Below are positions 1 to 64,000 of a stretch of DNA of 64,000 nt, in pieces. Source of the DNA: a virus. Its lineage: Duplodnaviria; Caudoviricetes. The position numbers were made by a program, and so were the translations under genes. A model generated the notes under the pieces. The model was not told the origin of the DNA. It saw nothing but the letters and a program-made list of their open reading frames with translations, and searched no databases. The stretch is taken from positions 10,243-74,242 of IMG/VR virus record IMGVR_UViG_3300034111_000674, one strand, 5' to 3'. Every line of letters starts with the position of its first letter. Positions within the stretch are counted from its first letter, which is position 1.

Positions 1-1
1 C

Positions 2-40
2 GAACTGGGAAACTTTCAGAGCAGCAGTACAAAGAAGTAG
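2..40 (+). CDS. Tail assembly chaperone, C-terminal fragment (5' truncated by window)
   Basis: Frame 2 reads ELGNFQSSSTKK* (TAG 38-40); lies upstream of the tape measure gene and contains the slippery heptamer. Confidence 0.65.
   Translation, partial: ELGNFQSSSTKK
7..13 (+). other. Programmed -1 ribosomal frameshift site G GGA AAC
   Basis: Canonical X XXY YYZ heptamer in the 0-frame of the chaperone; the -1 frame is open from here to 399. Confidence 0.75.
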
Positions 41-399
41 TAGATAGTTTAAAAAACTATTTAGAAAATTCAAAAGTGGGCATGACAAGAGATCAATACC
101 TTGAAATGTGCGAAATGATGAACAGTGCCCCCAAGGATTCAGAAATACCACTAGAATTTTCAGATCTTGTATTGGAAGCTCAAGAAGTATTACAGATCTA
201 CAATATACTGCAAGATCAATGGGACTACATGGGCGGCAACTATATAGGTAAAAATTATACTTATATTGATGCAGTCTTCCAGATCTACAATGTAGATCTG
301 GAGTTGAGAAAAACGTACCTTGAGTTATTGGTAGTAATAGATAACACACGCCAAAAGCAGATCCAAGACAGTAAGCCAAAAGACAACAAAGCCCGCTAA
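7..399 (+). CDS. Tail assembly chaperone frameshift extension (lambda gpGT-like); track ORF 76..399 is its 3' part
   Basis: Frame 1 is open from position 1 (GKLSEQQYKEVVDSLKNYLENSKVGMTRDQY...); located just before the TMP. Confidence 0.7.
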   Translation, partial: GKLSEQQYKEVVDSLKNYLENSKVGMTRDQYLEMCEMMNSAPKDSEIPLEFSDLVLEAQEVLQIYNILQDQWDYMGGNYIGKNYTYIDAVFQIYNVDLELRKTYLELLVVIDNTRQKQIQDSKPKDNKAR

Positions 400-413
400 A
401 TGCGGGCTTTTTT
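388..413 (+). terminator. Rho-independent terminator
   Basis: AAAGCCCGC-TAAAT-GCGGGCTTT followed by T tract. Confidence 0.85.
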
Positions 414-436
414 GTTTGCCAAGAAAAAATTACTGC

Positions 437-465
437 TTGACAAAGTACCCCAGCAGTGGTATAAT
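437..465 (+). promoter_or_regulatory. sigma70 promoter for tape measure/tail tip operon
   Basis: TTGACA-N17-TATAAT perfect consensus. Confidence 0.9.
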
Positions 466-516
466 TTGTAGGTCTTGAGTATAGAACGCTCAAATTTTTT
501 ATTGCCAGGAGAATTT

Positions 517-3500
517 ATGGCAGATAATAGCAGTACATTTACCCTCCGAGTTAAAACAGAGGGCATGCAAGAGGCCAAGCAGGACTCTCAAGCCATCAGA
601 AATAATCTAGAAGGTGCCCAAAAAGCAGCTTCTGGCACAGCTTCGTCCAAAAGAATGGCCAGTAGTGCTGCCGCACAGCCAACGGGCAAGGCAGGAGCGT
701 CTGCTGGAGTTTTTACTGGCCAAGAGGTAGAAAACTACAATCGGGCCCGTGGTGCAGCTGGTGCAGCTGGCGGTACTGCTCGTGACTTTGCAGACCAAGC
801 CCGTGGGCTTGGTGGATTGGTGCGTCTGTACGCAACTGTTGCAGCTAATGCATTTGCTGCCGCGGCAGCTTTTGGTGCTTTAAGCCGAGCTATGGATACC
901 AGCAACATGGTCAAAGGATTGGACCAGCTCGGTGCAGCCAGTGGTGTAGCTCTGGGCAATTTGAGCAAGAGACTGTTCTTAGCCACAGATGGTGCAGTCA
1001 GTCTACGTGAAGCTATGGAAGCCACAGCTAAAGCTACTGGAGCAGGTCTTAGTACTGACCAGATCCTAAAATTGGGCGAAGTGGCAAAGAAAGCCTCACA
1101 GACCCTAGGCGTAAACATGACAGACGCGTTGAGTCGGTTAAGTCGCGGTATTACAAAATTAGAGCCTGAACTATTAGACGAACTGGGCATTTTCGTAAAG
1201 ATTGACGATGCCGCATCAAAGTACGCTCTTAGCGTTGGCAAGAGCACTAGTGCCCTAACAGATTTTGAACGTCGTCAGGCTTTTGCGAATGCTGTGTTGG
1301 ATCAGGGCAATAAAAAGTTCGGTGAAATAAATATTGACATCAATCCCTACACAAAACTAGCAGCCACTTTTCAAAACCTAACACAAACCATCCTTGAGTT
1401 TATAAACAAGGGGTTAGCTCCTGTAGCACAAATATTTGCTGATAACTCTGTGTTGCTTGGCGCGGCTTTTGCTTTTATAGCTACCAAAGTTTTAAAAATG
1501 GCTATTCCCGCATTGGGCGAGTGGCAAAGCCAACTGGTAAAAACTGCGCAAACCGCAAAAGAAAAAGCGCAAGCAATAAATACTGCATTCGGTGAGGCTT
1601 GGGTAGATCGTTGGGAAACTCGGTTAAAACTTCCCGAACTTAGAGCAGGTGTTAAAGTTGCCACAGATGAATTAAAAAAAGTTGCACTACCTGCTGATGC
1701 TAGTAAAAATGTACAAGCAGGATACCAAACGTTATTACGCGGCGAGGAGCTTTCTAAGACTCAGTTAACTGCAACAACTCGTGCAATGAGTATCAAGAAG
1801 AAAGAGTTAGAAGCTCTTGGGGACGCACAAGACAAACAAAGCAAGAAACAAAAATTAGCTTTAGAAAGAGAAATTAGTAGCTTAGAAAGAATCATAGCTC
1901 TTAATAAACAAAGACAGGCATTAAGCTTAGCAGAAGGCAAAATAGAAACAGCAGCTGGAGCACAGCCGGGCATTCTAAGTGGAGAAGCTGCTAGAAATAG
2001 AATAGCAAAAGGAGCATCCACTACCGCTATAGCCCTTGCAGAATTGGCAGCAATACCAAGCCAAACCATGGAAAAAGGCTTTATGGATGCCATGAAAAAC
2101 ATGAAGGCCAATCTTGAAAAGCAGGGAGTTGGGTTTGTCAAACGTTGGTCTACCTTGGCAGTTGGAGCTCTTGCCAGTGCTACTGCTGCCATAGGAACAT
2201 TTGTAGCCTCCATTACAATGTGGATTGGTGTATTTATGGCTGTTGGTTTCGCTATCTATGGGGCATTAAAGTATTTTAGTGCTACTAAGAAAGAAAGTGA
2301 ACTAACAGCGGAAGCAATAACCAGATTAGAAGACGCATCAAAGAGTGCGGCACTTACCTTGGAAAAGTTGTCGATGTCTAAAGATCCGTTGGAGTCTTTG
2401 AGCGTTCAGACAATCCAGGCCAGAGCAAACGCACTAAAAGAGTTGGGAGACAGTGCAGCACTAGCAGTTAAGAGAGCCTTTGATGAAATATCAAAGATGA
2501 ATGCGGGTGACAAGCTTTTAAACTTTGTTTCCAAATTATGGAGCGGAGACGTACAAACAAAACTTTCCGAAGGCCTGGCCGACAGCATTAAAAACTCTTT
2601 TAGACTAGCAGAAGATACAAAACTTACTCAAGAAGCTAAAAAATCGATAGAGGCCATACTTGGTACATCTGTTCAAAGTGCTAACTTGGAACAGGTAATT
2701 AAAAAGGTCGCCGCTAGTGGAGATGATGGAAAATTAAAAGAAATAGTAAAAATTATTGAAAACATGGGAAATGCAGCAGCTGTAAGTGCTGCAAAAGGTA
2801 CAGAACTAAAAGAAAGTTTTGCAAAAGTTACCACAGGTATTCAGGAATTTAATAAGAGTATACTACCAACCGATAGCCTTTCAAAGATAGCTCAAGACAG
2901 TGCTGTAGCAGCCCAAAAGTTGGGCGTGGCCTTAGCCGATCCAGTGCAAGCCTTAACAGCAATGAAAGACATTTCTGGCAACATAGATATGTTGAGTATC
3001 TTTCCTGCTGATGTTGCTAAAACTTTGATGAGCTATAATACTGAATTAACAAACATAGTTCAAAGAACAGCAGATGCCAAAAAAGCTACAGAAGCTTACG
3101 ACAAACAGATAATAGAACTAAGCAAAGATATAAAAACACTTGGTCAAAACTACCAACCAGGAAGTGAAACAGAAGCAAGAGTTAATGAAATAAAGAGACA
3201 AATTGAAGAATTAGAAGGCAAAAAAGTACAGCTACGGGTTGAAATACAAACTGATACTGGTGCTATAAGAGGTGTTTTTGATCAGGCAGTAAGAGCCAGT
3301 TTAATTACTTCAGCAGATATGATGGCTGCAAGATTAGCGGCTGAAATAAGTAAAGCACAAACTGTTGTAAAAGGTGCGTTGGCTGGCTTACTAGGAGATA
3401 CTGTAGGTGGTATTAGACAAAGAGCAGAAATAGAAAAAGAAGGAATCCGTGCAAGCATGGAGGTAACCCGTCAAAGTTTCAATTTAGCTAACAAAATGGA

Positions 3501-6500
3501 AGAGCTAAAGATTGAAATGGAGCGTAAGAGACTTCAAGATGAAAAGCTATTCCTTGAAACCAAAAAAGTACAGTTTGGCATATCAGAAGAAGAAGAAACT
3601 AAATTAAAGAATATCGGCAGCAGACTCCTAAACTTAGACAGACAGGAAAACATAGTAAAAGGCAGGGGATCACAAAGTTCCCAACAATTGGCCAGACAAG
3701 GAGCTGATGCAGATGTAATAGCCTTACAACAACGTTTTGAAGGTTTCAGAACAAGTTTAGCAGGTGCAGCTGCAAGTACAAAAGCAATCGATATAAAAGC
3801 AGAGTACGAAGTAAGAAGAAAAGTTTTTGAATTAAACCAAAAAGATTTTCAACTACAAGTAGACGCCGCAAACAAACAAAAAGATATAGCCTCTATAGTT
3901 AGTGGTATTTATGGTATTGAAAATCAAAGTGCTCTAAACGCAAAGATACAAGCCGAAAACACTGCCCAACAACTAACCGATGAAAAAACTAGAAGAGCTT
4001 TAGTAGAAGCGACAGATGAAAAAGCCGATCTATATGTAAGAGCATTAAATGAGGCTTCCAAAGCAAAGGGCAAACTAACCAAGCAACAAGAAAAAGAATT
4101 AGAAAATTTTAAGTTAGCACTAATAGAATCCGGCAGAGAAGTAGACAGATTTGACGAGGGATTAAAACTTCGCACTGAGCTCAAAAAAGTCAATGATGAT
4201 ATTCAAAAACAACAAAGCAAATCTGCAGGACTTGAAAAGGAAGCAGAATTTCAACAAACAAGCTTAAAAAATGCCGAAGAATTGGCAAAAATCTCCATTG
4301 ACAGTAAGAAACAAGAATTTGATGCTCTTGTTGCCGCAGGTAGACTTAGTGAAGAATATGCTGCTAATAGATTGGCTGATATTGCAGCTGAAACTCAAGC
4401 ATTGGCTGTTCAATCACAACTAAGAGAGGCAGCCGCAGTACGTGATGCAGCTCTGAGAGCAGCATTAAGTAAAGCTGCACAGGCAGAAATTGCTGGTGAA
4501 GATCAGGAGTCAATTACTGCCATTCGAGTTGCTGAAGAAACCCGAGCTATAGAAGCATACAACGCTAAAAAAGTAGCAATAGATGCAGCAAATAGGTCTG
4601 CAACTCGAGCTATTGAAATTACAAAACAGCAGAGCCTAGAAACAGCCAAACAAAACGAAGAACTCAAAAAGCAAGCAGAGATCCTAGGACTTTTCGAAGG
4701 CATTGCAGACACTCTAGGACAAGCATTTGGTAAGGCCGGTGAAGTGTTGGGTAAGTTTGTGGGTACTATTAGTCAAATAATTGACAACCAAGAAACCTAC
4801 AACAAAAAACGCGCTGAGCAATCTAGAATTATTGATGAAGTAGCCGAAAAAGAAAAATCTGGTTATCTAAGTGCTGATGACGTCGCCAAGATGAATCAGG
4901 CAACTAAAACTCGTAATGACTTGGACAAGAAAAACGCCAAAGACGAACTAACTAACAACGCAAAAATTTTGGGCAGCGCTAAAACCTTATTCAAAGAAAA
5001 AACAGCTGCTTATAAGATACTTTCAGGCATGGAAAAAGCTATGCACATTGCCAGATTGGTAATGGATGCCAAAGAACTTGCTTCAAATTTTGCCAAAACT
5101 GGTGTATCTTTAGTAGAGTCTGGTAAAAGAATGTTTGCCTATGGACAAGAAGCTATTACATCAGCACTTAGGCTACCACCTCCTGCAGGTTTTATAGCCG
5201 GAGCAGCAATGGCAGCTATTGTTGCCAGTATAATTGGTAAAACTATCGGTGGCAGCGTGTCAGCACCCGCACCTGGAAGCTCATCAGCCGATCGCCAAGA
5301 AACCCAAGGAACTGGAATGGCTTGGAGAGAGGGCCAAAAAGTTGAAACTGGTGGCGGAGTGTTTGGGGATTCAGAGGCCAAGAGTAACTCTATAAGAGAT
5401 TCCTTGGAAATGATCAAGGACAACTCTGTAGACGGCTTGAGCTATAATAACGAAATGGTGAACCTACTCACTAGTATTGATAAAAATATTGGCAAAGCTG
5501 CTGTAGGATTATTTGGTGTAAAAGGGCTACGAGCAAATACCGCGTTTGGCACTGTTGAAGGCACTAAGAGTGGTGGCGGTCTATTTGGCACCGGACTGTT
5601 TGCCAGTAAAACAACTAGTCAAATCACAGACAGTGGTATTTTAGTCAAAGGTACTTTTAGACAGTTAGCTGGTGAAATAGACGGTGCAGTTGTTCAATTG
5701 TACGAAGACGTAACTAAAACCAAGAAAACTTGGTACGGAAGAACTAAATCTTGGACTGAGAGAAGCACTACAGAAATGCCACAGGCATTACAGTATATAA
5801 ATGACATATTTTCTCAAAGCACTGAACTATTTATCAACTTAGGATCTAAATTAGATATGGGATCCGAACAGATCTATGCTGCATTAGACAATATGGGTTC
5901 AATAGATTTTGAAGGCTCTCTGCGCGGTTTAAAGGGTGAAGATTTTGAAAATGAACTTCAGGCATTAATAAGCACACAATTGGGCAATGCTTCTAGGGCT
6001 ATTTTTGGTACCCTAGTCGACGAGTTTAAGCAGTTTGGTGAAGATGCATTACAAACAGTTATTAGAGTACTTGATCAGACTGAAAAAGTCAACCAAGTAC
6101 TTAAAAATCTCAACGTAGCAGCTCCAACAGACAGATTACAAAATATCAGATTCGCTGATACTTTGGTAGAATTATCTGGTGGCATAGAAGAGTTTGTAAG
6201 CCAAAACAAGTTCTTTACTGAAAACTTTTTAACTGATGCTGAAAGACTAGCACCAATACAAAAAGCAGTAACAGAAGAACTTGGTCGTTTGAACCTGAGT
6301 TTTGTCGATACCAGAGAAGAGTTCAAAGCCCAAGTAATAGCGGCTTTAGCATTAGGTGATGCGGGTGCTGAACTATACACCGCACTGATGAGGTTAGCCC
6401 CAGGCTTTGCAGAAGTTACAAAAGAAGCCAAAGCTGCAACTGCTGAATTATCTGCCGAAGACCTAGTGGCTAAAATCAATCAAACCAGAGTTAAAGCCCT

Positions 6501-7716
6501 GCAAATTCAAGCTCAGATTTCCGGAAGAGAAGCAGACGCTTTAGCGGTAGTAACCCTACAACGTGAATTAGAATTAGCTGAACTAGATAAGTATCCAGAA
6601 GTTCAAAGAAACATCCTAAAGAACAATCAAAATTATATTTATGCTCTTGAAGATGAACTGGCGGCAAAAGAAAAGCTGGTAAAAAGAAGAGATCTATTAA
6701 AGAATACAATAAATACATTAACAAAGTCAATAGAAACACTGGCTGCTTATAAAAATACTTTGTTATTGGGTGACACTTCGGTGTTGTTGCCCGTAGACAA
6801 GTATCAACAAGCCAAAACACAGTTTGAAGATTTATTGACTACTATCAATAAAACACCAGGCACTGAAGCTGAAAAATCTGCACAACTAGAGGCAGTGAAT
6901 AAGTTACCACAAGTTGCTGATTCCTTCCTACAGGCCTCGAGAATTATTAATGCTAGTAGTGGCCAGTATACAAGTGATTTCAAAAGTGTTACAGATGCTT
7001 TAGATCAAACTAGCGGTGTACTAACGGGTCAAAAAACCGACGCTGAACTGCAGTTAGAAGCAATAAAAGAGCAAGCAATAATATTAGATAATATAGCAGA
7101 AAGCTCAGCTACTACTGCTGATTTAATAGAAAAGTACTTAAATGCTGTAAATGTACGTAATGAGACCGGAAGTACACTAGGACCACCTAGCCCAACCGGT
7201 ACCAATACTACTCCTTTAGATACTTCAGTAGCCAACGCTTTAACTGCTTTGGCAACAGAGTTTAAGAACTTTAAGGAGTCCATGATGGGTGCTGAAGGTT
7301 TTCCAAGTATCAAAACTGCTTTAACTGGAACAGGCGGAGTTAAAGACGCTCTAACTGGAACAGGCGGAGTTAAAGACGCTCTAACTGGAACAGGCGGAGT
7401 TAAAGACGCCCTAACTGGAACAGGCGGAGTTAAAGACGCCCTAACTGGAACAGGCGGAGTTAAAGACGCCCTAACTGGAACAAACGGAGTTGTAGCCGCA
7501 GTAACAGATGTTAGTAAAGAAATAAAAATTACTAGAAATGCCGATGTTGCTCAAACAAGTGCCCTTGTAGATACAATTGCTACTAGTTCTCAGTCAGTTG
7601 CAACCGCAGTTGTAGACACAGCCAACAACACTACTAGTTACCAAGACTATAGTACTAGAACACAAGTAATAATTGGTAGGTATGGGTTGGATAAGTATGT
7701 TATAAACCAACCATAG
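517..7716 (+). CDS. Tail tape measure protein (~2399 aa; start re-assigned from 475 to ATG 517)
   Basis: AGGAG SD at 507-511; long Ala/Lys/Glu helical protein; N-terminal ARGLGGLVRLYATVAAN resembles T5 pb2-type TMPs; follows chaperone. Confidence 0.9.
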   Translation: MADNSSTFTLRVKTEGMQEAKQDSQAIRNNLEGAQKAASGTASSKRMASSAAAQPTGKAGASAGVFTGQEVENYNRARGAAGAAGGTARDFADQARGLGGLVRLYATVAANAFAAAAAFGALSRAMDTSNMVKGLDQLGAASGVALGNLSKRLFLATDGAVSLREAMEATAKATGAGLSTDQILKLGEVAKKASQTLGVNMTDALSRLSRGITKLEPELLDELGIFVKIDDAASKYALSVGKSTSALTDFERRQAFANAVLDQGNKKFGEINIDINPYTKLAATFQNLTQTILEFINKGLAPVAQIFADNSVLLGAAFAFIATKVLKMAIPALGEWQSQLVKTAQTAKEKAQAINTAFGEAWVDRWETRLKLPELRAGVKVATDELKKVALPADASKNVQAGYQTLLRGEELSKTQLTATTRAMSIKKKELEALGDAQDKQSKKQKLALEREISSLERIIALNKQRQALSLAEGKIETAAGAQPGILSGEAARNRIAKGASTTAIALAELAAIPSQTMEKGFMDAMKNMKANLEKQGVGFVKRWSTLAVGALASATAAIGTFVASITMWIGVFMAVGFAIYGALKYFSATKKESELTAEAITRLEDASKSAALTLEKLSMSKDPLESLSVQTIQARANALKELGDSAALAVKRAFDEISKMNAGDKLLNFVSKLWSGDVQTKLSEGLADSIKNSFRLAEDTKLTQEAKKSIEAILGTSVQSANLEQVIKKVAASGDDGKLKEIVKIIENMGNAAAVSAAKGTELKESFAKVTTGIQEFNKSILPTDSLSKIAQDSAVAAQKLGVALADPVQALTAMKDISGNIDMLSIFPADVAKTLMSYNTELTNIVQRTADAKKATEAYDKQIIELSKDIKTLGQNYQPGSETEARVNEIKRQIEELEGKKVQLRVEIQTDTGAIRGVFDQAVRASLITSADMMAARLAAEISKAQTVVKGALAGLLGDTVGGIRQRAEIEKEGIRASMEVTRQSFNLANKMEELKIEMERKRLQDEKLFLETKKVQFGISEEEETKLKNIGSRLLNLDRQENIVKGRGSQSSQQLARQGADADVIALQQRFEGFRTSLAGAAASTKAIDIKAEYEVRRKVFELNQKDFQLQVDAANKQKDIASIVSGIYGIENQSALNAKIQAENTAQQLTDEKTRRALVEATDEKADLYVRALNEASKAKGKLTKQQEKELENFKLALIESGREVDRFDEGLKLRTELKKVNDDIQKQQSKSAGLEKEAEFQQTSLKNAEELAKISIDSKKQEFDALVAAGRLSEEYAANRLADIAAETQALAVQSQLREAAAVRDAALRAALSKAAQAEIAGEDQESITAIRVAEETRAIEAYNAKKVAIDAANRSATRAIEITKQQSLETAKQNEELKKQAEILGLFEGIADTLGQAFGKAGEVLGKFVGTISQIIDNQETYNKKRAEQSRIIDEVAEKEKSGYLSADDVAKMNQATKTRNDLDKKNAKDELTNNAKILGSAKTLFKEKTAAYKILSGMEKAMHIARLVMDAKELASNFAKTGVSLVESGKRMFAYGQEAITSALRLPPPAGFIAGAAMAAIVASIIGKTIGGSVSAPAPGSSSADRQETQGTGMAWREGQKVETGGGVFGDSEAKSNSIRDSLEMIKDNSVDGLSYNNEMVNLLTSIDKNIGKAAVGLFGVKGLRANTAFGTVEGTKSGGGLFGTGLFASKTTSQITDSGILVKGTFRQLAGEIDGAVVQLYEDVTKTKKTWYGRTKSWTERSTTEMPQALQYINDIFSQSTELFINLGSKLDMGSEQIYAALDNMGSIDFEGSLRGLKGEDFENELQALISTQLGNASRAIFGTLVDEFKQFGEDALQTVIRVLDQTEKVNQVLKNLNVAAPTDRLQNIRFADTLVELSGGIEEFVSQNKFFTENFLTDAERLAPIQKAVTEELGRLNLSFVDTREEFKAQVIAALALGDAGAELYTALMRLAPGFAEVTKEAKAATAELSAEDLVAKINQTRVKALQIQAQISGREADALAVVTLQRELELAELDKYPEVQRNILKNNQNYIYALEDELAAKEKLVKRRDLLKNTINTLTKSIETLAAYKNTLLLGDTSVLLPVDKYQQAKTQFEDLLTTINKTPGTEAEKSAQLEAVNKLPQVADSFLQASRIINASSGQYTSDFKSVTDALDQTSGVLTGQKTDAELQLEAIKEQAIILDNIAESSATTADLIEKYLNAVNVRNETGSTLGPPSPTGTNTTPLDTSVANALTALATEFKNFKESMMGAEGFPSIKTALTGTGGVKDALTGTGGVKDALTGTGGVKDALTGTGGVKDALTGTGGVKDALTGTNGVVAAVTDVSKEIKITRNADVAQTSALVDTIATSSQSVATAVVDTANNTTSYQDYSTRTQVIIGRYGLDKYVINQP
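7312..7491 (+). repeat. 6 x 30-bp tandem repeat encoding KDALTGTGGV in TMP C-terminus
   Basis: Directly visible near-identical units. Confidence 0.95.
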
Positions 7717-7741
7717 TTTTATATAACAACAAGGAGAAAAA

Positions 7742-9484
7742 ATGCCGTATAGTCAAAATTGGTTGGAAGATCCATCTGCAACGAGAGTAATCCTTGTAGT
7801 TGCTACAATTTATAAAGTTAAAGCACCTGGCATAGGAGACGTAAATCTCTATTTTTCAACAGGTGGGTATAATACTACCGATGGTCTTGCGGTATTTACT
7901 CCTGTGATTGCCAATCGTTTAACCCTTTCAGAGTCGCTGTCGAAAGACGGTGGCTCTGTTGGGATGACTTTTGGTGATATTGAAATTCATAATTTAAATG
8001 GCGAATTAGATATATATCTGGATCCAACAGAATACATATGGAGCAATCGACCTATTAAAATATACTATGGAGATCCAGGCTGGACCTCTACTTTGCCTAA
8101 TTTATCCACAGAGTTCTTGACCATATTTGATGGTATAATGGATGATATAGACAGTAGATTGATCAGAGCTGTCAACATAAAAGTACGAGATAAGCTGGAA
8201 CGGCTAAATGCTCCGGTAATTGAAAATAAGATTGGAACATACGGAACTTGGGCAGGCGGTCAAAAAAATCAAGACCAACTTAGACCAATCATATTTGGAG
8301 AAGTGTTTAATATTACTCCAGTTTTAATCGATCCTCGAAATTTGGAGTATATGGTAAATACCAGTGTTCCAGATCAAGTAGTAGGGATTGCCACAAATGG
8401 TGCCTGTGAAAATATCATAGAAATAAGAGATAATGGTGTTCCTATATACGGAACAGTAAATGCTACCAGTATAATTAGGGGTTCAAAGTACACGATTAAA
8501 ACTCTGGGAACTACAAATTTTGTAAACATAGGTGCCAGTTCTAACACTGTGGGAGTGGAATTTACAGCTACAGGTACAGGTACTGGTAGCGGTACTGCTA
8601 CTATTGCTGGCGCATATGTTGATCTTGCCACAGGAACTTTTAAATTACGAGCACCTCCAGTAGGTACTATTACTGCTAGTGTTCAGGGTATTCAAAAATC
8701 AACAAACCTGTCCTCTGGCGCAGCACAGACTACATATGTAAATACTGTTGCAAATTTAATAGCTACCATAGTAACACAGTTTGGAAAAAGTAGTACTAGA
8801 TTAGGTGCGTCGGATGTAGATTGGACAAACTTTAATACTTTTAATACTACCAATGGGGCTCAGGAAGTAGGGGTTTATTTGGGCGGTACAGAAAACGTAC
8901 TAGTAACATGTCAACAAATAGCCAGTAGTATCGCTAGTCAAATAGTAATGTCTAGGTTGGGTAAGTTGCAGATATATCAATTTGGAGCCACGTCTTCAAC
9001 AGTTTTTACAGATGTTGGAGTAGATGACATGATATTTAATAGTTTAAGTATTTCAAATAGATATGCTGTGCAAGCTGCAGTAAAGTTAGCGTTTGCTAAA
9101 AATTGGACTGTACAAACAGACTTACTAACCAATATACCTTATGCAAATAAAGAAAATCTGGCAACTGAGTGGCTAACAGCAACAGGTAAAGACGAAACCG
9201 TAAAATCTAATTATAAACTAGATGTTGACCCGCTGCAAATAGATACAATGTTGATAAGCGATATAGATGCTTCTGCGGAGGCGTCTAGACTACTAAACTA
9301 TTACAAAACTGTTAGAACATGCTATAAATTTACTGGAAAATCTAAATTATTGAGTTTGACTCTTGGCAGTACTGTAAATTTAAAACATCCAAGATTTAAT
9401 CTCTCTGCTGGTAGGTTGGGTCAAGTTATATCACTAAATCCCGACTGGTTGTCTGGAAGAGTTGAAGTAGAGGTTATTATATAA
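7742..9484 (+). CDS. Putative baseplate hub / tail tip protein (580 aa)
   Basis: Directly after TMP; RPIIFGEVFNITPVLID motif and C-terminal GQVISLNPDWLSGRVEVEV typical of siphophage/GTA-like hub proteins. Confidence 0.6.
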   Translation: MPYSQNWLEDPSATRVILVVATIYKVKAPGIGDVNLYFSTGGYNTTDGLAVFTPVIANRLTLSESLSKDGGSVGMTFGDIEIHNLNGELDIYLDPTEYIWSNRPIKIYYGDPGWTSTLPNLSTEFLTIFDGIMDDIDSRLIRAVNIKVRDKLERLNAPVIENKIGTYGTWAGGQKNQDQLRPIIFGEVFNITPVLIDPRNLEYMVNTSVPDQVVGIATNGACENIIEIRDNGVPIYGTVNATSIIRGSKYTIKTLGTTNFVNIGASSNTVGVEFTATGTGTGSGTATIAGAYVDLATGTFKLRAPPVGTITASVQGIQKSTNLSSGAAQTTYVNTVANLIATIVTQFGKSSTRLGASDVDWTNFNTFNTTNGAQEVGVYLGGTENVLVTCQQIASSIASQIVMSRLGKLQIYQFGATSSTVFTDVGVDDMIFNSLSISNRYAVQAAVKLAFAKNWTVQTDLLTNIPYANKENLATEWLTATGKDETVKSNYKLDVDPLQIDTMLISDIDASAEASRLLNYYKTVRTCYKFTGKSKLLSLTLGSTVNLKHPRFNLSAGRLGQVISLNPDWLSGRVEVEVII

Positions 9485-12400
9485 TGGCAGTAACTATCAA
9501 TACAAGACAGTTGATGCTGGAAAGCAGCACTTTTAGAACAAATGTTTCTGACTGTGTTATTTCTGCCAGCGACAACCAATTTATAAGACTAGAATCAAGC
9601 GGTACTATTACTCCTGCGGCTATTACGTTAAATGCCATTGTATATAACATTGTTAATCCCGCATATATCTGGGAGTATAAAAATAATGCCAGTAGTCCCA
9701 CAGATTGGACTGTAATATCTGGGGCTACATCTAGCAGCCTTTCAATTACTAGTACTCAGATTAATACCTACAAAGGCACAGACGGTACAGAAGTGATCTT
9801 TAGAGTCACCACTTCAGATAGTGTTAACACTGATATAAAACCAAGTTCTGCCGTACAAGTAATAGACTACTACGATGAGTTAAATGATGTAGTATCCATT
9901 ATCAATAACAGCACAAATATTGTTTTAGCTTGCAATACTGCGGGAACTCCCAATTCGCTTACTAATACCGGTCTTAGTTTGCAAGTAACAATAAATGGTA
10001 AATACTTACCGTATTCTACAAGTGGGGCTAATAGTTGGAGTATAGGTACCCCCACTATTACGCCGAACAGTGTCACCTTAGGTACTGGCGGCCCATCGGG
10101 CGATAACCTTACATATACCTACAATAATATAACAGCAATTACCGCTGATGAGGTATTAGTGTCTTTTCCTATTACCATACGTAATAGTGCTGGAATTAAC
10201 AGAACAGTAAGAAATACTGTACAAAAATTTATAAAGAATAGACCCGGGGCCCCCGGCCTTAGTGTTGTACTTACTAACGACAGCCATGCAGTACCTTCTA
10301 ATACTGACGGGTCTAGCCCAATTCTAACAGGTAGTGGAACTGATATTTATGTCTATGATGGAGCCACTCAACTAACCTACGACGCAACAGGTATAGCAAC
10401 AGGAACTTGGACAATATCAACAGGTATAGTAAGTAATGTAACACCTGGTACTTTTAGCGATCAGGGAGCGTTTGCTAGGTCATCAGACCTAACAGCAATG
10501 GTAGGCGATACCGGATATATAACATATAATATTTCTGGAAAAACTCTGATTGGTACAAATTTTTCTTTTACTAAAACTCAAACGTTTAGTAAAGCTAAAA
10601 ACGGGCAAGCAGCCACTTGGTATGACATAGTGAGCAGTACCCCTGTAGTCTACAAAAATTCTCCATCAAACACAGTTACGGGCGCATTTTCTCCTATTAG
10701 AGTAGATGGATACAAATACGTTGGTGATACAAAAGCCCTGTATGGTTGGCTAAAAATAACCCCATTTATAAACGGTATCGCCCAAACTCCTGGATACATC
10801 TATAACAGCTATAACAGTACTCCTGATAGCACAGACCAAGCTACCTCTTATACAGTAACTCTACATGACAATACCAACCCCAGTGCTACTCCTGTCCAAG
10901 TAAACGGTTCCCCAATTTTAGATACACAAGAGTTTAGAGTAGCATTTAAAGGTAATCCTGGCATTGACCCAGTATTTATAGATCTAACAAACGATAATGT
11001 AACTATAGCTACGGCTTTTGACGGTAGCGGCGGAAACTATGCTAATGCTAGCAGTAACGTGATATTGACTAGCGGCACTACCAGTGTGCTGTCCTCAGCC
11101 ACTATTACTATAACACCCAGTACGGGGGTAACATACAACCACACTAGAAACGGTACTACTACCAGTGGATTAACTACCGCGGCTAACTTAGCTCTTGGTA
11201 CAACAACCCTAAATATAGCAATAACTGCTTTGAGTCAAGATAACGGTACACTGACAGTTGCCGCAACTTTTGGTTCAATAGTATATACTGTTATATTTAC
11301 TGTATCAAAAGCCAAAGGTGGTGCTAATGGAGAACCAGCAGTAGTTTATGAAGTAGAGTCTAACTCAAGTTTTGCACTTAATCTTAATACATCGTCCATA
11401 ACTCCGTCTTCAGTACTCTACAGTGCTTGGTCTACCACAGGTACAGCAGCTAGAGCTAGTTTTGGTAATGGAAGTATAGTTGTACAAAGAAGTGCAGACG
11501 GCATTACTTGGACTGGTATCAGTACAACCAATGCAGGCAGTGTGTCACTATCAAGCGGTAGTTTGGCAGCTACAGACAGGTTTGTAAGAGCTATATTATA
11601 CACGGGACCTAATTCTACTGGTACTATAGTAGATCAAGAAACTACTCCTATTGCCATAAGCGGGATTAACGGGGCTAACGGTACCAGCCCCATAATTATA
11701 GATCTGTCAAACGACAATGTCTCAGTAGCCACCGCTAATAATGGTACCGGCGGAAGCTACACCAGTGCTAATACCGACGTTACACTGGTTAGCGGTACTT
11801 CAAGCGTTTTGTCTTCAGCAACATTTACTATCACTCCTAGCGCAGGAGTAATCTATAGTTATACTAGAAACGGATCGGTAGTTACTGGCCAGACTACAGC
11901 TGTAAACCTGGGAGTTAGTACTACTAGTTTAAATATTGCTATTACTGCTTTGAGCGGAGATAGCGGAACCCTTACTGTTGTAGCAACTTATAATGCAGCA
12001 ACTTATACAGCAATATTTACTGTATCTAAAGCAAAAGCCGGAACAGATGGTTCTCCAGCTACAGTTTATGAAGTAGAGGGCGGCACAAATTTTAACTTTA
12101 ATATAAATACTGGAGCAATAACACCATCTTCGGTCACGTACAACGCGTATTCAACTACAGGCACATCAGCCAGAACTAGTTTTAGTAGTGGTAGTATTAT
12201 AATACAAAGAAGTACCGACGGTACTAATTGGACCACTGCAACTACAGTTAATAGTTCCAGTGTTGCTTTTTCTAATGGCAATTTGACCTCTTCTGACAGA
12301 TTTGTAAGAGCAATATTATACAGCCAACCAAGCGGCGGCGGCAATATTGTGGATATAGAAACTACTCCTATTGCCATAAGCGGTATTAATGGATCTAACG

Positions 12401-14361
12401 GCACCAGTCCTGTATTCATAGATTTATCAAACGACAATGTCTCGGTAGCTACAGCCAGTGACGGCACCGGCGGAAGTTATACTAGTGCTAATACTGACGT
12501 TACATTGTTTAGTGGTACTTTAAGTGTCCTGTCTTCGGCAACATTTACTATCACTCCTAGCGCAGGAGTAATCTATAGTTATACTAGAAACGGATCGGTA
12601 GTTACTGGACAGACTACAGCTGTAAACCTGGGAGTTAGTACTACTAGTTTAAATATTGGTATTACTGCCTTGAGTGGAGATAGCGGGACCCTTACTGTTG
12701 TAGCAACTTATAATGCAGCAACTTATACAGCAATATTTACTGTATCTAAAGCAAAAGCTGGTACTAACGGTGCTCCTGCTACAGTTTATGAAGTAGAATC
12801 TAATGGTTCTTTTGCAGTAAATGTCAATACCAGTACTATAACACCGTCTTCTGTTAGTTATAGCGCATTCTCGACCACAGGTACGTCCGCTAGAACTAGC
12901 TATAGTAGCGGAAGTATAGTTCTACAAAGAAGTGGAGACGGTACTAATTGGACCACTGTTAGTACAACTAACGCAGCTAGCGCCAGTCTTAGTAATGGTA
13001 GTTTGGCATCTACAGATCGATTTGTAAGAGCTCAACTATACACAAACCCTGGCGGCGGTGGCACTTTAGTAGATGTAGAAACTACTCCTATTTCTGTAAG
13101 CGGAACCAATGGAAGTAACGGTAATCCGGGCTCCCCAGGCGGTCCAGGACCTAGAAATGTACAAATTTACTACTATTACACAGTAGGAACAAGTACTGCG
13201 CCCAGCGCACCTAGCACCAGTCAGTTAAGTTATAATTTTAGTAATAATACTGCTAGTAGTACCAATGCAAATTGGACAAATACATTTCCGTCTCCTAACG
13301 CTGGCCAGAATACACAGTTAAATAAATACTGGGCTATACTTGTTACTTTTAGTGAGAGCACCTATGGCGGCTCACAAAATACTCCTGTTATAGTAGGACC
13401 TTTTAATTGGCTTAATTTTGATGGTTTAGTAACTTTTACCAATCTAGCTAATAGAACTAATGCAGCAGGAAATGTAGCCACTTTTATTGATGGCGGCGCA
13501 ATAACAACAGGTACTATTTCAGTAGATAGTATAAAGTCAGGCACAACCAGTACCGCTTCAGGAAGAGTTTTTGGTTTAGGCGTTAATGCCAACCTTAATG
13601 GTCAGTTAGCAAGTATAATCGCAGATGCTCTTTCTCCTGCGCCTACAGGTACAAGCGGGGCCTGCTTTACTTCTAGTGTAGTCAGTGGTTATGGTGCACT
13701 GATTGGAGCTACTGAGACTCCTGCTTCAAATGGTGCTTTAGGAGTTTATAACGCTAAAACTACTGCCTACAATACCTTTAATTGCGGAGTTACCATTGGA
13801 TTAAATGATAGAGTCGCATATGGAAGACGTGTTAATAGTAATTTAAGTAATGTAATTACCGACTTTTCGTTATCTCATACAGATTATGGTGGTTCTTTTG
13901 CTTATCATAATGCTGCAGGCACAGCCGGCACTGGGGCGACTAAATATGCAACACTTGCTACTAGTAGCTACAGTGCATATCTTTTTGGTGATGCGTACTG
14001 TGTAGGAAGTATATTTGCAACAGGTAATGTGGTAGGATATGCTACTTCCGATAAGAGACATAAAACTAACATTAAAAACATACCAAATTGTTTAAATATA
14101 GTAAGTCAAATCAACGGGGTTAGCTATACTTGGACTGATAAATACTATAACGGTCTTCCAGCAGAAGCACATAAACTGGTAAAGAAAAACGAGATTGGTG
14201 TTATTGCCCAAGAAGTCCGAGAAGTACTACCAGAAATAGTAAACGAAGACGATGACGGTATGTTGGCCGTTAATTACGAAAGAATAGTGCCTGTTCTAAT
14301 AGAGGCAATAAAGGAGCTTAAATTGAGAGTAGAAGTTTTGGAAGGCAGACAAAATGGCTAA
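9484..14361 (+). CDS. Central tail fibre with three ~240-aa repeats and C-terminal intramolecular chaperone (peptidase S74-like)
   Basis: C-terminal SDKRHKTNI...GVIAQEV...VNYERIVPVLIEAIKEL; Thr/Ser/Gly-rich beta repeats. Confidence 0.8.
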   Translation: MAVTINTRQLMLESSTFRTNVSDCVISASDNQFIRLESSGTITPAAITLNAIVYNIVNPAYIWEYKNNASSPTDWTVISGATSSSLSITSTQINTYKGTDGTEVIFRVTTSDSVNTDIKPSSAVQVIDYYDELNDVVSIINNSTNIVLACNTAGTPNSLTNTGLSLQVTINGKYLPYSTSGANSWSIGTPTITPNSVTLGTGGPSGDNLTYTYNNITAITADEVLVSFPITIRNSAGINRTVRNTVQKFIKNRPGAPGLSVVLTNDSHAVPSNTDGSSPILTGSGTDIYVYDGATQLTYDATGIATGTWTISTGIVSNVTPGTFSDQGAFARSSDLTAMVGDTGYITYNISGKTLIGTNFSFTKTQTFSKAKNGQAATWYDIVSSTPVVYKNSPSNTVTGAFSPIRVDGYKYVGDTKALYGWLKITPFINGIAQTPGYIYNSYNSTPDSTDQATSYTVTLHDNTNPSATPVQVNGSPILDTQEFRVAFKGNPGIDPVFIDLTNDNVTIATAFDGSGGNYANASSNVILTSGTTSVLSSATITITPSTGVTYNHTRNGTTTSGLTTAANLALGTTTLNIAITALSQDNGTLTVAATFGSIVYTVIFTVSKAKGGANGEPAVVYEVESNSSFALNLNTSSITPSSVLYSAWSTTGTAARASFGNGSIVVQRSADGITWTGISTTNAGSVSLSSGSLAATDRFVRAILYTGPNSTGTIVDQETTPIAISGINGANGTSPIIIDLSNDNVSVATANNGTGGSYTSANTDVTLVSGTSSVLSSATFTITPSAGVIYSYTRNGSVVTGQTTAVNLGVSTTSLNIAITALSGDSGTLTVVATYNAATYTAIFTVSKAKAGTDGSPATVYEVEGGTNFNFNINTGAITPSSVTYNAYSTTGTSARTSFSSGSIIIQRSTDGTNWTTATTVNSSSVAFSNGNLTSSDRFVRAILYSQPSGGGNIVDIETTPIAISGINGSNGTSPVFIDLSNDNVSVATASDGTGGSYTSANTDVTLFSGTLSVLSSATFTITPSAGVIYSYTRNGSVVTGQTTAVNLGVSTTSLNIGITALSGDSGTLTVVATYNAATYTAIFTVSKAKAGTNGAPATVYEVESNGSFAVNVNTSTITPSSVSYSAFSTTGTSARTSYSSGSIVLQRSGDGTNWTTVSTTNAASASLSNGSLASTDRFVRAQLYTNPGGGGTLVDVETTPISVSGTNGSNGNPGSPGGPGPRNVQIYYYYTVGTSTAPSAPSTSQLSYNFSNNTASSTNANWTNTFPSPNAGQNTQLNKYWAILVTFSESTYGGSQNTPVIVGPFNWLNFDGLVTFTNLANRTNAAGNVATFIDGGAITTGTISVDSIKSGTTSTASGRVFGLGVNANLNGQLASIIADALSPAPTGTSGACFTSSVVSGYGALIGATETPASNGALGVYNAKTTAYNTFNCGVTIGLNDRVAYGRRVNSNLSNVITDFSLSHTDYGGSFAYHNAAGTAGTGATKYATLATSSYSAYLFGDAYCVGSIFATGNVVGYATSDKRHKTNIKNIPNCLNIVSQINGVSYTWTDKYYNGLPAEAHKLVKKNEIGVIAQEVREVLPEIVNEDDDGMLAVNYERIVPVLIEAIKELKLRVEVLEGRQNG
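10981..13140 (+). repeat. 3 x 720-bp tandem domain duplication in tail fibre
   Basis: IDL(T/S)NDNV codons at 10981, 11701, 12421; copies 2 and 3 nearly identical over >100 bp (11823-11940 vs 12543-12660). Confidence 0.9.
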
Positions 14362-14686
14362 TTACAACGAAACAACCACAATTGGTACCGTTTGGAAAAG
14401 AGCTTTTAGATTGTCTATTGAAAACCCGCTGGACAGCAATCAGCAAAAATATATTAAAATTTTTGAAGAAAATGTAGTAGATATTGGTGGTAGGACTCTA
14501 CGTGAACCCGTGGGAACTATAGATGTTTTTTACAATCCTTCAGAGGTGATAGAACTAAGAGATGTAAACACCGGAGAGTTTAGTTCTAGTAGTGTTTCAC
14601 AGGCTTATCTATATCAAATATTGTACAGCCTGTACCGCAACAAAGCAATAGAACGGGATAATACTCCAGATGACTTTACCATCTAG
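14354..14686 (+). CDS. Hypothetical tail-associated protein (110 aa)
   Basis: ORF overlapping both neighbours, immediately after the S74 fibre. Confidence 0.6.
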   Translation: MANYNETTTIGTVWKRAFRLSIENPLDSNQQKYIKIFEENVVDIGGRTLREPVGTIDVFYNPSEVIELRDVNTGEFSSSSVSQAYLYQILYSLYRNKAIERDNTPDDFTI

Positions 14687-16274
14687 TGGTCAGATTGCAC
14701 TGAGTAATGTAAATGTGGAGCTTGGTTACGGCTCAACGCAATATATTACTTTGAATGATACTTTGGTAAGAAATTTGGCAGCACGTCCAACTGCTGGTTC
14801 TATTATAAGTATGCCTTCAGATTTTTGGGGTAAATCTGCAGTAACTACAACCTATTCCCTAACAAGTAGTAGCCCAAATGTTAATGAGGGCAGTAGTGTA
14901 ACTTTTACTATTGGTGGTACACAAATTACTAACGGCACATACTACTGGACCGTTAGTAATTTTGGCGACTTTGGAGTTGCTGGAGGAAGTGTTGTAGTTA
15001 CTAATAATTCCGGATCTTTTTCAGTCACACCAACTGCAGATAACCTAACAGAAGGTGCGGAAACTTTTTATGCCTTTTTAAAATCAGGAAGTACTTCAGG
15101 ACCTATACTAGCCACAAGCAATGTAGTAACAATCAATGATACAAGTCAAACACCTGGTAGTAGCTATACTATATATCCAAGTGTTTCCAGCGTAAATGAA
15201 GGCGGTACTGTAACTTTTACTGTTGGTGGCTCAAATATTACTAACGGCACATACTACTGGACAGTTACTAATGCTGGAGATTTCAATACTAGCTCCGGAT
15301 CTTTTAGTATAAATAGCAATAGCGGATCGTTTTCGGTAACAGCAACTGCTGACTTAACAACAGAAGGTAACGAAAGTTTTACTGCAAGTGTCCGTTCTGG
15401 CAGTATTTCCGGACCTGTACTGGTAACAAGTTCCTCTGTTTTAATTAATGATACAAGTCAGACGCCACCACCTGCTACCTACACTATATCACCAAGCGCT
15501 TCCAATGTTAATGAGGGCAGCACTCTGACTTTTAATGTAGGCGGCACAAATATTGCTAATGGTACCTATTACTGGACAGTTACTAATGCTGGAGATTTTA
15601 ATACTAGTTTCGGATCTTTTAGTATAAATAGCAATAGCGGATCGTTTTCGGTAACACCAAACTCTGACCTAACAACAGAAGGTAACGAAAGTTTTACTGC
15701 AAGTGTCCGTTCTGGCAGTATTTCTGGACCTGTACTGGTAACAAGTTCCAATATTACAATTAATGATACTAGCGGTAATCCAACTGTGTTTACTCCTTAC
15801 CCTAATCTTGGAATTCCACCAAATAGTGTAGTACCGGCTTCCAATGCTCGTACTTCACTCAGCAACACTAACAGTTTTGGTATAAGAAACCGTTTAACGT
15901 TTATTAAACAAACTACAAATGTACGGGGCACTTTTAGGCAGTCAACTAGTATTTTTAACCAAAATTTTAGTGGAACATTTACCCCCGTTGGAGGTACTCC
16001 TTATGGCATCGGCCCCTTGCCTAGCTCGCCGGCAGGCTTTCTAAAATTTACTTTACTTTCCACTAGTGGAACTATTTCAAACAATACTACTCCAACAGCT
16101 TGGACACAGATTACAACAACTGGGCCAGAGATATCCGTAAATCGACCAGGCGTCAATAATCCAGCATCTGTAGGAACATCTGAAGCCACTTTTAGAATAG
16201 ACTATTCTCCTACAGGATCTGATGGGAATATTACAGCGACTACTACTGTAATAATGCGTATGACAATAACTTAA
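14670..16274 (+). CDS. Virion protein with three ~103-aa Calx-beta/Ig-like repeats (534 aa)
   Basis: Repeats VNEGxxVTF...NGTYYWTV...ADxxTEGxExF...INDTS; N-terminal MTLPSSGQIALSNVNVELG is common in aquatic phage fibres. Confidence 0.65.
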   Translation: MTLPSSGQIALSNVNVELGYGSTQYITLNDTLVRNLAARPTAGSIISMPSDFWGKSAVTTTYSLTSSSPNVNEGSSVTFTIGGTQITNGTYYWTVSNFGDFGVAGGSVVVTNNSGSFSVTPTADNLTEGAETFYAFLKSGSTSGPILATSNVVTINDTSQTPGSSYTIYPSVSSVNEGGTVTFTVGGSNITNGTYYWTVTNAGDFNTSSGSFSINSNSGSFSVTATADLTTEGNESFTASVRSGSISGPVLVTSSSVLINDTSQTPPPATYTISPSASNVNEGSTLTFNVGGTNIANGTYYWTVTNAGDFNTSFGSFSINSNSGSFSVTPNSDLTTEGNESFTASVRSGSISGPVLVTSSNITINDTSGNPTVFTPYPNLGIPPNSVVPASNARTSLSNTNSFGIRNRLTFIKQTTNVRGTFRQSTSIFNQNFSGTFTPVGGTPYGIGPLPSSPAGFLKFTLLSTSGTISNNTTPTAWTQITTTGPEISVNRPGVNNPASVGTSEATFRIDYSPTGSDGNITATTTVIMRMTIT

Positions 16275-16297
16275 TTAATAATTGACAGGAGATTAGT

Positions 16298-17224
16298 GTG
16301 CCAAATTTAAGAATTATTTACCAAAATCAAGTAGATCTATCTACTACTACTATTACATCTTCTAGTAACCAAACCGCATCTACTACAGTAAGTAATCTTA
16401 GAACAGACACTAAGAGTTTGGTATGGAGAACTGTACCAACTACATCCTCTGGTACGCAAGTATACGGCAATCTTATAGTAGATTTAGGATCCACAAAAAC
16501 TGTGGGTGGTGTGGTGTTGGCTTTTACAAACTTAAATAGTAATACTGCTACTATACGTGTTAGAGGATACGCCACTGCACCAATTCATGCAGGTGACTTA
16601 GTAAATACCCCCGATGTACTTGGAACCAGTATATACGATACCGGCAACGTTCAGTGTTGTCCTTGGAATTCACTAAGCCTACCTAGTTGGGGAACAAATC
16701 CAGTAAATTCTTCAAATTACAGTTATGGTGGTGGAACGTATGCAAGAGTATGGTTTCCTAGTTCTAGCGCCATCGGTGTAAGGTATCTAAGTATACAAAT
16801 TATAGACAATTATGCTACTAGTGGTGTTGGTAGATTTATAGAAGTGTCTAGGCTTATAATAGGCAGTTACTGGAGTCCAAAATATAATACAAGTTTTGGT
16901 ATGACTAGTGGAATTAAAGATCTAAGCGAACATATAAGAACAGAGAGCGGTGATTTATTAACAGTAAGAGGTCCGCGATATCAAAGCCTAAGTTTTGATA
17001 TGAATTGGCTAGATACTAGTGATCGCATAGATATGACAAAAATTTTGTTGGGTAACGGCATGAGCAGGCCGGTGCTGGTAAGTCTATTCCCAGATGAAAC
17101 TACCACGAGTGGTTTCGAAAGAGAAAGGTCTCATCAAATCTATGGAAAGATTGTAGAAGTACCAGGAATCAGCTATATTCATCCAGACATATATTCTGTC
17201 GCTTTAGAGATAGAAGAAGTTTAA
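16298..17224 (+). CDS. Putative distal-tail (Dit-like) protein (308 aa, GTG start)
   Basis: GGAG SD; IEVSRLIIGSYWSP...DLSEHIRTESG and terminal ALEIEEV resemble siphophage/GTA distal tail proteins. Confidence 0.5.
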   Translation: MPNLRIIYQNQVDLSTTTITSSSNQTASTTVSNLRTDTKSLVWRTVPTTSSGTQVYGNLIVDLGSTKTVGGVVLAFTNLNSNTATIRVRGYATAPIHAGDLVNTPDVLGTSIYDTGNVQCCPWNSLSLPSWGTNPVNSSNYSYGGGTYARVWFPSSSAIGVRYLSIQIIDNYATSGVGRFIEVSRLIIGSYWSPKYNTSFGMTSGIKDLSEHIRTESGDLLTVRGPRYQSLSFDMNWLDTSDRIDMTKILLGNGMSRPVLVSLFPDETTTSGFERERSHQIYGKIVEVPGISYIHPDIYSVALEIEEV

Positions 17225-17235
17225 TATTTATATAT

Positions 17236-17268
17236 AAAATGCCATGCCACAAAGCATGGCATTTTTTT
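17236..17268 (+). terminator. Rho-independent terminator (possibly bidirectional)
   Basis: AAAATGCCATGC-CACAAA-GCATGGCATTTTTTT. Confidence 0.85.
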
Positions 17269-17271
17269 GAC

Positions 17272-17300
17272 TTGAATAGTAATTCCTTTAGTGGTATAAT
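17272..17300 (+). promoter_or_regulatory. sigma70 promoter for appendage cassette 1
   Basis: TTGAAT-N17-TATAAT. Confidence 0.8.
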
Positions 17301-17344
17301 AAACCCAAAATTGGTAATACTACAAATTTTAGGAGCAACCCCAA

Positions 17345-17707
17345 ATGGCAACAACATTATACTTTGTACAAGCTGATACACTACCACAGATAAAATTAAC
17401 TTTATCTGACGAGATATCGAACTCGCCAAAGGATTTAACAGGAAAACAGGTAAGTCTACACGCCAAACCAGCAACTGGTTCTGGTACAGCATTTTCACGG
17501 CCTGCAGTGTGGAACTCAGGAACAGAAACCGCGGATAGAAGTGCAGGAATATGCTATATTAAGTGGCTGGCTGGTGATTTAGACAGGCCCGCTGGCGATT
17601 ATGTTGCTGAAATAGAAATCTACGATGGTACTGTAAATCCGCCTACGCGCGAAACTATTTATGAAATGTTAAAACTAGTGATCAGAGAAGATATTGCGGA
17701 TATTTAA
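17345..17707 (+). CDS. BppU-N/LtfC-like beta-sandwich adaptor (120 aa)
   Basis: VQADTLPQIKLTL...DLTG...GDYVAEIEI pattern; AGGAG SD. Confidence 0.55.
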   Translation: MATTLYFVQADTLPQIKLTLSDEISNSPKDLTGKQVSLHAKPATGSGTAFSRPAVWNSGTETADRSAGICYIKWLAGDLDRPAGDYVAEIEIYDGTVNPPTRETIYEMLKLVIREDIADI

Positions 17708-17753
17708 TCTCGTAATACTTCGGTCATTGTCCTCAGCACTGGGAGGTTGATAT

Positions 17754-17966
17754 ATGGCTGAAAGTACAGCTAGCTTAGTTTCCTGTATAAAAGCAAACAT
17801 CGTTAAAGTTTCACAACTAGCTGCAAATGCCACTATTAATCAACAGAGAACAAAAATATTAAATATAGTTGATACAAGTAAAACTAAAGCAACTATAGTT
17901 ACTAGTCGAGTCATAGCAAACGTAGAATTATTAGGCAGTAGCAGTGTTGTGTTAATATACTGGTAG
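17754..17966 (+). CDS. Hypothetical protein (70 aa)
   Basis: GGGAGG SD; in operon. Confidence 0.6.
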   Translation: MAESTASLVSCIKANIVKVSQLAANATINQQRTKILNIVDTSKTKATIVTSRVIANVELLGSSSVVLIYW

Positions 17967-17975
17967 GATTAAATT

Positions 17976-20900
17976 ATGTTGCTCACTTTATTTAAAGGTG
18001 ATGGAGCAGGTCTGGGAGTTGTAAACGGCAACTTATCGGCCACAGAGTCTGGATCAGATGTTGGCGCTATAACGGCTAAACTTTTGGTCAAAGGTTCGAG
18101 CATCACCACAGAGACTGGATCAGATACTATAGCTATGATAGTTAAGGTATCTGTTAAAGCCTCAATCAGTGCCACAGAAACTGAATCAGATATTGCAGCT
18201 ATAACGGGCAAGATACTTGTTGGCGGATCGATTAGTGCCACAGAAACTGAATCAGATATTGCAGCTATAACGGGCAATACAGGTACTAGCGGATCGATTA
18301 GTGCCACCGAAACTGAATCAGACATTGCAGTTATAACAGGCAAGATACTTGTTGGCGGATCCATCAGTGCCACAGAAACTGAATCAGATATTGCAGCTAT
18401 AACGGGCAAGATACTTGTTGGCGGATCCATCAGTGCCACAGAAACTGAATCAGATATTGCAGCTATAACAGGCAAGATACTTGTTGGCGGATCCATCAGT
18501 GCCACAGAAACTGAATCAGATATTGCAGCTATAACGGGCAATACAGGTACTAGCGGATCGATTAGTGCCACAGAAACTGAATCAGACATTGCAGCTATAA
18601 CAGGCAAGATACTTGTTGGCGGATCCATCAGTGCCACAGAAACTGAATCAGATATTGCAGCTATAACGGGCAATACAGGTACTAGCGGATCGATTAGTGC
18701 CACCGAAACTGAATCAGACATTGCAGCTATAACAGGCAAGATACTTGTTGGCGGATCCATCAGTGCCACAGAAACTGAACAAGACATTTTTGCTGGGTCT
18801 GTTTCAACTGCTCCAGCTATAGAAGTTATTAAACAATATGGAAGAACAGCTGCAACCTATACATTGGGCGTTTTTCTGTATGATGAAAAAATATTAATAA
18901 CAGCAGAACCGCTGTCTAGTTTAAGTGTTGCTATTACATACGTATCTAAAACTAAGGCATCTTCCATCTATCACCCAGACAAAGCCACTGCTGAAATCAT
19001 TAGTCCAAACACCGCACTTGACGTATATTTTACTACTACAAAATTATCAGAAATACTTACGTACGGTAAAATTGATTCGGTAGCTGCAGATGGAATATTT
19101 CTGCCAGAGCTTGAGAGAATACCTGTAGAAGTGGTACAATTCTCAGACAGCCTGTTTAGAGTAACTTTTAGAGATATTGAAGAAGAGTCAGAGATTTTAG
19201 AAATCTATGAAACTTTCTTAGAAAAACCGTTAACAGATACCTATACAACAGAAGATTATCTTGATACACAAACTGACTACTACAGAGATCAAGTAGATTT
19301 CACCAGTATATCTTCAGATATACTAATTAATATGTTGTACGATAATTATTTATCTGATCAGTACAGCACTGTAGATCAGTTGTCTAATACTACAGTTAAA
19401 TCTTTAGAAGATCAGTACAGTATCTCAGATAGTTTTACTTATGTTAATATAACAGGAGTTATTGATCAGTTTGTAACACAAGACTTATTAACTACCGAGT
19501 ACACTAAAGTTGTAATAGATCAGTACAATATATCAGACATAGTATCAACACAATTAAGTTACTTCAAAGATTTTGCAGATGAATACAATGTATCAGATTT
19601 AGTATCTAACAACCCACAAAAAGTAGTAGAAGATAGTTATAGTATAACTGACAATACAATTTATTCGATAGAAAAAATAGTACTCGATCCAGCCAGTATA
19701 TCTGACAATTTATCACGAATAGTAGATTTTAATCCTAGCATAATAGATCAACTAAATCTTTCTGATAATATTGGTGAAACCCAAATTGACGACGGCACAA
19801 CCTTTAAATATTCAAAAGACGAAACCGATCAGTATTTTATATCAGACATTCAATACTCTTTAATAACAAAACCTGTAATTGACCAATACAACATTGCAGA
19901 CCAAGTATTTAGCGATATTGCAAAAATTGTAGCCGATCAGTACAATATTTCAGATAGTCTAAATAGATCGTTAGATTTTTACAGAGATCAAACAGATCAA
20001 AGTAATATACTAGATATTCAATATTCTTTGATAGCTAAACAAGAATCAGAAAGTACACAATTTACAGAAAGTAATATTACCAGTGTAAACAAAATAGTTC
20101 AAGAGCAAACAAATATTCAAGAAATAGTAGATAAGCAATTAGACAAACTATCTATAGATTATTTTAATATTGGTAGCTCAATATCTACACAAAAAGATTT
20201 TTTCAGAGATTTTTCCGAAACCAACAACATATCGGATATAGCAAGACAGCTTGTAAGTAAATCTACACAAGAAGAGTTTAATGTATCAGATACTTATGTG
20301 TCCGTCATTAACTTTCTTAGACAGCCTGTTGAAAACCCTGTAATTTCTGATCAACTAGTCTCAACTACTGATTTTCTAAGAAATCCTACAGATGTTGGTA
20401 GAATATCTGACAATTTAAACTACATCGCCAATTTTTTCAGAGCACCAGAAGACCCTGTAAATCTATTAGAAATAGTTAATTATAGTGTAGTAAAAGTATT
20501 AACAGATACGTACAGCTTGGAAGAAGTAATATCCAATCAAGTAGGTAAGCCACTGACTGATAGTTATCAGATATCTGATATCACTAGCACTGTGGTTGAG
20601 TATACTCGAGAATTTTTGGAAGGATTAAATCTAAGTGACGACATTAACGGCGCTGCCACAGACGACGATCAAAATGTTATTTACTTTAAAAACCCTTCTG
20701 ACGAGTACAATGCCTCCGACGAACTATACAGCAGTATAAATAAAGCCGTACAAGAACAGTATAGTATACTAGACATTATTTTTAGCAGTGTTTTAAAACC
20801 AGTACAAGATCAATATAGTGTATCTGATATAGTTTTTACCGAAACTAATTATATTAGGGTGCAAGAAGATATAACAAATGTAGATGATAGCAGATTTTAT

Positions 20901-23900
20901 TCATACAACAAAGTCAATATTGATGAATATAATTTATCAGATACTTTAGTTAATAGCTTAAATAAAGTATCAGTAGATCAGTTTAATATTGCAGAAATAG
21001 TACAAACTAACTTTACTAAAACTATAGTTCCAGATATTTTTAGTATATCAGACACAACTTCAGTACAAGCTGATTTTTATAGAAATCCAACAGATCCAAC
21101 TAATTTGGGCGATCTAGTTGCCAGGTTAGTAGGTAAACCTTTAGAAGAAATAACTAATTTAACAGATATATTATCAGTTACTGTTAACTACTTTAGGTCA
21201 TTTATTGACGATACTAATATATCCGATTCTCCAATACTAATAGTTAATTACAATCCTGAGTACGATGATTTATTGGTAGGTACAGATTTTACTGAATTTG
21301 AAGCTGAATTTTATAGAGAACCTGAAGAACCTTTAAACATAATTGATACTTCACAATATGATCTGTCCAAGCTACTATTAGATGAGTATAATATTAGTGA
21401 TTTCTATATAAGTACATACAATAAATTTGTAACAGATCAGTCAAATGTATCGGATAACTATACTAGAGTAGTATCGTTTAGTAGAGAGTTTACTGACAAT
21501 GTAGGTGTTGCCGACAATATTAATAGTGGAAGCTATATAGGTGATACTGGGTATTTTAACTATTCTAAATTTTTAGTAGAGCAAACTACTGTTCAAGAGC
21601 TTATAGTAAGTGATATTGACAAACCACTACCTGTGAATCAATATAACATAAATGACGCCATCTCTAATGATATTAGTAAAATCCCAGAAGATCTAACAAA
21701 TATATCGGACTTAACAGCAATTCAAGCAGAGTTTATTAGAACACCAGAAGATATTAACAATATATCTGAAAGTGCAATTATAGAGTACAGTTCAGAATTG
21801 TCAGATAGCTATGTTATATCAGAGGATATAATAAACACTGTTGAAAAGCCATTCTTAGACTACTACTACACAACAGATGTAACTGTATATGTGGTAGACA
21901 AAGTTACTGAAGATATCACAGAAATACAAGAAGTAGCAGAAACTCAAGTAGATTTTTACAGGGATCCACTTGATGAAAACAATATTATTGATATTTTTGA
22001 AAGTGTATTTGACAAACCAACAGAAGAATCTCTAAACAGTATCGACGTTATATCTTTTGCCACAGACTACTTTAGAGAAGCTTTAGACGACACTAGCTTA
22101 TCTGACGATACATTAATTATTAACAGTTTTATAAGAGATATTATTGATATCAATACGCTTTCTGACGAACTGTTGTCAGTTATTGATTATATTAGAGAAT
22201 TCGACGACGTCTTAGACCTACAGGAAATAGTAGAAAATACTGTATTAAAAGAACTAGAAGAAAGTTTTAATCTAGGAGATGAGGCTCTTTTATTAACAGA
22301 AGTTAATGTAACGGACAACTATGAGCTCTCGGATACGCTAGACACTGTTATATCATATGATAGAGAGTTATTAGAAGAGTTAAATCTAAGTGATGACATA
22401 GACGGCTCAGCCTTAGACGACGATCAAAACTTTAGTTACTTTAAAAATCTATCAGATACTTATAGTTTACTAGACAGTACCCTCAGTTCAGTAGATAAAG
22501 GTTTATCAGAGGAGTATTATACTCTATCCGACAATCTTCAATATGATATTAATAAAGCACCTTTAGATTACTACAATATATCAGAAACTTTTGACCGAGC
22601 AGCTGAATTCTATAGAGACTACAGCGATCAATTTAATGCAACAGACTTATTAGTATCTGCTACAGACTTCTATAGAAATCCAGAGGAAACAGCATCCTTA
22701 ACGGATAATACTATCTATAGTACGTTAAAAGTAGTAATTGACTCAAATAACATATCAGAAGATATAGCAAGTAGCATAAATAAACTACTATCAGAACAAA
22801 CAAATATTTTAGATACTGCTGCTACCAGCTTGTCTTTTATAAGAGATATAAGTGACAACATATTCTTTACAGATGATATAAATGGTTCGTCTGTTGATGA
22901 TAGTCAAAATTTTACATACTTTAAAAATATTACTGATCGAAATGATGTAGTTGACAGTTTTACAACCAGTACAATTAAAGCTATTCAAGATTCGTACACT
23001 TTATTTGAGGACTTACAAACCGCAGTAGAAAAGTCGATATCAGATACATACAGACTATCTGATACTTTATTAACATATGTGGTATCCATCAGAGAGTTTA
23101 CAGATTCTTACTATATTGCAGAATTAATTAGTGTAGGCAGTAACAAAGTATTTACTGACCAATACACTTTAAGTGATACTACAACTCAAACTGTAAATTA
23201 TAGCAGACTAGTAACAGATCAATCTAATATATTCGATCAATTTGACAGGCAGGTCAACTATGTACCTAGCCATACAGATCAGTATAGGGTATTAGATAAC
23301 GTATCCGTAAATGTTGAATTTAATAAATCTTACGAAGACCTATACTCTGCTGTAGATATACTATCCTTGGCTTTAAACAGTGTTACAATTGACCAGTACA
23401 ATATAAATGATACTATTGCACTATCCTCCAATAAGACAGTACTAGATCTAACCAATATTTCTGATAGCCTTGACACTGCTACATCATTTGCAAGAACTAT
23501 ATTAGATCAGATAAACTTTTCTGACAATATTGGTGGTGCTACAATTAGTGATGGTTCAAATTTCAAGTATTCTAAAAATGAAATTGATCAATATTTTGTA
23601 CAGGAATTACTAGCGTATCAAGTTAACAAAGTAGTCTCAGATCAATTTAACACTACTGATATAACAGCACTTGATACTAATAAATCCGTTATAGATGTAT
23701 ATTCTGTAACTGATTCTATAAGCAGACAAACTGACTACATCAGAAATATATTAGATCAGCAATATGTGAGCGACACGGTTGATACTCTGTTAGTAGTTAT
23801 CAGGGAGTTTATCGACTTACCACTCGTTCAAGACATTCCTTTAATTGACTTTAACGTTGGAATTTCCGATAGTTATAATACAGTTGATGAGATATCTAAT

Positions 23901-26354
23901 ACTGTTAACAAACGATTAAATGATCAAACTATTACAACAGATAGTTTGAATACTGTATTAAGTTTTGATAGAAACTTTACTGATCAGATAAATACTTCTG
24001 ATAATCTGAGCGGATCTTCTGTAGACGACAACCAAAATTTCATTTACTTTAAAGATATACAAGATCAAACTAGCACTATAGATTACACGGCTATTAGTAC
24101 TGTAAATTACCTTTATGACCAACAAGAGGTTGCTGAAGATATATCACTATTTGCTGGCAAAACAATAAGTGATGTTTACGTAGCCAGTGACGTTTTAGAA
24201 AGAACAGCCGAGTACTACAGAAGTCTTACAGATCAATTTAGTACTTCAGATACTGTATCTACTCAATCAGCATTTTTTAGATCGCTGTCTGATAACTACA
24301 GTTTGTTTGATGTACTAGTAACTGCGACAACATCAGCGCAGGCAGATCAGTTTATAGTAAATGACTCGTCTGAATTTTCTGCATTAAAATCTTTAACAGA
24401 TCAAGGAAGTTTGTCTGATTCGTTTACCAGAGTTTTAGAGTACAATCAATCCTTAATTGATCAGATAAATTTTTCTGACAATATTGGTGGAGCTACAATT
24501 AGTGATGGGTCAAACTTCAAGTATTCAAAAAATGAAACTGATCAATATCTAATATTAGAAATAATATCTAATGATGCAAATAAGGGAGTTTTAGATAGTC
24601 AAGATATACTAGATTATCAAGAGCTATTTGTAAATAAAGGACCACTCGATCAAAGTAGTCTATTAGATAATATTTTAATAGATTCAGAATTTGACAGAGT
24701 TTTTACTGATCAAGCGGGATCATCCGACAGTATCGGTTTTCAAAATAATTTTTATAGACTTTTTGACGACCAGTACAGTATACTGGATTCTATAACTACT
24801 AGTAGCAATAAGCAGTCCTTGGATCAGCTAAATATAGAAGATGGTCAGTACTACACGGTATTTAAAGAATTATTAGATACAAGTATTTTATCTGACGACC
24901 TATCTATTGATTCGGAGTTTTACAGAAGTTTACTGGATGTACCTAGAGTAACTCAGCTGATTTCCTTACAAAATAATTTTAATAGAGATTTTGAAGACCA
25001 ATACACTGTATCAGATTTTGTAAATGTTGTTCCTAACAAAGCAACTATTGAAGAAATAGGTCTTTTAGATACTCAGTATTTTGATATATTAAGAGCACCC
25101 ACAGATACTCTTAATATAGAAGAATTAACAGAAATATCCTACAACATAGGCTTTTTTGATCAGGTATATGCGTTTGAGAAATTCAGCGAAAAAGATGCGT
25201 ACGAATTTGAGTTTAATAAAATTAGTGACTACTTGTTCAACGATATTAGTAAAGTTCAAACAGATCAAACCAGCCTGTCTGATTTTGTACTTGCAGATGT
25301 CACTTTTGACAGAGAAATTACAGAAACTGCAAGCATAGAAGAGACTATATCCCTGAGACCAAGAATAAGGCTACCAGATTTACTTGTAAGTAAAATATCT
25401 TGGGCAATGTATACTCAAGATTATACAGGTGGTTATTTTGCAGAAATGTATCTTGAGGGTACTGGCAGAGAGTATGACGGCACTTATTATAATCTCTACG
25501 AGACGTATAAAGATAAGTATAATATTACTGATGTAGCTTCTTTAAGTACACTCTATAATAGGCCGGCTACAGAAAACACAAGTGTATCTGAAGATTTATT
25601 TATTGATAACAATGTATCGCCTATAGAAAATCCACTGAACTTTAATGATAATTTATATAATGTTATAACCAAAAACATTTTTGATGAAATTAATCTAAGT
25701 GAAAATCTAATAACGCTGGGTACAGGTGACGCATCGCCGGCTGATTCATACGGTATTTCTGACAACCTGTATTATAACACTGAAAAAACTATAGTGGACC
25801 AATACAGTATATCAGACTCTATATTGCTTGCTTATATTTCTGGTGTACCACTAGAGGATATTATAAGTTTGACAGATTCCTTGTTTAATACAATAAACAA
25901 GAATTTGATAGATCAGCTAAACATAGCTGATGAGATATCAACACAAAGTGATAGCAGTACCACTTCGACAGACAGTTATAATATTGTAGACACTGTTTAT
26001 CATACAACTGATAAACTATACGAAGATATTACTAATACTACAGATACCTATTACAGCGAAATAGTTAAAAGTATATTAGACCAATTAAATATATCTGATT
26101 TTACAACAATAGAAAAATCTGAGAATGCTGCTCCACAGGATAGTTCTAGTATTACAGATACAACATATTGCATTGTAGACAAGAGTATATTAGATCAATA
26201 TAATATAGTAGATTCTTTATTAATCAACTGTATTTTTGACAGACAGATAGTAGATACTACAAGTGTTACATCTGATGGAATTATTTCCAACCAAAACTAT
26301 GTTGCCGACTACTTTCAAGAAGGCTATATAGGAACATCATTGACATTTACATAA
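17976..26354 (+). CDS. Giant acidic repeat protein (2792 aa), probable virion fibre/appendage
   Basis: N-terminal 22-aa repeats, then >100 degenerate 18/20-aa DxxxISD units; lies among structural genes. Confidence 0.75.
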   Translation: MLLTLFKGDGAGLGVVNGNLSATESGSDVGAITAKLLVKGSSITTETGSDTIAMIVKVSVKASISATETESDIAAITGKILVGGSISATETESDIAAITGNTGTSGSISATETESDIAVITGKILVGGSISATETESDIAAITGKILVGGSISATETESDIAAITGKILVGGSISATETESDIAAITGNTGTSGSISATETESDIAAITGKILVGGSISATETESDIAAITGNTGTSGSISATETESDIAAITGKILVGGSISATETEQDIFAGSVSTAPAIEVIKQYGRTAATYTLGVFLYDEKILITAEPLSSLSVAITYVSKTKASSIYHPDKATAEIISPNTALDVYFTTTKLSEILTYGKIDSVAADGIFLPELERIPVEVVQFSDSLFRVTFRDIEEESEILEIYETFLEKPLTDTYTTEDYLDTQTDYYRDQVDFTSISSDILINMLYDNYLSDQYSTVDQLSNTTVKSLEDQYSISDSFTYVNITGVIDQFVTQDLLTTEYTKVVIDQYNISDIVSTQLSYFKDFADEYNVSDLVSNNPQKVVEDSYSITDNTIYSIEKIVLDPASISDNLSRIVDFNPSIIDQLNLSDNIGETQIDDGTTFKYSKDETDQYFISDIQYSLITKPVIDQYNIADQVFSDIAKIVADQYNISDSLNRSLDFYRDQTDQSNILDIQYSLIAKQESESTQFTESNITSVNKIVQEQTNIQEIVDKQLDKLSIDYFNIGSSISTQKDFFRDFSETNNISDIARQLVSKSTQEEFNVSDTYVSVINFLRQPVENPVISDQLVSTTDFLRNPTDVGRISDNLNYIANFFRAPEDPVNLLEIVNYSVVKVLTDTYSLEEVISNQVGKPLTDSYQISDITSTVVEYTREFLEGLNLSDDINGAATDDDQNVIYFKNPSDEYNASDELYSSINKAVQEQYSILDIIFSSVLKPVQDQYSVSDIVFTETNYIRVQEDITNVDDSRFYSYNKVNIDEYNLSDTLVNSLNKVSVDQFNIAEIVQTNFTKTIVPDIFSISDTTSVQADFYRNPTDPTNLGDLVARLVGKPLEEITNLTDILSVTVNYFRSFIDDTNISDSPILIVNYNPEYDDLLVGTDFTEFEAEFYREPEEPLNIIDTSQYDLSKLLLDEYNISDFYISTYNKFVTDQSNVSDNYTRVVSFSREFTDNVGVADNINSGSYIGDTGYFNYSKFLVEQTTVQELIVSDIDKPLPVNQYNINDAISNDISKIPEDLTNISDLTAIQAEFIRTPEDINNISESAIIEYSSELSDSYVISEDIINTVEKPFLDYYYTTDVTVYVVDKVTEDITEIQEVAETQVDFYRDPLDENNIIDIFESVFDKPTEESLNSIDVISFATDYFREALDDTSLSDDTLIINSFIRDIIDINTLSDELLSVIDYIREFDDVLDLQEIVENTVLKELEESFNLGDEALLLTEVNVTDNYELSDTLDTVISYDRELLEELNLSDDIDGSALDDDQNFSYFKNLSDTYSLLDSTLSSVDKGLSEEYYTLSDNLQYDINKAPLDYYNISETFDRAAEFYRDYSDQFNATDLLVSATDFYRNPEETASLTDNTIYSTLKVVIDSNNISEDIASSINKLLSEQTNILDTAATSLSFIRDISDNIFFTDDINGSSVDDSQNFTYFKNITDRNDVVDSFTTSTIKAIQDSYTLFEDLQTAVEKSISDTYRLSDTLLTYVVSIREFTDSYYIAELISVGSNKVFTDQYTLSDTTTQTVNYSRLVTDQSNIFDQFDRQVNYVPSHTDQYRVLDNVSVNVEFNKSYEDLYSAVDILSLALNSVTIDQYNINDTIALSSNKTVLDLTNISDSLDTATSFARTILDQINFSDNIGGATISDGSNFKYSKNEIDQYFVQELLAYQVNKVVSDQFNTTDITALDTNKSVIDVYSVTDSISRQTDYIRNILDQQYVSDTVDTLLVVIREFIDLPLVQDIPLIDFNVGISDSYNTVDEISNTVNKRLNDQTITTDSLNTVLSFDRNFTDQINTSDNLSGSSVDDNQNFIYFKDIQDQTSTIDYTAISTVNYLYDQQEVAEDISLFAGKTISDVYVASDVLERTAEYYRSLTDQFSTSDTVSTQSAFFRSLSDNYSLFDVLVTATTSAQADQFIVNDSSEFSALKSLTDQGSLSDSFTRVLEYNQSLIDQINFSDNIGGATISDGSNFKYSKNETDQYLILEIISNDANKGVLDSQDILDYQELFVNKGPLDQSSLLDNILIDSEFDRVFTDQAGSSDSIGFQNNFYRLFDDQYSILDSITTSSNKQSLDQLNIEDGQYYTVFKELLDTSILSDDLSIDSEFYRSLLDVPRVTQLISLQNNFNRDFEDQYTVSDFVNVVPNKATIEEIGLLDTQYFDILRAPTDTLNIEELTEISYNIGFFDQVYAFEKFSEKDAYEFEFNKISDYLFNDISKVQTDQTSLSDFVLADVTFDREITETASIEETISLRPRIRLPDLLVSKISWAMYTQDYTGGYFAEMYLEGTGREYDGTYYNLYETYKDKYNITDVASLSTLYNRPATENTSVSEDLFIDNNVSPIENPLNFNDNLYNVITKNIFDEINLSENLITLGTGDASPADSYGISDNLYYNTEKTIVDQYSISDSILLAYISGVPLEDIISLTDSLFNTINKNLIDQLNIADEISTQSDSSTTSTDSYNIVDTVYHTTDKLYEDITNTTDTYYSEIVKSILDQLNISDFTTIEKSENAAPQDSSSITDTTYCIVDKSILDQYNIVDSLLINCIFDRQIVDTTSVTSDGIISNQNYVADYFQEGYIGTSLTFT
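18144..18790 (+). repeat. ~10 x 66-bp tandem repeat (22 aa: xxxxxGSISATETESDIAAITG)
   Basis: Units start at 18144 + n*66; two head variants, KILVGG and NTGTSG. Confidence 0.95.
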
Positions 26355-26368
26355 ACAGAAGGGTTTCT

Positions 26369-26824
26369 ATGATTTTAGAAAATTTGAAACTAAGCGGTAA
26401 GTTAAACATAGTAATTAAAGACCAAGACGGTTCTGTTAAAGACCAGGTAGAGGTAGATAACTTAGTAGTTACTGCCGGTCTTACTTTTATCGCCAGCCGT
26501 ATGGGCGGCACAACACAAGCAGTGATGAGCCACATGGGTGTTGGTTCCGGTACAACTGCTGCAGCGGCTGGTCAAACAGACTTGGTATCTATTGTTGGCT
26601 CACGCGTAGCATTAACCAGCACAACACCTGGAACTAGTAATATTGTATATGTTGCTAGCTTTGGTGCTGGCGTAAGTACAGGCGCCATTACAGAAGCAGG
26701 TATTTTTAATAATGCCACAGCTGGCAGCGGTACTATGTTATGCAGAACTACTTTCGCTGTTATCAATAAAGGTGCTAACGACACCATGACTGTTACTTGG
26801 ACAGTTAGTTTAGTAGCCGTTTAA
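26369..26824 (+). CDS. Putative tail collar/fibre-anchor protein (151 aa)
   Basis: NLVVTAGL...MGVGSGTTAA...ITEAGIFN...MLCRTTF pattern of tail-collar fibre-like proteins. Confidence 0.5.
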   Translation: MILENLKLSGKLNIVIKDQDGSVKDQVEVDNLVVTAGLTFIASRMGGTTQAVMSHMGVGSGTTAAAAGQTDLVSIVGSRVALTSTTPGTSNIVYVASFGAGVSTGAITEAGIFNNATAGSGTMLCRTTFAVINKGANDTMTVTWTVSLVAV

Positions 26825-26834
26825 TATCTCGCAT

Positions 26835-26863
26835 AAAGGACCACCTGCAAAGGTGGTCCTTTT
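26835..26863 (+). terminator. Rho-independent terminator
   Basis: AAAGGACCACCT-GCAA-AGGTGGTCCTTTT. Confidence 0.85.
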
Positions 26864-26900
26864 ATTGCAAAATATTTAATAAATAACACGAGCAGGATTT

Positions 26901-27242
26901 ATGGCAAATATACTTTATAGAGAAACTACAACGCCTACTTTGCCTTCTTCTACCTCGGCAAAAGGCACACCACTAACCAACCTAGAGCTGGACGCTAATT
27001 TTAGATCTCTCAATGATGCAAAATTAGAAGGCATAGTACCTGTTGTTAACGGTGGTACAGGTGTTGTAACAATACCCGCTAATGCAGTAGTTATTGGAGC
27101 CGGTACCGATCCAATAACTAGCGTATCTCCGGGTACGGCAGGAAATGTTTTAACAAGCAATGGTACTACGTGGTCGTCGACTGCACCGGGCGGTGTTACT
27201 ACTGGTAAGGCTATAGCCATGGCTATTGTTTTTGGTTCTTAA
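26901..27242 (+). CDS. Short fibre-like virion protein (113 aa)
   Basis: KGTPLTNLELDANF fibre N-terminal motif; GNVLTSNGTTW. Confidence 0.55.
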   Translation: MANILYRETTTPTLPSSTSAKGTPLTNLELDANFRSLNDAKLEGIVPVVNGGTGVVTIPANAVVIGAGTDPITSVSPGTAGNVLTSNGTTWSSTAPGGVTTGKAIAMAIVFGS

Positions 27243-27251
27243 GGAGTATCT

Positions 27252-27644
27252 ATGGCTAATCCAAACATTGTAAACGTATCTTCTATATTTGCTAATACCA
27301 CATATTTAACACCATCAGTAACAACTGCTGTGGTATTGCTGCCTAATGCGGCAGCTTCAAATAAAGTACTAAAAATCAATCAAATAGTAGTAGCTAATAC
27401 TACTGGTATAGCTGCAAATACCACTGTTAGCATTTACACCAACGGAGCTGTAGCGCAAGGTTCGGCACCAAGTGGTGGTACAGCTTTTTCTATTGTATCA
27501 GGCGTACCAGTACCAGGTAGTGCTTCATTAATAGTAGTAGACAAGTCTACAGGTATCTATCTTCAAGAAGGGGTATCTATTGTTGTAACCTCCGGAACCG
27601 CAAGCGCCCTAACCTATAGTATATCCTATGAAGATATTAGTTAA
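27252..27644 (+). CDS. Conserved small virion-associated protein (130 aa)
   Basis: MANPNIVNV... family recurrent in aquatic phage fibre clusters; AGGAG SD. Confidence 0.55.
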   Translation: MANPNIVNVSSIFANTTYLTPSVTTAVVLLPNAAASNKVLKINQIVVANTTGIAANTTVSIYTNGAVAQGSAPSGGTAFSIVSGVPVPGSASLIVVDKSTGIYLQEGVSIVVTSGTASALTYSISYEDIS

Positions 27645-27652
27645 GGAACACT

Positions 27653-28510
27653 ATGTCAACAAGATATTTAGGTGCCGCATTAACTTCTAGTTTACAGACC
27701 CCTACCACAAATCCCAACAGTGTATGGAACACACGTGAAGAGCTGAGATATATACAAGAAGGTACTTGGGCACCCCTTGTTGTAGACTGTTTATTGGTAG
27801 GCGGTGGTGGTGGTGGTGGTGGGCCGGGTACCAACGTAAGTGGTGGTGGTGGTGGCGCTGGTGGATTTTTATTACAAAAATTAATTTTAACACCTGGAGC
27901 AATTTATACCATTATAATAGGGGTCGGCGGAGCAGGTGCCCCCGGAACAAATCTTCCAGGATTTAAGGGCGGTAATACTACTATAAGTGGTCCCAAAATC
28001 AATCTAGTGGCATACGGCGGTGCTCCTGGAATGATATTTCCAAATGCATACCCAGGCGGCCCTATAGGTGGTAGTGGCAGCGGGGTTAGTGGAAACAGCG
28101 GCGGCGGCCACAGTGGTAACGGTCCTGTAGGGTTTGGAACATTTGGACAAGGCTTTGACGGATCACTGGGAACTGGCGTTCTAGGAAGTACTGGTTGTAG
28201 TGGCGGAGGAGGCGGAGGTGCTGGAGGTCCTGGAACTATAGCGGCCGGAGGACCGGGTAGATTAAGTTCTATTACTGGAAATCTAGTTGTGTATGCAAGT
28301 GGAGGAATTGATACAGTTATATCGGGAGCTGCCAATAGAGGCAATGGAGGCGGCGGTGGCAGCGGCACGCCGGGCGCAAGTGGCGGCAGCGGTATAGCTG
28401 TTATAAGAGCACAAGTAACAGCACGTTCTACAACTGGGTCTCCAATAATTACAACTGTGGGATCGTCTACTGTTTATACTTTTACAGGTAGTGGTACAAT
28501 AACTTTTTAA
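27653..28510 (+). CDS. Glycine-rich-domain virion protein (285 aa)
   Basis: LLVGGGGGGGG...GGGGGAGG...GGSGIAVIR pattern. Confidence 0.65.
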   Translation: MSTRYLGAALTSSLQTPTTNPNSVWNTREELRYIQEGTWAPLVVDCLLVGGGGGGGGPGTNVSGGGGGAGGFLLQKLILTPGAIYTIIIGVGGAGAPGTNLPGFKGGNTTISGPKINLVAYGGAPGMIFPNAYPGGPIGGSGSGVSGNSGGGHSGNGPVGFGTFGQGFDGSLGTGVLGSTGCSGGGGGGAGGPGTIAAGGPGRLSSITGNLVVYASGGIDTVISGAANRGNGGGGGSGTPGASGGSGIAVIRAQVTARSTTGSPIITTVGSSTVYTFTGSGTITF

Positions 28511-28513
28511 ATT

Positions 28514-31500
28514 ATGAGCAAACAATATCCAGGTGGTTATATAACCAAACTAGCTAGTACTCCAAACATAATATCTGCTCCAGGTATTTGGACCCTAGAT
28601 CAGGCTGCCCAGTATATATCTGACGATAGTTGGCCAGGACTGCCTTCAGATCCAAATTTTAATAACGTAACACTGTTGTTAAACGGCAACAACATTCAAG
28701 GCAGGTCTAACAATTGTTTTATAGACTCCTCGCCTAGTAAAATGGCTTTTACTAGGTCTGGCAATACCACTCAGGGCAGTTTTAATCCACACGGCCCGCT
28801 GTGGTCAAACTATTTTGATGGCAATAATTATATCTATTATGATGTAACTACATCAAATGCCCCTGGAACCGATAATTTTTCAGTAGAATGTTTTGTAAAT
28901 GTTACAAATAATACTGAAAACAGGGGAATTTGCCAGTTCAGTGCCACCAGCACTGGTCTTCAGGGCAGTAGCAGTGCTACCTTGATGATGCAACTATATA
29001 ATGGTAATTGGTGGTACCATGCTGGTAATGAGAGCAGAGGTCCCTATGGTACTGTAGTGCCAAATAGGTGGTATCACGTTATAATAACAAGATTTAATTC
29101 AACAACTTATTTAATTGTAGATGGCACCGCACTACACGCTTTTGGAGATTCTACTAATTACAGTACTGCTCGTTACGTGGCAGTAGGTGGAGGTTATGCG
29201 AGTGGGTATTTAGGCAAATGTTACATCAGTAATTTTAGGTATATAAAAGGTTTCGCACCATATATTGGTGTTTCTTATTCCAGACCAACATCACCTCTTA
29301 CAAATGTTCAGGGAACTCAACTACTAACTTGTAATAGTAATAGAACCATAGATACTAGTCTTAATAACGTACCAGTAACCAGAAGTGGTACTACACTTGT
29401 TAAACGGCTAAGCCCATTTAACCCGCCTTCAAAATACGAAACTTCTAACAGTGACATTGGTTGGTCTAATTTTTTTAATATTAACACAGATCATTTGCAG
29501 ATACCTTATTCATCACAATTTGCTTTTGATACCGGCGACTTTACAGTTGAGTGCTGGGTAAATTTTAATTCCAGAAGCACGACATTTTCACCTATAATAA
29601 TGTTGGGTACTGGTGTTGATGCCATACCTGTTCAGCGATTAGCATCTTGGGCACTGTATGCAGATAATAGTGCTAATACATTGGTATTTAATAGATATAC
29701 TCCTACCAATATAGCCGTTAGTTTTTCTTGGACGCCTGTTTTAAATCGTTGGTACCATATAGCAGTGTCTAGAAGCGGCACCAGTTTTAGAGCTTTTATA
29801 GATGGTGCACAAATAGGAACTACACAAACATCTACAACTAATTACTCTGCTGTTAATACTTCAGATCCTTTAGTTATTAGTAGATTTATTGCTTCTGGCG
29901 GAGTTGTTTATGGCTTTAACGGTTATATTAGCAATGTTAGAGTACTAAAAGGTACCGCTGTATATACCAGTAATTTTTTACCTTCCACAACACCATTAAC
30001 TGCTATAACCAATACTGCTCTGTTAACCTGTAACAGCAGTACAATTGTAGATAATAGTACGAACAGTTTTTCTATAACCAGAAACGGCCTTATCCCTGTA
30101 GAAAAATTTAGTCCTTTTCACAGTTCAATAAATGAAAATACTGTCTTAACTCGCAGTGTTTATTTTAACGGTGCCTCTGTTATAACAGCTAGTAATACTG
30201 TAACAAATTTCGGAACAGGAGATTTTACAGTTGAGTGCTGGTTTCGGACTAATGTAATTGATACTAGCAGCGATACAATAATTTCTAATTATAATAATGC
30301 TAGTGGGGGTTCTATTGGAGTTTATATAAATAGAGGAACCAGTGGTGGTATACAGGTTTATCAAGGCACAGGTAATACATTGGTATTAAATGCACCAAGT
30401 GTTATTACTGCCACTAATACTTGGTATCACATTGCAGTTGCTAGATCAAGTGGGGTATCTAGGTTATTCCTTAATGGTATATTAATGACCACTGCTACAG
30501 ACACCAGCAATTATGGTATAGACAATTCTGTAGTTGCCATTGGAGGGGCAAGTGTAAATGGCGTTTATGGGAGCTTTTTTCAGGGGCTAATATCTAACCT
30601 ACGTGTGGTTAAAGGTACTGCTCTATACACAAATTTTACTCCGCCTACTGCACCTCTTACTGCTATTACTAATACTCAGTTGCTAACTTCTCAAAGTAAC
30701 CGCTTTGTAGACAATAGCAGCAACGCTTTTACGGTCACTAGTACCGGAGATACAAGCGTTCAACCATTTAGCCAATTTGCACCCACAGCATCGTGGAATG
30801 CTACTATTAATGGCGGTAGTGCGTACTTTGATGGTAGCGGAGATTACATTTCTGCACCTGCTTCGGGTTTTGCACTACCTGGAGATTTTACGGTAGAAGC
30901 ATGGGTTTATATTGCCGGTAACAGCCCTCTAGACGGTGCCAGTCAAAGAAGTGCTGTAATAGCATCTACTATGCAAACCAGCAATCCAGTTAGTGGATTT
31001 ACTTTTTACATTGGTGGTAATTCAGCAATTACTGGCATATTTCTAGCTGCCGAAATGCGTGTAGGTGGAATTGTTACAGGTTATAGTACATCAGTAAGCA
31101 TACCACAAGGGGTATGGAATCATATTGCTTTTGTAAGAACTGGCACAACATTAACCTATTATTTAAATGGTATAAATGTAGGTTCAAGCTCTGGTGTAAG
31201 TCAAAACATACCTGTAAATAATGCACTAACTATAGGTGGACAAACTGTTCCTTCGTATACGCGAGACTTAAATGGATATATATCAAATTTGCGTATAGTA
31301 AGCGGTACAGGAGTTTATACTGGTAACTTTACCCCACCCACTGCACTCCTTACTGCTATTACTAATACTAGTCTCCTGCTAAATTTCGCTAATGCAGGCA
31401 TTTACAACGCAGTGTCTAGCAATGTTATAGAGACTGTAGGCAATGCCCAAGTAAGCACTGTACAAAGCAAGTGGGGTGGGTCGTCTATTGCATTTGACGG

Positions 31501-34500
31501 ATCGGGTGATCGTTTAGTATCTGCTCCTTCCCCTCTTAATGTATTAGACTCTGGCAATTTTACAATTGAATTTTGGTTATACCCAAATAATACTGCATCT
31601 GCTTATAGAGCGTTAGTTTCGAGCGAAAATTATCCTTCCACAACTGGCGGATGGACTTTGTATCAAAACGGCACATCAATCGAGTTTTGGATAACAGGAT
31701 CATTAATACTCGGCTCTGGATCTTTAGCAATAACCGCAAGCACTTGGCAACATCTAGCTCTTTGCCGTGCATCGGGTACATTACGTTTGTTTATAAACGG
31801 AACAAGTATTGCCTCTGTGTCAAACAGTACATCATTGACAGGTCGGCAAATTTGGATTGGAGACAATAATTCTAGCGGCGGCGGACTTTATTTTTACAAC
31901 GGTTACATAGATGACCTGCGCATTACTCATGGAGTTGCCCGTTATATTACAAACTTCACTGCTCCTACACAGGCGTTTTCTAATGTAGCAAGTGGAGATC
32001 AATTTCTGTCTAATGTTGTACTGTTATTAGCTGATAACGGCACTAATAGTAGTCAGAACAACACATTTATTGATTCTAGTACTAACAACTTTACAATTAC
32101 CCGCGTTGGCAACACTACACAGGGCACGTTCTCGCCGTTTAGTCAGACAGGATGGAGCAACTATTTTGACGGGACAGGAGATTATTTGAGTGTTCCAAGT
32201 AATTCGGCTATAGTAGTTGGAAGCTCTGATTTTACCGTCGAAGCATGGATCTATTTAACAACAACAGGGCCTTGGACTGGATACATTTTTGGTAAACGAG
32301 CGGGTTCAGGCTCTTTGGGAATAATACTCGGTTTTGAAGCAGCAAGTGTTCCTCGTTTATTAGCGTCAGTTGATGGTAGCAATTGGAATGTCCTCATAAA
32401 CAGTAGTATTTCTGTTACTCCGCAAACGTGGACTCATATAGCGGCTACTCGCAGTGGAAATTCATGGAGACTATTCGTAAATGGTCAACAGGGAGCTACC
32501 GCTACAGTCGCAGGAACTGTAGTTGATTCTGGTGCTAACTTGACAATTGGAGCTAATGCTGCTAACGGAACAAGTGTATTTCCCAGGGGGTATATAAGCA
32601 ATTTTAGATTGGTAAAAGGTACGGCTTTATACACAAGTAGTTTTATACCATCTCAGACACCATTAACCCCATTAACCCCAGTAACAAATACGGCACTATT
32701 AACCTGTCAAACAAATGTTATACAGGACAGATCTTCCAATAATTTTTCTATAACCAATAACAATAATGCTGTAATAGATCTCAACAGCCCCTTTACAGAA
32801 ACGTCTTCAGAAACAGCTTTATTGTCAGAAATTGGCAGTTTATATTTTGATGGTGCCGGAGATAGCCTAATAATACAAGACAACTTAGCTTTAGAGCCTG
32901 AAAATAGTAATTTAACTTGGGAAATGTGGATTAATACCACAGTAACAGCACAGTATAGTACATTATTTAGTAGATACGCTTCTAGTTTTGGGGCAGGAAG
33001 TTGGACTTTATTATTAAACAACACCGCAAGCGCAGGAAACGTTGCTATGTGGTTTTCAGACTTTAGTGGATCTACGCCATTATTGCTATCTAGTGGAGTC
33101 AATGTGTGCGACGCAAGGTGGCACCACATAGCCGTGGTTAGAAACGGCAGTAGTTGGGTCCTTTATGTGGATGGCGTTTCTAGGGCTACTGCTACCTGGT
33201 CAGGAACTGTATCTAATATAACACCTCCTGTATTGATAGGAGCAGACTCAGTTAACGGAAGAAATTATATTGGTTATATTTCTAACCTTCGCATAGTAAA
33301 AGGTACTGCACTTTACACTGCCAACTTTATTCCGCCAACATCTTCTCTAACCGCAGTTGCAGGTACCTCACTGTTAACTTGTCAAAACAATCTTATAGTA
33401 GATAATAGTTCCAATGGTTTTAATATTACTCCAACTAGCAATGTTAGAGCTGATCCATTTAATCCCTTTACATCAAGTACTCTAGTACCCTATAATAAGT
33501 TTGCCTCCGGTGGTAGCGCATCTTTTGACGGTACCGGAGATTGGTTAAGCTCATCATTTAATCCTTCATTAAATCTGGGACTTCTTCCATTCACTTTTGA
33601 AACTTGGGTTTACCCAAATAGTGTTACTGGAATTGTTGGATTGTATGCGGTTTCTGCTGGTGCTGGTACTGTACCTAAATTTATTGTACATTTAGATGCT
33701 GGTACACCAAAAGTACATTATAATGGCCTAACAGGCGGCAGTAATATCTACAACAATGCAACTACTGCTATACCAGTCGGCAGTTGGTCACATATTGCAT
33801 TTGTTAGAGCACTTGACGGTAAGTGGACTTGGTTTGTCAATGGCATACCTTCTGGAACTGGTACTAACACTACTGATATAACTTTTACTTCGCAGCCATC
33901 TTATATAGGGTATGGGGGTGAAGCAACTTTTACTCCACTCAATGGTTATTTGAGTAGTATGAGATTGTTAGCTAATACAACATTGTACACTACTGCATTT
34001 ATTCCTCCCAGAAGCCCTGTTGTTTCAACAGATCTAAATACGCGACTATCAATGAATTTTACTAATGCGGGCATAGTAGACAGTTCTTGTAATACTAACA
34101 TAGAAGTGTTTGATGGTGCTCACATAAGTACTGTACAGAGCAGGTGGGGCGGTAGCAGTTTGTATTTTGACAGTAGTTCAGACAGACTCTTATTTTTAAA
34201 CTCTCCAGAATATTCGTTTGGTACTGGAAATTTTACTATAGAGTTTTGGTTTAATTCTCAAGACATGAGCGGCAGCACTCAAAGGGGATTTTTACAAACT
34301 TCACAGGCTGCCGGAGGATTACATGCTAGTTATACGAGTGGCATAGCTATTTATCAAGGTATAAATGGTAGTAATACCCCTACTACTGGTGGAATAGCGG
34401 CAAACGTGTTAGGTGCTGTTATTGGTAGCAGTGCTACATTTTCCCCAAATACTTGGCACCATTTAGCCTTGGTAAGATCATCTGGCGTAGTAACGCTGTA

Positions 34501-34699
34501 TGTCAATGGTACTGCAAATGGAAGCAGCGCATCTGCTACTGTTGCTGGAGATTTACCCCACGGTAATTTGGTAATTGGTGGTTATTATAGTGCTAGCTAT
34601 TTGTATCAAGGATATATAGATGACTTGCGTATTACCCGTGGAGTTGCCCGCTACACTGCGAACTTCACTCCACCTAGTGCACCCCACTACTTGAGGTAA
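28514..34699 (+). CDS. Multi-LamG (concanavalin A-like lectin) receptor-binding protein (2061 aa, ~9 LamG domains)
   Basis: Nine (D/N)FT(V/I)ExW...W(Y/H)H(I/L)A..R...YISNLR-type units. Confidence 0.85.
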   Translation: MSKQYPGGYITKLASTPNIISAPGIWTLDQAAQYISDDSWPGLPSDPNFNNVTLLLNGNNIQGRSNNCFIDSSPSKMAFTRSGNTTQGSFNPHGPLWSNYFDGNNYIYYDVTTSNAPGTDNFSVECFVNVTNNTENRGICQFSATSTGLQGSSSATLMMQLYNGNWWYHAGNESRGPYGTVVPNRWYHVIITRFNSTTYLIVDGTALHAFGDSTNYSTARYVAVGGGYASGYLGKCYISNFRYIKGFAPYIGVSYSRPTSPLTNVQGTQLLTCNSNRTIDTSLNNVPVTRSGTTLVKRLSPFNPPSKYETSNSDIGWSNFFNINTDHLQIPYSSQFAFDTGDFTVECWVNFNSRSTTFSPIIMLGTGVDAIPVQRLASWALYADNSANTLVFNRYTPTNIAVSFSWTPVLNRWYHIAVSRSGTSFRAFIDGAQIGTTQTSTTNYSAVNTSDPLVISRFIASGGVVYGFNGYISNVRVLKGTAVYTSNFLPSTTPLTAITNTALLTCNSSTIVDNSTNSFSITRNGLIPVEKFSPFHSSINENTVLTRSVYFNGASVITASNTVTNFGTGDFTVECWFRTNVIDTSSDTIISNYNNASGGSIGVYINRGTSGGIQVYQGTGNTLVLNAPSVITATNTWYHIAVARSSGVSRLFLNGILMTTATDTSNYGIDNSVVAIGGASVNGVYGSFFQGLISNLRVVKGTALYTNFTPPTAPLTAITNTQLLTSQSNRFVDNSSNAFTVTSTGDTSVQPFSQFAPTASWNATINGGSAYFDGSGDYISAPASGFALPGDFTVEAWVYIAGNSPLDGASQRSAVIASTMQTSNPVSGFTFYIGGNSAITGIFLAAEMRVGGIVTGYSTSVSIPQGVWNHIAFVRTGTTLTYYLNGINVGSSSGVSQNIPVNNALTIGGQTVPSYTRDLNGYISNLRIVSGTGVYTGNFTPPTALLTAITNTSLLLNFANAGIYNAVSSNVIETVGNAQVSTVQSKWGGSSIAFDGSGDRLVSAPSPLNVLDSGNFTIEFWLYPNNTASAYRALVSSENYPSTTGGWTLYQNGTSIEFWITGSLILGSGSLAITASTWQHLALCRASGTLRLFINGTSIASVSNSTSLTGRQIWIGDNNSSGGGLYFYNGYIDDLRITHGVARYITNFTAPTQAFSNVASGDQFLSNVVLLLADNGTNSSQNNTFIDSSTNNFTITRVGNTTQGTFSPFSQTGWSNYFDGTGDYLSVPSNSAIVVGSSDFTVEAWIYLTTTGPWTGYIFGKRAGSGSLGIILGFEAASVPRLLASVDGSNWNVLINSSISVTPQTWTHIAATRSGNSWRLFVNGQQGATATVAGTVVDSGANLTIGANAANGTSVFPRGYISNFRLVKGTALYTSSFIPSQTPLTPLTPVTNTALLTCQTNVIQDRSSNNFSITNNNNAVIDLNSPFTETSSETALLSEIGSLYFDGAGDSLIIQDNLALEPENSNLTWEMWINTTVTAQYSTLFSRYASSFGAGSWTLLLNNTASAGNVAMWFSDFSGSTPLLLSSGVNVCDARWHHIAVVRNGSSWVLYVDGVSRATATWSGTVSNITPPVLIGADSVNGRNYIGYISNLRIVKGTALYTANFIPPTSSLTAVAGTSLLTCQNNLIVDNSSNGFNITPTSNVRADPFNPFTSSTLVPYNKFASGGSASFDGTGDWLSSSFNPSLNLGLLPFTFETWVYPNSVTGIVGLYAVSAGAGTVPKFIVHLDAGTPKVHYNGLTGGSNIYNNATTAIPVGSWSHIAFVRALDGKWTWFVNGIPSGTGTNTTDITFTSQPSYIGYGGEATFTPLNGYLSSMRLLANTTLYTTAFIPPRSPVVSTDLNTRLSMNFTNAGIVDSSCNTNIEVFDGAHISTVQSRWGGSSLYFDSSSDRLLFLNSPEYSFGTGNFTIEFWFNSQDMSGSTQRGFLQTSQAAGGLHASYTSGIAIYQGINGSNTPTTGGIAANVLGAVIGSSATFSPNTWHHLALVRSSGVVTLYVNGTANGSSASATVAGDLPHGNLVIGGYYSASYLYQGYIDDLRITRGVARYTANFTPPSAPHYLR

Positions 34700-34703
34700 A
34701 ATA

Positions 34704-35078
34704 ATGGCACATTTTGCTAATTTAGACAACAACAATACAGTAGTTAATGTTATAGTTGTAAATAACGAAGAACTACTAGAGGACGGTATAGAATCAGAAA
34801 CCAAAGGTATTGCTTTTTGCATGTCTCTGTTTCCAGACACAAACTGGAAACAAACATCTTATAACGGCACATTTCGTAAACATTATGCAAATCCTGGATT
34901 TACATATAATAACGAATTAGACGCTTTTATACCCCCTAAACCATATAGTGATTGGATATTGGATACAAAAACGTGTACTTGGGTAGCACCGCTACCCTAT
35001 CCAGATGACGGTGTATGGTATATATGGAGTACTGAACAAGCAACTTGGGTCACAGTTCAATCGTATTTTCAGGAGTGA
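34704..35078 (+). CDS. Conserved small protein (124 aa), possible fibre assembly factor
   Basis: MAHFANLDNNNTVVNVIVV...WKQTSYN...AFIPPKPY family following lectin fibres; GAGG SD. Confidence 0.6.
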   Translation: MAHFANLDNNNTVVNVIVVNNEELLEDGIESETKGIAFCMSLFPDTNWKQTSYNGTFRKHYANPGFTYNNELDAFIPPKPYSDWILDTKTCTWVAPLPYPDDGVWYIWSTEQATWVTVQSYFQE

Positions 35079-35084
35079 TCTGTT

Positions 35085-35118
35085 AAAAATACCCGGCCCA
35101 CAAAGCTGGGTATTTTTT
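35085..35118 (+). terminator. Rho-independent terminator
   Basis: AAAAATACCCGGC-CCACAAA-GCTGGGTATTTTTT. Confidence 0.85.
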
Positions 35119-35121
35119 CGC

Positions 35122-35150
35122 TTGACCAAAGTTTGCCTTCATGATATAAT
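35122..35150 (+). promoter_or_regulatory. sigma70 promoter for appendage cassette 2
   Basis: TTGACC-N17-TATAAT. Confidence 0.85.
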
Positions 35151-35206
35151 AGTACCAAAATCACAGAGCACGAAAAACTCGGCTCTATATAATAGAGGAG
35201 TGCCCT

Positions 35207-35791
35207 ATGGCTGGTCCAACAAAACTGAATCTTAAAATATATCAGGGCAGTACCTTTCGTGAGACTATTCGTTGGGAAAGTCCTGTAAAGGTTTATGCCC
35301 CAATCACCATGGTTAGTAAAAGTGCCCCCATGGTAATAACTGCACAAAATCACGGCTTACCTAATGGGTGGAGATTAAAAATCAGTGGTGTTGGGGGCAT
35401 GAAAGAAGCTAATACAACGGACTGGGTATACGCTAGTGATGTTACTGCTAATACTGTTGCTATAAACAGCGCTAATTCCTTGGCATATACTACATTTACC
35501 AGCGGTGGCGTTTTAGAGTACAATCAGCCAATTGATCTAACAGGATATACTGCACGAATGCAAATCCGGGAAAAGATTACAAGTGAAACTGTACTGGAAA
35601 CATTGACGACTGAAAACGGTAAAATCTTAATAGATACGTCTCAGAAAACAATCTCTCTGGTGTTAAGTGCCGAAATGACAGCGGCGTATGCATGGAAGTC
35701 AGGAGTTTACTCTCTAGAAATGGTAAAAGACGGTGTTGTTACAGGACTTATTTATGGTTCAGTATCTGTGGAACGTGAGGTAACTCGATGA
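35207..35791 (+). CDS. LtfC/p132-like adaptor with inserted small beta domain (194 aa)
   Basis: IYQGSTF...PIDLTGYTARMQIR...GVYSLEM; insertion ITAQNHGLPNG...ISGVGGM. Confidence 0.55.
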   Translation: MAGPTKLNLKIYQGSTFRETIRWESPVKVYAPITMVSKSAPMVITAQNHGLPNGWRLKISGVGGMKEANTTDWVYASDVTANTVAINSANSLAYTTFTSGGVLEYNQPIDLTGYTARMQIREKITSETVLETLTTENGKILIDTSQKTISLVLSAEMTAAYAWKSGVYSLEMVKDGVVTGLIYGSVSVEREVTR

Positions 35792-36183
35792 AATTGAGCA
35801 CAGAATTAAGAAATCAAATGTTGGCGCAATACGAATCTTTTTTAGGTCCAAGTCCTGTTATAGAGATTAGAACAGGAACTGCTCCAGCAACATGCGAAGA
35901 TACTGCAACAGGCACTAATTTAGTTTCCATAACACTACCAACAGATTGGTTTACTACACCTATTACTGGCACAGTATCGAAACAAGGCACATGGTCAGCA
36001 ACATCGCAAGCTCAAGGAACAGCCGGCCACTACCGATTCAGATCTAATAGTGGAATAGTGCATGAACAAGGAACCATTACCACAGCTGGTGGTGGGGGAG
36101 ACTTGGAAATAGATAGTATCAATATAGCGTTAAGTCAAATTGTCCAAATAGTCACTTGGACACGAACACAAGGAGGCCAATAA
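35788..36183 (+). CDS. Small virion protein (131 aa), paralog of next gene
   Basis: RNQML...VIEIRTG...GTAGHYRF...G.GDL.IDSINI...V.I. Confidence 0.6.
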   Translation: MKLSTELRNQMLAQYESFLGPSPVIEIRTGTAPATCEDTATGTNLVSITLPTDWFTTPITGTVSKQGTWSATSQAQGTAGHYRFRSNSGIVHEQGTITTAGGGGDLEIDSINIALSQIVQIVTWTRTQGGQ

Positions 36184-36554
36184 TGGCAGTAGTATATACA
36201 ACAGCGGTAAAGAACGCCCGCTTGAACGCAGTTACAACCGCCATCGGAACCACTGGTGTTCTAGAAATTGGCACAACCGGTATGGCCTTAGTATTGGCCA
36301 CCATCAACTTGGGCAATCCAGCCGCTCCTGCTGCAGCGAGTGGTGTATTGACCTTTACCATGCCTCAAAGCGACAACGCAGCTGATGCCACCGGCACAGC
36401 AGCTGAGGCCAGAATCCGTACTGCGTCGGGCGGTACTGATGTGGTAACTGGGTTGACAGTGGGCACCAGTGCTACTGACATTGTGTTAGACAATCTCTCA
36501 ATTGCCACAGGTCAGCAGGTTACCATCAATAGTGCAACTATTACACACGCATAA
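36183..36554 (+). CDS. Small virion protein (123 aa; start re-assigned to TAATG overlap at 36183)
   Basis: KNARL...VLEIGT...GTAAEARI...G.DIVLDNLSI...VTI; similar to preceding gene. Confidence 0.6.
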   Translation: MAVVYTTAVKNARLNAVTTAIGTTGVLEIGTTGMALVLATINLGNPAAPAAASGVLTFTMPQSDNAADATGTAAEARIRTASGGTDVVTGLTVGTSATDIVLDNLSIATGQQVTINSATITHA

Positions 36555-36556
36555 TC

Positions 36557-36982
36557 ATGGCTGATAATCTAGGTTATACCCCCGGCAGCGGGGCAACCGT
36601 TGCCACAGAAAATTCTGGAGGGGTCCACCACCAACGCGTGTTGATGGAAACCGCTGTGGAGGGTGTTCCAACCGACGTTTCTGCTGCCTCACCCATGCCT
36701 GTTGCGTCAAGTCGCAGCGATGACTTGTTGGTGATGTTGAGCCGCATTGTCAAACTGTTGGAAAGTAATGCAACGGTTGACAGTGCACAACGTCAGCGTG
36801 TGGTTGTTGATAGTGGTGCGATTACTGCCTCTATTGCCTCCGCTCAGACCTTGGGAACCGTAACAACGGTTTCATCCGTGACCAACATGGTATCAAATGC
36901 AGGTATGGATCGCGAACAGTACATCAACATTGCAAAACAGACGTACAGTCAAGGCATACGTTCTGGTTTAACTTTCCAGTGA
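36557..36982 (+). CDS. Hypothetical virion-associated protein (141 aa)
   Basis: ORF in operon; MADNLGYTPGSGATVA. Confidence 0.6.
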   Translation: MADNLGYTPGSGATVATENSGGVHHQRVLMETAVEGVPTDVSAASPMPVASSRSDDLLVMLSRIVKLLESNATVDSAQRQRVVVDSGAITASIASAQTLGTVTTVSSVTNMVSNAGMDREQYINIAKQTYSQGIRSGLTFQ

Positions 36983-36990
36983 GGTAATAA

Positions 36991-39633
36991 ATGCCTGCTT
37001 TAACAAAAAATACACTTTCAACTCAAGTCGACCTTCCAACATGGGAGTGGACTCGCTTTGCACCGGCTGTTTCTAGTGCACTGAGTTCTACCTGTGCGCC
37101 TGATAACATGGGGTTCCTGCGAACTGAACATGGCAGATACATCTATTATTTAATCTCTGCAACTCAATTTGTTCGATATGATACCTGGACAGATATGTTC
37201 CAGGGTTTGACTGCTCCACCCGTAGCTGGTTTTAACGTAAGCACAATGAAGTTTGCGGGAGCATATGGACCCGAGGGAAAGACTATTTCTGCTACTTCAA
37301 ACACAATTACAGTTCCAGCGATTTCGATGGCGTCCATGCTGGGTTACGACATTGTGATTGTCAGCGGTACAGGTGCAGGACAACGCAGAAAGATTACTGC
37401 TGTTGCAGAACCCACAATCCATGACAGCGGTGTGGTTACAGCAATTGCTAACGCAGCTGGTGGTATCACAATAACTGATACTTTGAAAACTTGGGGTTTC
37501 AATCAGTGGGCTGGTTATACTCTACGTGTTTCCGGCAACAGTGGTGTTGGTCAGTACCGCCGTATCTTGAGCAATACTGCAACAGTGCTAACCATTGCTG
37601 ATACTACCCAAATGAACATGCGGTTGAATAACCCTGCAATCTTTGCTCCTACAATTGCGAGCACGGCAGGATCCCAATCTGCATATGTTATTGAATCGCA
37701 AGCTTTAACAGTGAACTCACCTTGGACTGTGACACCAGATAGCACATCAGTGTTCCGTATTCAGTCTGGTCAGATCTTGTTGGTATCACCTAACGCAGCA
37801 ACTGCAACTGCGCCTTTCGTGTTAACACAGCTGTATGATATCTTGACCGATACTTGGTATGTACTACCAACAATGACCAACACCCTGTTGGCTGCTGCCA
37901 CCGACTTGGCACTAGAGCGTATGAGTGAAAACGCTTCTCTTTGGGAACGAGGTACAGCAACAGGTGGTACAACTACTACGTTGATCGATACTACACAAGG
38001 TGTAGATCACGCAGCTTGGAGTGTCAATCAATGGGCCGGTTACTGGGTATACATTGAATCTGGAACAGGTGTCGGTCAGATCCGTCAAGTACTGAGCAAC
38101 ACTGCTACCACTTTGACTTGGGCAACTGCTGGCACAGCTCCTGATGATACTTCTCAATACTTGATTTTGGGCTTTGATGCAGGCACTGCAACAAGCGCTA
38201 CTTCTACAACCCTAACAGACAGTACAGTAGCTTGGCCTGTAAACCGTTGGTCAAATTACGCTGTGCGTATCTTGTCAGGCACTGGTGCGGGTCAAGTTGT
38301 GGCTATTGCAAGCAACACTGCTACAGCCTTGACAATTGTTGGTAACTGGGGAGTAACTCCTGACAGTACGTCTGTGTATGCCATTCAAGGTGACCCAGAC
38401 AAGTTTTACCTATTTGCCGGTGGTATTGCTGGTACGCCAATCTTAAATTACAGCTCTCAAACCCAAACTTTTGGTCGTCAGCAAGATTGGGGTATTGCCA
38501 GAAATGCCGCAGCAACTGTGGGTGGATATCAGCCTGTTGCAATTGCTTCACTTGCTAATGCAACAACCACGGCAACGGTTACAACTGCACATCCTCATCA
38601 ATTCAAGGTTGGTGAATTAGTTACGGTCCGCGGTGCAACAGACGCAAACTTTAACGTAACCAACGTTGCAATTGCCACTGTACCTTCAGCGACTACGTTT
38701 ACTTATACAATGGCAGGAACTCCTGCTGCAACTACAATTCCTGGTGCTCAGTCTACTACAACACTCACAGACGGTTCTAAGAGTTGGACAGTTAACCAGT
38801 GGGCGGGTTTTACCTGCCACATGTACGCAGCAACTCCAACTGCTGCATCTGGTTCAACTACAGGTCAAGTATTGCGAATTGTAAGTAACACTGCCACAAC
38901 CTTAACATTTGCTGTAGCAGGTACCGCACCCACAAACGGTATTAGTCGATACTCTATCTGCACTAGTTCAGCAATTGGAGCAACTGACTCTGGTGTTGCA
39001 ACGGGTACACACAGCACAACAACACTGCAAGATACCAACAAAACTTGGGCTGTAAACATTCATGCCGGTAAGAGAGCTCGTATCTTAACAGGTCCTGGCG
39101 GTCCAGCCGAGGCTATTATTAGTAGCAATACAGCTAATACTTTGACATTCTCAGCTGCACTGGGTGCTGCACCTGTGAGCGCTCAAACGGGTTACGCAAT
39201 CATTGAACCTACTGTAAGAGGTCTTGGTACTACAGCAAATTGGGCGTTTGGTACTAGTGTTCCAGCCCTCCGTGGTCGGTACACGTACATTACTCGTGGC
39301 GGTGGTACTGCTGGCTTCGATCGTTGGGACGTTACCACAGATCGTGTTAACTTGATGACCACTTCGCCACTTACAGAAACACTGACGACCGGTACTATGG
39401 CAGCGTATGATGGCAGAGATCGCATCTACTTCCACAAAGACAACACTCAACGTGTTTATAGCTTAAACGTAGTAACTGCAAACGTTAATGGTGCTTCAAT
39501 GTATCCGTATGTTGCTCCTACAGCAATCATTGGCAACCGTATGGAGATTATTACAACAAAAGACGGCTTGAAGTACATCTGGCTCAACCGAGCATCTTTT
39601 GCAGAGTGCTTCCGTTGCTTGGCTTTCTGGTAA
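36991..39633 (+). CDS. Thr/Ala-rich virion protein: putative beta-propeller with repeated inserted domains (880 aa)
   Basis: Five DxxxxWxxNxWxG...GQ.R.I.SNTAT.LT repeats; Kelch-like YDxxTDTW blades at N-terminus, middle and C-terminus. Confidence 0.6.
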   Translation: MPALTKNTLSTQVDLPTWEWTRFAPAVSSALSSTCAPDNMGFLRTEHGRYIYYLISATQFVRYDTWTDMFQGLTAPPVAGFNVSTMKFAGAYGPEGKTISATSNTITVPAISMASMLGYDIVIVSGTGAGQRRKITAVAEPTIHDSGVVTAIANAAGGITITDTLKTWGFNQWAGYTLRVSGNSGVGQYRRILSNTATVLTIADTTQMNMRLNNPAIFAPTIASTAGSQSAYVIESQALTVNSPWTVTPDSTSVFRIQSGQILLVSPNAATATAPFVLTQLYDILTDTWYVLPTMTNTLLAAATDLALERMSENASLWERGTATGGTTTTLIDTTQGVDHAAWSVNQWAGYWVYIESGTGVGQIRQVLSNTATTLTWATAGTAPDDTSQYLILGFDAGTATSATSTTLTDSTVAWPVNRWSNYAVRILSGTGAGQVVAIASNTATALTIVGNWGVTPDSTSVYAIQGDPDKFYLFAGGIAGTPILNYSSQTQTFGRQQDWGIARNAAATVGGYQPVAIASLANATTTATVTTAHPHQFKVGELVTVRGATDANFNVTNVAIATVPSATTFTYTMAGTPAATTIPGAQSTTTLTDGSKSWTVNQWAGFTCHMYAATPTAASGSTTGQVLRIVSNTATTLTFAVAGTAPTNGISRYSICTSSAIGATDSGVATGTHSTTTLQDTNKTWAVNIHAGKRARILTGPGGPAEAIISSNTANTLTFSAALGAAPVSAQTGYAIIEPTVRGLGTTANWAFGTSVPALRGRYTYITRGGGTAGFDRWDVTTDRVNLMTTSPLTETLTTGTMAAYDGRDRIYFHKDNTQRVYSLNVVTANVNGASMYPYVAPTAIIGNRMEIITTKDGLKYIWLNRASFAECFRCLAFW

Positions 39634-39643
39634 GGGAGGTTGT

Positions 39644-39811
39644 ATGTTATTACAAGACATTATACAAATCCTTAATAACAGGTTGGAGTCCTTGAAAGCT
39701 AAAAAGAACATAGCGATCGCCTCCGGAGAACTGGAACAGGTCTACAATTTAGAACTTGAAATTTCCGAAACAACTTCTACATTAGATCAACTCAAGACAT
39801 TGATGGTGTAA
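39644..39811 (+). CDS. Small coiled-coil protein (55 aa; start re-assigned to ATG 39644)
   Basis: GGGAGG SD at 39634-39639. Confidence 0.6.
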   Translation: MLLQDIIQILNNRLESLKAKKNIAIASGELEQVYNLELEISETTSTLDQLKTLMV

Positions 39812-39814
39812 TAT

Positions 39815-41182
39815 ATGTTGCTAACCCTGCTCCAATCCGGCGGGGCAGGTCCTGGGTTTGTCTCTGGCAATCTCATAGCTTCAGAAACTGGTTTAGACTC
39901 TTGCGTCATAACAGGAGTACTACCAGTTTCTGGTAGTCTGGCCTCCTCAGAGACCGGCAATGATATATCTTCCACAACTGGTAAGTTGACAGTACGTGGT
40001 AACTTAAACACTTCAGAAACCGGAAGCGATAGTTTTGCAGGAGCCAGTTCGGCACCTAGCGGTATAACCGGTAGTTTGACAGCCAGCGAGACTGGTACGG
40101 ACACAGCAGTTTTAACAGCCAAAGCACTGGTTCGTGGCTCACTAGCGGTCAGCGAAACTGGTACGGACACAGCAGTTTTAACAGCCAAAGTACTGGTTCG
40201 TGGTTCACTAGCAGTCAGTGAGACTGGGTCTGACGTATCAAGTAGCTCTGGCAAAGTATTGGTAAAAGGTTCTCTGGCTCGTAGTGAGAGTGGAACTGAT
40301 ACTTTTAGTGCTACTAGTACTGCACCAAGTGCCCGAACTGGTACTCTACAAGCCGCAGAAACTGGTACAGATACTACAACAATCGTTGCTAAAAACATAG
40401 TACGTGGCTCATTAGCAGTCAGTGAAACTGGTACAGATACCTCTGCCCTAACAGGTAAGTTGGTAACACGTGGTAGCCTGAGTGTTAGTGAAACTGGAAC
40501 GGATACCTCAACCTCAACGGGTAAGGTGGTCGTAAAAGGCTCACTCAGCCGTAGCGAAAACCCAGACACTACAGCTATTTCCGGCAAGGTATTGGTAAGG
40601 GGGTCACTGTCCGGCAGCGAGGGTTCAGACACTGCCCTCTTGGTAGGTAAAGTACTAGTACAAGGAACCACTGGCCTACAGGAAATAGGATTCGATAGTG
40701 CTCAAGGCATAGCAAAACTCAGAGTGTTGGGTACCTTGGGCAGCACAGAGTCTGGTTCTGATTCTGCCAATATTATAGCAAAACTAGTTAATAGAGGTAG
40801 TTTTGCAAGCAGTGAAACTGGGCTTGATACTGCCGAGGTCGTAGCAAAATTAGTCAACAGGGCTAATTCTTCACAAGTTATTGACTTCTTGTACAGCTCT
40901 GCAGCTGCTACTATTGTGAGCGGTAACAGTACCAATGTAATACCAATAACGGGATTTGCTAGTGCGTTAAGAATTGCACTGGCCTTGAAAGGTAATGATA
41001 CATTTGTACAGAGTATTGACAGTACTACATTTATACAAAATATTGACAGTACTACAGTTATACAAAATATTGACAGTACTACATTTATACAAAATATTGA
41101 CAGTACTACATTTATTGCTTACTCTGTATCCGATCCTATATTTATTACCTCTGAAGAGGTTGGGATTACTGTTTACGAGTAA
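39815..41182 (+). CDS. 22-aa repeat protein (455 aa), paralog of the N-terminus of the 2792-aa protein
   Basis: MLLTLLQSGGAG vs MLLTLFKGDGAG; repeats GSLAVSETGTDTAVLTAKVLVR. Confidence 0.7.
   Translation: MLLTLLQSGGAGPGFVSGNLIASETGLDSCVITGVLPVSGSLASSETGNDISSTTGKLTVRGNLNTSETGSDSFAGASSAPSGITGSLTASETGTDTAVLTAKALVRGSLAVSETGTDTAVLTAKVLVRGSLAVSETGSDVSSSSGKVLVKGSLARSESGTDTFSATSTAPSARTGTLQAAETGTDTTTIVAKNIVRGSLAVSETGTDTSALTGKLVTRGSLSVSETGTDTSTSTGKVVVKGSLSRSENPDTTAISGKVLVRGSLSGSEGSDTALLVGKVLVQGTTGLQEIGFDSAQGIAKLRVLGTLGSTESGSDSANIIAKLVNRGSFASSETGLDTAEVVAKLVNRANSSQVIDFLYSSAAATIVSGNSTNVIPITGFASALRIALALKGNDTFVQSIDSTTFIQNIDSTTVIQNIDSTTFIQNIDSTTFIAYSVSDPIFITSEEVGITVYE
41000..41115 (+). repeat. 4.3 x 27-bp tandem repeat (TFIQNIDST)
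   Basis: Directly visible. Confidence 0.9.
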
Positions 41183-41194
41183 GAGGAATATTAT

Positions 41195-41680
41195 ATGCTA
41201 GAATTTGCAGCTAGTGGATTATTGGGCAGTTTATTTGGCGGATTGTTCCGTTTAGCCCCAGAAATACTGAAGTTTTTTGATCGCAAAGATGACCGCAAAC
41301 ACGAACTGAGTATGTATGGCCTACAAATTGACTTGGAAAAGACAAAAGGTCAGGTCAAGATTGAAGAAAAGTACATAGACTACGGCATTGCCAACACTCA
41401 GGCTATTCAGAGTGCTTTTGAGAGTCAGGCCAAAGAGGCTTCCAACAGCTATCGCTGGGTAGCCGCACTGAGTGCTCTAGTCCGGCCAATGGTAACTTAT
41501 GTACTATTTGGTATGTATGTGACATTTAAGATAATCGTTATCTCTTACGCAATGCAAAACGGTGCCAACTGGATTGACATTGCAAACAAGCACTGGACAC
41601 CAGACGACTTTGCAATGTTGAACATGATACTCACATTCTGGTTTTTGGGCCGCAGTATTGAAAAGCGTAGTGGGTCATGA
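41195..41680 (+). CDS. Holin, GTA 3TM-type
   Basis: VRPMVTY...LTFWFLGRSIEK motif; adjacent to endolysin. Confidence 0.7.
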   Translation: MLEFAASGLLGSLFGGLFRLAPEILKFFDRKDDRKHELSMYGLQIDLEKTKGQVKIEEKYIDYGIANTQAIQSAFESQAKEASNSYRWVAALSALVRPMVTYVLFGMYVTFKIIVISYAMQNGANWIDIANKHWTPDDFAMLNMILTFWFLGRSIEKRSGS

Positions 41681-42213
41681 CCCAAGAAGCCGTCAAACTG
41701 TGTACAGATGCCCTCTTACATCCCTTTGAGGGCTATCACAAACGTCTAGCAAATGGTGATTGTGAAAGCTATCCCGACCCAGCCAGTCCACTGGCTCGGG
41801 GTAAGTTTTCAAAGGTTGAAGTAGCAAATATGACACCTGACCAGCTGCTCAAAGCTGGGCACCCTTGGACTATTGGTTGGGGCATTACTGGCTCAGACAT
41901 TGTGCCTGGACTGGTGTGGACGCGCCAGCAGGCAGATGAGCGATTTGAAAGAATGCTAAGCAAATTTGTGAATGGGGCTGTCAGCCTCAGCCCCAACCTG
42001 TTAAATGAACCGCCCAGAAGGTTGGCGGCAATCATTAGTTTTTGTTATAACTGTGGCTTAGGTAACTACAGAATTAGCACTCTGCGTAAGAGGGTCAATC
42101 AAGGCGACTGGTGGGGTGCTTATCACGAAATACAAAAATGGAATAAAGCGCAAGGTATTGTGTTAAATGGATTAACGCGCCGCCGCCTAGCAGAAGGCAA
42201 GTTTCTTCTCTAG
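41677..42213 (+). CDS. Endolysin, GH24 lysozyme
   Basis: FEG...YPD...WTIGWG; FCYNCG; KWNKAQGIVLNGLTRRRLAE. Confidence 0.9.
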   Translation: MTQEAVKLCTDALLHPFEGYHKRLANGDCESYPDPASPLARGKFSKVEVANMTPDQLLKAGHPWTIGWGITGSDIVPGLVWTRQQADERFERMLSKFVNGAVSLSPNLLNEPPRRLAAIISFCYNCGLGNYRISTLRKRVNQGDWWGAYHEIQKWNKAQGIVLNGLTRRRLAEGKFLL

Positions 42214-42240
42214 GTATTCTTCAACCAACCTTCAAAATCT

Positions 42241-42939
42241 ATGGCAAATTCAAGTGGCAAGAAAGCTCGCAGAGCAGCAAGTGAGGCCCCTAAATCCGAG
42301 TTCTTGACGAGAACAGGATTTAAGGAGGTAAAACCACTAAATTATATACAGGAAACGTATTTAAATGCTATAAAAACCAATGAGATTGTCTTTGGTATTG
42401 GAAGTGCAGGCACAGGCAAAACCTATGTGGCTGCAAGCTATGCTGCAAGTGAACTCTTTCACCGTCGCGTGGAAAAGATCATTTTAACCAGACCCAACGT
42501 AGAAACAGGCAGAGGTTTGGGGTTTTTACCAGGTACACTGGAAGAAAAATACGAACCGTACCTAGATCCCTTTGATCAGGTGTTTCAACGGTCGTTGGGC
42601 AGTGGTTTTTACGAGTATGCTTTGAAGAGCAAAGCCATTGAACCACGTCCACTGGGATTTATGAGAGGTGCTACTTTTGATAATGCCATTGTGTTAGTAG
42701 ATGAGGCTCAGAACGCCACAAAAACCGAGTTCAAAATGTTATTGAGTAGAATCGGTCGGAACACAAAAATGATTATCAGTGGCGATCATGAACAGAGTGA
42801 TATTGGTAACGACAGTGGCCTAACAGACGCAGTTACCAGACTAGAGGGTATAACCGGCATTGAAGTGGTCCGTTTCTTGGACAGCGACATTGTACGAAGC
42901 AAAATGTGTAAAGCCATCATCATGGCATATAAGAATTGA
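42241..42939 (+). CDS. phoH: PhoH-like ATPase
   Basis: GSAGTGKT Walker A; RPLGFMRGATF; DEAQN; GDHEQSD. Confidence 0.95.
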   Translation: MANSSGKKARRAASEAPKSEFLTRTGFKEVKPLNYIQETYLNAIKTNEIVFGIGSAGTGKTYVAASYAASELFHRRVEKIILTRPNVETGRGLGFLPGTLEEKYEPYLDPFDQVFQRSLGSGFYEYALKSKAIEPRPLGFMRGATFDNAIVLVDEAQNATKTEFKMLLSRIGRNTKMIISGDHEQSDIGNDSGLTDAVTRLEGITGIEVVRFLDSDIVRSKMCKAIIMAYKN

Positions 42940-42946
42940 GGAGACC

Positions 42947-43089
42947 ATGGCCAAAGAACTGTGTCCAAATATTAATTTGAGCAACTACTTGGCAGCGGTT
43001 CAGTACGCCAACTATGGGGCGGAGACGGTGGTCAGTCTTGGGCCAAAGCTAAGCGAGATCAAATAGTAAGGGCTCGCGAAAACAACTAA
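42947..43089 (+). pseudogene. Chimeric remnant of two small genes fused out of frame
   Basis: SD+ATG frame reads MAKELCP...ANYG; a start-less frame from 43012 reads LWGGDGGQSWAKAKRDQIVRARENN* and ends just before the next SD. Confidence 0.6.
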
Positions 43090-43099
43090 GAGGTGATTT

Positions 43100-43432
43100 A
43101 TGCCAGATCCAACAAGTTATTTAACTGCTAAGGTCGCATCAATGATAGGCGGACTTTTTGGCGGATTTGCAATCTTAACCTTCATCAGACCTAAAACTAT
43201 TGGTGAAGCATTTATGAGAGGCGGAATGAGTGTTGGAAGTGCCATAGTATTTGCACAGCCCCTACTAGAAGTGCTTGATTTGTCCAACAATTGGGAAACT
43301 CAGATGATGGGTGGGTTCTGTGTAGGCTTTCTATCCTATACAGTATTAGGAATGATAGCGAACTTCTTGCGAAAAAATCAAAACAAAGACATTGTACAAG
43401 CTGCAAAAGACGTTAAAGACGTCATAAAATGA
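43100..43432 (+). CDS. Small membrane protein, second holin/antiholin candidate (110 aa)
   Basis: Three hydrophobic segments and basic C-terminus; GAGG SD. Confidence 0.5.
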   Translation: MPDPTSYLTAKVASMIGGLFGGFAILTFIRPKTIGEAFMRGGMSVGSAIVFAQPLLEVLDLSNNWETQMMGGFCVGFLSYTVLGMIANFLRKNQNKDIVQAAKDVKDVIK

Positions 43433-43467
43433 AAAAAGCCCCTCAACTTGTGTTGAGGGGCTTTTTT
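43432..43467. terminator. Bidirectional terminator between convergent late and early arms
   Basis: AAAAAAGCCCCTCAAC-TTGT-GTTGAGGGGCTTTTTT. Confidence 0.9.
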
Positions 43468-43625
43468 CATTTTTTCTCTGGCTTTTCTGACTTCTCCGGC
43501 AGCTGTTCTTTTGCCTGCTCTTGAAGTTTACGAGTCAGTGGATTAGCTACTTTAGCTGGTAATTCTTGTAATCCTGCCAAAATAATATTAGCTTCTTGCT
43601 CTGTTACCTTAAATGTTAATTCCAT
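43467..43625 (-). CDS. Small hypothetical protein (52 aa, below ORF-track cutoff)
   Basis: AGAGGA SD; MELTFKVTEQEANIILAGLQELPAKVANPL... Confidence 0.7.
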   Translation of the reverse strand: MELTFKVTEQEANIILAGLQELPAKVANPLTRKLQEQAKEQLPEKSEKPEKK

Positions 43626-43635
43626 ATTTCCTCTT

Positions 43636-45600
43636 TTATTTTATGGGGCAAGCACCTGTAGTGCAGTCGTCTTGTACGATCTCATCAAAACTGTTGGCAT
43701 TGTTGATATCAACGGGCAATAGGTTTTGAATGTACTCTTGATAGGTTTGTTCGTCTACTACTTCCTGTGGTAAATAGAGATAGCCTAAGTCTTTGGCAGT
43801 CTTTGTAGGGTCACTACGGAATAAGAAGCTTACCCCTACATAGCAATCCCAATTGTTTAATAGCCAGTTCTTAATACCCTCAACTTCGCTTGGATCGTAG
43901 CTGATAGTTACCGACGTATTTTGCTGAGTCCAGCTGGTCTGAATCATCTTGTAGCGTTCAAGTTGATGAATGGCACTTTCCAGGTTGACTTCCTTGCCAT
44001 CTACCTTGTCAAAAGGCACATCATCCCATTTGACTGGAAATGTGACGAGTACGCCACTGGGGTCGGTGGGGTGATTGATCACTTTGTAGTTTGCTGCGCG
44101 CAACTTGTCTACTACTGGATCAAACTTTGAGAACTGTACGTTGTTAAAAATGTACTTTCCAAGAGGCTTGTGTACTCCTTCTGTGGTATCCATGATCTTG
44201 GATAGGGTTCCACTAGGTTTGATACAAGTAATGTTCTTTGGTCTTGGTAACCCGAGTTCATCGGCCATCCCAACTGCGGCAGCAGTTGCTGTACGCTTAA
44301 GATATTCATAGTCATAGCCTGTCATGTCAGGACGTTTTACAATGCCGGTCAGACCTACTCCACACAGGCGTAGGAAGTAGTTGTTCAAATGCCAGCTCTC
44401 TTGTAAGATACCATCCTTTAGGTTTACACAAGTCTGGCGATAATTTGCGCGAGCAGCCAGCCTGATAGCTTCATGCATTCCTGCATTGTTGCCTTTAAAC
44501 TTGCCAATGTCTGTTTCTGTCAAGTTGCAAAAGCTCTTGTTGCCTAATAGAATTTCTACACAAGGATTGCAACCAGCAAACCAAGGAGCACGACGAAGAG
44601 CTTCGACTGCATTGATAAAGCCCGGCTCGCTGCCGCCTGCGTCCAACATCAAGTCAAAGATTTGACTGATTTCTTCATATGTAGGCTTTTTGCGGAATAC
44701 TAAGCTATTATTGCTCTGTTGGCGCTGACTGTTTCCATGCAGCCACCAATCTTTCTTGGCTAGGGCAAATTCTTTCCACTCGGGCTGGTCGTATTCAAAA
44801 AGAGCAATTTCAGCACTTCTACGACTAGAGAGTATAGTCCCAAGCCAATTAACAATGTCGAGAATATCCATCCGAGTAAGAAGGCTATCGGCACGACCAT
44901 TAAGAATACGGGCAATAGCACTATAAGCCACGCTAATCGCTTCGTCGCCACTTGAAATCCATCCATAACCCTTTAGCCTTTCACCAGCAGGTCGTAATTG
45001 ACTAAAGTCCAACACCAAGGTTTCTGCCGGGTATTTACCCGCAAGCAGCTTGCCAATAGACTTTGCCCAAGCTTCTGCACTATCACCAACTTGAATTGTC
45101 CAAGTTTTTGTATCTTGGTCCCAGGTTTCCACATTGTGTTCATTTCCACCCTTTTCAGTTCGTGTACTACGAACAGTTCTGATGTTCTTGATGGGCTTTG
45201 AAAAACCGTTCAAGGTGCCTACAACTGGCTTGAACCCAACACCGCAGCCTTGTAGCAACAGCCATAACACGTCTACTACGTCGTATACTGTTTCTACACA
45301 GGTAAAGCTACAATTGAATTGACTAGCTTCACGAGTCTTAGCAACGTCTGTACCACCCAACCACAACGTGCGGCCACTGGTCAACACCTTGCGATCCAAC
45401 ATCAACTGTTCTAGATCGTACAGTTCTGCGTATTCCTGATCGCTTAGTTCATCACCTTTTGCTCGAAGCCACAGCCATTCTTGGTGATCAATCACTCGTG
45501 CAACTGTTTCTTGCCAGGTTTCAAAGTTTAAACCACTGTCGTCGGTAGGACGGTTATATGTACGCCGGGTTATTACTTGTGCTCTTGTACTTGGTACCAT
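43636..45600 (-). CDS. nrdJ: Class II (adenosylcobalamin-dependent) ribonucleotide reductase, monomeric RTPR type
   Basis: RRTYNR, GRTLWLGG, FNCSF, NPCVEI, FCNLTE, TCIKPSGT, C-terminal CTTGACP. Confidence 0.9.
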   Translation of the reverse strand: MVPSTRAQVITRRTYNRPTDDSGLNFETWQETVARVIDHQEWLWLRAKGDELSDQEYAELYDLEQLMLDRKVLTSGRTLWLGGTDVAKTREASQFNCSFTCVETVYDVVDVLWLLLQGCGVGFKPVVGTLNGFSKPIKNIRTVRSTRTEKGGNEHNVETWDQDTKTWTIQVGDSAEAWAKSIGKLLAGKYPAETLVLDFSQLRPAGERLKGYGWISSGDEAISVAYSAIARILNGRADSLLTRMDILDIVNWLGTILSSRRSAEIALFEYDQPEWKEFALAKKDWWLHGNSQRQQSNNSLVFRKKPTYEEISQIFDLMLDAGGSEPGFINAVEALRRAPWFAGCNPCVEILLGNKSFCNLTETDIGKFKGNNAGMHEAIRLAARANYRQTCVNLKDGILQESWHLNNYFLRLCGVGLTGIVKRPDMTGYDYEYLKRTATAAAVGMADELGLPRPKNITCIKPSGTLSKIMDTTEGVHKPLGKYIFNNVQFSKFDPVVDKLRAANYKVINHPTDPSGVLVTFPVKWDDVPFDKVDGKEVNLESAIHQLERYKMIQTSWTQQNTSVTISYDPSEVEGIKNWLLNNWDCYVGVSFLFRSDPTKTAKDLGYLYLPQEVVDEQTYQEYIQNLLPVDINNANSFDEIVQDDCTTGACPIK

Positions 45601-45608
45601 AATGTTCC

Positions 45609-46046
45609 TTAATTCTTTCCAGTACTGCCAAATCCGCCAGTACCGCGTTGTGTATCATTCCATTCTTCGTCTGACCAGTCGTCTACGTCAGGTTTTACCA
45701 ATAGGATGGGCACTATTACAAGCTGCACAATTCGATCGCCTTGGTAAATAACAGGGTTAAAATTCTGTCCTCCAGTATACATGAGACTGGCCATAATCTC
45801 TCCACGATAGTCCGAATCAATCACGCCTACCGAGTTTGTCATTACGATCCCGCTCTTGCTCAGAGAGCTGCGCGGAATCAACATGCCTACATAACCCTGT
45901 GGAATTTTTACACTTACTCCTGTACCAATCAAAACTCTAATATTGAGAGGCATTTCGCAAGTGGATCTGGCCCGCAAGTCTAATCCAGCATCTGTGGGAT
46001 TGGCTCTGGTGGGCATGCAATCCGGGTTCTGTAATTTAGTTTTCAT
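45609..46046 (-). CDS. dut: dUTPase (trimeric)
   Basis: AGLDL, PRSS, GVIDSDYRGEI, RIVQLV, RGTGGFGSTG motifs; start may be 46046 or 46052. Confidence 0.95.
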   Translation of the reverse strand: MKTKLQNPDCMPTRANPTDAGLDLRARSTCEMPLNIRVLIGTGVSVKIPQGYVGMLIPRSSLSKSGIVMTNSVGVIDSDYRGEIMASLMYTGGQNFNPVIYQGDRIVQLVIVPILLVKPDVDDWSDEEWNDTQRGTGGFGSTGKN

Positions 46047-46890
46047 AAACATTTTTTAGTGTTTGGTTAATGGTTTCACAATTCGTTGGACCCAGTGCTT
46101 CGTCACAGAACTCTAATAGGTCCATTAGTTTATAGTTCAACATCAAGTTGTCAGCACCAAACTCGTTAAGGTTTTGTACATATTTATATCGACTAGCAAT
46201 CGGCAAATTAGCAATGATATCCCAGGTACTGCCATACTGAGATACCAGAGTTTGCGCCTTTTTCGGACCAATTCCGGCGACACCAGGAATGTTATCACCG
46301 GAATCGCCAGTAAGGCACTTGATACTAATGTGATCAGCAGGATTGTACTCATAGTGTTCGTTCCAATTCTCTAATGTAATTTCTTTGCGTGTAACGTAGC
46401 TGAACCGCATCACGTCTTCACACACCAACAGGTCCCAGTCTCGGTCTGACGAGATCAACACCACCTTGTCTATATCAAACTTTTTGCGGTGTTTGACAAT
46501 ATAGGCCCCAATGTCGTCAGCCTCACATTTGTCAAAACGAAACAGTGGATACTTTGATGAATTCTTGTAGTGATCCATGACACGATTGAACTCTGTGAAA
46601 AATCTTTCAAACGCAAGCTGTTCTTCTGGGGTTTGTTGATCAAACTTGTCTTTGCGGTTTTGCTTGTAGCCGGGATAAATACTCTTGCGATAGCTGCTGC
46701 TGCCACTGTCACAGGTCAGGATAACTTTGGCGGCTTTGTAGCTTTTGCGAAGGCTGTCTACTGTTCTGACATAGCTGTCGAGAAAGTCCGTATCACCACT
46801 ATGCTTCCACCTAAAACCCAAGTTGAGACAGTCCACTATGATTGCAGTGTTAGGTTCCAGCTCTTGTACTTTGTTAAATTCAATACTCAT
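46036..46890 (-). CDS. D15: 5'-3' flap exonuclease (T5 D15-like)
   Basis: YRKSIYPGYKQNR, EADD, SSDRDWD, GDSGDNIPGVAGIGPKKA. Confidence 0.9.
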   Translation of the reverse strand: MSIEFNKVQELEPNTAIIVDCLNLGFRWKHSGDTDFLDSYVRTVDSLRKSYKAAKVILTCDSGSSSYRKSIYPGYKQNRKDKFDQQTPEEQLAFERFFTEFNRVMDHYKNSSKYPLFRFDKCEADDIGAYIVKHRKKFDIDKVVLISSDRDWDLLVCEDVMRFSYVTRKEITLENWNEHYEYNPADHISIKCLTGDSGDNIPGVAGIGPKKAQTLVSQYGSTWDIIANLPIASRYKYVQNLNEFGADNLMLNYKLMDLLEFCDEALGPTNCETINQTLKNVYEN

Positions 46891-46913
46891 GTTGACTCTG
46901 TAGTTAATCTGTT

Positions 46914-46942
46914 ATTATACAGCATACGAGACGGTTATTCAA
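46914..46942 (-). promoter_or_regulatory. sigma70 promoter with extended -10 for D15-dut-nrdJ
   Basis: TTGAAT-N17-(TG)TATAAT; -35 overlaps D14 stop. Confidence 0.8.
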
Positions 46943-47391
46943 GACACAAATTTTGGTTTTTCTTGAACAATCCAGTCTTCTAGAATCGTTACATAGAACT
47001 CAAAACCGTTGCGACTGATGTACAAGAACGGAACGTGTGTTTCTGGTAGGGCCTCAAAAGCACAAAACAACTTACTGCGATCGTGTTTAAAGATGAGCAA
47101 GGGCTCGCGGTTTACTTGATCGGCTTGTCGTTTACACTGAGTCCACCACTCAAACAGCTGTGGGTTCTTATCTGTTAAGACTTTACTATTGAGGTGATCT
47201 TCTTTGTAGTGTTTACATTCTACGCACCACAGATTTGTAACGCCAGGCAGGTATAGATCACCTTTTAGCATGTGCTTAGGATCCAACGCGCCGCTGCCGG
47301 GAGTTCGCTCCCATTTAAGACCTGTCAATTCTCGAAGTTTATCTCTGATAACCGTTTCTGCTCTACTGCCCTTGTCTCTGCTATCAACCAT
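46939..47391 (-). CDS. D14: Holliday-junction resolvase-like endonuclease (T5 D14-like)
   Basis: SRDKGSRAE...PGSGAL...KGDL...VECK PD-(D/E)xK pattern; T5 synteny. Confidence 0.8.
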   Translation of the reverse strand: MVDSRDKGSRAETVIRDKLRELTGLKWERTPGSGALDPKHMLKGDLYLPGVTNLWCVECKHYKEDHLNSKVLTDKNPQLFEWWTQCKRQADQVNREPLLIFKHDRSKLFCAFEALPETHVPFLYISRNGFEFYVTILEDWIVQEKPKFVS

Positions 47392-49183
47392 TGTCTATCC
47401 TAGAAATGTTATTTTGTTTCATTACTGTAACCTTTTCTAGTAGAGGGTGTTGAAAGCCGTGACTTACTACAAAAGTATTTAGGTACTCTTCTTTGAGTAG
47501 TACTTCTACCAGCTTTTCTTTGCCTTCTAAGTCTAGGTTCTCAATGGTTTCGTCCAAGATTAACAGATTGATGCGAGTATTGCTCAAACTCTGCATCAGC
47601 TTGCGTATGCCCAACAATGCTGCTGCATTAACTCTGGCTCTTTCACCGCCGCTCAGGGCTAGGATTTCTATATCCTTGCCTTGATCTGTGATAACTACAT
47701 TCAATTTATCACTGCCTGCAATTCTGAAACCCAACTGGAAACGACCGCCACTCAATTCGCCCAAGTACTCGTTGGTTGTAGACTCTAGGTCTTTTACTAA
47801 ACACTCTATCTTGTAGGCAACCAGTCCTGTGCTACTAAATGTTTTTACCAAGACCTGTAGAGTAGACAGTTTGTCACTGGCTTCTTCTAGTTCACCTCTG
47901 TGTACAGCTAGGCTGGCTTCCATTTCTTCAAGCTGACTTAAAATAACGTCTACTTTGGCATTGTGAGCAATTGCTTTGTTGTTACTATCCGTAATCTTTT
48001 TAATCGTGTCTTTGATTTGCTGTATAGAAACTTCTGTAGACTTGATGGTTTGTTCCAGAGTCTTTTTATCTAGTAACTCAGTAGTAATATTGGGATCATA
48101 CAGAGCATGGTATTCTTCGTATAGCTCTTTGGTTTCGTTTAGCTTTTCCCACTCTTTGACCTCAAGTTCTAGGTTACGAATCAGTGCTTCAAGTTCTTGA
48201 ACTCTGACACTAGCACTAGCCTTGGAAGACCTTTGCTCTTCTAATAGATCATCTATTTTGTGTTTGTCAATGTCTTGTAGACAAGTAGGACATACACTAC
48301 CCAACTTACCCATCTTGGAAATAAAACTGTCACAATCTTTGACAGTTTTAGCAAGCTCAATCTTTTCACAAGTATACTCGGGTATTTGACTACCAGGTTT
48401 TGCACCAACTGGTTGTAGTACTAAGCTTTCTAACAATTCTTTGTACTTATTGTTTTGTACAATTGCTTTGTTTTTGGCTTCAATGTCTCTGAGGGTATCA
48501 CGAACAGTCTGACAGACCTCTTCCAACTCTTTTGGTTGATCTGGTACTGGCTGTACTTCTTGTTCTGTCAAATCAGCAGCTCGGTACTTCTTTAGCCAGT
48601 CGTCACAACTTGTTATCTTTGCATTTGCTGCTGTAACTGCTTTATCAACACCTGTAGCCAAGCCTTTAAACACATCTCCCAACTCTACATATTTTGTTAG
48701 GTTCAATAGGTCAATCAAAAACTTTTTACGATTGCCGTCTGTGGCAGTTAAAAACTCCAGGCTAGCACTACTACTTTGATACACAATCTGACAAAATGTC
48801 TTGTGATCGTAGCCAATAAGCTCTTCGATGGTCTTGTAGGTAGCAGTAGAAGTGTGACTACTAATATCTTCGCCGTCGCATGTCAGTTTAACAGTTTGTG
48901 TGGCTCCACGAACTGTTTTGACAGTATAAGTTTTACCGTCTTTGTCAAACTCCAGTTCGATAGAGTAGTTTTTTGCCTTGACGTTGCGGTTTAAGATGTC
49001 TGCTTTCTTGATGCCTTTAGAATTCTTGTTGTAGACAACCTCTTCTAGGATCAGTGCAATACTACTCTTACCGTGACCATTGCCACCAACAATCTGAGTC
49101 AGTGGGGAATTGTCAAAGTTTATCTCGTTATTTTCGCCGTAACTGAAGGGATTGCTCCACTTCATCTTTTTGAGAACAATCAT
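47384..49183 (-). CDS. D13: SbcC/Rad50-like ATPase (T5 D13-like)
   Basis: GGNGHGKS Walker A; CPTC zinc hook; LSGGE; LILDE. Confidence 0.9.
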   Translation of the reverse strand: MIVLKKMKWSNPFSYGENNEINFDNSPLTQIVGGNGHGKSSIALILEEVVYNKNSKGIKKADILNRNVKAKNYSIELEFDKDGKTYTVKTVRGATQTVKLTCDGEDISSHTSTATYKTIEELIGYDHKTFCQIVYQSSSASLEFLTATDGNRKKFLIDLLNLTKYVELGDVFKGLATGVDKAVTAANAKITSCDDWLKKYRAADLTEQEVQPVPDQPKELEEVCQTVRDTLRDIEAKNKAIVQNNKYKELLESLVLQPVGAKPGSQIPEYTCEKIELAKTVKDCDSFISKMGKLGSVCPTCLQDIDKHKIDDLLEEQRSSKASASVRVQELEALIRNLELEVKEWEKLNETKELYEEYHALYDPNITTELLDKKTLEQTIKSTEVSIQQIKDTIKKITDSNNKAIAHNAKVDVILSQLEEMEASLAVHRGELEEASDKLSTLQVLVKTFSSTGLVAYKIECLVKDLESTTNEYLGELSGGRFQLGFRIAGSDKLNVVITDQGKDIEILALSGGERARVNAAALLGIRKLMQSLSNTRINLLILDETIENLDLEGKEKLVEVLLKEEYLNTFVVSHGFQHPLLEKVTVMKQNNISRIDNG

Positions 49184-49431
49184 TGACCTTCCTTGAAGTA
49201 CTTGACTAGTTCATTAAATCCACCCACATAGTAGTTACCCACAAATATTTGTGGAACGCTACGAGCATCTGGCACCAATTCTAATAAGTGCTTTTTAGTC
49301 CATGGACCAGACGCATCTAGTTTTCTGACTTCTACTGTATAACCTTTTGATTTTAGCAAAGACACTGCATTGTTGCAAGCAAAACAATTTTCTTGACTGT
49401 ATACAATTGCATTAGTTAATTCTGTGTTCAT
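49180..49431 (-). CDS. Glutaredoxin
   Basis: CFAC active site; ARSVPQIF; VGGFNEL. Confidence 0.9.
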   Translation of the reverse strand: MNTELTNAIVYSQENCFACNNAVSLLKSKGYTVEVRKLDASGPWTKKHLLELVPDARSVPQIFVGNYYVGGFNELVKYFKEGQ

Positions 49432-50374
49432 GGGTTTTTAATTCCTGCAATGCTTTTTGTATTGAGTCTTCATTTAAGTTCAATACATAGCGTAAGTACT
49501 CGCACACTTCTTCACTCAGTGTTAGTTCTGGAGATAAAATAAGTGCTGTATCAGTTTCACGTTTGACAATCTTTTTGTCTATCAAACTGCTGTCTTCTAC
49601 ACCACTCAATTCACTCATGTCGCCTTCTACCTCGTAGACAGTGTGGTGATAGTCTGTGGCAACCATGGCTTCGCCAGCCCTGACTGTTTTACGGATCAGT
49701 TGTGGTACCTCTAACTTCTTCCAAACATGCTCCAAAGTATCAGAATCCACAACAATAACGCCGGTGTCGACAAGACCGCGATGAAAACTAGTGGTAACGG
49801 GACTACCAGGGTAAAGAATATTACGCTGGCAATTGTCATAACTGTGAAGATCACCGGCGAGAACCAGACTCCAGCGGTCAAAGATTTCCAGAGGTACTTC
49901 GGGTTTAACATGTGGTGGTATCTCTCCTCTTACGTGGGTGCACAGTATACGATTGTGTAGGCTAACAAAAGTATTATCTGGATCTTTTTCCCACTCTTTG
50001 AGCTTGTTGTATGGTATAATATCTACTACTCCATTACTCCAGTAGTCGTCTACAACAGTCACCAATTCATTGATCTTGTTGGTAGCGCCTTTGAGATTGG
50101 TTAAAAAAGTAGTATTACGTTTGACTGCTTCGTGATTGCCGCTGTAGATGTACGTGGGAATGCTGCAGCTGGCCACAAAGTCAAAGTAGACTTCTAGCTC
50201 TTCCATGGACGGTAGCTTGTCAAATATGTCACCACCCACAATCATGATATCACACTCTTTTTGAATCTCCCACAGCTGATCCATCAAGACTTCATATCGA
50301 TTGCGTGCCCATTCAACAGGGACATTTTTCTGGCCAAGCTTAATGTGAATATCTGCTATAAATAGTATCTTCAT
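49412..50374 (-). CDS. D12: SbcD/Mre11-like nuclease (T5 D12-like)
   Basis: ADIH, GGDIFD, GNHE, GDLH, YPGSP metallophosphoesterase motifs. Confidence 0.9.
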   Translation of the reverse strand: MKILFIADIHIKLGQKNVPVEWARNRYEVLMDQLWEIQKECDIMIVGGDIFDKLPSMEELEVYFDFVASCSIPTYIYSGNHEAVKRNTTFLTNLKGATNKINELVTVVDDYWSNGVVDIIPYNKLKEWEKDPDNTFVSLHNRILCTHVRGEIPPHVKPEVPLEIFDRWSLVLAGDLHSYDNCQRNILYPGSPVTTSFHRGLVDTGVIVVDSDTLEHVWKKLEVPQLIRKTVRAGEAMVATDYHHTVYEVEGDMSELSGVEDSSLIDKKIVKRETDTALILSPELTLSEEVCEYLRYVLNLNEDSIQKALQELKTHEHRIN

Positions 50375-50388
50375 AACACCTCAGTGAG

Positions 50389-50425
50389 AAAAGCCCCTAA
50401 GAGTTGTAGTTCTTAGGGGCTTTTT
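50389..50425 (-). terminator. Rho-independent terminator after D11
   Basis: AAAAGCCCCTAAGA / TCTTAGGGGCTTTT stem. Confidence 0.85.
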
Positions 50426-50427
50426 AA

Positions 50428-51066
50428 TTAACCTAGTTCTTTGATAGACTCTGGGTCTACACCGTCTTCACCATCACTAGCAGCGCCTGCTACAATCTTT
50501 TCGAGAGCGGCTTTTACTTCTTCTGGAGAAGGACGTGGGAACTTTGAATCAATGTTTTCCGCTCCTTCGGCCAAGGCCCTTTCATCTGGTGTCAGTGCAC
50601 GAACCTTGCACTTCAACACACTTAAATTGTACTCTACATTGAATGGTAGAGGGCCGGTCTTGGTACGCTTGAATACAACATCCCAACCACCATCATAATC
50701 AGTCGGGTCGCCCAAATCTTCTGCTGCATTGATGATTTGCTCAAACAGCTTCTTTTTCAGGTTTAGTGCCTTGACCTTGCCGTCTTTGGGATCGATGCAA
50801 TTGATTGAGTACGCCCAGCTGCACTTCTTGTCAGAGAAGTAGCTCGGTACGTGGTCTACTTCCACATTTGTAAACTTTTCCTTTTCACGATCAAAGGCCA
50901 AGCACTCGATAGGGATGTCTTTGTTGTTGGTACCCTTTAGCCAGTACACATATCGTGGTAGGACCCCGCCGATAAGACGAACAGTATTGTCACCGTCTTT
51001 GTACTCATAAGCCTCTACAGACTTCTTAACTGCCTTGCCTTTTGTTTCGCCAAATTTTAGAGCCAT
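50428..51066 (-). CDS. D11: ssDNA-binding protein (T5 D11-like)
   Basis: VRLIGGVLPRYVYW; DPTDYDGGWDVVFKRTKTGP; acidic tail; synteny. Confidence 0.75.
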   Translation of the reverse strand: MALKFGETKGKAVKKSVEAYEYKDGDNTVRLIGGVLPRYVYWLKGTNNKDIPIECLAFDREKEKFTNVEVDHVPSYFSDKKCSWAYSINCIDPKDGKVKALNLKKKLFEQIINAAEDLGDPTDYDGGWDVVFKRTKTGPLPFNVEYNLSVLKCKVRALTPDERALAEGAENIDSKFPRPSPEEVKAALEKIVAGAASDGEDGVDPESIKELG

Positions 51067-51451
51067 TGTAAATTTCCTCGTATTTGAATTTGATTAGATT
51101 GGTTTCAATAATTAATAATGGATTGTTTTTTATTTTATCTATTAAAAGATCTGGAAAAAATGATCTGTCTAGTGTTATCACACCGTATGTTTTATATAGG
51201 AACCAGTCACGACGTCCTGCCAATCGCACGTATTGCGTTCTATAACCAGGGTCAATGTTTTCTAGGTTCAATACTGGATCTGGATTCAGTAAGTAACTGG
51301 TGCCTTTTAACGATGTTTTACTAGGTTTATATTTAGATTTAGAGCTAGAGGGGATGCTGCCACGGTGATGATAGGTAAGCAGTGCTAAGAATTTATCGGG
51401 GTCACCTGCAGCTTCCCTCTCCAAGACCTCTAAGTTAAAAAATAAAGCCAT
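51026..51451 (-). CDS. Conserved T5-like hypothetical protein
   Basis: ORF downstream of promoter, between D10 and D11 positions; 41-nt overlap with D11. Confidence 0.6.
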   Translation of the reverse strand: MALFFNLEVLEREAAGDPDKFLALLTYHHRGSIPSSSKSKYKPSKTSLKGTSYLLNPDPVLNLENIDPGYRTQYVRLAGRRDWFLYKTYGVITLDRSFFPDLLIDKIKNNPLLIIETNLIKFKYEEIYNGSKIWRNKRQGS

Positions 51452-51471
51452 TATCTGCCTTAAGAAATACT

Positions 51472-51500
51472 ATTATAGCATTTATGATTTATTGTGGCAA
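51472..51500 (-). promoter_or_regulatory. sigma70 promoter
   Basis: TTGCCA-N17-TATAAT. Confidence 0.8.
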
Positions 51501-51518
51501 GTCAAAATTTATCTTGCC

Positions 51519-52832
51519 TTACAATCTTTCTACTGTCCAGCCCTTGTCCATGTAAAAACCCAATCGCAGTGCGGCTTGACGTTTTTCTGGTCCACTAGCA
51601 AATGCTATGTCTAGTACAATAGGATCTGGTTTATTTGGGTGTAGTCTCATGACTCGCCCAATTATTTGTTCTAAGCTGATGGGATTGGAGGTAGGTACTG
51701 CCAATATAACACAACTCAGTCTGTTAATGGAGATTCCTTCTGAGAAGATTTGACGGCTTCCAGCAACACACATTTTTGTTTCACTTTCGAGTTCTTCAAT
51801 GATGTGTTTGCGTTGTTCATATGTTGTGGAGCCTGTAACAAGCGCGCAAGTTTCTTTTCCAATCTTGTTTCTCACTTTCTCCAAAAACTCAGTTCGGTCA
51901 GCCACTATCAACACACTGTGTCCATGGCCTATCTGGATTGCTGCCATGGCTGCTACAAAGTTTTGATAGTCCTCACTGTAGAGTAGATCGTTGATCTTTT
52001 CTACCCAGGTTCCATCATTTTTTAAGTGCAGTCCTGTGTTTACAATCTTTACCGTTGGGTTCAGTGTATGACTTTGTGGAGGTCTGTAAATCTTGTCACC
52101 AAAGTAGTCACGAAACACAACGTGTTTGCCATCTGTACGTTCCATTGTACCACTTAAAGCAATACGATATCGGCTATACATACCATCTATCAATTGCCCA
52201 AAAGTTTCAGCAGGTACGTGGTGAGCTTCGTCTAGTATGATGGTACCAAACTCCTTACTCAAGACTGCTATGTGCTTGATGACAGTTTGAATGTTGCCGA
52301 TGACAATAAAGTGATCTTCAATATCAAAGTCACCACTGCCAATGATTCCAGGCGTCAAGCCGTAAAGACTTTGTACTTCGCCTATCCACTGATCACGCAA
52401 AAAGGTATTGTGAGTGATTACCAGTGTTTTTTGACCAAACTTGCGAGCCAAGTGTAAGGCAGTAAATGTTTTACCCCAACCCACTAGTGCGTTTATGAAA
52501 CAGGTATCCTCAACCTGATCGTACACTGGTTGTTGACTGTCTCGTAGCTGAAACCGTGGATTTGGGAAGGGTACTTCGTGAGTGACCCTTTTATCTACGA
52601 TTTCATACTCTGGTGGTATCAGGTCCCATCGACCCTGAGGAATACTCACTATGTCTCGTGGCAGAATCTTGTAGTTTTTAATGGTTTCAATCTTCTTGGT
52701 TTTGCCCTTTTGACCAGCTCTGGTTTCGATCCGGTATGTAAGGCTATCTATCAACTGCTTTAGGTGTTCGTGGTTTTTTGGTTTTAAGTATATTCGATTG
52801 CTAACAATTGCTTTTGGTTTTTCTGCTGTCAT
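51519..52832 (-). CDS. D10: SF2 helicase (T5 D10/UvsW-like)
   Basis: VGWGKT, DEAHH, LSGT, EQIIGRVMR. Confidence 0.9.
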   Translation of the reverse strand: MTAEKPKAIVSNRIYLKPKNHEHLKQLIDSLTYRIETRAGQKGKTKKIETIKNYKILPRDIVSIPQGRWDLIPPEYEIVDKRVTHEVPFPNPRFQLRDSQQPVYDQVEDTCFINALVGWGKTFTALHLARKFGQKTLVITHNTFLRDQWIGEVQSLYGLTPGIIGSGDFDIEDHFIVIGNIQTVIKHIAVLSKEFGTIILDEAHHVPAETFGQLIDGMYSRYRIALSGTMERTDGKHVVFRDYFGDKIYRPPQSHTLNPTVKIVNTGLHLKNDGTWVEKINDLLYSEDYQNFVAAMAAIQIGHGHSVLIVADRTEFLEKVRNKIGKETCALVTGSTTYEQRKHIIEELESETKMCVAGSRQIFSEGISINRLSCVILAVPTSNPISLEQIIGRVMRLHPNKPDPIVLDIAFASGPEKRQAALRLGFYMDKGWTVERL

Positions 52833-53356
52833 ACCATTCTTACTGTGTCGGTCAGTTTGTCTGGATACAGTCCGTATAACAAGTACCCTGTACCCACCAA
52901 TAACAATCCGGCATATTTACAGTCTTGGTTTGGCGCGTGCAAAACTTTGAATCTGGTTCCAACGCCCTGTACTTCTACAATGGCACCGCCTGTTTTGATA
53001 GGAATGATCTGACTGATACTCTTGAACACAAGAGGCACCCTTTTGGTCTTACGGTACTCAAAAACATACCCGGTACTATCAATAAACCAAGTGCCACCCT
53101 TGCTTAACTTGATCATGTCGCCTAGAAAAAACACTGCATGTCTCAGCTTTGCCAAGGCCACGCCACTGTTCTTCAATTGCAGCCTTCTCATGGCAAGACT
53201 GTTGCCTGGTGTACTGGTATCGTCAACTACTAGGGTCTTGGTTTCTACCTCACCATCTTTGTGGTGAGTTTCGTAGTGGTAATACCAACGTGTGCCTTCA
53301 CGATTGGGCTTGTCATGACCCAAGTGATAGATTGGAAACTGGATCTGATTAAGCAT
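52829..53356 (-). CDS. Conserved hypothetical protein between pol and D10
   Basis: ORF translationally coupled to pol stop; T5-like position. Confidence 0.6.
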   Translation of the reverse strand: MLNQIQFPIYHLGHDKPNREGTRWYYHYETHHKDGEVETKTLVVDDTSTPGNSLAMRRLQLKNSGVALAKLRHAVFFLGDMIKLSKGGTWFIDSTGYVFEYRKTKRVPLVFKSISQIIPIKTGGAIVEVQGVGTRFKVLHAPNQDCKYAGLLLVGTGYLLYGLYPDKLTDTVRMV

Positions 53357-55640
53357 TTTTAACAAGAATTCCGTTTTCTAGTGTGTAGTGTTCTTCGAAC
53401 TTGTCAAAGCTGTAGTCTTGGCCCACATCTTGATCTACGCCAATAGGTGATCCCAGGATGCTGCAGCCGCGGTCTTTTTGTGTGTTAAGTTTCAAGATTT
53501 CACAGTAAGTTTCTACGTGTTCGTCTTTTACCAGTGCTACAATGCTGTCGTGTACCAACATAAAGATTTTAGCGTCTAAGTTGATGTTATTGCAAAAATC
53601 CTGAGTGTCCATCGCCCCCAATAGATTTACGTCTGAGGCTAGGCTTTGTACTTCCGCGTTAATTCCCGAACGTACTTCATGCGCTGCAATTCCTTTGTCC
53701 GCTGAGAATACGTTTGGTAGACGCCTTTTACGGCCAAAGAATGAATATGTATACCCATTAGTCTCAATGAATGTCTTTCGCTGATCCAGCCAAGTCTTGA
53801 GCTTCTTGAAGCGAGTAAAATACTGGCTAATGTCGTCTTTTGCTTGGGAGATAGGGTAGGATTCTCCAGTTGCTTTCGTAACCGACTGGCTAACCTTTGC
53901 TGGGCCCGAACCGTATAATATTCCAAAACTGATTGCTTTCGCACTCTGACGTAGAGAGCCATACTGTTTCTTAACATCTTCTACCTCACATGGTAAGTTG
54001 AATACCATTTTAGCAATACTACTGTGAAAGTCTCCGCCACTGGAGAACACACTTTGTAGGTTCTTGTCACCACTCAACACAGCAGCATAATACATCTCTG
54101 CTGTTGTCAAGTCCTGACTTACAATCTTGTAACCAGTTGGAGCGACAATACATCCTTTAATGATAGGATCGTCTCGTGGAATTTGCTGAGCATTAAATTT
54201 ACCACTGCTAGATAAACGCCCGCTTGTGGTAAAGATAAGATTAAAATTGGTACGAATTCGGCTATCACGATCTAACTCCGGTAATATTTTGCTAACATAG
54301 CTTGACTGAATCTTAGCAAGCTGGCGTACAGTGAGGATCTGGGCAGGGAGGGGATGCTCTTCACTGAGTTCTTCAAGTACTTCAGCATCGGTTGATAGTG
54401 CCCCCGTTTTGGTGAGTTTGCCTGTTGGAGTAAGTCCCACATAGTCAAATAACACTGTTCTAAGCTGTTGAACTGAATTGGGGTTGAAGATCTTGCCACT
54501 ATCTTTTTCAAATGCTTTAACTTCCTCAAAACTATAAACCTTTTCTTTAGCTTCTAAAATCCACTTGTCCAAGTAACCGCCGGCCGCCTCCAATCGTGGC
54601 TTGCTCATGGGAATGCCCACCTCTTCCATGTCCATCAAGAACAAGGTGCCACGGATCAACAGATTTTGGTACACCCAAGTCAGTTTGGGATTCTTTTGGA
54701 TCAACGGATGGAACTTTTCGTACAATTCTAGGGTCACAGCAGTGTCGATTGAGGCGTACTTGCTGATCACATCAAAGGGAATGAGGTCGTAGGTAAAGTC
54801 CTCTTCTAGCAGGCCATACTGCTTGCAGTAACTCTTTTTGAAGTCGTCTAGTTCACTGTCGTAGTCGCCATAGTCGGTGTACTTTAGGGCCAATTGTTTT
54901 AAACCGTGACTATCTGTTTCGTCCAGTACATAGTGCATAACCATAGTGTCATGCACTCTGGCTCTGTTGAAGTCGATGCCTAGATGGTAATAGATCATCT
55001 TGTAGTCAAACTTCATGTTGTGAAACACAATGCTGTACTTGTCGACGATCCTGTTGATCAAGTCCAGGTGCCGGACGTCTAACACATCTGTCAAGATATA
55101 TCGACCCTGCTTTTTCTTGTAGCTCAAGCTCAAACCCAACACATAACCATCTCGTGGATACAGTGCAGTTGTTTCCGTGTCTAGTGCAACCACATCTACC
55201 GCATTGTCGAACACTTCTTGTAAGTACTCCAGTGCTTCTTCAGAGTCGTTGATGCCCTTAAAGTCGCCAGTTTGACTACTATTTTTGACGTTGCCTGCTG
55301 CATACTGCTTGATCTTGTCTGCTGCACGCTCAAAATCTGGCTTACCCTCTGGCTTAAAAATCAGCATGGCTGGGTTGGTAATACATACCCACTTATCGTC
55401 AATCAACAATCCAGCATAGTTGGTAACACTGCTGACTTTGGCATACTCTTTTGCAGCCTCTGAGCCTACCAAGATCACTAGGTCAAACGGATCTAACAGA
55501 CTCCGATCCAAGTCCACATCTTTTTTCAGCAACTTTTGAATTGGTACTGAACTCATGTGAAAAACCTCAAACTCAAAGTCAAAGTACTTTGAGTAGTCAT
55601 TACGACTAGGTGCTTTATCAACTATTGCTATCTTTTTCAC
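53349..55640 (-). CDS. pol: DNA polymerase family A (T5-like) with 3'-5' exonuclease
   Basis: LDTET, FHNMKFD, YASID; SQDLTTAE; RQSAKAISFGILYG (Phe at E. coli 762 position); VHDSI. Confidence 0.95.
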   Translation of the reverse strand: MKKIAIVDKAPSRNDYSKYFDFEFEVFHMSSVPIQKLLKKDVDLDRSLLDPFDLVILVGSEAAKEYAKVSSVTNYAGLLIDDKWVCITNPAMLIFKPEGKPDFERAADKIKQYAAGNVKNSSQTGDFKGINDSEEALEYLQEVFDNAVDVVALDTETTALYPRDGYVLGLSLSYKKKQGRYILTDVLDVRHLDLINRIVDKYSIVFHNMKFDYKMIYYHLGIDFNRARVHDTMVMHYVLDETDSHGLKQLALKYTDYGDYDSELDDFKKSYCKQYGLLEEDFTYDLIPFDVISKYASIDTAVTLELYEKFHPLIQKNPKLTWVYQNLLIRGTLFLMDMEEVGIPMSKPRLEAAGGYLDKWILEAKEKVYSFEEVKAFEKDSGKIFNPNSVQQLRTVLFDYVGLTPTGKLTKTGALSTDAEVLEELSEEHPLPAQILTVRQLAKIQSSYVSKILPELDRDSRIRTNFNLIFTTSGRLSSSGKFNAQQIPRDDPIIKGCIVAPTGYKIVSQDLTTAEMYYAAVLSGDKNLQSVFSSGGDFHSSIAKMVFNLPCEVEDVKKQYGSLRQSAKAISFGILYGSGPAKVSQSVTKATGESYPISQAKDDISQYFTRFKKLKTWLDQRKTFIETNGYTYSFFGRKRRLPNVFSADKGIAAHEVRSGINAEVQSLASDVNLLGAMDTQDFCNNINLDAKIFMLVHDSIVALVKDEHVETYCEILKLNTQKDRGCSILGSPIGVDQDVGQDYSFDKFEEHYTLENGILVKNA

Positions 55641-56487
55641 TTATGTATTCCTTGATGCTGTCCACATACTCTTGGCTCAACTCACCTGGGTCACTGTCTT
55701 CTTCTAATACAATCTTTTCAGTTATGTACCCACATTCTTGTAACACAGGTTCCAGTTTGTTCATCGCATCCTGTCCTGCTTTATCGCCATCGTACATGAG
55801 ATATAATTTTACTATGCCCTGAGCTTTCAAACCCAACAGTTTAAGCTCTGGTTCTTTGAACAGAGTGTTTGTTCCAAAGGTACAGCATACGTTGTGCAAC
55901 CCCTTGTCGTACAGGTTCAGCATGTCAAATATGCCTTCTACTAACACTGCACTGGTATATCGTTCGGGGAACACCTCTGGGTAGATTGGCATTGTTACAC
56001 CACGAGGATAGTTCAAGTAACGCGGGTTGCCGTCACTCATCATGTGGCGGCCTACGTATACCATGTTTTTACCACGAATGTCACGAATGGGAAACCAGAT
56101 TCTGTCAGTTAATTCACTGCCACTGTTGACGTAAAAGGAATCGAACTCTTTTAAGGTTTTAACACTGATACCTCGAAAAGACTTTGTCATTGGAACAAAG
56201 GCCTCTGGAAACTCCACTCCGTTGAAGTTTAGGTTTAACTCTTTTAACTTTTCTTTTAGTTTTGCCACTTTGATACTAGTAAAATTACCTACTACGCCAA
56301 AGTGTTTGAATATGTTTGTTTTAAACCCACAGCTAAAACAATGACTGACTCCAGTGATGCGATCTACTCTGAAACTGGGGTTGCTGTCGTCATGCTCAGG
56401 ATTGAGACAGCGTATAAGGTAATCCCTGCCACTCACTGTGAAACTGATGTTTTGTTTATTTAGTAGGTCTAGTACGTGGTCCGTCAT
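55618..56487 (-). CDS. DNA primase
   Basis: CLNPEH...CFSCG zinc finger; Toprim EGIFD...YDGD. Confidence 0.9.
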   Translation of the reverse strand: MTDHVLDLLNKQNISFTVSGRDYLIRCLNPEHDDSNPSFRVDRITGVSHCFSCGFKTNIFKHFGVVGNFTSIKVAKLKEKLKELNLNFNGVEFPEAFVPMTKSFRGISVKTLKEFDSFYVNSGSELTDRIWFPIRDIRGKNMVYVGRHMMSDGNPRYLNYPRGVTMPIYPEVFPERYTSAVLVEGIFDMLNLYDKGLHNVCCTFGTNTLFKEPELKLLGLKAQGIVKLYLMYDGDKAGQDAMNKLEPVLQECGYITEKIVLEEDSDPGELSQEYVDSIKEYISEKDSNS

Positions 56488-56680
56488 ATATGCGTTTTTC
56501 CCAGTTGTATCCTGCTTCGGCCCGTTTAACTACGCGTTCCAACTTTAGTTTAATACCTACAAGTTCTTTGTATTCTCTCAATGAGCCAACGTAGTTTGCA
56601 AGACTAAACTTACCCAGAACTATACTCATTAACTCATTGGCTTCTTTTAAGTTTTTAAGTTGCTTTTCTTTGTAGTTCAT
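56456..56680 (-). CDS. Hypothetical protein (74 aa)
   Basis: ATGA overlap with helicase stop. Confidence 0.55.
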   Translation of the reverse strand: MNYKEKQLKNLKEANELMSIVLGKFSLANYVGSLREYKELVGIKLKLERVVKRAEAGYNWEKRIYDGPRTRPTK

Positions 56681-58062
56681 ATGTTCCAAGGAATATCACT
56701 GTCGCTGTCGTCTTGCTTTGCTGCTTCTTTCTTTTTCGAAGCTCTCTTGACGGTTTCTTTTTTCTCAGGGGCTTCAATCTCATGAGGGCTGATGCGCAAG
56801 CTATCCCAGTTGATTGGTGATGTAAAAGTCATTTCACGACCGCCACGAATCTTTGTGGTAGAGAAGGTGAGTGCACCCTTGTCTTTTTCATGAGCCTCCA
56901 TTACCAAAGCAATGTCAGCAGCATCAAGAATGCCCTTGGCAAACCGTGCCTCACCACTTGCATCAATCTGATAAGGGCTAACCATAACAAGATCGTATTT
57001 TCTACCCAATTCTTTCAACTTTTTAGAGATTACAATCTGTGGCTGCCAATCAAACTGGCTGGCTCCTTCAACTACAATCTGGTTCAAGTAGTCTACTACT
57101 GCCACTGTAAACTTGTCACCAAACTTGGCTTTCAATTTACCCAAGTGTAAGTCTAGACTGGTCAGGGTCAGTGCACGGTCATCAATGATAATCATTTGAT
57201 TGTCAGGCTTCAATCGCTTTTCACGTACTAAAGCCTGCTCAAATTTGATCTTGTCTCGGTGAGCTTTGAAAGCTTCTACCAGGTCATCACTGTCTTGAAA
57301 CATCGCCGCTCTGGCTTTGACAACCTTTAACAGTTCTTCTTCTGTTAAACGATTTTGTTTCAAGTTTTGATGACTCACATCAGCCAAGATGCTCAAGTTA
57401 CGTTCGAGCACCTCGTGTGCAATCATTTCAATACTGAAGATAACACTTGTATTACCAGACTCGTACTGGTTAACAGCAATATTGCTGCTGCAAATAGACT
57501 TGCCGCTACCTCTCTTACCGCCAATGAGAACGAGCTCCTGCCTTGCAACACCAGCGAGGGTAGCATCGAAAGTATTGTTAAAACCAAGGTGTATACGGTC
57601 ACGGGCTAGTTCCTCTGCATTCTTGAACAACATAATGTCTGCCATGTTGTAGACGCCCTCTGTGGTGAGAGTCTTGTCATCCAACGTCAACACCATTGCA
57701 GCCAGGTTTTCCTTGATTTCCTGTGTGTCGTAGACTGGCAGTTTGTCTATAAACTTATCTAGTAGTTTGATTGTTTCGTTTTGTGTGTATTGGTCTATTA
57801 AGGCATTTAAGGCTACTTCAGAACTAATGTCAGGATTGTCGGCCAGTTTGAGCGTGGCCAACGTTCTGAGAGCAGGACCTTCTCGTAATGTGAGTTCTAA
57901 CTCATCAAAAGAAGGAATTGCACTGTAATTATCGTAGTACTTCTTAACTGCGCTATACAGACTTGAAAAAGCTGGATCCAGAAAGACGAGCTTTAACCTG
58001 GACCAAATGTCCAAGCTCCTTTCTGTCAACAACTTGTTTAAGACAATAGCACTACAATCCAT
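56677..58062 (-). CDS. D6: Replicative DnaB-like helicase (T5 D6-like)
   Basis: GGKRGSGKS; FSIEM; VVDYLN; SPYQ; KIR. Confidence 0.85.
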   Translation of the reverse strand: MDCSAIVLNKLLTERSLDIWSRLKLVFLDPAFSSLYSAVKKYYDNYSAIPSFDELELTLREGPALRTLATLKLADNPDISSEVALNALIDQYTQNETIKLLDKFIDKLPVYDTQEIKENLAAMVLTLDDKTLTTEGVYNMADIMLFKNAEELARDRIHLGFNNTFDATLAGVARQELVLIGGKRGSGKSICSSNIAVNQYESGNTSVIFSIEMIAHEVLERNLSILADVSHQNLKQNRLTEEELLKVVKARAAMFQDSDDLVEAFKAHRDKIKFEQALVREKRLKPDNQMIIIDDRALTLTSLDLHLGKLKAKFGDKFTVAVVDYLNQIVVEGASQFDWQPQIVISKKLKELGRKYDLVMVSPYQIDASGEARFAKGILDAADIALVMEAHEKDKGALTFSTTKIRGGREMTFTSPINWDSLRISPHEIEAPEKKETVKRASKKKEAAKQDDSDSDIPWNI

Positions 58063-58361
58063 TATACTACTCGAGATTCGTTATCGATAATTACTTGATC
58101 AATTATTTCTTCTACTTTATACAATACGTCGCTGCGAAGCTTTTTAATGTCTTGCTGATAGTTGTCACCACTATCATACAACAAACTCAACTGTTCATGT
58201 GTAGTCAACTGTTGCAGTCCAAAGTAAATCATGTCGTACGCCATTGTACTTTCAGGCGTTACTTCTACTTTGCAAGCCTTGCCATAGTTATGCGTTGCTT
58301 GGCGCACCACTTCTTCAACGGTCAGGCTGTCGTTATCATGATACGTTATTGTTACCTTCAT
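58062..58361 (-). CDS. Hypothetical protein (99 aa; start re-assigned to ATG 58361)
   Basis: GGAG SD; track start lies inside a terminator. Confidence 0.6.
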   Translation of the reverse strand: MKVTITYHDNDSLTVEEVVRQATHNYGKACKVEVTPESTMAYDMIYFGLQQLTTHEQLSLLYDSGDNYQQDIKKLRSDVLYKVEEIIDQVIIDNESRVV

Positions 58362-58374
58362 GATTCTCCAGTGC

Positions 58375-58407
58375 AAAAAGGGATAGAGTTTTTAGTCTCT
58401 ATCCCTT
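58375..58407 (-). terminator. Rho-independent terminator after D5
   Basis: AAGGGATAGAG-N8-CTCTATCCCTT-TTT on - strand. Confidence 0.85.
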
Positions 58408-58426
58408 GTATATAAAACTGCTGTGT

Positions 58427-59176
58427 TTAAGCAGCTACGGCCTTGGCTTCAGCCTTGGCCTTCTTTGCTTGACCGTCATAGTCAGCAACCTTGATGCCAC
58501 GACGGGTTAGGAGCGTCTTGATGCCACGCTCTGTCTTGTCTGCTGCGGCTGCGATTTCTGCAACAGTCATGGTAACAACCTTGTCACCCAGAGCACTCAC
58601 GGGATCAACCGTGTTCTGTGCATGGCTTTCACGCTGAGCAGGGATCTTTTCGATCTGACCGTTGCGTGTCAGGCTCAGTGCCTTGCCGCGTACGCTTGCA
58701 ATGCTCTTGTTCAATGCGACAGCAATGTCTTCGATGAACTTGCCAGCCTGTACCATAGTCACAAACTTGGTTTCTTCGGCCTCGCTGTAGGTACGCGCAG
58801 CTTCTACCTTTTCAGCAGGCTTTACTGAACCCGTTAGTTCTAGGGCTAACAGCTTGCCCTGAATTTGCTTGGCAGTGAACTTGCCATCAGCAAAACGCTC
58901 TGCGATTTCCTTGTAGGTCAGTGCGCCAGCCTTGCGAGCAACAAATTCCTTCAATGAGTTTGTTTCGCCTTCAGTAAATGCACTGGTCTTTTCCTTGGCC
59001 ATGGAAGCTACTTCGCGGTCAAGTTGACGTAGCTTGCTTGCCACTGAACGAGTACTGAAATCTAGTTCAGCAGCGGCTTGTTCTACCTTGGCTACGCTAA
59101 CTGGGCTGGCCGTACCTACAATGCTTAGTAGACGCGCAACAGCCTCATCTGACCACTTCTTTGCTTTTTCTGTCAT
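58427..59176 (-). CDS. D5: DNA-binding protein (T5 D5-like)
   Basis: Repeated KWSDE / STRSVASKLR / KSIASVRGKALSL / KTERGIKTLLTRRG helices; synteny. Confidence 0.8.
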   Translation of the reverse strand: MTEKAKKWSDEAVARLLSIVGTASPVSVAKVEQAAAELDFSTRSVASKLRQLDREVASMAKEKTSAFTEGETNSLKEFVARKAGALTYKEIAERFADGKFTAKQIQGKLLALELTGSVKPAEKVEAARTYSEAEETKFVTMVQAGKFIEDIAVALNKSIASVRGKALSLTRNGQIEKIPAQRESHAQNTVDPVSALGDKVVTMTVAEIAAAADKTERGIKTLLTRRGIKVADYDGQAKKAKAEAKAVAA

Positions 59177-59178
59177 GT

Positions 59179-59931
59179 TTATGCTTTCTTTAAAAATTGA
59201 GTTAAATTGTCAACGATTGTTATACCGTATTGTTCTGCTTTTTTACGCTTAGAACTGTTGTCATTAGCTTCGTCTACCAAGTAACTCAGTGTTTTTGTAA
59301 CACTGTCAACTACTTTGTACCCGGCTGTGACCAGTGCTTCACTGGCCTCACTCTTGGTCTTAAACGAAGTCAATTTACCTGTGATACAAACAGTTGGTCC
59401 GCTTGTACTGTGGGTAACTTGAACGTTGGAACGGAAAGAGAACGGTAAAAACTCCTTCAATTCCTTGTATTCTGTTTCTAGCCAATCCATCAAATTGCTT
59501 GTGGCTTTGTCTCCCAATCCTGCTTGTTTACACTTTTCGTGGTCGATTTCGTCAATGTGGGCCACAGCACCAGCAATCTTGTTGCTGGCTGTGGTTCCAA
59601 TCAGTGGAATGGAAAAACTACTCAACACTGTTGCCAAGTCAGCACCCCTGGCTTTATCAATCTCACCCAATAGTTTGATGGCCACCTTTGTGCTGCCCAG
59701 TGCCTCGACCAATTGATCTTGTTCTAGGTAAAAGATTTCTGTCAAGTCGCTCAGTTGAAGCTTCTCCACAGTTTTAGGGCCAAAACCCTTGATGCCCAGT
59801 GTCTTACAAAAGTGTTCTACTTTTGAGTATAACTGAGCACTGCAACCAACATTGCGACAAAACAGTTGGTCGTTGACTTGTTGGAGTGTGTAGTCACAGC
59901 AGGGGCAGTTGGTTGGAATGAGGATCTTCAT
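59179..59931 (-). CDS. ligB: NAD-dependent DNA ligase subunit B (Zn finger, HhH, BRCT)
   Basis: CPCC...CRNVGC; IKGFGPKT; CITGKL...SSKRKKAEQYGI. Confidence 0.9.
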   Translation of the reverse strand: MKILIPTNCPCCDYTLQQVNDQLFCRNVGCSAQLYSKVEHFCKTLGIKGFGPKTVEKLQLSDLTEIFYLEQDQLVEALGSTKVAIKLLGEIDKARGADLATVLSSFSIPLIGTTASNKIAGAVAHIDEIDHEKCKQAGLGDKATSNLMDWLETEYKELKEFLPFSFRSNVQVTHSTSGPTVCITGKLTSFKTKSEASEALVTAGYKVVDSVTKTLSYLVDEANDNSSKRKKAEQYGITIVDNLTQFLKKA

Positions 59932-59956
59932 GGCTTTTTAACTATTTAGAACAGTA

Positions 59957-59985
59957 ATTATAGCTTGTTTGATAGCTGTATGCAA
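59957..59985 (-). promoter_or_regulatory. sigma70 promoter for ligB-D5
   Basis: TTGCAT-N17-TATAAT. Confidence 0.8.
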
Positions 59986-60026
59986 GACAAAATTTGTTGT
60001 GCCCCAAGGCCTAAAATACACTTGAC

Positions 60027-60974
60027 CTACTCTACCTTGTAGACAATTTCGGGAATGATTTCACCTGCCCTGCGAATCGCCACTCGGTCACCGATGTGTA
60101 AGTCTAGGGCTCGGATAAATCCTGGATTGTTTAAAGTGGCACGGCTTACCATGGCATCACCTACTAACACTGGCTCCAAGATTGCGACAGGAGTTACCTT
60201 GCCAGTCTTGCCCACACCCCACTCTACATCCAGTAGCACAGTTTCAACGCACTCACCACGAGTCTTTTTGGCATACGCTCCACGAGGATGTTTTGCAGTA
60301 TAGCCTAACTGTTCAAAAGTCTGGTTACTGTCTACACGAAACACCACACCGTCTGTGGGATAGATGTGGTGTAGGTTGTCGTCAAATACGGTGTTGAAAC
60401 CCCAGCTCTTCAAACACTTCAAGTCCCAGGTATAGCTTGGTGTCAGGGCTGGAGTGCACTGATAAGCAAAGAACTCCACACTGCGGGTGGAGAACTCCTC
60501 CAATGAACCCAGGTTGAGAGCACCTGCTGCATAGTTGCGGCTGTTTTCCACATGGGCTGGGGCACATACTTCGCCTGTGACCTGAAGCACCCCACTCTGG
60601 TCGATGGTCTTGGGCACAAGTCGGGCCAGTTTGGGTGTAACATCGCGCCCCTCTTTGCCATCCCCTCGGGTTAGTGCACGCACAAACACTCCGTCTACAT
60701 ACAGAAGGGACACAGCCGCGCCGTCCAGTTTGGGAGTCATTACCACATTGGTATAGTGTTCAAACAGTGGGTTAGGGCGGTCTTCGTCTTCGTACCACTT
60801 TTGCAGTGAGTACATGGGGTACAAGTGCCGTTGTACATCGCCATGCTGAACAGCGCCTACTTTGTTGTAGCCACAGCTTTCAGCAAGATTGTCAAACTGT
60901 TCGTCTGAAATAATAGGTGTACCATTGTAGTAGTGACGACTGGCATTGTCTAAAAACTCTGTTAGATTGTTCAT
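60027..60974 (-). CDS. ligA: NAD-dependent DNA ligase subunit A (adenylation + OB)
   Basis: PKLDG; LTRGDG; RNYAAG; DGVVFR; RAGEIIP. Confidence 0.95.
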   Translation of the reverse strand: MNNLTEFLDNASRHYYNGTPIISDEQFDNLAESCGYNKVGAVQHGDVQRHLYPMYSLQKWYEDEDRPNPLFEHYTNVVMTPKLDGAAVSLLYVDGVFVRALTRGDGKEGRDVTPKLARLVPKTIDQSGVLQVTGEVCAPAHVENSRNYAAGALNLGSLEEFSTRSVEFFAYQCTPALTPSYTWDLKCLKSWGFNTVFDDNLHHIYPTDGVVFRVDSNQTFEQLGYTAKHPRGAYAKKTRGECVETVLLDVEWGVGKTGKVTPVAILEPVLVGDAMVSRATLNNPGFIRALDLHIGDRVAIRRAGEIIPEIVYKVE

Positions 60975-61279
60975 AGTTCTATTGTAGTGGGTTTGGGCTG
61001 AGACTTCAAGTGAGAAATTTTGTTTTCCAAGTGTTGGATAATACTGTCTGCACCCTCTGCTTGACTACACAGCTCCAACAACCCATCTAGTACAGCATAA
61101 GTATTTTGAATTGTAGCAGGAATGGATGCACCCTCTTTGGTTGCAATCCACTCACCCTCATAGCTCAAAAAGTACTTTCGTAGGTGTAGGTACTCTACCT
61201 CACGAAAGCTGCTGACCGTTAAGCGATACTGGTATCCCTTTTCCATGTTTTCATAGATTAACTTCTCATAAACATCCAT
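60971..61279 (-). CDS. PC4-like ssDNA-binding protein
   Basis: RLTVSSFREVEYLHLRKYF...WIATKEGASI PC4 fold; same position as T5's PC4 homolog before ligA. Confidence 0.75.
   Translation of the reverse strand: MDVYEKLIYENMEKGYQYRLTVSSFREVEYLHLRKYFLSYEGEWIATKEGASIPATIQNTYAVLDGLLELCSQAEGADSIIQHLENKISHLKSQPKPTTIEL
60981..61009 (-). promoter_or_regulatory. sigma70 promoter, predicted leaderless start at ligA ATG
   Basis: TTGAAG-N17-TACAAT, then 6 nt (AGAACT) to ATG 60974; no SD. Confidence 0.7.
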
Positions 61280-61280
61280 G

Positions 61281-61892
61281 CTATACCTTTACACCCAGTT
61301 CTGTCAAGTGCTTTAGTGATGCCAGTTCGCTAGCAGGTTGATAACAATACTGTTGCCAGCGGTCGCTCAATAACCACAAACGATACACGTATTCTTCTGG
61401 GTGAGGAAACTCGCCTTCCACCACAGCCATGCTGTCATAGCGTGCACTGTAGACTCGTTCACCCATGTCAAACTTTGTACGAACTGCACCTTCTGGGATC
61501 AGTTCGGGTTTGAAGTAATCGTGCGATCTGCTACGGATTGGCACTTCGTACCGGTCTAACACCTGTTTTACAAAAGTGTTAGGCCGGTGGATATTGTTGC
61601 TCAAACTGTCGATTGTGTCGCCCTCCAGGTAACCACTGATAATATAGCTGATCTCTTCCGGTGTGGCGGGTGTTCCGCGCTTTTCTTGACGATAGCGACG
61701 ATCACGCGCCTTCTTTTCTTTGTGCTTTTCGATGAGATTGCCCAATCTGGTGGTATTGTAGGCAATGTTTAAGATCGAGCACGCCTCTTTTTTGGTGATT
61801 GGCTTTTCGGCCTCCAACAGTGCAATAACTTTGTCTAGGTTGGAGGGATCCAGCTTTTCATCATCACCGTTTTTAGTCTTCTTAGAGGGCAC
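61281..61892 (-). CDS. DNA-binding protein (T5 D2-like)
   Basis: TKKEACSILNIAYNTTRL HTH-like motif recalled from T5-like D2. Confidence 0.55.
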   Translation of the reverse strand: MPSKKTKNGDDEKLDPSNLDKVIALLEAEKPITKKEACSILNIAYNTTRLGNLIEKHKEKKARDRRYRQEKRGTPATPEEISYIISGYLEGDTIDSLSNNIHRPNTFVKQVLDRYEVPIRSRSHDYFKPELIPEGAVRTKFDMGERVYSARYDSMAVVEGEFPHPEEYVYRLWLLSDRWQQYCYQPASELASLKHLTELGVKV

Positions 61893-62091
61893 GATTCATC
61901 ACCTTTCTTTCACCGTTTTCATCAAAACCACACAATACTTGGGGAACGTCACTCCAGTCGGTCCAGGTGTGCTCTGTTACCCAACCCGGGTTACCATCAG
62001 CGCCCATTGTGGACCGGACTTCGCGTTCACGAACTCTGTACTGCAACACACGGTGGCCACTTCCAAAAACCAGCCAGCGAAGTTCAATCAT
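61882..62091 (-). CDS. Hypothetical protein (69 aa)
   Basis: GGAGG SD; in operon. Confidence 0.6.
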   Translation of the reverse strand: MIELRWLVFGSGHRVLQYRVREREVRSTMGADGNPGWVTEHTWTDWSDVPQVLCGFDENGERKVMNRAL

Positions 62092-62110
62092 AAATCCTCC
62101 AATAACGACT

Positions 62111-62133
62111 AAAGGCGGCCTGAGCCGCCTTTT
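62111..62133 (-). terminator. Rho-independent terminator after D3
   Basis: AAAGGCGGC-N4-GCCGCCTTT. Confidence 0.75.
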
Positions 62134-62135
62134 AA

Positions 62136-62495
62136 TTAACCAGAGATAACGCCGGTCAGATAGACAGCGGCCTTGCCGGTCAGCTTGTCTAGAATTTCAT
62201 CGTCTACGGTACCACCCTTGGCAGCAATAGCAGCCTTCAGTGCAGCGATGCTGCTCTCCTTCGAGACACGCTTAGTGCCCTCTGAGCCACCGCTTGGCTT
62301 CTTGGTATCGCCACCACTGGCTGCTTCCTTTTTTACATAGACGCCTGCTTGTACCAACACCATACGTACGCCGTTGGGGCTTTGTTCAAAAGTTTCTGCA
62401 ATATCTTTGATGATTTCGGTACTGGTCTCAGGAGTGGGTTCTGCATCCTTGTATGCCTTGATTACTTGAGCCTTGGTTTCGTCGGTCCATGCCAT
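62136..62495 (-). CDS. DNA-binding protein (T5 D3-like)
   Basis: MAWTDE...EPTPETS.EI...SPNGVRMVL...GVYVKK. Confidence 0.6.
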   Translation of the reverse strand: MAWTDETKAQVIKAYKDAEPTPETSTEIIKDIAETFEQSPNGVRMVLVQAGVYVKKEAASGGDTKKPSGGSEGTKRVSKESSIAALKAAIAAKGGTVDDEILDKLTGKAAVYLTGVISG

Positions 62496-62507
62496 GATTG
62501 TTTTCCT

Positions 62508-62771
62508 TTAGTGATAAGATTTAGTTGATTTAGGGGAATAGCCACACTGCAAGAGTTCTTCTTCCAGCAGTTTGTCGTACAGGGCTTCGTAACATGCCAC
62601 AAGCGTGTACAGTGTGTCTGTAGGCACAACACTGGGTGGCAGGTCTTCTGGATTCAGTTTGTCACTGCACAGTTCTTCAATCTTTTCCTTGACTTGTAGG
62701 CTCTGTTGAAGCGTTTGAAATAACAGTTTGTTATCCCACACTCTGAACTTGCGGTGTGATTTTGAATTCAT
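62508..62771 (-). CDS. Hypothetical protein (87 aa; start re-assigned to ATG 62771, predicted leaderless)
   Basis: ATG 7 nt after a TATAAT box; track extension to 62858 overlaps the promoter and RNA stem. Confidence 0.6.
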   Translation of the reverse strand: MNSKSHRKFRVWDNKLLFQTLQQSLQVKEKIEELCSDKLNPEDLPPSVVPTDTLYTLVACYEALYDKLLEEELLQCGYSPKSTKSYH

Positions 62772-62778
62772 TGACATT

Positions 62779-62807
62779 ATTATAAGTGTTTGGGTTGTGT
62801 TGTTCAA
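62779..62807 (-). promoter_or_regulatory. sigma70 promoter
   Basis: TTGAAC-N17-TATAAT. Confidence 0.8.
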
Positions 62808-62821
62808 ATGCAAAATTTTTG

Positions 62822-63023
62822 ACCATAACCAATCATACTCACAGCTGTTTAAGAACATTTAGTCCCCAGGATCGTCTAGGGCATTCAGTCCTCTCATACC
62901 TTTGGCATCGCCTCAAAAGTTCTAAACCCACCACAGGTTGTCGAGGAACTCGGTAGAGATAGGTATCACCCAGTGAGTCAGGCTGCTGGTTGGGCACTTT
63001 GCTCTCAGATGATTGGTTATGGT
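62822..63023 (-). ncRNA. ~200-nt rod-shaped RNA with central bubble (6S-like architecture, unassigned)
   Basis: Perfect 15-bp terminal inverted repeat plus nested helices whose G-U pairs favour the - strand. Confidence 0.5.
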
Positions 63024-63095
63024 GCCGCTTGAGGGACTCGAACTCTCGACCTACCGCTTACAAGGCGGTTGCTCTACCAACTGAGCTAAAGCGGC
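63020..63095 (-). tRNA. tRNA-Thr (anticodon UGU), CCA encoded
   Basis: GCCGCTT/AAGCGGC-A-CCA acceptor; anticodon arm ACCGC-CTTGTAA-GCGGT; TTCGAGT T-loop; 76 nt. Confidence 0.97.
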
Positions 63096-63100
63096 AAGTG

Positions 63101-63168
63101 GCACGACAGCCCATCCTGTTTTCGTCGTGCGCGGAGGCGGGTTCCTCAAGGGGGTGTACAGGCCCGCC
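63101..63168 (-). ncRNA. GC-rich two-hairpin/pseudoknot element immediately 5' of tRNA-Thr
   Basis: Stems GGCGGG/CCCGCC and GCACGAC/GTCGTGC; cross-pair CCTGT/ACAGG. Confidence 0.4.
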
Positions 63169-63226
63169 AATACAAGCACTAGTACTTTGAATACAGAGTA
63201 CCAGTCTTCTTTATCAGTGAAGTGCT

Positions 63227-63416
63227 AGTATTTTATAAACACACCGGGGACCACGGTGCGCACCGTACGGCCTGACCCGCGGAAGGTGTCTCGAGAATAC
63301 TCCGCATATATGTATTAAGTGGCGGTGTGCTTATAGAATACTATTTTATTAAGACACCGCACTTACAGAGGTAACGCGTACCACGGCTAGATCTCGCCTC
63401 AATGTCTTAATAAAAT
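63227..63416. repeat. Alternating-orientation ~17-bp motif (TATTYTATWAAG(C)ACACC) bracketing two small RNA-like inserts
   Basis: Copies at 63227-63245(+), 63324-63342(-), 63342-63358(+), 63403-63416(-); degenerate copy 63285-63301(-). Confidence 0.8.
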
Positions 63417-63741
63417 GCCACATGATTTGTAACAAGGACATGTGGCCAAACCCTGGCTCAGCTAGTTTTTTAGGCTGCTAGAGCGTAAACGCTGTCGTTT
63501 GCATTTAAGTTTTTGCTGTTTCGGATTGAGAAACCCCAACCCTACGGCTTTCACATTGCCGGGTTGCCGTCTTCACTATCTCACGCTGTCGAAACCACAT
63601 CCGGCCCATCAAAAACATATTAGTACACAGTTTTCCCATTTCAGGTTTTAGAGTACCTTATCGGGCTAATATGCTTTTGGTGGACCGGGGCGGGAATGAT
63701 CCGCCGTCCAACATGCCTTCGATCTGACAGAATTACAACCA
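63417..63741 (-). ncRNA. ssrA: tmRNA, circularly permuted two-piece gene: acceptor piece ~63741-63678, intervening segment 63677-63608, coding piece 63607-~63417
   Basis: Acceptor stem GGGCCGG/CCGGTCC-A-CCA with G3-U70; GGTTTCGAC 5' motif; GAC + T-arm; tag ORF 63502-63470 ANDSVYALAA*; the CCA end lies upstream of the 5' end. Confidence 0.93.
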
Positions 63742-63746
63742 TATTC

Positions 63747-63845
63747 TACTACAATCGGGACTCGAACCCGTATGCGACCCGTTCTTCCTGGCCTGTCTAC
63801 TCTGTATCCGGATTTAGGAGTAAACTATCGGTGTTCCAGTGTAGT
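63747..63845 (-). ncRNA. tRNA-like element (non-canonical anticodon arm, long variable region, no CCA)
   Basis: ACTACAC/TTGTAGT-A acceptor-like stem; GAAC/GTTT D-like stem; CGGG-TTCGAGT-CCCG T-arm. Confidence 0.5.
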
Positions 63846-63861
63846 CGGCTAAGTAGTGGTA

Positions 63862-63999
63862 CTAGATTTCTTCGGTGACAACACCATCCATCTTGTCTTC
63901 AAAAAACTGACGGTACCGGTGGGTTAAATCGTACTGACGTTGCAGTGCTTCAACCTGTGCCAGGAACGTAGAACGGGCTGCTTCATAGGCCAGTGCAAA
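63862..63999 (-). CDS. Hypothetical protein, C-terminal fragment (5' outside window)
   Basis: Open frame FALAYEAARSTFLAQVEALQRQYDLTHRYRQFFEDKMDGVVTEEI*. Confidence 0.6.
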   Translation of the reverse strand, partial: FALAYEAARSTFLAQVEALQRQYDLTHRYRQFFEDKMDGVVTEEI

Positions 64000-64000
64000 A

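Follow-up and report, generated by a model that had tools for sequence, protein, structure and literature searches.

Which kind of element is formed by the alternating AT-rich inverted repeats at positions 63169-63416 of this phage DNA, and does it act as RNA or as DNA? A sequence-only reading had proposed a modular system that releases small RNAs from one precursor through repeated processing stems or, alternatively, a protein-binding or recombination site that allows cassette exchange. The stretch of DNA analysed here (the window) comes from an IMG/VR virus contig of 74 kb and makes up its final 64 kb. Directly left of the array lie T5-like phage genes for DNA polymerase, primase, a DnaB-like helicase, a D5-like regulator and a split NAD-dependent ligase; judged by this gene content, the source is an uncultured T5-like phage. 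The minus strand carries a circularly permuted two-piece tmRNA (Rfam RF04321 at 63470-63740, 117 bits; RF01850 at 63411-63779, 100 bits; also called by ARAGORN), whose tag peptide in the window is ANDSVYALAA according to ARAGORN and Rfam, and the array is the spacer that separates this gene from a second RNA gene, tRNA-Thr. Since both genes are on the minus strand, the array, too, is to be read in their sense direction, with the minus strand as the functional one. Read in this direction, the elements follow each other in the order permuted tmRNA, cassette C, cassette B, cassette A, element X, tRNA-Thr and cassette D:

63678, minus strand: CCA end of the tmRNA acceptor piece (layout read on the minus strand)
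63608..63677, minus strand: hairpin of the tmRNA intervening segment (IVS), closed by AAAGCAUAUUAG / CUAAUAUGUUUUU
63607, minus strand: start of the tmRNA coding piece, which has its 3' hairpin, hp1, at 63450-63417
63417..63450, minus strand: hp1 itself, placed by the Rfam RF01850 alignment; cassette C begins directly 3' of it
63343..63416, minus strand: cassette C, with arms 63416-63403 and 63356-63343 forming a perfect 14-bp stem
63226..63342, minus strand: cassette B, a three-way junction with P1 arms 63342-63323 and 63246-63226
63322-63306, minus strand: conserved strand of B, CCACUUAAUACAUAUAU
63305-63300 with 63285-63279, minus strand: P2 of B, GCGGAG paired with CUUCCGC
63289..63296, minus strand: palindrome UCUCGAGA in the P2 loop of B, a candidate kissing-loop dimerisation site
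63272-63249, minus strand: P3 hairpin of B
63169..63232, minus strand: cassette A, a three-way junction with closing arms 63232-63221 and 63180-63169
63096..63168, minus strand: element X, two hairpins, ending 5 nt ahead of tRNA-Thr
63020..63095, minus strand: tRNA-Thr (UGU), found by ARAGORN and as Rfam tRNA (73 bits), at the downstream end of the array
62822..63023, minus strand: cassette D, a hairpin with the perfect 15-bp closing stem ACCAUAACCAAUCAU / AUGAUUGGUUAUGGU and 172 nt enclosed

Cassettes C, B and A, at 63169-63416, thus lie downstream of the tmRNA coding piece and outside the window's own IVS, and in the window they are internal units without CCA anchoring. The window's IVS is closed by a stem of the same kind as the cassette arms, and its core was found in the window phage only. 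Cassette D, common to the window and the related locus L004, has a closing stem that begins with the ACCA end of tRNA-Thr and is in this sense CCA-anchored. Element X is the constant part of the spacer, present in all close relatives, L004 included, and its fold is no better than that of dinucleotide shuffles (z = -1.0). We also considered X as an HDV-like ribozyme and set this aside: the would-be P1.1 loop UUGA is GAAA in relatives.

We searched the window for the repeated motif and for complementary arms. With up to three mismatches, the 17-mer TATTTTATAAACACACC is matched four times in the window, and three of these sites fall at 63229-63358; in shuffled sequence 0.57 matches are expected per 64 kb at this threshold, and none of 100 shuffles reached four. 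With up to two mismatches there are three copies inside 130 nt plus a 14-nt partial copy. The arms at 63226-63246 and 63323-63343 are 90% complementary over 21 nt (the 19-bp stem of the sequence-only reading), those at 63343-63356 and 63403-63416 are 100% complementary over 14 nt, and the stem 63169-63180 / 63221-63232 spans 12 nt with one mismatch. The motif and all the stems that had been described are present. Their described order of alternating orientation (+,-,+,-) is likewise seen, and we reread it as consecutive hairpins, each supplying a 5' and then a 3' arm. Direct arm copies at 63226-63246 and 63339-63359 are 86% identical. Adjacent arms can pair with each other because all of them resemble one consensus: 63322-63340 and 63342-63360 form a palindrome with 79% complementarity over 19 nt, and the earlier view that the folds are mutually exclusive is upheld. 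As a counterpoint to joint folding, the 3' arm of C can pair with the 5' arm of B, and the stems cannot all coexist. Taken singly and compared with dinucleotide shuffles, the cassettes fold with z = -3.3 (C), z = -3.5 (B) and z = -3.2 (A), and their closing stems are 14, ~19 and ~11 bp long in the window (6 to 22 bp across phages); T7-type processing hairpins of RNase III, by comparison, span about two turns of double-stranded RNA. These stems and fold scores describe what had been claimed: an array built of modules, in which structured inserts richer in GC are each closed by a stem.

The arms of the array follow a wider pattern. Related phages have the loose arm consensus CCAUAU..AAGCAYAC // GURUGCUU..AUAUGG, of which the window arms AUUUUAUUAAGACA and AUUCUAUAAGCACACCG, with their complements, are local versions. 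On this comparison, the AT-rich motif is the local form of closing-stem arms that follow a phage-group consensus. By eye, the arms of C (UUAAGACA/UGUCUUAA) and of B (UAUAAGCACAC/GUGUGUUUAUA) resemble the IVS-type stem NAAGYAYA..//..TRTRCTT. The tmRNA IVS itself is hypervariable, with ~34 unrelated types among the loci fetched, and at least 30 unrelated types are closed by the stem base CCA-NAAGYAYA..//..TRTRCTTYTGAT-GGG. Small ORFs with an SD occur in some IVS types. Hairpins that start at the CCA also follow 69 of 634 distinct tRNA 3' ends in related phages, as against 15 and 5 in the controls, when counted as hairpins of 30-250 nt with a 12-nt arm starting at the tRNA's own CCA (CCATATWWWARC..//..ATATGG). 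The units of the array group with the permuted-tmRNA IVS hairpin and with these CCA-anchored hairpins of tRNA-cluster spacers, two classes that the sequence-only reading had not connected with the array, and its statement that no standard feature class explains the array is unsupported in that form. In related phages the motif recurs as a loose stem consensus, the arms are context-specific, and it is the A, B and C cores that are kept. Because the arms of other phages differ in sequence and share a loose consensus only, the motif is not one fixed protein-binding or recombination site.

To compare the spacer among relatives, we fetched 80 syntenic loci via the neighbouring DNA-binding protein and compared them by blastn. 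Loci L002, L003, L005, L006 and L007 carry hp1-B-A-X, and C is extra in the window alone. L004 has the tmRNA tag region and then X, tRNA-Thr and D, without hp1, C, B and A. L002 is ~90% identical to the window around the tmRNA, yet it has an unrelated IVS and a different tRNA-Thr allele. Its indel junction falls inside the motif, where its one arm, ATTTTATAAACACACCG, can be aligned with either of the window's direct arm copies; by its sequence this arm looks like a hybrid of the two. Presence and absence in close relatives, together with the recurrence of the same cores in very different contexts, bear out the proposal that the inserts are exchangeable cassettes.

The core of cassette C (63402-63357) consists of two hairpins, GGC/GCC with the loop G-AGAUCU-A, and GGUA/UACC. 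It recurs as the tmRNA IVS in six contigs (L021, L029, L047, L125, L126 and L130; 5-6 distinct instances), and a variant in L073 shows compensatory changes in both inner hairpins. The first loop is G-AGAUCU-A in the window versus G-AUGCAU-A in all other copies. C was not found in the closest relatives L002 and L003, nor in any of the five relatives searched for it (0/5, G001-G005). The loose search pattern for C returned seven true copies among 99 matches, the rest being mostly chance.

For cassette B, exact-pattern scans of IMG/VR and metagenome contigs yielded ~75 distinct instances. The sequence of P1 is specific to its context and still complementary in 73 of 74 instances: the duplex formed by an instance's own flanks averages -25.6 kcal/mol versus -12.4 kcal/mol with the flanks of other instances, and the own-flank duplex is the more stable one by 5 kcal/mol or more in 73/74, with 59 distinct arms represented. 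Of the 74 instances, 69 have a P3 hairpin, and these hairpins comprise 45 distinct sequences. Near-invariant parts are P2 (GCGGAG/CUUCCGC) and the junction strand CCACUUAAU.AAUAUAU. RNAalifold, run on a MAFFT alignment of 43 copies of B, recovered P2 alone; variation in P3 displaces the 3' arm and hid P1 and P3 from it, and we therefore tested these two helices without an alignment.

B is the tmRNA IVS in 10 of 77 instances. Elsewhere it occupies the spacer from a tRNA CCA to a tmRNA, lies between tRNAs, or stands 40-200 nt upstream of protein genes with SD+ATG; it is always upstream of a gene and in the same sense, and its closing arm is CCA-anchored in many relatives. In L163, A comes immediately after B, as it does in the window, in otherwise unrelated surroundings, and B also occurs in L167, a phage with an alphaproteobacterial-type tmRNA. 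The ORFs that follow B look like a GIY-YIG nuclease, a homologue of the window's DNA-binding protein, and Clp-like, tail-fibre-like and cytidylyltransferase-like proteins. We rejected B as the leader of one gene class, the downstream ORFs being mutually unrelated by their N-terminal sequences. B was also rejected as coding sequence: the ATG in AUAUGCGG comes without an SD, and its reading frame stops at different points across copies.

The P2 loop of B and the first loop of C share a further property. Of 59 distinct B loops, 49 contain a perfect palindrome of 6-10 nt, always at the same offset (16% of shuffled loops do), and ~15 different palindromes occur among them; the six false matches to the B pattern had a 6-nt palindrome, two 4-nt ones or none. 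Near-identical B contexts differ by symmetric double changes in the loop (TCTAGA/CCTAGG, TCCGGA/TCGCGA, TGCCGGCA/TACCGGTA and GCTCGAGC/GCTGCAGC). The loops of B, in that 49/59 majority, and of C (AGAUCU versus AUGCAU) thus vary and yet stay self-complementary, as does the dimerisation loop (DIS) of HIV-1. Since a 6-nt palindrome would form no intramolecular hairpin and the variation is unlike that of a protein site, pairing between two RNA copies is the simplest reading. The palindromic loops of B suggest kissing-loop dimers, and C probably also pairs with a second copy of itself via its palindromic loop. Palindromes as a general trait of all IVS were considered and dismissed: 9 of 34 types contain one of at least 8 nt, with 7.7 expected.

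Cassette A overlaps the 3' arm of B by 7 nt, and its core (63225-63176) has the helices P2 (CUUC/GAAG) and P3 (ACUGGUACU/AGUACUAGU). The same exact-pattern scans of IMG/VR and metagenome contigs gave 26 distinct instances, with A as the IVS in 10/26; its other sites are just upstream of tRNAs (L088, L089) or elsewhere (L095). Among ten distinct sequences, 98.7% of cells are paired versus 25-45% when the 3' partner is slid, and compensatory changes occur at nine pairs, of which three belong to P3 and six to the closing stem, whose sequence depends on context. The A core stays the same in tmRNA genes that differ in their own, diverged arms. Because the A and B cores stay invariant across such tmRNA genes, they appear to be more than filler. 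A by-eye comparison of A with the hammerhead ribozyme failed: its core reads CUGAUAA, not CUGAUGA, and the hammerhead G8 is missing.

Strand and copy number bear on whether these cores act as RNA. All A, B and C copies within 200 nt of a tRNA or tmRNA are on that gene's strand, and G.U pairs in A and B are tolerated on the tRNA-sense strand only. Counted by exact patterns, which diverged copies would escape, B is single copy in G000-G004, G010, G012 and G014 (including complete genomes of 102-124 kb), and A is single copy in G001 and G005. None of the three cassettes is essential, since B is absent from three complete relatives with terminal repeats and A and C are rarer still. Among GenBank phages (INPHARED), blastn in distant mode with 63096-63480 and 63400-63800 gave no match, and megablast matched tRNA-Thr only; in this collection no cultured phage has the array sequences. 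No copy of A was found in 185,579 bacterial and archaeal genomes; a 20-mer of B in one Paenibacillus genome of that set was put down to chance, as the rest of the motif is missing and no tRNA is nearby. Rfam 15 has no family overlapping A, B or C in the window (E <= 1) or at seven other loci (E <= 10), and a full-text literature search for the cores of A and B turned up no paper. No sigma-70 promoter or minus-strand terminator was matched in 63169-63416; the nearest promoter match, and the only one, is at 62779-62807. On the comparative record, each core is a structured RNA module that is specific to phages, accessory, and present once per genome.

We consider it likely, on these comparisons, that the putatively transcribed spacer between tmRNA and tRNA-Thr holds a tandem array of self-contained, stem-closed small-RNA cassettes, C, B and A, that are processed from a precursor. 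The release of small RNAs from one precursor is plausible in view of the strand-specific conservation, the covariation and the stems that abut mature CCA and 5' ends. The cassettes would be co-transcribed with the tmRNA and tRNA-Thr, and each closing stem would bring the upstream RNA's 3' end close to the 5' end of the RNA that follows, as the IVS does in tmRNA. Nucleases of tRNA processing would then excise a cassette as a discrete RNA of ~60-120 nt, or it would be discarded. We predict RNase P at the 5' ends, and RNase E or III together with 3' exonucleases at the CCA or within the stems; a single nuclease such as RNase III could not account for all the stems, because their lengths range from ~6 to 21 bp. 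The similar arms may in addition provide homology for recombination, by which cassettes would be moved or deleted between co-infecting phages, and this would explain both the swaps and the hybrid arm of L002. B, and probably C, would dimerise through the palindromic hairpin loop as a kissing dimer. The hypervariable IVS is also compatible with much of the sequence being tolerated cargo and not functional RNA. More tentatively, and with somewhat less than even confidence, we propose that aquatic phages use discarded parts of tmRNA and tRNA precursors (the IVS and CCA-anchored hairpins) as a platform into which small RNAs can be plugged for expression and exchange, with B, and probably C, as a new homodimeric class of small RNA that has a lineage-specific kissing loop.

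Other explanations account for parts of these data. The cassettes could be selfish palindromic elements at the DNA level, MITE-like or PeSL-like recombination cassettes without an RNA function. Clean presence or absence in close relatives with junctions inside the repeats would fit such elements, as would an arm consensus that could supply homology and hypervariable cargo at the same sites, with small ORFs in some IVS; PeSL-mediated shuffling is documented for T4-type phages (PMC2839356, PMC4122927). We nevertheless regard this explanation as unlikely: the cassettes occur as single copies per genome in strictly sense orientation, G.U pairs are found on one strand only, covariation in the inner helices goes with invariant loops and junction strands, A cores are identical in tmRNA genes with diverged arms, and no sigma-70 promoter or terminator matches within the array. 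The covarying helices also weigh on a reading of the cassettes as promoter modules, in which the closing stem's 3' arm would serve the next gene as an extended -10 promoter and the hairpin would be incidental. Some B 3' arms do read TGnTATAAT or TGnTAAAAT ~7 nt before a tmRNA or tRNA 5' end or before SD+ATG (L031, L015, L118, L117), and B is always upstream of a gene in the same sense. This reading leaves the covariation and the palindromic loops unexplained, as well as the single copy per genome; the same cores are found inside tmRNA IVS, where a promoter is unneeded, and none was matched in 63169-63416. We give it a low probability.

That one or more cores are small self-cleaving ribozymes, freeing tmRNA pieces or tRNA ends without host nucleases, strikes us as very improbable. 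HDV-like theta ribozymes occur beside phage tRNAs and provide a precedent, and the small three-way junctions A and B have strongly conserved junction strands exactly where cleavage would be needed. Against this, no Rfam 15 ribozyme matched even at E <= 1-10, and more than 30 unrelated IVS types at one site cannot all be ribozymes. A chance cluster or the scar of a local duplication has next to no probability. The AT-rich arms are of low complexity and the C arm may derive from a duplicated B arm, but 0.57 matches are expected in 64 kb versus three within 130 nt, the folds have z-scores of -3.2 to -3.5, and dozens to ~75 independent homologues in other phages already refute it by comparison. 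Stem-closed RNA cassettes processed from the tmRNA/tRNA-Thr precursor are the reading that we retain.

On these comparisons, the spacers and IVS of tRNA and tmRNA precursors, usually taken as throw-away sequence, contain RNA modules that are conserved, covarying and phage-specific, and that shift as whole units among widely differing tmRNA genes, the trailers of tRNAs and the leaders of genes. The outcome is a set of three candidate RNA motifs missing from Rfam 15, of which B is the strongest, with ~75 distinct examples, three supported helices and a loop that stays self-complementary in ~15 sequence variants. If the RNAs are released and dimerise, phages would have a new route to small RNAs that uses the host's tRNA-processing machinery. 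For annotation, alternating AT-rich inverted repeats beside phage tRNA or tmRNA genes should be read as cassette stems and not as terminators or transposon ends.

Several known systems resemble the array in part. The Correia/NEMIS, ERIC and Rickettsia palindromic elements are ~100 nt long, have terminal inverted repeats, are multicopy and are inserted either way round; they enter transcribed non-coding sites and fold as RNA hairpins, some with outward promoters or RNase III sites. Unlike these MITE-type elements, A, B and C are single copy and strictly sense, with covarying inner helices. The DIS of HIV-1 is a loop with a 6-nt GC-containing palindrome flanked by unpaired bases, which varies by lineage and stays self-complementary. 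The loop palindrome of B (6-10 nt) likewise varies and stays self-complementary, but the molecule and the biological setting are different, and dimerisation of B and C is deduced from sequence. In T4, species 1 and 2 (rnaC/rnaD), and in T5, the stable RNAs of the tRNA region have a function long unknown; like the predicted cassette RNAs, they are small non-tRNA RNAs co-transcribed with phage tRNAs and freed by tRNA-processing enzymes, a likeness of setting and processing. To our knowledge, these T4 and T5 RNAs have no context-specific bracketing stems, site mobility or tmRNA IVS location. PeSLs of T4-type phages are short conserved intergenic motifs that border indels and swaps and are thought to provide homology for modular shuffling (PMC2839356, PMC4122927). 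They are many-copy promoter/terminator composites beside protein genes, whereas the cassettes are single copy without a promoter or terminator match, and the conserved part of the cassettes is the structured RNA core, not the flank. For the permuted two-piece tmRNA (Rfam RF04321, RF01850), whose gene forms are reviewed in PMC11915505, the literature that we found treats the IVS as missing from the mature tmRNA, with odd cargo, a tRNA-Ala and a repetitive element, in single cases; it contains no description of conserved structured IVS modules common to tRNA spacers. The window's three cassettes differ from an IVS in standing in tandem outside the tmRNA, downstream of its coding piece. Like the cassettes as we read them, the IVS is a hairpin that reaches from one RNA's CCA end to the next 5' end and is removed by tRNA-processing enzymes; moreover, the A, B and C cores are themselves IVS in related phages, and the window arms resemble the AAGCAYA/URUGCUU stem base.

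The tRNA region shows fine-scale mosaicism between the window and L002, its closest relative. The tRNA-Thr sequences (63020-63095 in the window, L002:5505-5579) are very different within a surrounding spacer that is ~95% identical, and the intervening segment of the L002 tmRNA, the hairpin between the acceptor and coding pieces, is unrelated to that of the window. GIY-YIG-type homing nucleases may act as drivers of mosaicism across the tRNA/tmRNA region. A separate observation concerns L132, a related locus in which a putative GIY-YIG homing-endonuclease gene, by the look of its N-terminal sequence, occupies positions 2306-2929 (minus strand), ~100 nt downstream of a tmRNA with cassette B, a small structured RNA unit, as its intervening segment.

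Three features of the window concern us here:
63411-63779, minus strand: phage-encoded, circularly permuted tmRNA with the tag ANDSVYALAA
63747-63845, minus strand: tRNA-like remnant that includes a good T-arm, CGGGTTCGAGTCCCG
62822-63023, minus strand: 200-nt hairpin (cassette D) with a perfect 15-bp stem, whose first bases are the ACCA of tRNA-Thr

Of the 24 related T5-like contigs that were scanned with ARAGORN, 22 have a predicted permuted tmRNA; in some lineages tRNA-Thr and the tmRNA follow each other in the inverted order. In five phages (L016, 104-551; L037, L061, L064 and L068) the call begins within the upstream tRNA-Thr, a 25-nt overlap, and the real acceptor piece lies further downstream; automatic tmRNA boundaries are therefore unreliable in these phages. 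The tRNA-like remnant, for which ARAGORN made no call, directly adjoins the acceptor piece on its upstream side and is kept in L002. The tmRNA intervening segments of some relatives contain a small ORF of ~40-45 codons (L041 ~1699, L043 ~647, L121 minus strand ~3509), preceded in L041 by a Shine-Dalgarno sequence (TAAGGAG..ATG).

Between tRNA-Thr and tmRNA, L073 carries a further CCA-anchored cassette at 1960-2042, with an unrelated core (CCATATCAAAACACTCT ... AGAGTGTTTTGATATGG). The cassette D hairpin is common to the window and L004, a related locus, and had no Rfam match to 6S RNA at E <= 1. Its architecture is CCA-anchored, the closing stem arm starting with the CCA end of the upstream tRNA, like that of the cassettes.

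Follow-up and report, generated by a model that had tools for sequence, protein, structure and literature searches.

A functional phage-encoded tmRNA of permuted, beta-like form very probably closes the tRNA cluster in an uncultured siphophage of T5-like character, a reading to which we assign a probability of roughly 85%. The gene is located in a stretch of 64,000 nucleotides (hereafter the window) that makes up the 3′ 64 kb of a linear, 74,242-base IMG/VR record of about 70% completeness, and some 230 nt separate it from the end of that record. It belongs to the phage, is conserved among the relatives of the phage and is constrained both in its structure and in the peptide that it encodes.

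Identity and layout of the gene

ARAGORN called a permuted tmRNA at 63379-63770 on the minus strand, and the Rfam model tmRNA_permuted (RF04321) matched over its full length (1-213) with 117.4 bits (E=2.9e-22, cut-off 47). Among the beta, alpha and cyano subtype models, the beta model alone passed its cut-off (beta_tmRNA, RF01850: 100 bits, E=3.3e-29, cut-off 84), with alpha_tmRNA (39.2 bits versus 50) and cyano_tmRNA (34.8 bits versus 70) remaining below theirs. The tmRNA match is beyond chance. As the RF01850 score is far under the approximately 280 bits reached by bacterial beta-type genes, we class the window tmRNA as a divergent beta-like member of the family, and betaproteobacterial descent goes beyond this assignment.

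The first-pass annotation, made from the letters alone, had proposed a phage-encoded two-piece tmRNA that uses host SmpB, and had named ARAGORN and the Rfam two-piece models as ways of checking it. Both returned the gene, ARAGORN with the very tag given in that annotation, ANDSVYALAA with its LAA ending. The identification is further backed by the synteny and covariation described below, and the coordinates assigned to the minus-strand pieces all agreed with our re-reading of the sequence.

The order of the parts is permuted: the T-arm, the acceptor 3′ strand and the CCA precede the acceptor 5′ strand, as they do in all 27 parsed relatives (Table 1). The 3′ hairpin has an 8-bp stem (63446-63439 with 63424-63417) and a 14-nt loop, and is followed by a T-rich tail. 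Cofolding and the RF01850 alignment indicate that the loop is able to pair with 63457-63451, giving a pseudoknot as in the beta model. This hairpin is the probable 3′ end of the coding piece.

Table 1. Positions of the tmRNA parts, neighbouring genes and ORFs (window coordinates unless a contig locus is named)
Feature	Position	Strand	Basis or remark
Large ORF, 2413 aa	475-7716	+	tape-measure families
Large ORF, 1625 aa	9484-14361	+	tail-fibre families
Large ORF, 2792 aa	17976-26354	+	matches only a family of unknown function
Large ORF, 2061 aa	28514-34699	+	tail module
tRNA-Thr(UGU)	63020-63095	-	ARAGORN- and Rfam-supported; follows the tmRNA in every relative
Coding piece, ~197 nt	63411-63607	-	sequence, Rfam alignment, covariation; 5′ G at 63607
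3′ hairpin	63417-63446	-	RF01850 alignment, cofold, partial covariation
Tag frame (resume codon GCA, peptide ANDSVYALAA, stop TAA)	63470-63502	-	ARAGORN
Clade-invariant 26-mer in coding piece	63560-63535	-	
Distal-helix strand, coding piece	63567-63562	-	covariation-supported; pairs with 63740-63735
P2a strand, coding piece	63588-63582	-	covariation-supported; pairs with 63715-63709
D-loop analogue	63600-63589	-	
Acceptor 5′ strand	63607-63601	-	
Intervening sequence, 70 nt	63608-63677	-	predicted to be removed from the mature RNA
Acceptor piece, 63 nt	63678-63740	-	sequence, Rfam alignment, covariation in 19 distinct copies
Encoded CCA	63680-63678	-	
Discriminator A73	63681	-	
Acceptor 3′ strand	63688-63682	-	
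T-arm	63705-63689	-	T-loop 63700-63694, ATCATTC
P2a strand, acceptor piece	63715-63709	-	
Distal-helix strand, acceptor piece	63740-63735	-	
183-aa HNH endonuclease in intervening sequence	L124:601-1152	-	phrog_2255, E=8e-28
123-aa ORF in intervening sequence	L106:10238-10609	-	no function assigned
Small ORF in intervening sequence	L102:12686-12879	-	
Small ORF in intervening sequence	L119:10086-10236	-	

Conservation of structure and tag peptide

We parsed 27 complete tmRNA genes from the clade, 19 of which are distinct, and judged covariation on the 19. The acceptor stem of the window gene is paired at 7/7 positions and carries G3.U70 and a discriminator A, as the first-pass annotation had it. 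Nine acceptor-stem sequences occur among the distinct copies, each paired 7/7; positions 4-7 covary, and G1-C72, G2-C71, G3.U70 and A73 are invariant (19/19). Double-sided changes are likewise frequent in the T-arm and in the P2a (7 bp) and distal (6 bp) helices. Cofolding of the single window sequence recovered the acceptor stem, the T-arm and the distal helix but shifted the register of P2a, so that P2a rests on covariation. Three helices had originally been drawn between the two pieces, of which P2a and the distal helix are upheld by covariation. The middle one, GATAG/CTGTC, was dropped: it pairs in the window, yet the closest relatives have GATAG opposite a non-complementary CCTTC, and across the 19 distinct copies it was neither recovered in the consensus fold nor accompanied by covariation.

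The tag is constrained as a peptide. Its 14 variants in the clade, that of the window included, all fit the pattern AN[DE]xx[FY]xL[AV]A, and the codons that spell one and the same peptide vary from contig to contig, a sign that selection acts on the peptide.

The T-loop of the window gene is unusual. Its sequence, ATCATTC, occurs otherwise only in four close relatives; elsewhere in the clade the loop reads TTCGAxT or, in two cases, TGCGAAT, and in bacterial beta-type genes it is TTCGAxT in 76/76 and ATCATTC in 0/76. The loop departs from the canonical TTCRAnT; the 5-bp stem of the T-arm is present and covaries. In the window subclade, positions 54 and 58 have been exchanged together (A54/U58), and to judge from the sequences this joint exchange may keep the tertiary pair; the ATCATTC loop might also impair tertiary folding or modification. 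Because the subclade has three different tags while its helices remain paired, selection on the gene has apparently continued there. A separate peculiarity concerns L106/L107/L112/L113 and L111, in which the T-loop TGCGAAT (with G55) accompanies a D-loop analogue that has AG instead of GG and is one base shorter, a possible case of tertiary covariation between the two loops.

The segment between the two pieces varies in length and sequence and keeps a common design. In the window, its ends form a 12-bp closing stem that is followed by a single-stranded TGAT of 4 nt and then by G1, and the segment folds at −16.9 kcal/mol (z=−3.1). Within the clade, segments of 5 to 577 nt occur. Fifteen distinct intervening sequences of 65-194 nt were folded whole, and 14 of these have a closing stem of 12-17 bp despite their unrelated sequence; for the two longest (382 and 577 nt), folding was confined to the joined ends, which pair as well. 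The closing stem starts right after the CCA and stops 4 nt before G1. Between the window and its relative L004, the ligase is 99% identical and the sequence just upstream of the tmRNA is the same, whereas the intervening segments (70 versus 92 nt) do not align. The hairpins of bacterial beta-type genes follow the same design in miniature (median 28 nt, range 4-46 nt), and the phage versions are therefore expansions of the hairpin loop. Four of the expanded segments, in L124, L106, L102 and L119, contain ORFs around which the closing stem is preserved, and the stop codon of the HNH endonuclease ORF in L124 falls within the acceptor 5′ strand; the window segment has no ORF inside. A tRNA-Ala and a repetitive element are the only inserts in permuted intervening sequences that the tmRNA database paper names (PMC11915505).

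Encoding of the CCA differs among these genes. ACCA is encoded in 25 of the 27 parsed phage-clade genes, and the bacterial beta-type genes, most of which lack the full CCA, have ACCC in 48 cases, ACCT in 17 and ACCA in 11. L110 and L116 (from the same contigs as L007 and L008) encode no CCA: TAA comes directly after the discriminator A, and with only 5 nt before G1 a short loop caps the acceptor stem. Maturation would require RNase P cleavage, trimming and CCA addition. In all other parts the gene is intact, as is its tag, ANDNNFALAA. Overall, the comparative evidence that the gene is selected as a working tmRNA, keeping its alanine identity, its tag and a putative processing hairpin, is unusually clean.

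Phage genomes that carry the gene

The minus-strand half of the window encodes RNR, SbcCD, PolA, a DnaB-type helicase, a second helicase and an NAD ligase, and the plus-strand half encodes tail-fibre-like proteins along with the 2413-aa tape-measure protein. With the polymerases of Demerecviridae (My1, Gary and the T5-like EC105), PolA shares about 49% identity, and the order helicase-primase-polymerase-small ORF-helicase is common to the window and this family. On the basis of these two similarities, 'T5-like' is a fair description at a distance, and we regard the record as a distant relative, not a member, of Demerecviridae. Of the initial label 'lytic T5-like', the second part thus stands in this distant sense; 'lytic' follows only from the lack of a tyrosine integrase, which searches of the record and of four relatives did not reveal. 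The first-pass annotation had also seen no SmpB gene in the window, and neither the full 74-kb record nor any of five relatives, including two that are ≥90% complete, yielded one.

The ligase served as an anchor for the locus. Eleven IMG/VR contigs encode it at 68-99% identity, and a permuted tmRNA lies at the same position in 7/7 ligase-anchored relatives that extend far enough upstream. The gene order in the relatives is a large tRNA array (15 tRNA genes upstream in L004), the tmRNA and tRNA-Thr(UGU). In L004, L009 and L010, it occupies an interior position in contigs of 50-97 kb, with phage tRNAs and phage genes on its flanks. The 26-mer of the coding piece was found in 29 viral contigs and in 0 of 185,579 bacterial species genomes.

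The RNA is also found on a second genomic backbone. A T5-like PolA at 74-77% identity is encoded in five carrier contigs and was not found in five others, which CheckV rates as fragments of 20-36% completeness. While the T5-like tmRNA loci share 4-9 proteins with the 64-kb window, a second group of eight tmRNA loci of 10-14 kb (L122, L108, L114, L106, L107, L112, L127 and L102) shares none. Neighbouring genes in this group include those for an ATPase, an HNH endonuclease, a nucleotide-sugar epimerase and a radical SAM protein; a PHROGs search of this backbone returned accessory functions only and no identification. The second group is probably a different, larger phage type. The same RNA, including the 26-mer, is thus present in at least two genomic contexts, which suggests exchange between phages, a tentative reading because the contigs are fragmentary.

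Two-piece tmRNAs of phages are already known as a kind, and the novelty implied by the first-pass annotation does not hold. A two-piece tmRNA has been described in phage Melnitz, and the same study counts 402 tmRNA-bearing phage genomes, whose tmRNAs fall into 133 unique forms, 53 of which are permuted (Buchholz et al. 2022, PMC9004378). Its Table S1 includes phages of Caulobacter, Synechococcus, Pelagibacter, Roseobacter and Stenotrophomonas, Pseudomonas phage SM1, phages of Xanthomonas and others, but no Demerecviridae (PMC9004378). A tmRNA database of 2025 holds 79 phage sequences. We found no experimental characterisation of a phage two-piece tmRNA in the literature searched. What the window and its relatives add is the occurrence of this trait in T5-like phages and the presence of their RNA in another phage backbone as well.

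Melnitz and the pelagimyophages resemble the window phage in that a lytic phage without SmpB carries a two-piece ssrA, but Melnitz is a T4-like myophage whose tmRNA is of the alphaproteobacterial type and is accompanied by a glutamine riboswitch (PMC9004378), whereas no riboswitch was detected in the window. The Bxz1-group mycobacteriophages, Bacillus phage G and DS6A likewise have an ssrA-type RNA that relies on host SmpB; these RNAs, however, have the non-permuted order or no tag frame (PMC4131195). The mobile HNH gene in L124, which lies in the part of the tmRNA gene that would be lost on maturation, can be likened to the homing endonucleases located in the T-loop intron of intron-form tmRNA genes, with the difference that the L124 ORF lies inside the intervening hairpin of a permuted gene and not in a self-splicing intron (PMC11915505).

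A blastn search of 50,697 cultured phage records with the window tmRNA gave no match. With the more canonical L009 copy, weak matches to the acceptor piece led to four cultured carriers of beta-like permuted tmRNAs, namely Pseudomonas phage SM1 (KU682439.2, our L130), Stenotrophomonas phages DLP_6 (KU245542.1, L131) and QDWS359 (PQ569993.1, L132) and Xanthomonas phage Rb1 (ON331942.1, L133). Like the window gene, these match both models (RF01850 69-111 bits, RF04321 103-137 bits), adjoin phage tRNA genes and have the same acceptor-piece layout, an intervening closing stem, a TGAT leader and tags of the AND...AA type. They differ from it in belonging to other phage families, none a Demerecviridae relative, in their longer tags of 12-14 residues and in lacking the 26-mer, and they are about 61% identical to the window in the tRNA-like/P2 region. 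No permuted tmRNA was found in three cultured Demerecviridae. In GenBank, the tmRNAs of all four carriers are either unannotated or overlaid by 'hypothetical protein' CDSs; phage annotation pipelines evidently miss permuted tmRNAs in these ways, and SM1, DLP_6, QDWS359 and Rb1 are cultured phages in which the unannotated gene is amenable to knockout.

The bacterial counterparts (RF01850; Dechloromonas, Azonexus and Thauera of the Rhodocyclales, plus Cupriavidus) share with the window gene the permuted order, the 7-bp acceptor stem with G3.U70/A73, P2 helices between the pieces, an ANDxxFAxAA-type tag, a 3′ pseudoknot/hairpin and an intervening hairpin that runs from just after the CCA position to about 4 nt before G1. 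Identity in the tRNA-like/P2 region is about 64%. Unlike the bacterial genes, the window gene contains the clade 26-mer, lacks the terminal GC-rich hairpin, encodes the full CCA where most of them have ACCC or ACCT, has the T-loop ATCATTC and has an intervening segment of 70 nt (5-577 nt in its relatives) as compared to 4-46 nt. A broader pattern search led to Rhodocyclales and Cupriavidus at only 77-81% identity over stretches of about 55 nt, and an order-level survey gave strong permuted matches, without taxonomic assignment, in 4 of 151 genomes; one genome in this tally is unpublished (G030), and none of our conclusions depends on it. Pseudomonas, Stenotrophomonas and Xanthomonas, which the cultured carriers infect, have one-piece tmRNAs, and the two-piece form is not a safe clue to the host.

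Proposed function and alternative explanations

From these features we infer the following path of maturation and action. The acceptor piece, the hairpin-closed intervening segment and the coding piece would be transcribed as one precursor together with their neighbours. Host RNase P would cut at G1 (63607), host 3′ processing would expose the encoded CCA (63678), and the two pieces would be held together by the acceptor stem and the P2 helices. Assuming compatibility with the host proteins, AlaRS would charge the RNA by way of G3.U70 and A73, and SmpB and EF-Tu would bring it to stalled ribosomes, where translation would resume at GCA and append ANDSVYALAA, a ClpXP-type degron. The likely benefit to the phage is that ribosome rescue would continue, and truncated proteins would be recycled, after host transcription has been shut off and while mRNA is being broken down. 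The roles proposed for the Melnitz tmRNA are upkeep of the hijacked translation machinery or amino acid recycling (PMC9004378); why a lytic phage carries a ribosome-rescue RNA is a question that the catalogued two-piece phage tmRNAs raise in general.

An RNA with these features could instead act as a decoy or competitor that titrates host SmpB or blocks host trans-translation. The lack of a phage SmpB agrees with such a role, as does the inhibition of tmRNA by the TLD-only molecule of mycobacteriophage DS6A (PMC4131195), and a T-loop that no bacterial beta-type gene has (0/76) would fit an RNA that only binds. A decoy, however, needs neither a tag frame nor alanine identity, whereas the frame, the resume codon, the stop and the LAA-type ending are kept with synonymous changes through 14 tag variants, three different tags occur inside the ATCATTC subclade itself, and G3.U70 and A73 never vary. 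We therefore give this explanation little credence. The same odd T-loop, together with the low RF01850 score relative to bacterial genes and the relative type that has a 5-nt intervening segment and no encoded CCA, could be taken as signs of a decaying, non-functional relic that travels with the tRNA cluster. Such decay is highly improbable in view of compensatory changes in four helices, peptide-level selection on the tag, the presence of the gene in every relative examined and its retention in two unrelated phage backbones.

The position of the gene so close to the end of the record, and the fact that tmRNA genes are common integration sites (PMC4383910), would also be expected if the sequence were host DNA, that is, a bacterial ssrA at a prophage junction or at a mis-assembled contig end. 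The syntenic copies internal to the 50-97 kb contigs L004, L009 and L010, among phage tRNAs and genes, exclude a host junction or an end-of-contig chimera, and the missing integrase, the confinement of the 26-mer to viral contigs and the low identity to bacterial copies speak against it too; we consider the chance of a host origin of this DNA to be negligible. A working tmRNA that belongs to the phage accounts for these observations best.

Apart from the extension to T5-like phages, the main comparative interest of the gene lies in its expandable, ORF-accepting hairpin, the paired T-loop swap and the apparent mobility between backbones. These could be brought together by supposing a lineage of two-piece tmRNAs that is held in the phage pool, moves between backbones and is not simply a spare of the host RNA. 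The hairpin would then be a landing pad for mobile ORFs, the HNH endonuclease among them, and the RNA would be kept to counter host responses, namely ribosome stalling or the cutting of mRNA, tRNA or tmRNA, much as is thought for phage tRNA arrays. The A54/U58 swap would be an adaptation, e.g. one that evades a host factor specific for the canonical loop. As a whole, this proposal is speculative and rather unlikely to be right.

A scan of 62800-64000 found no sigma-70-like promoter, and expression of the window gene would therefore depend on read-through from upstream, whereas in one relative a perfect TTGACA-17-TATAAT promoter lies directly upstream of the tmRNA. In the window subclade, the tmRNA abuts either the upstream ORF or an inserted element. 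The element in the window (63744-63850, minus strand) consists of about 100 nt between the stop of the upstream ORF and the tmRNA, contains a near-perfect T-arm, GGGTTCGAGTCCC, and, apart from the window, was found only in the contigs that L002/L117 and L004/L128 come from. Neither relaxed ARAGORN nor Rfam at E<=1 called a tRNA there, and the element, with z=−0.67, folds no better than shuffled versions of itself; a decayed tRNA is one possibility. In L121 and L124, perfect AT-rich inverted repeats of 14-15 bp, about 60 nt upstream of the acceptor piece, bracket short GC-richer inserts. These repeats resemble the hairpin 'cassettes' that lie between the tmRNA and tRNA-Thr in the window (63169-63416), and they may be processing sites in a polycistronic tRNA/tmRNA transcript.
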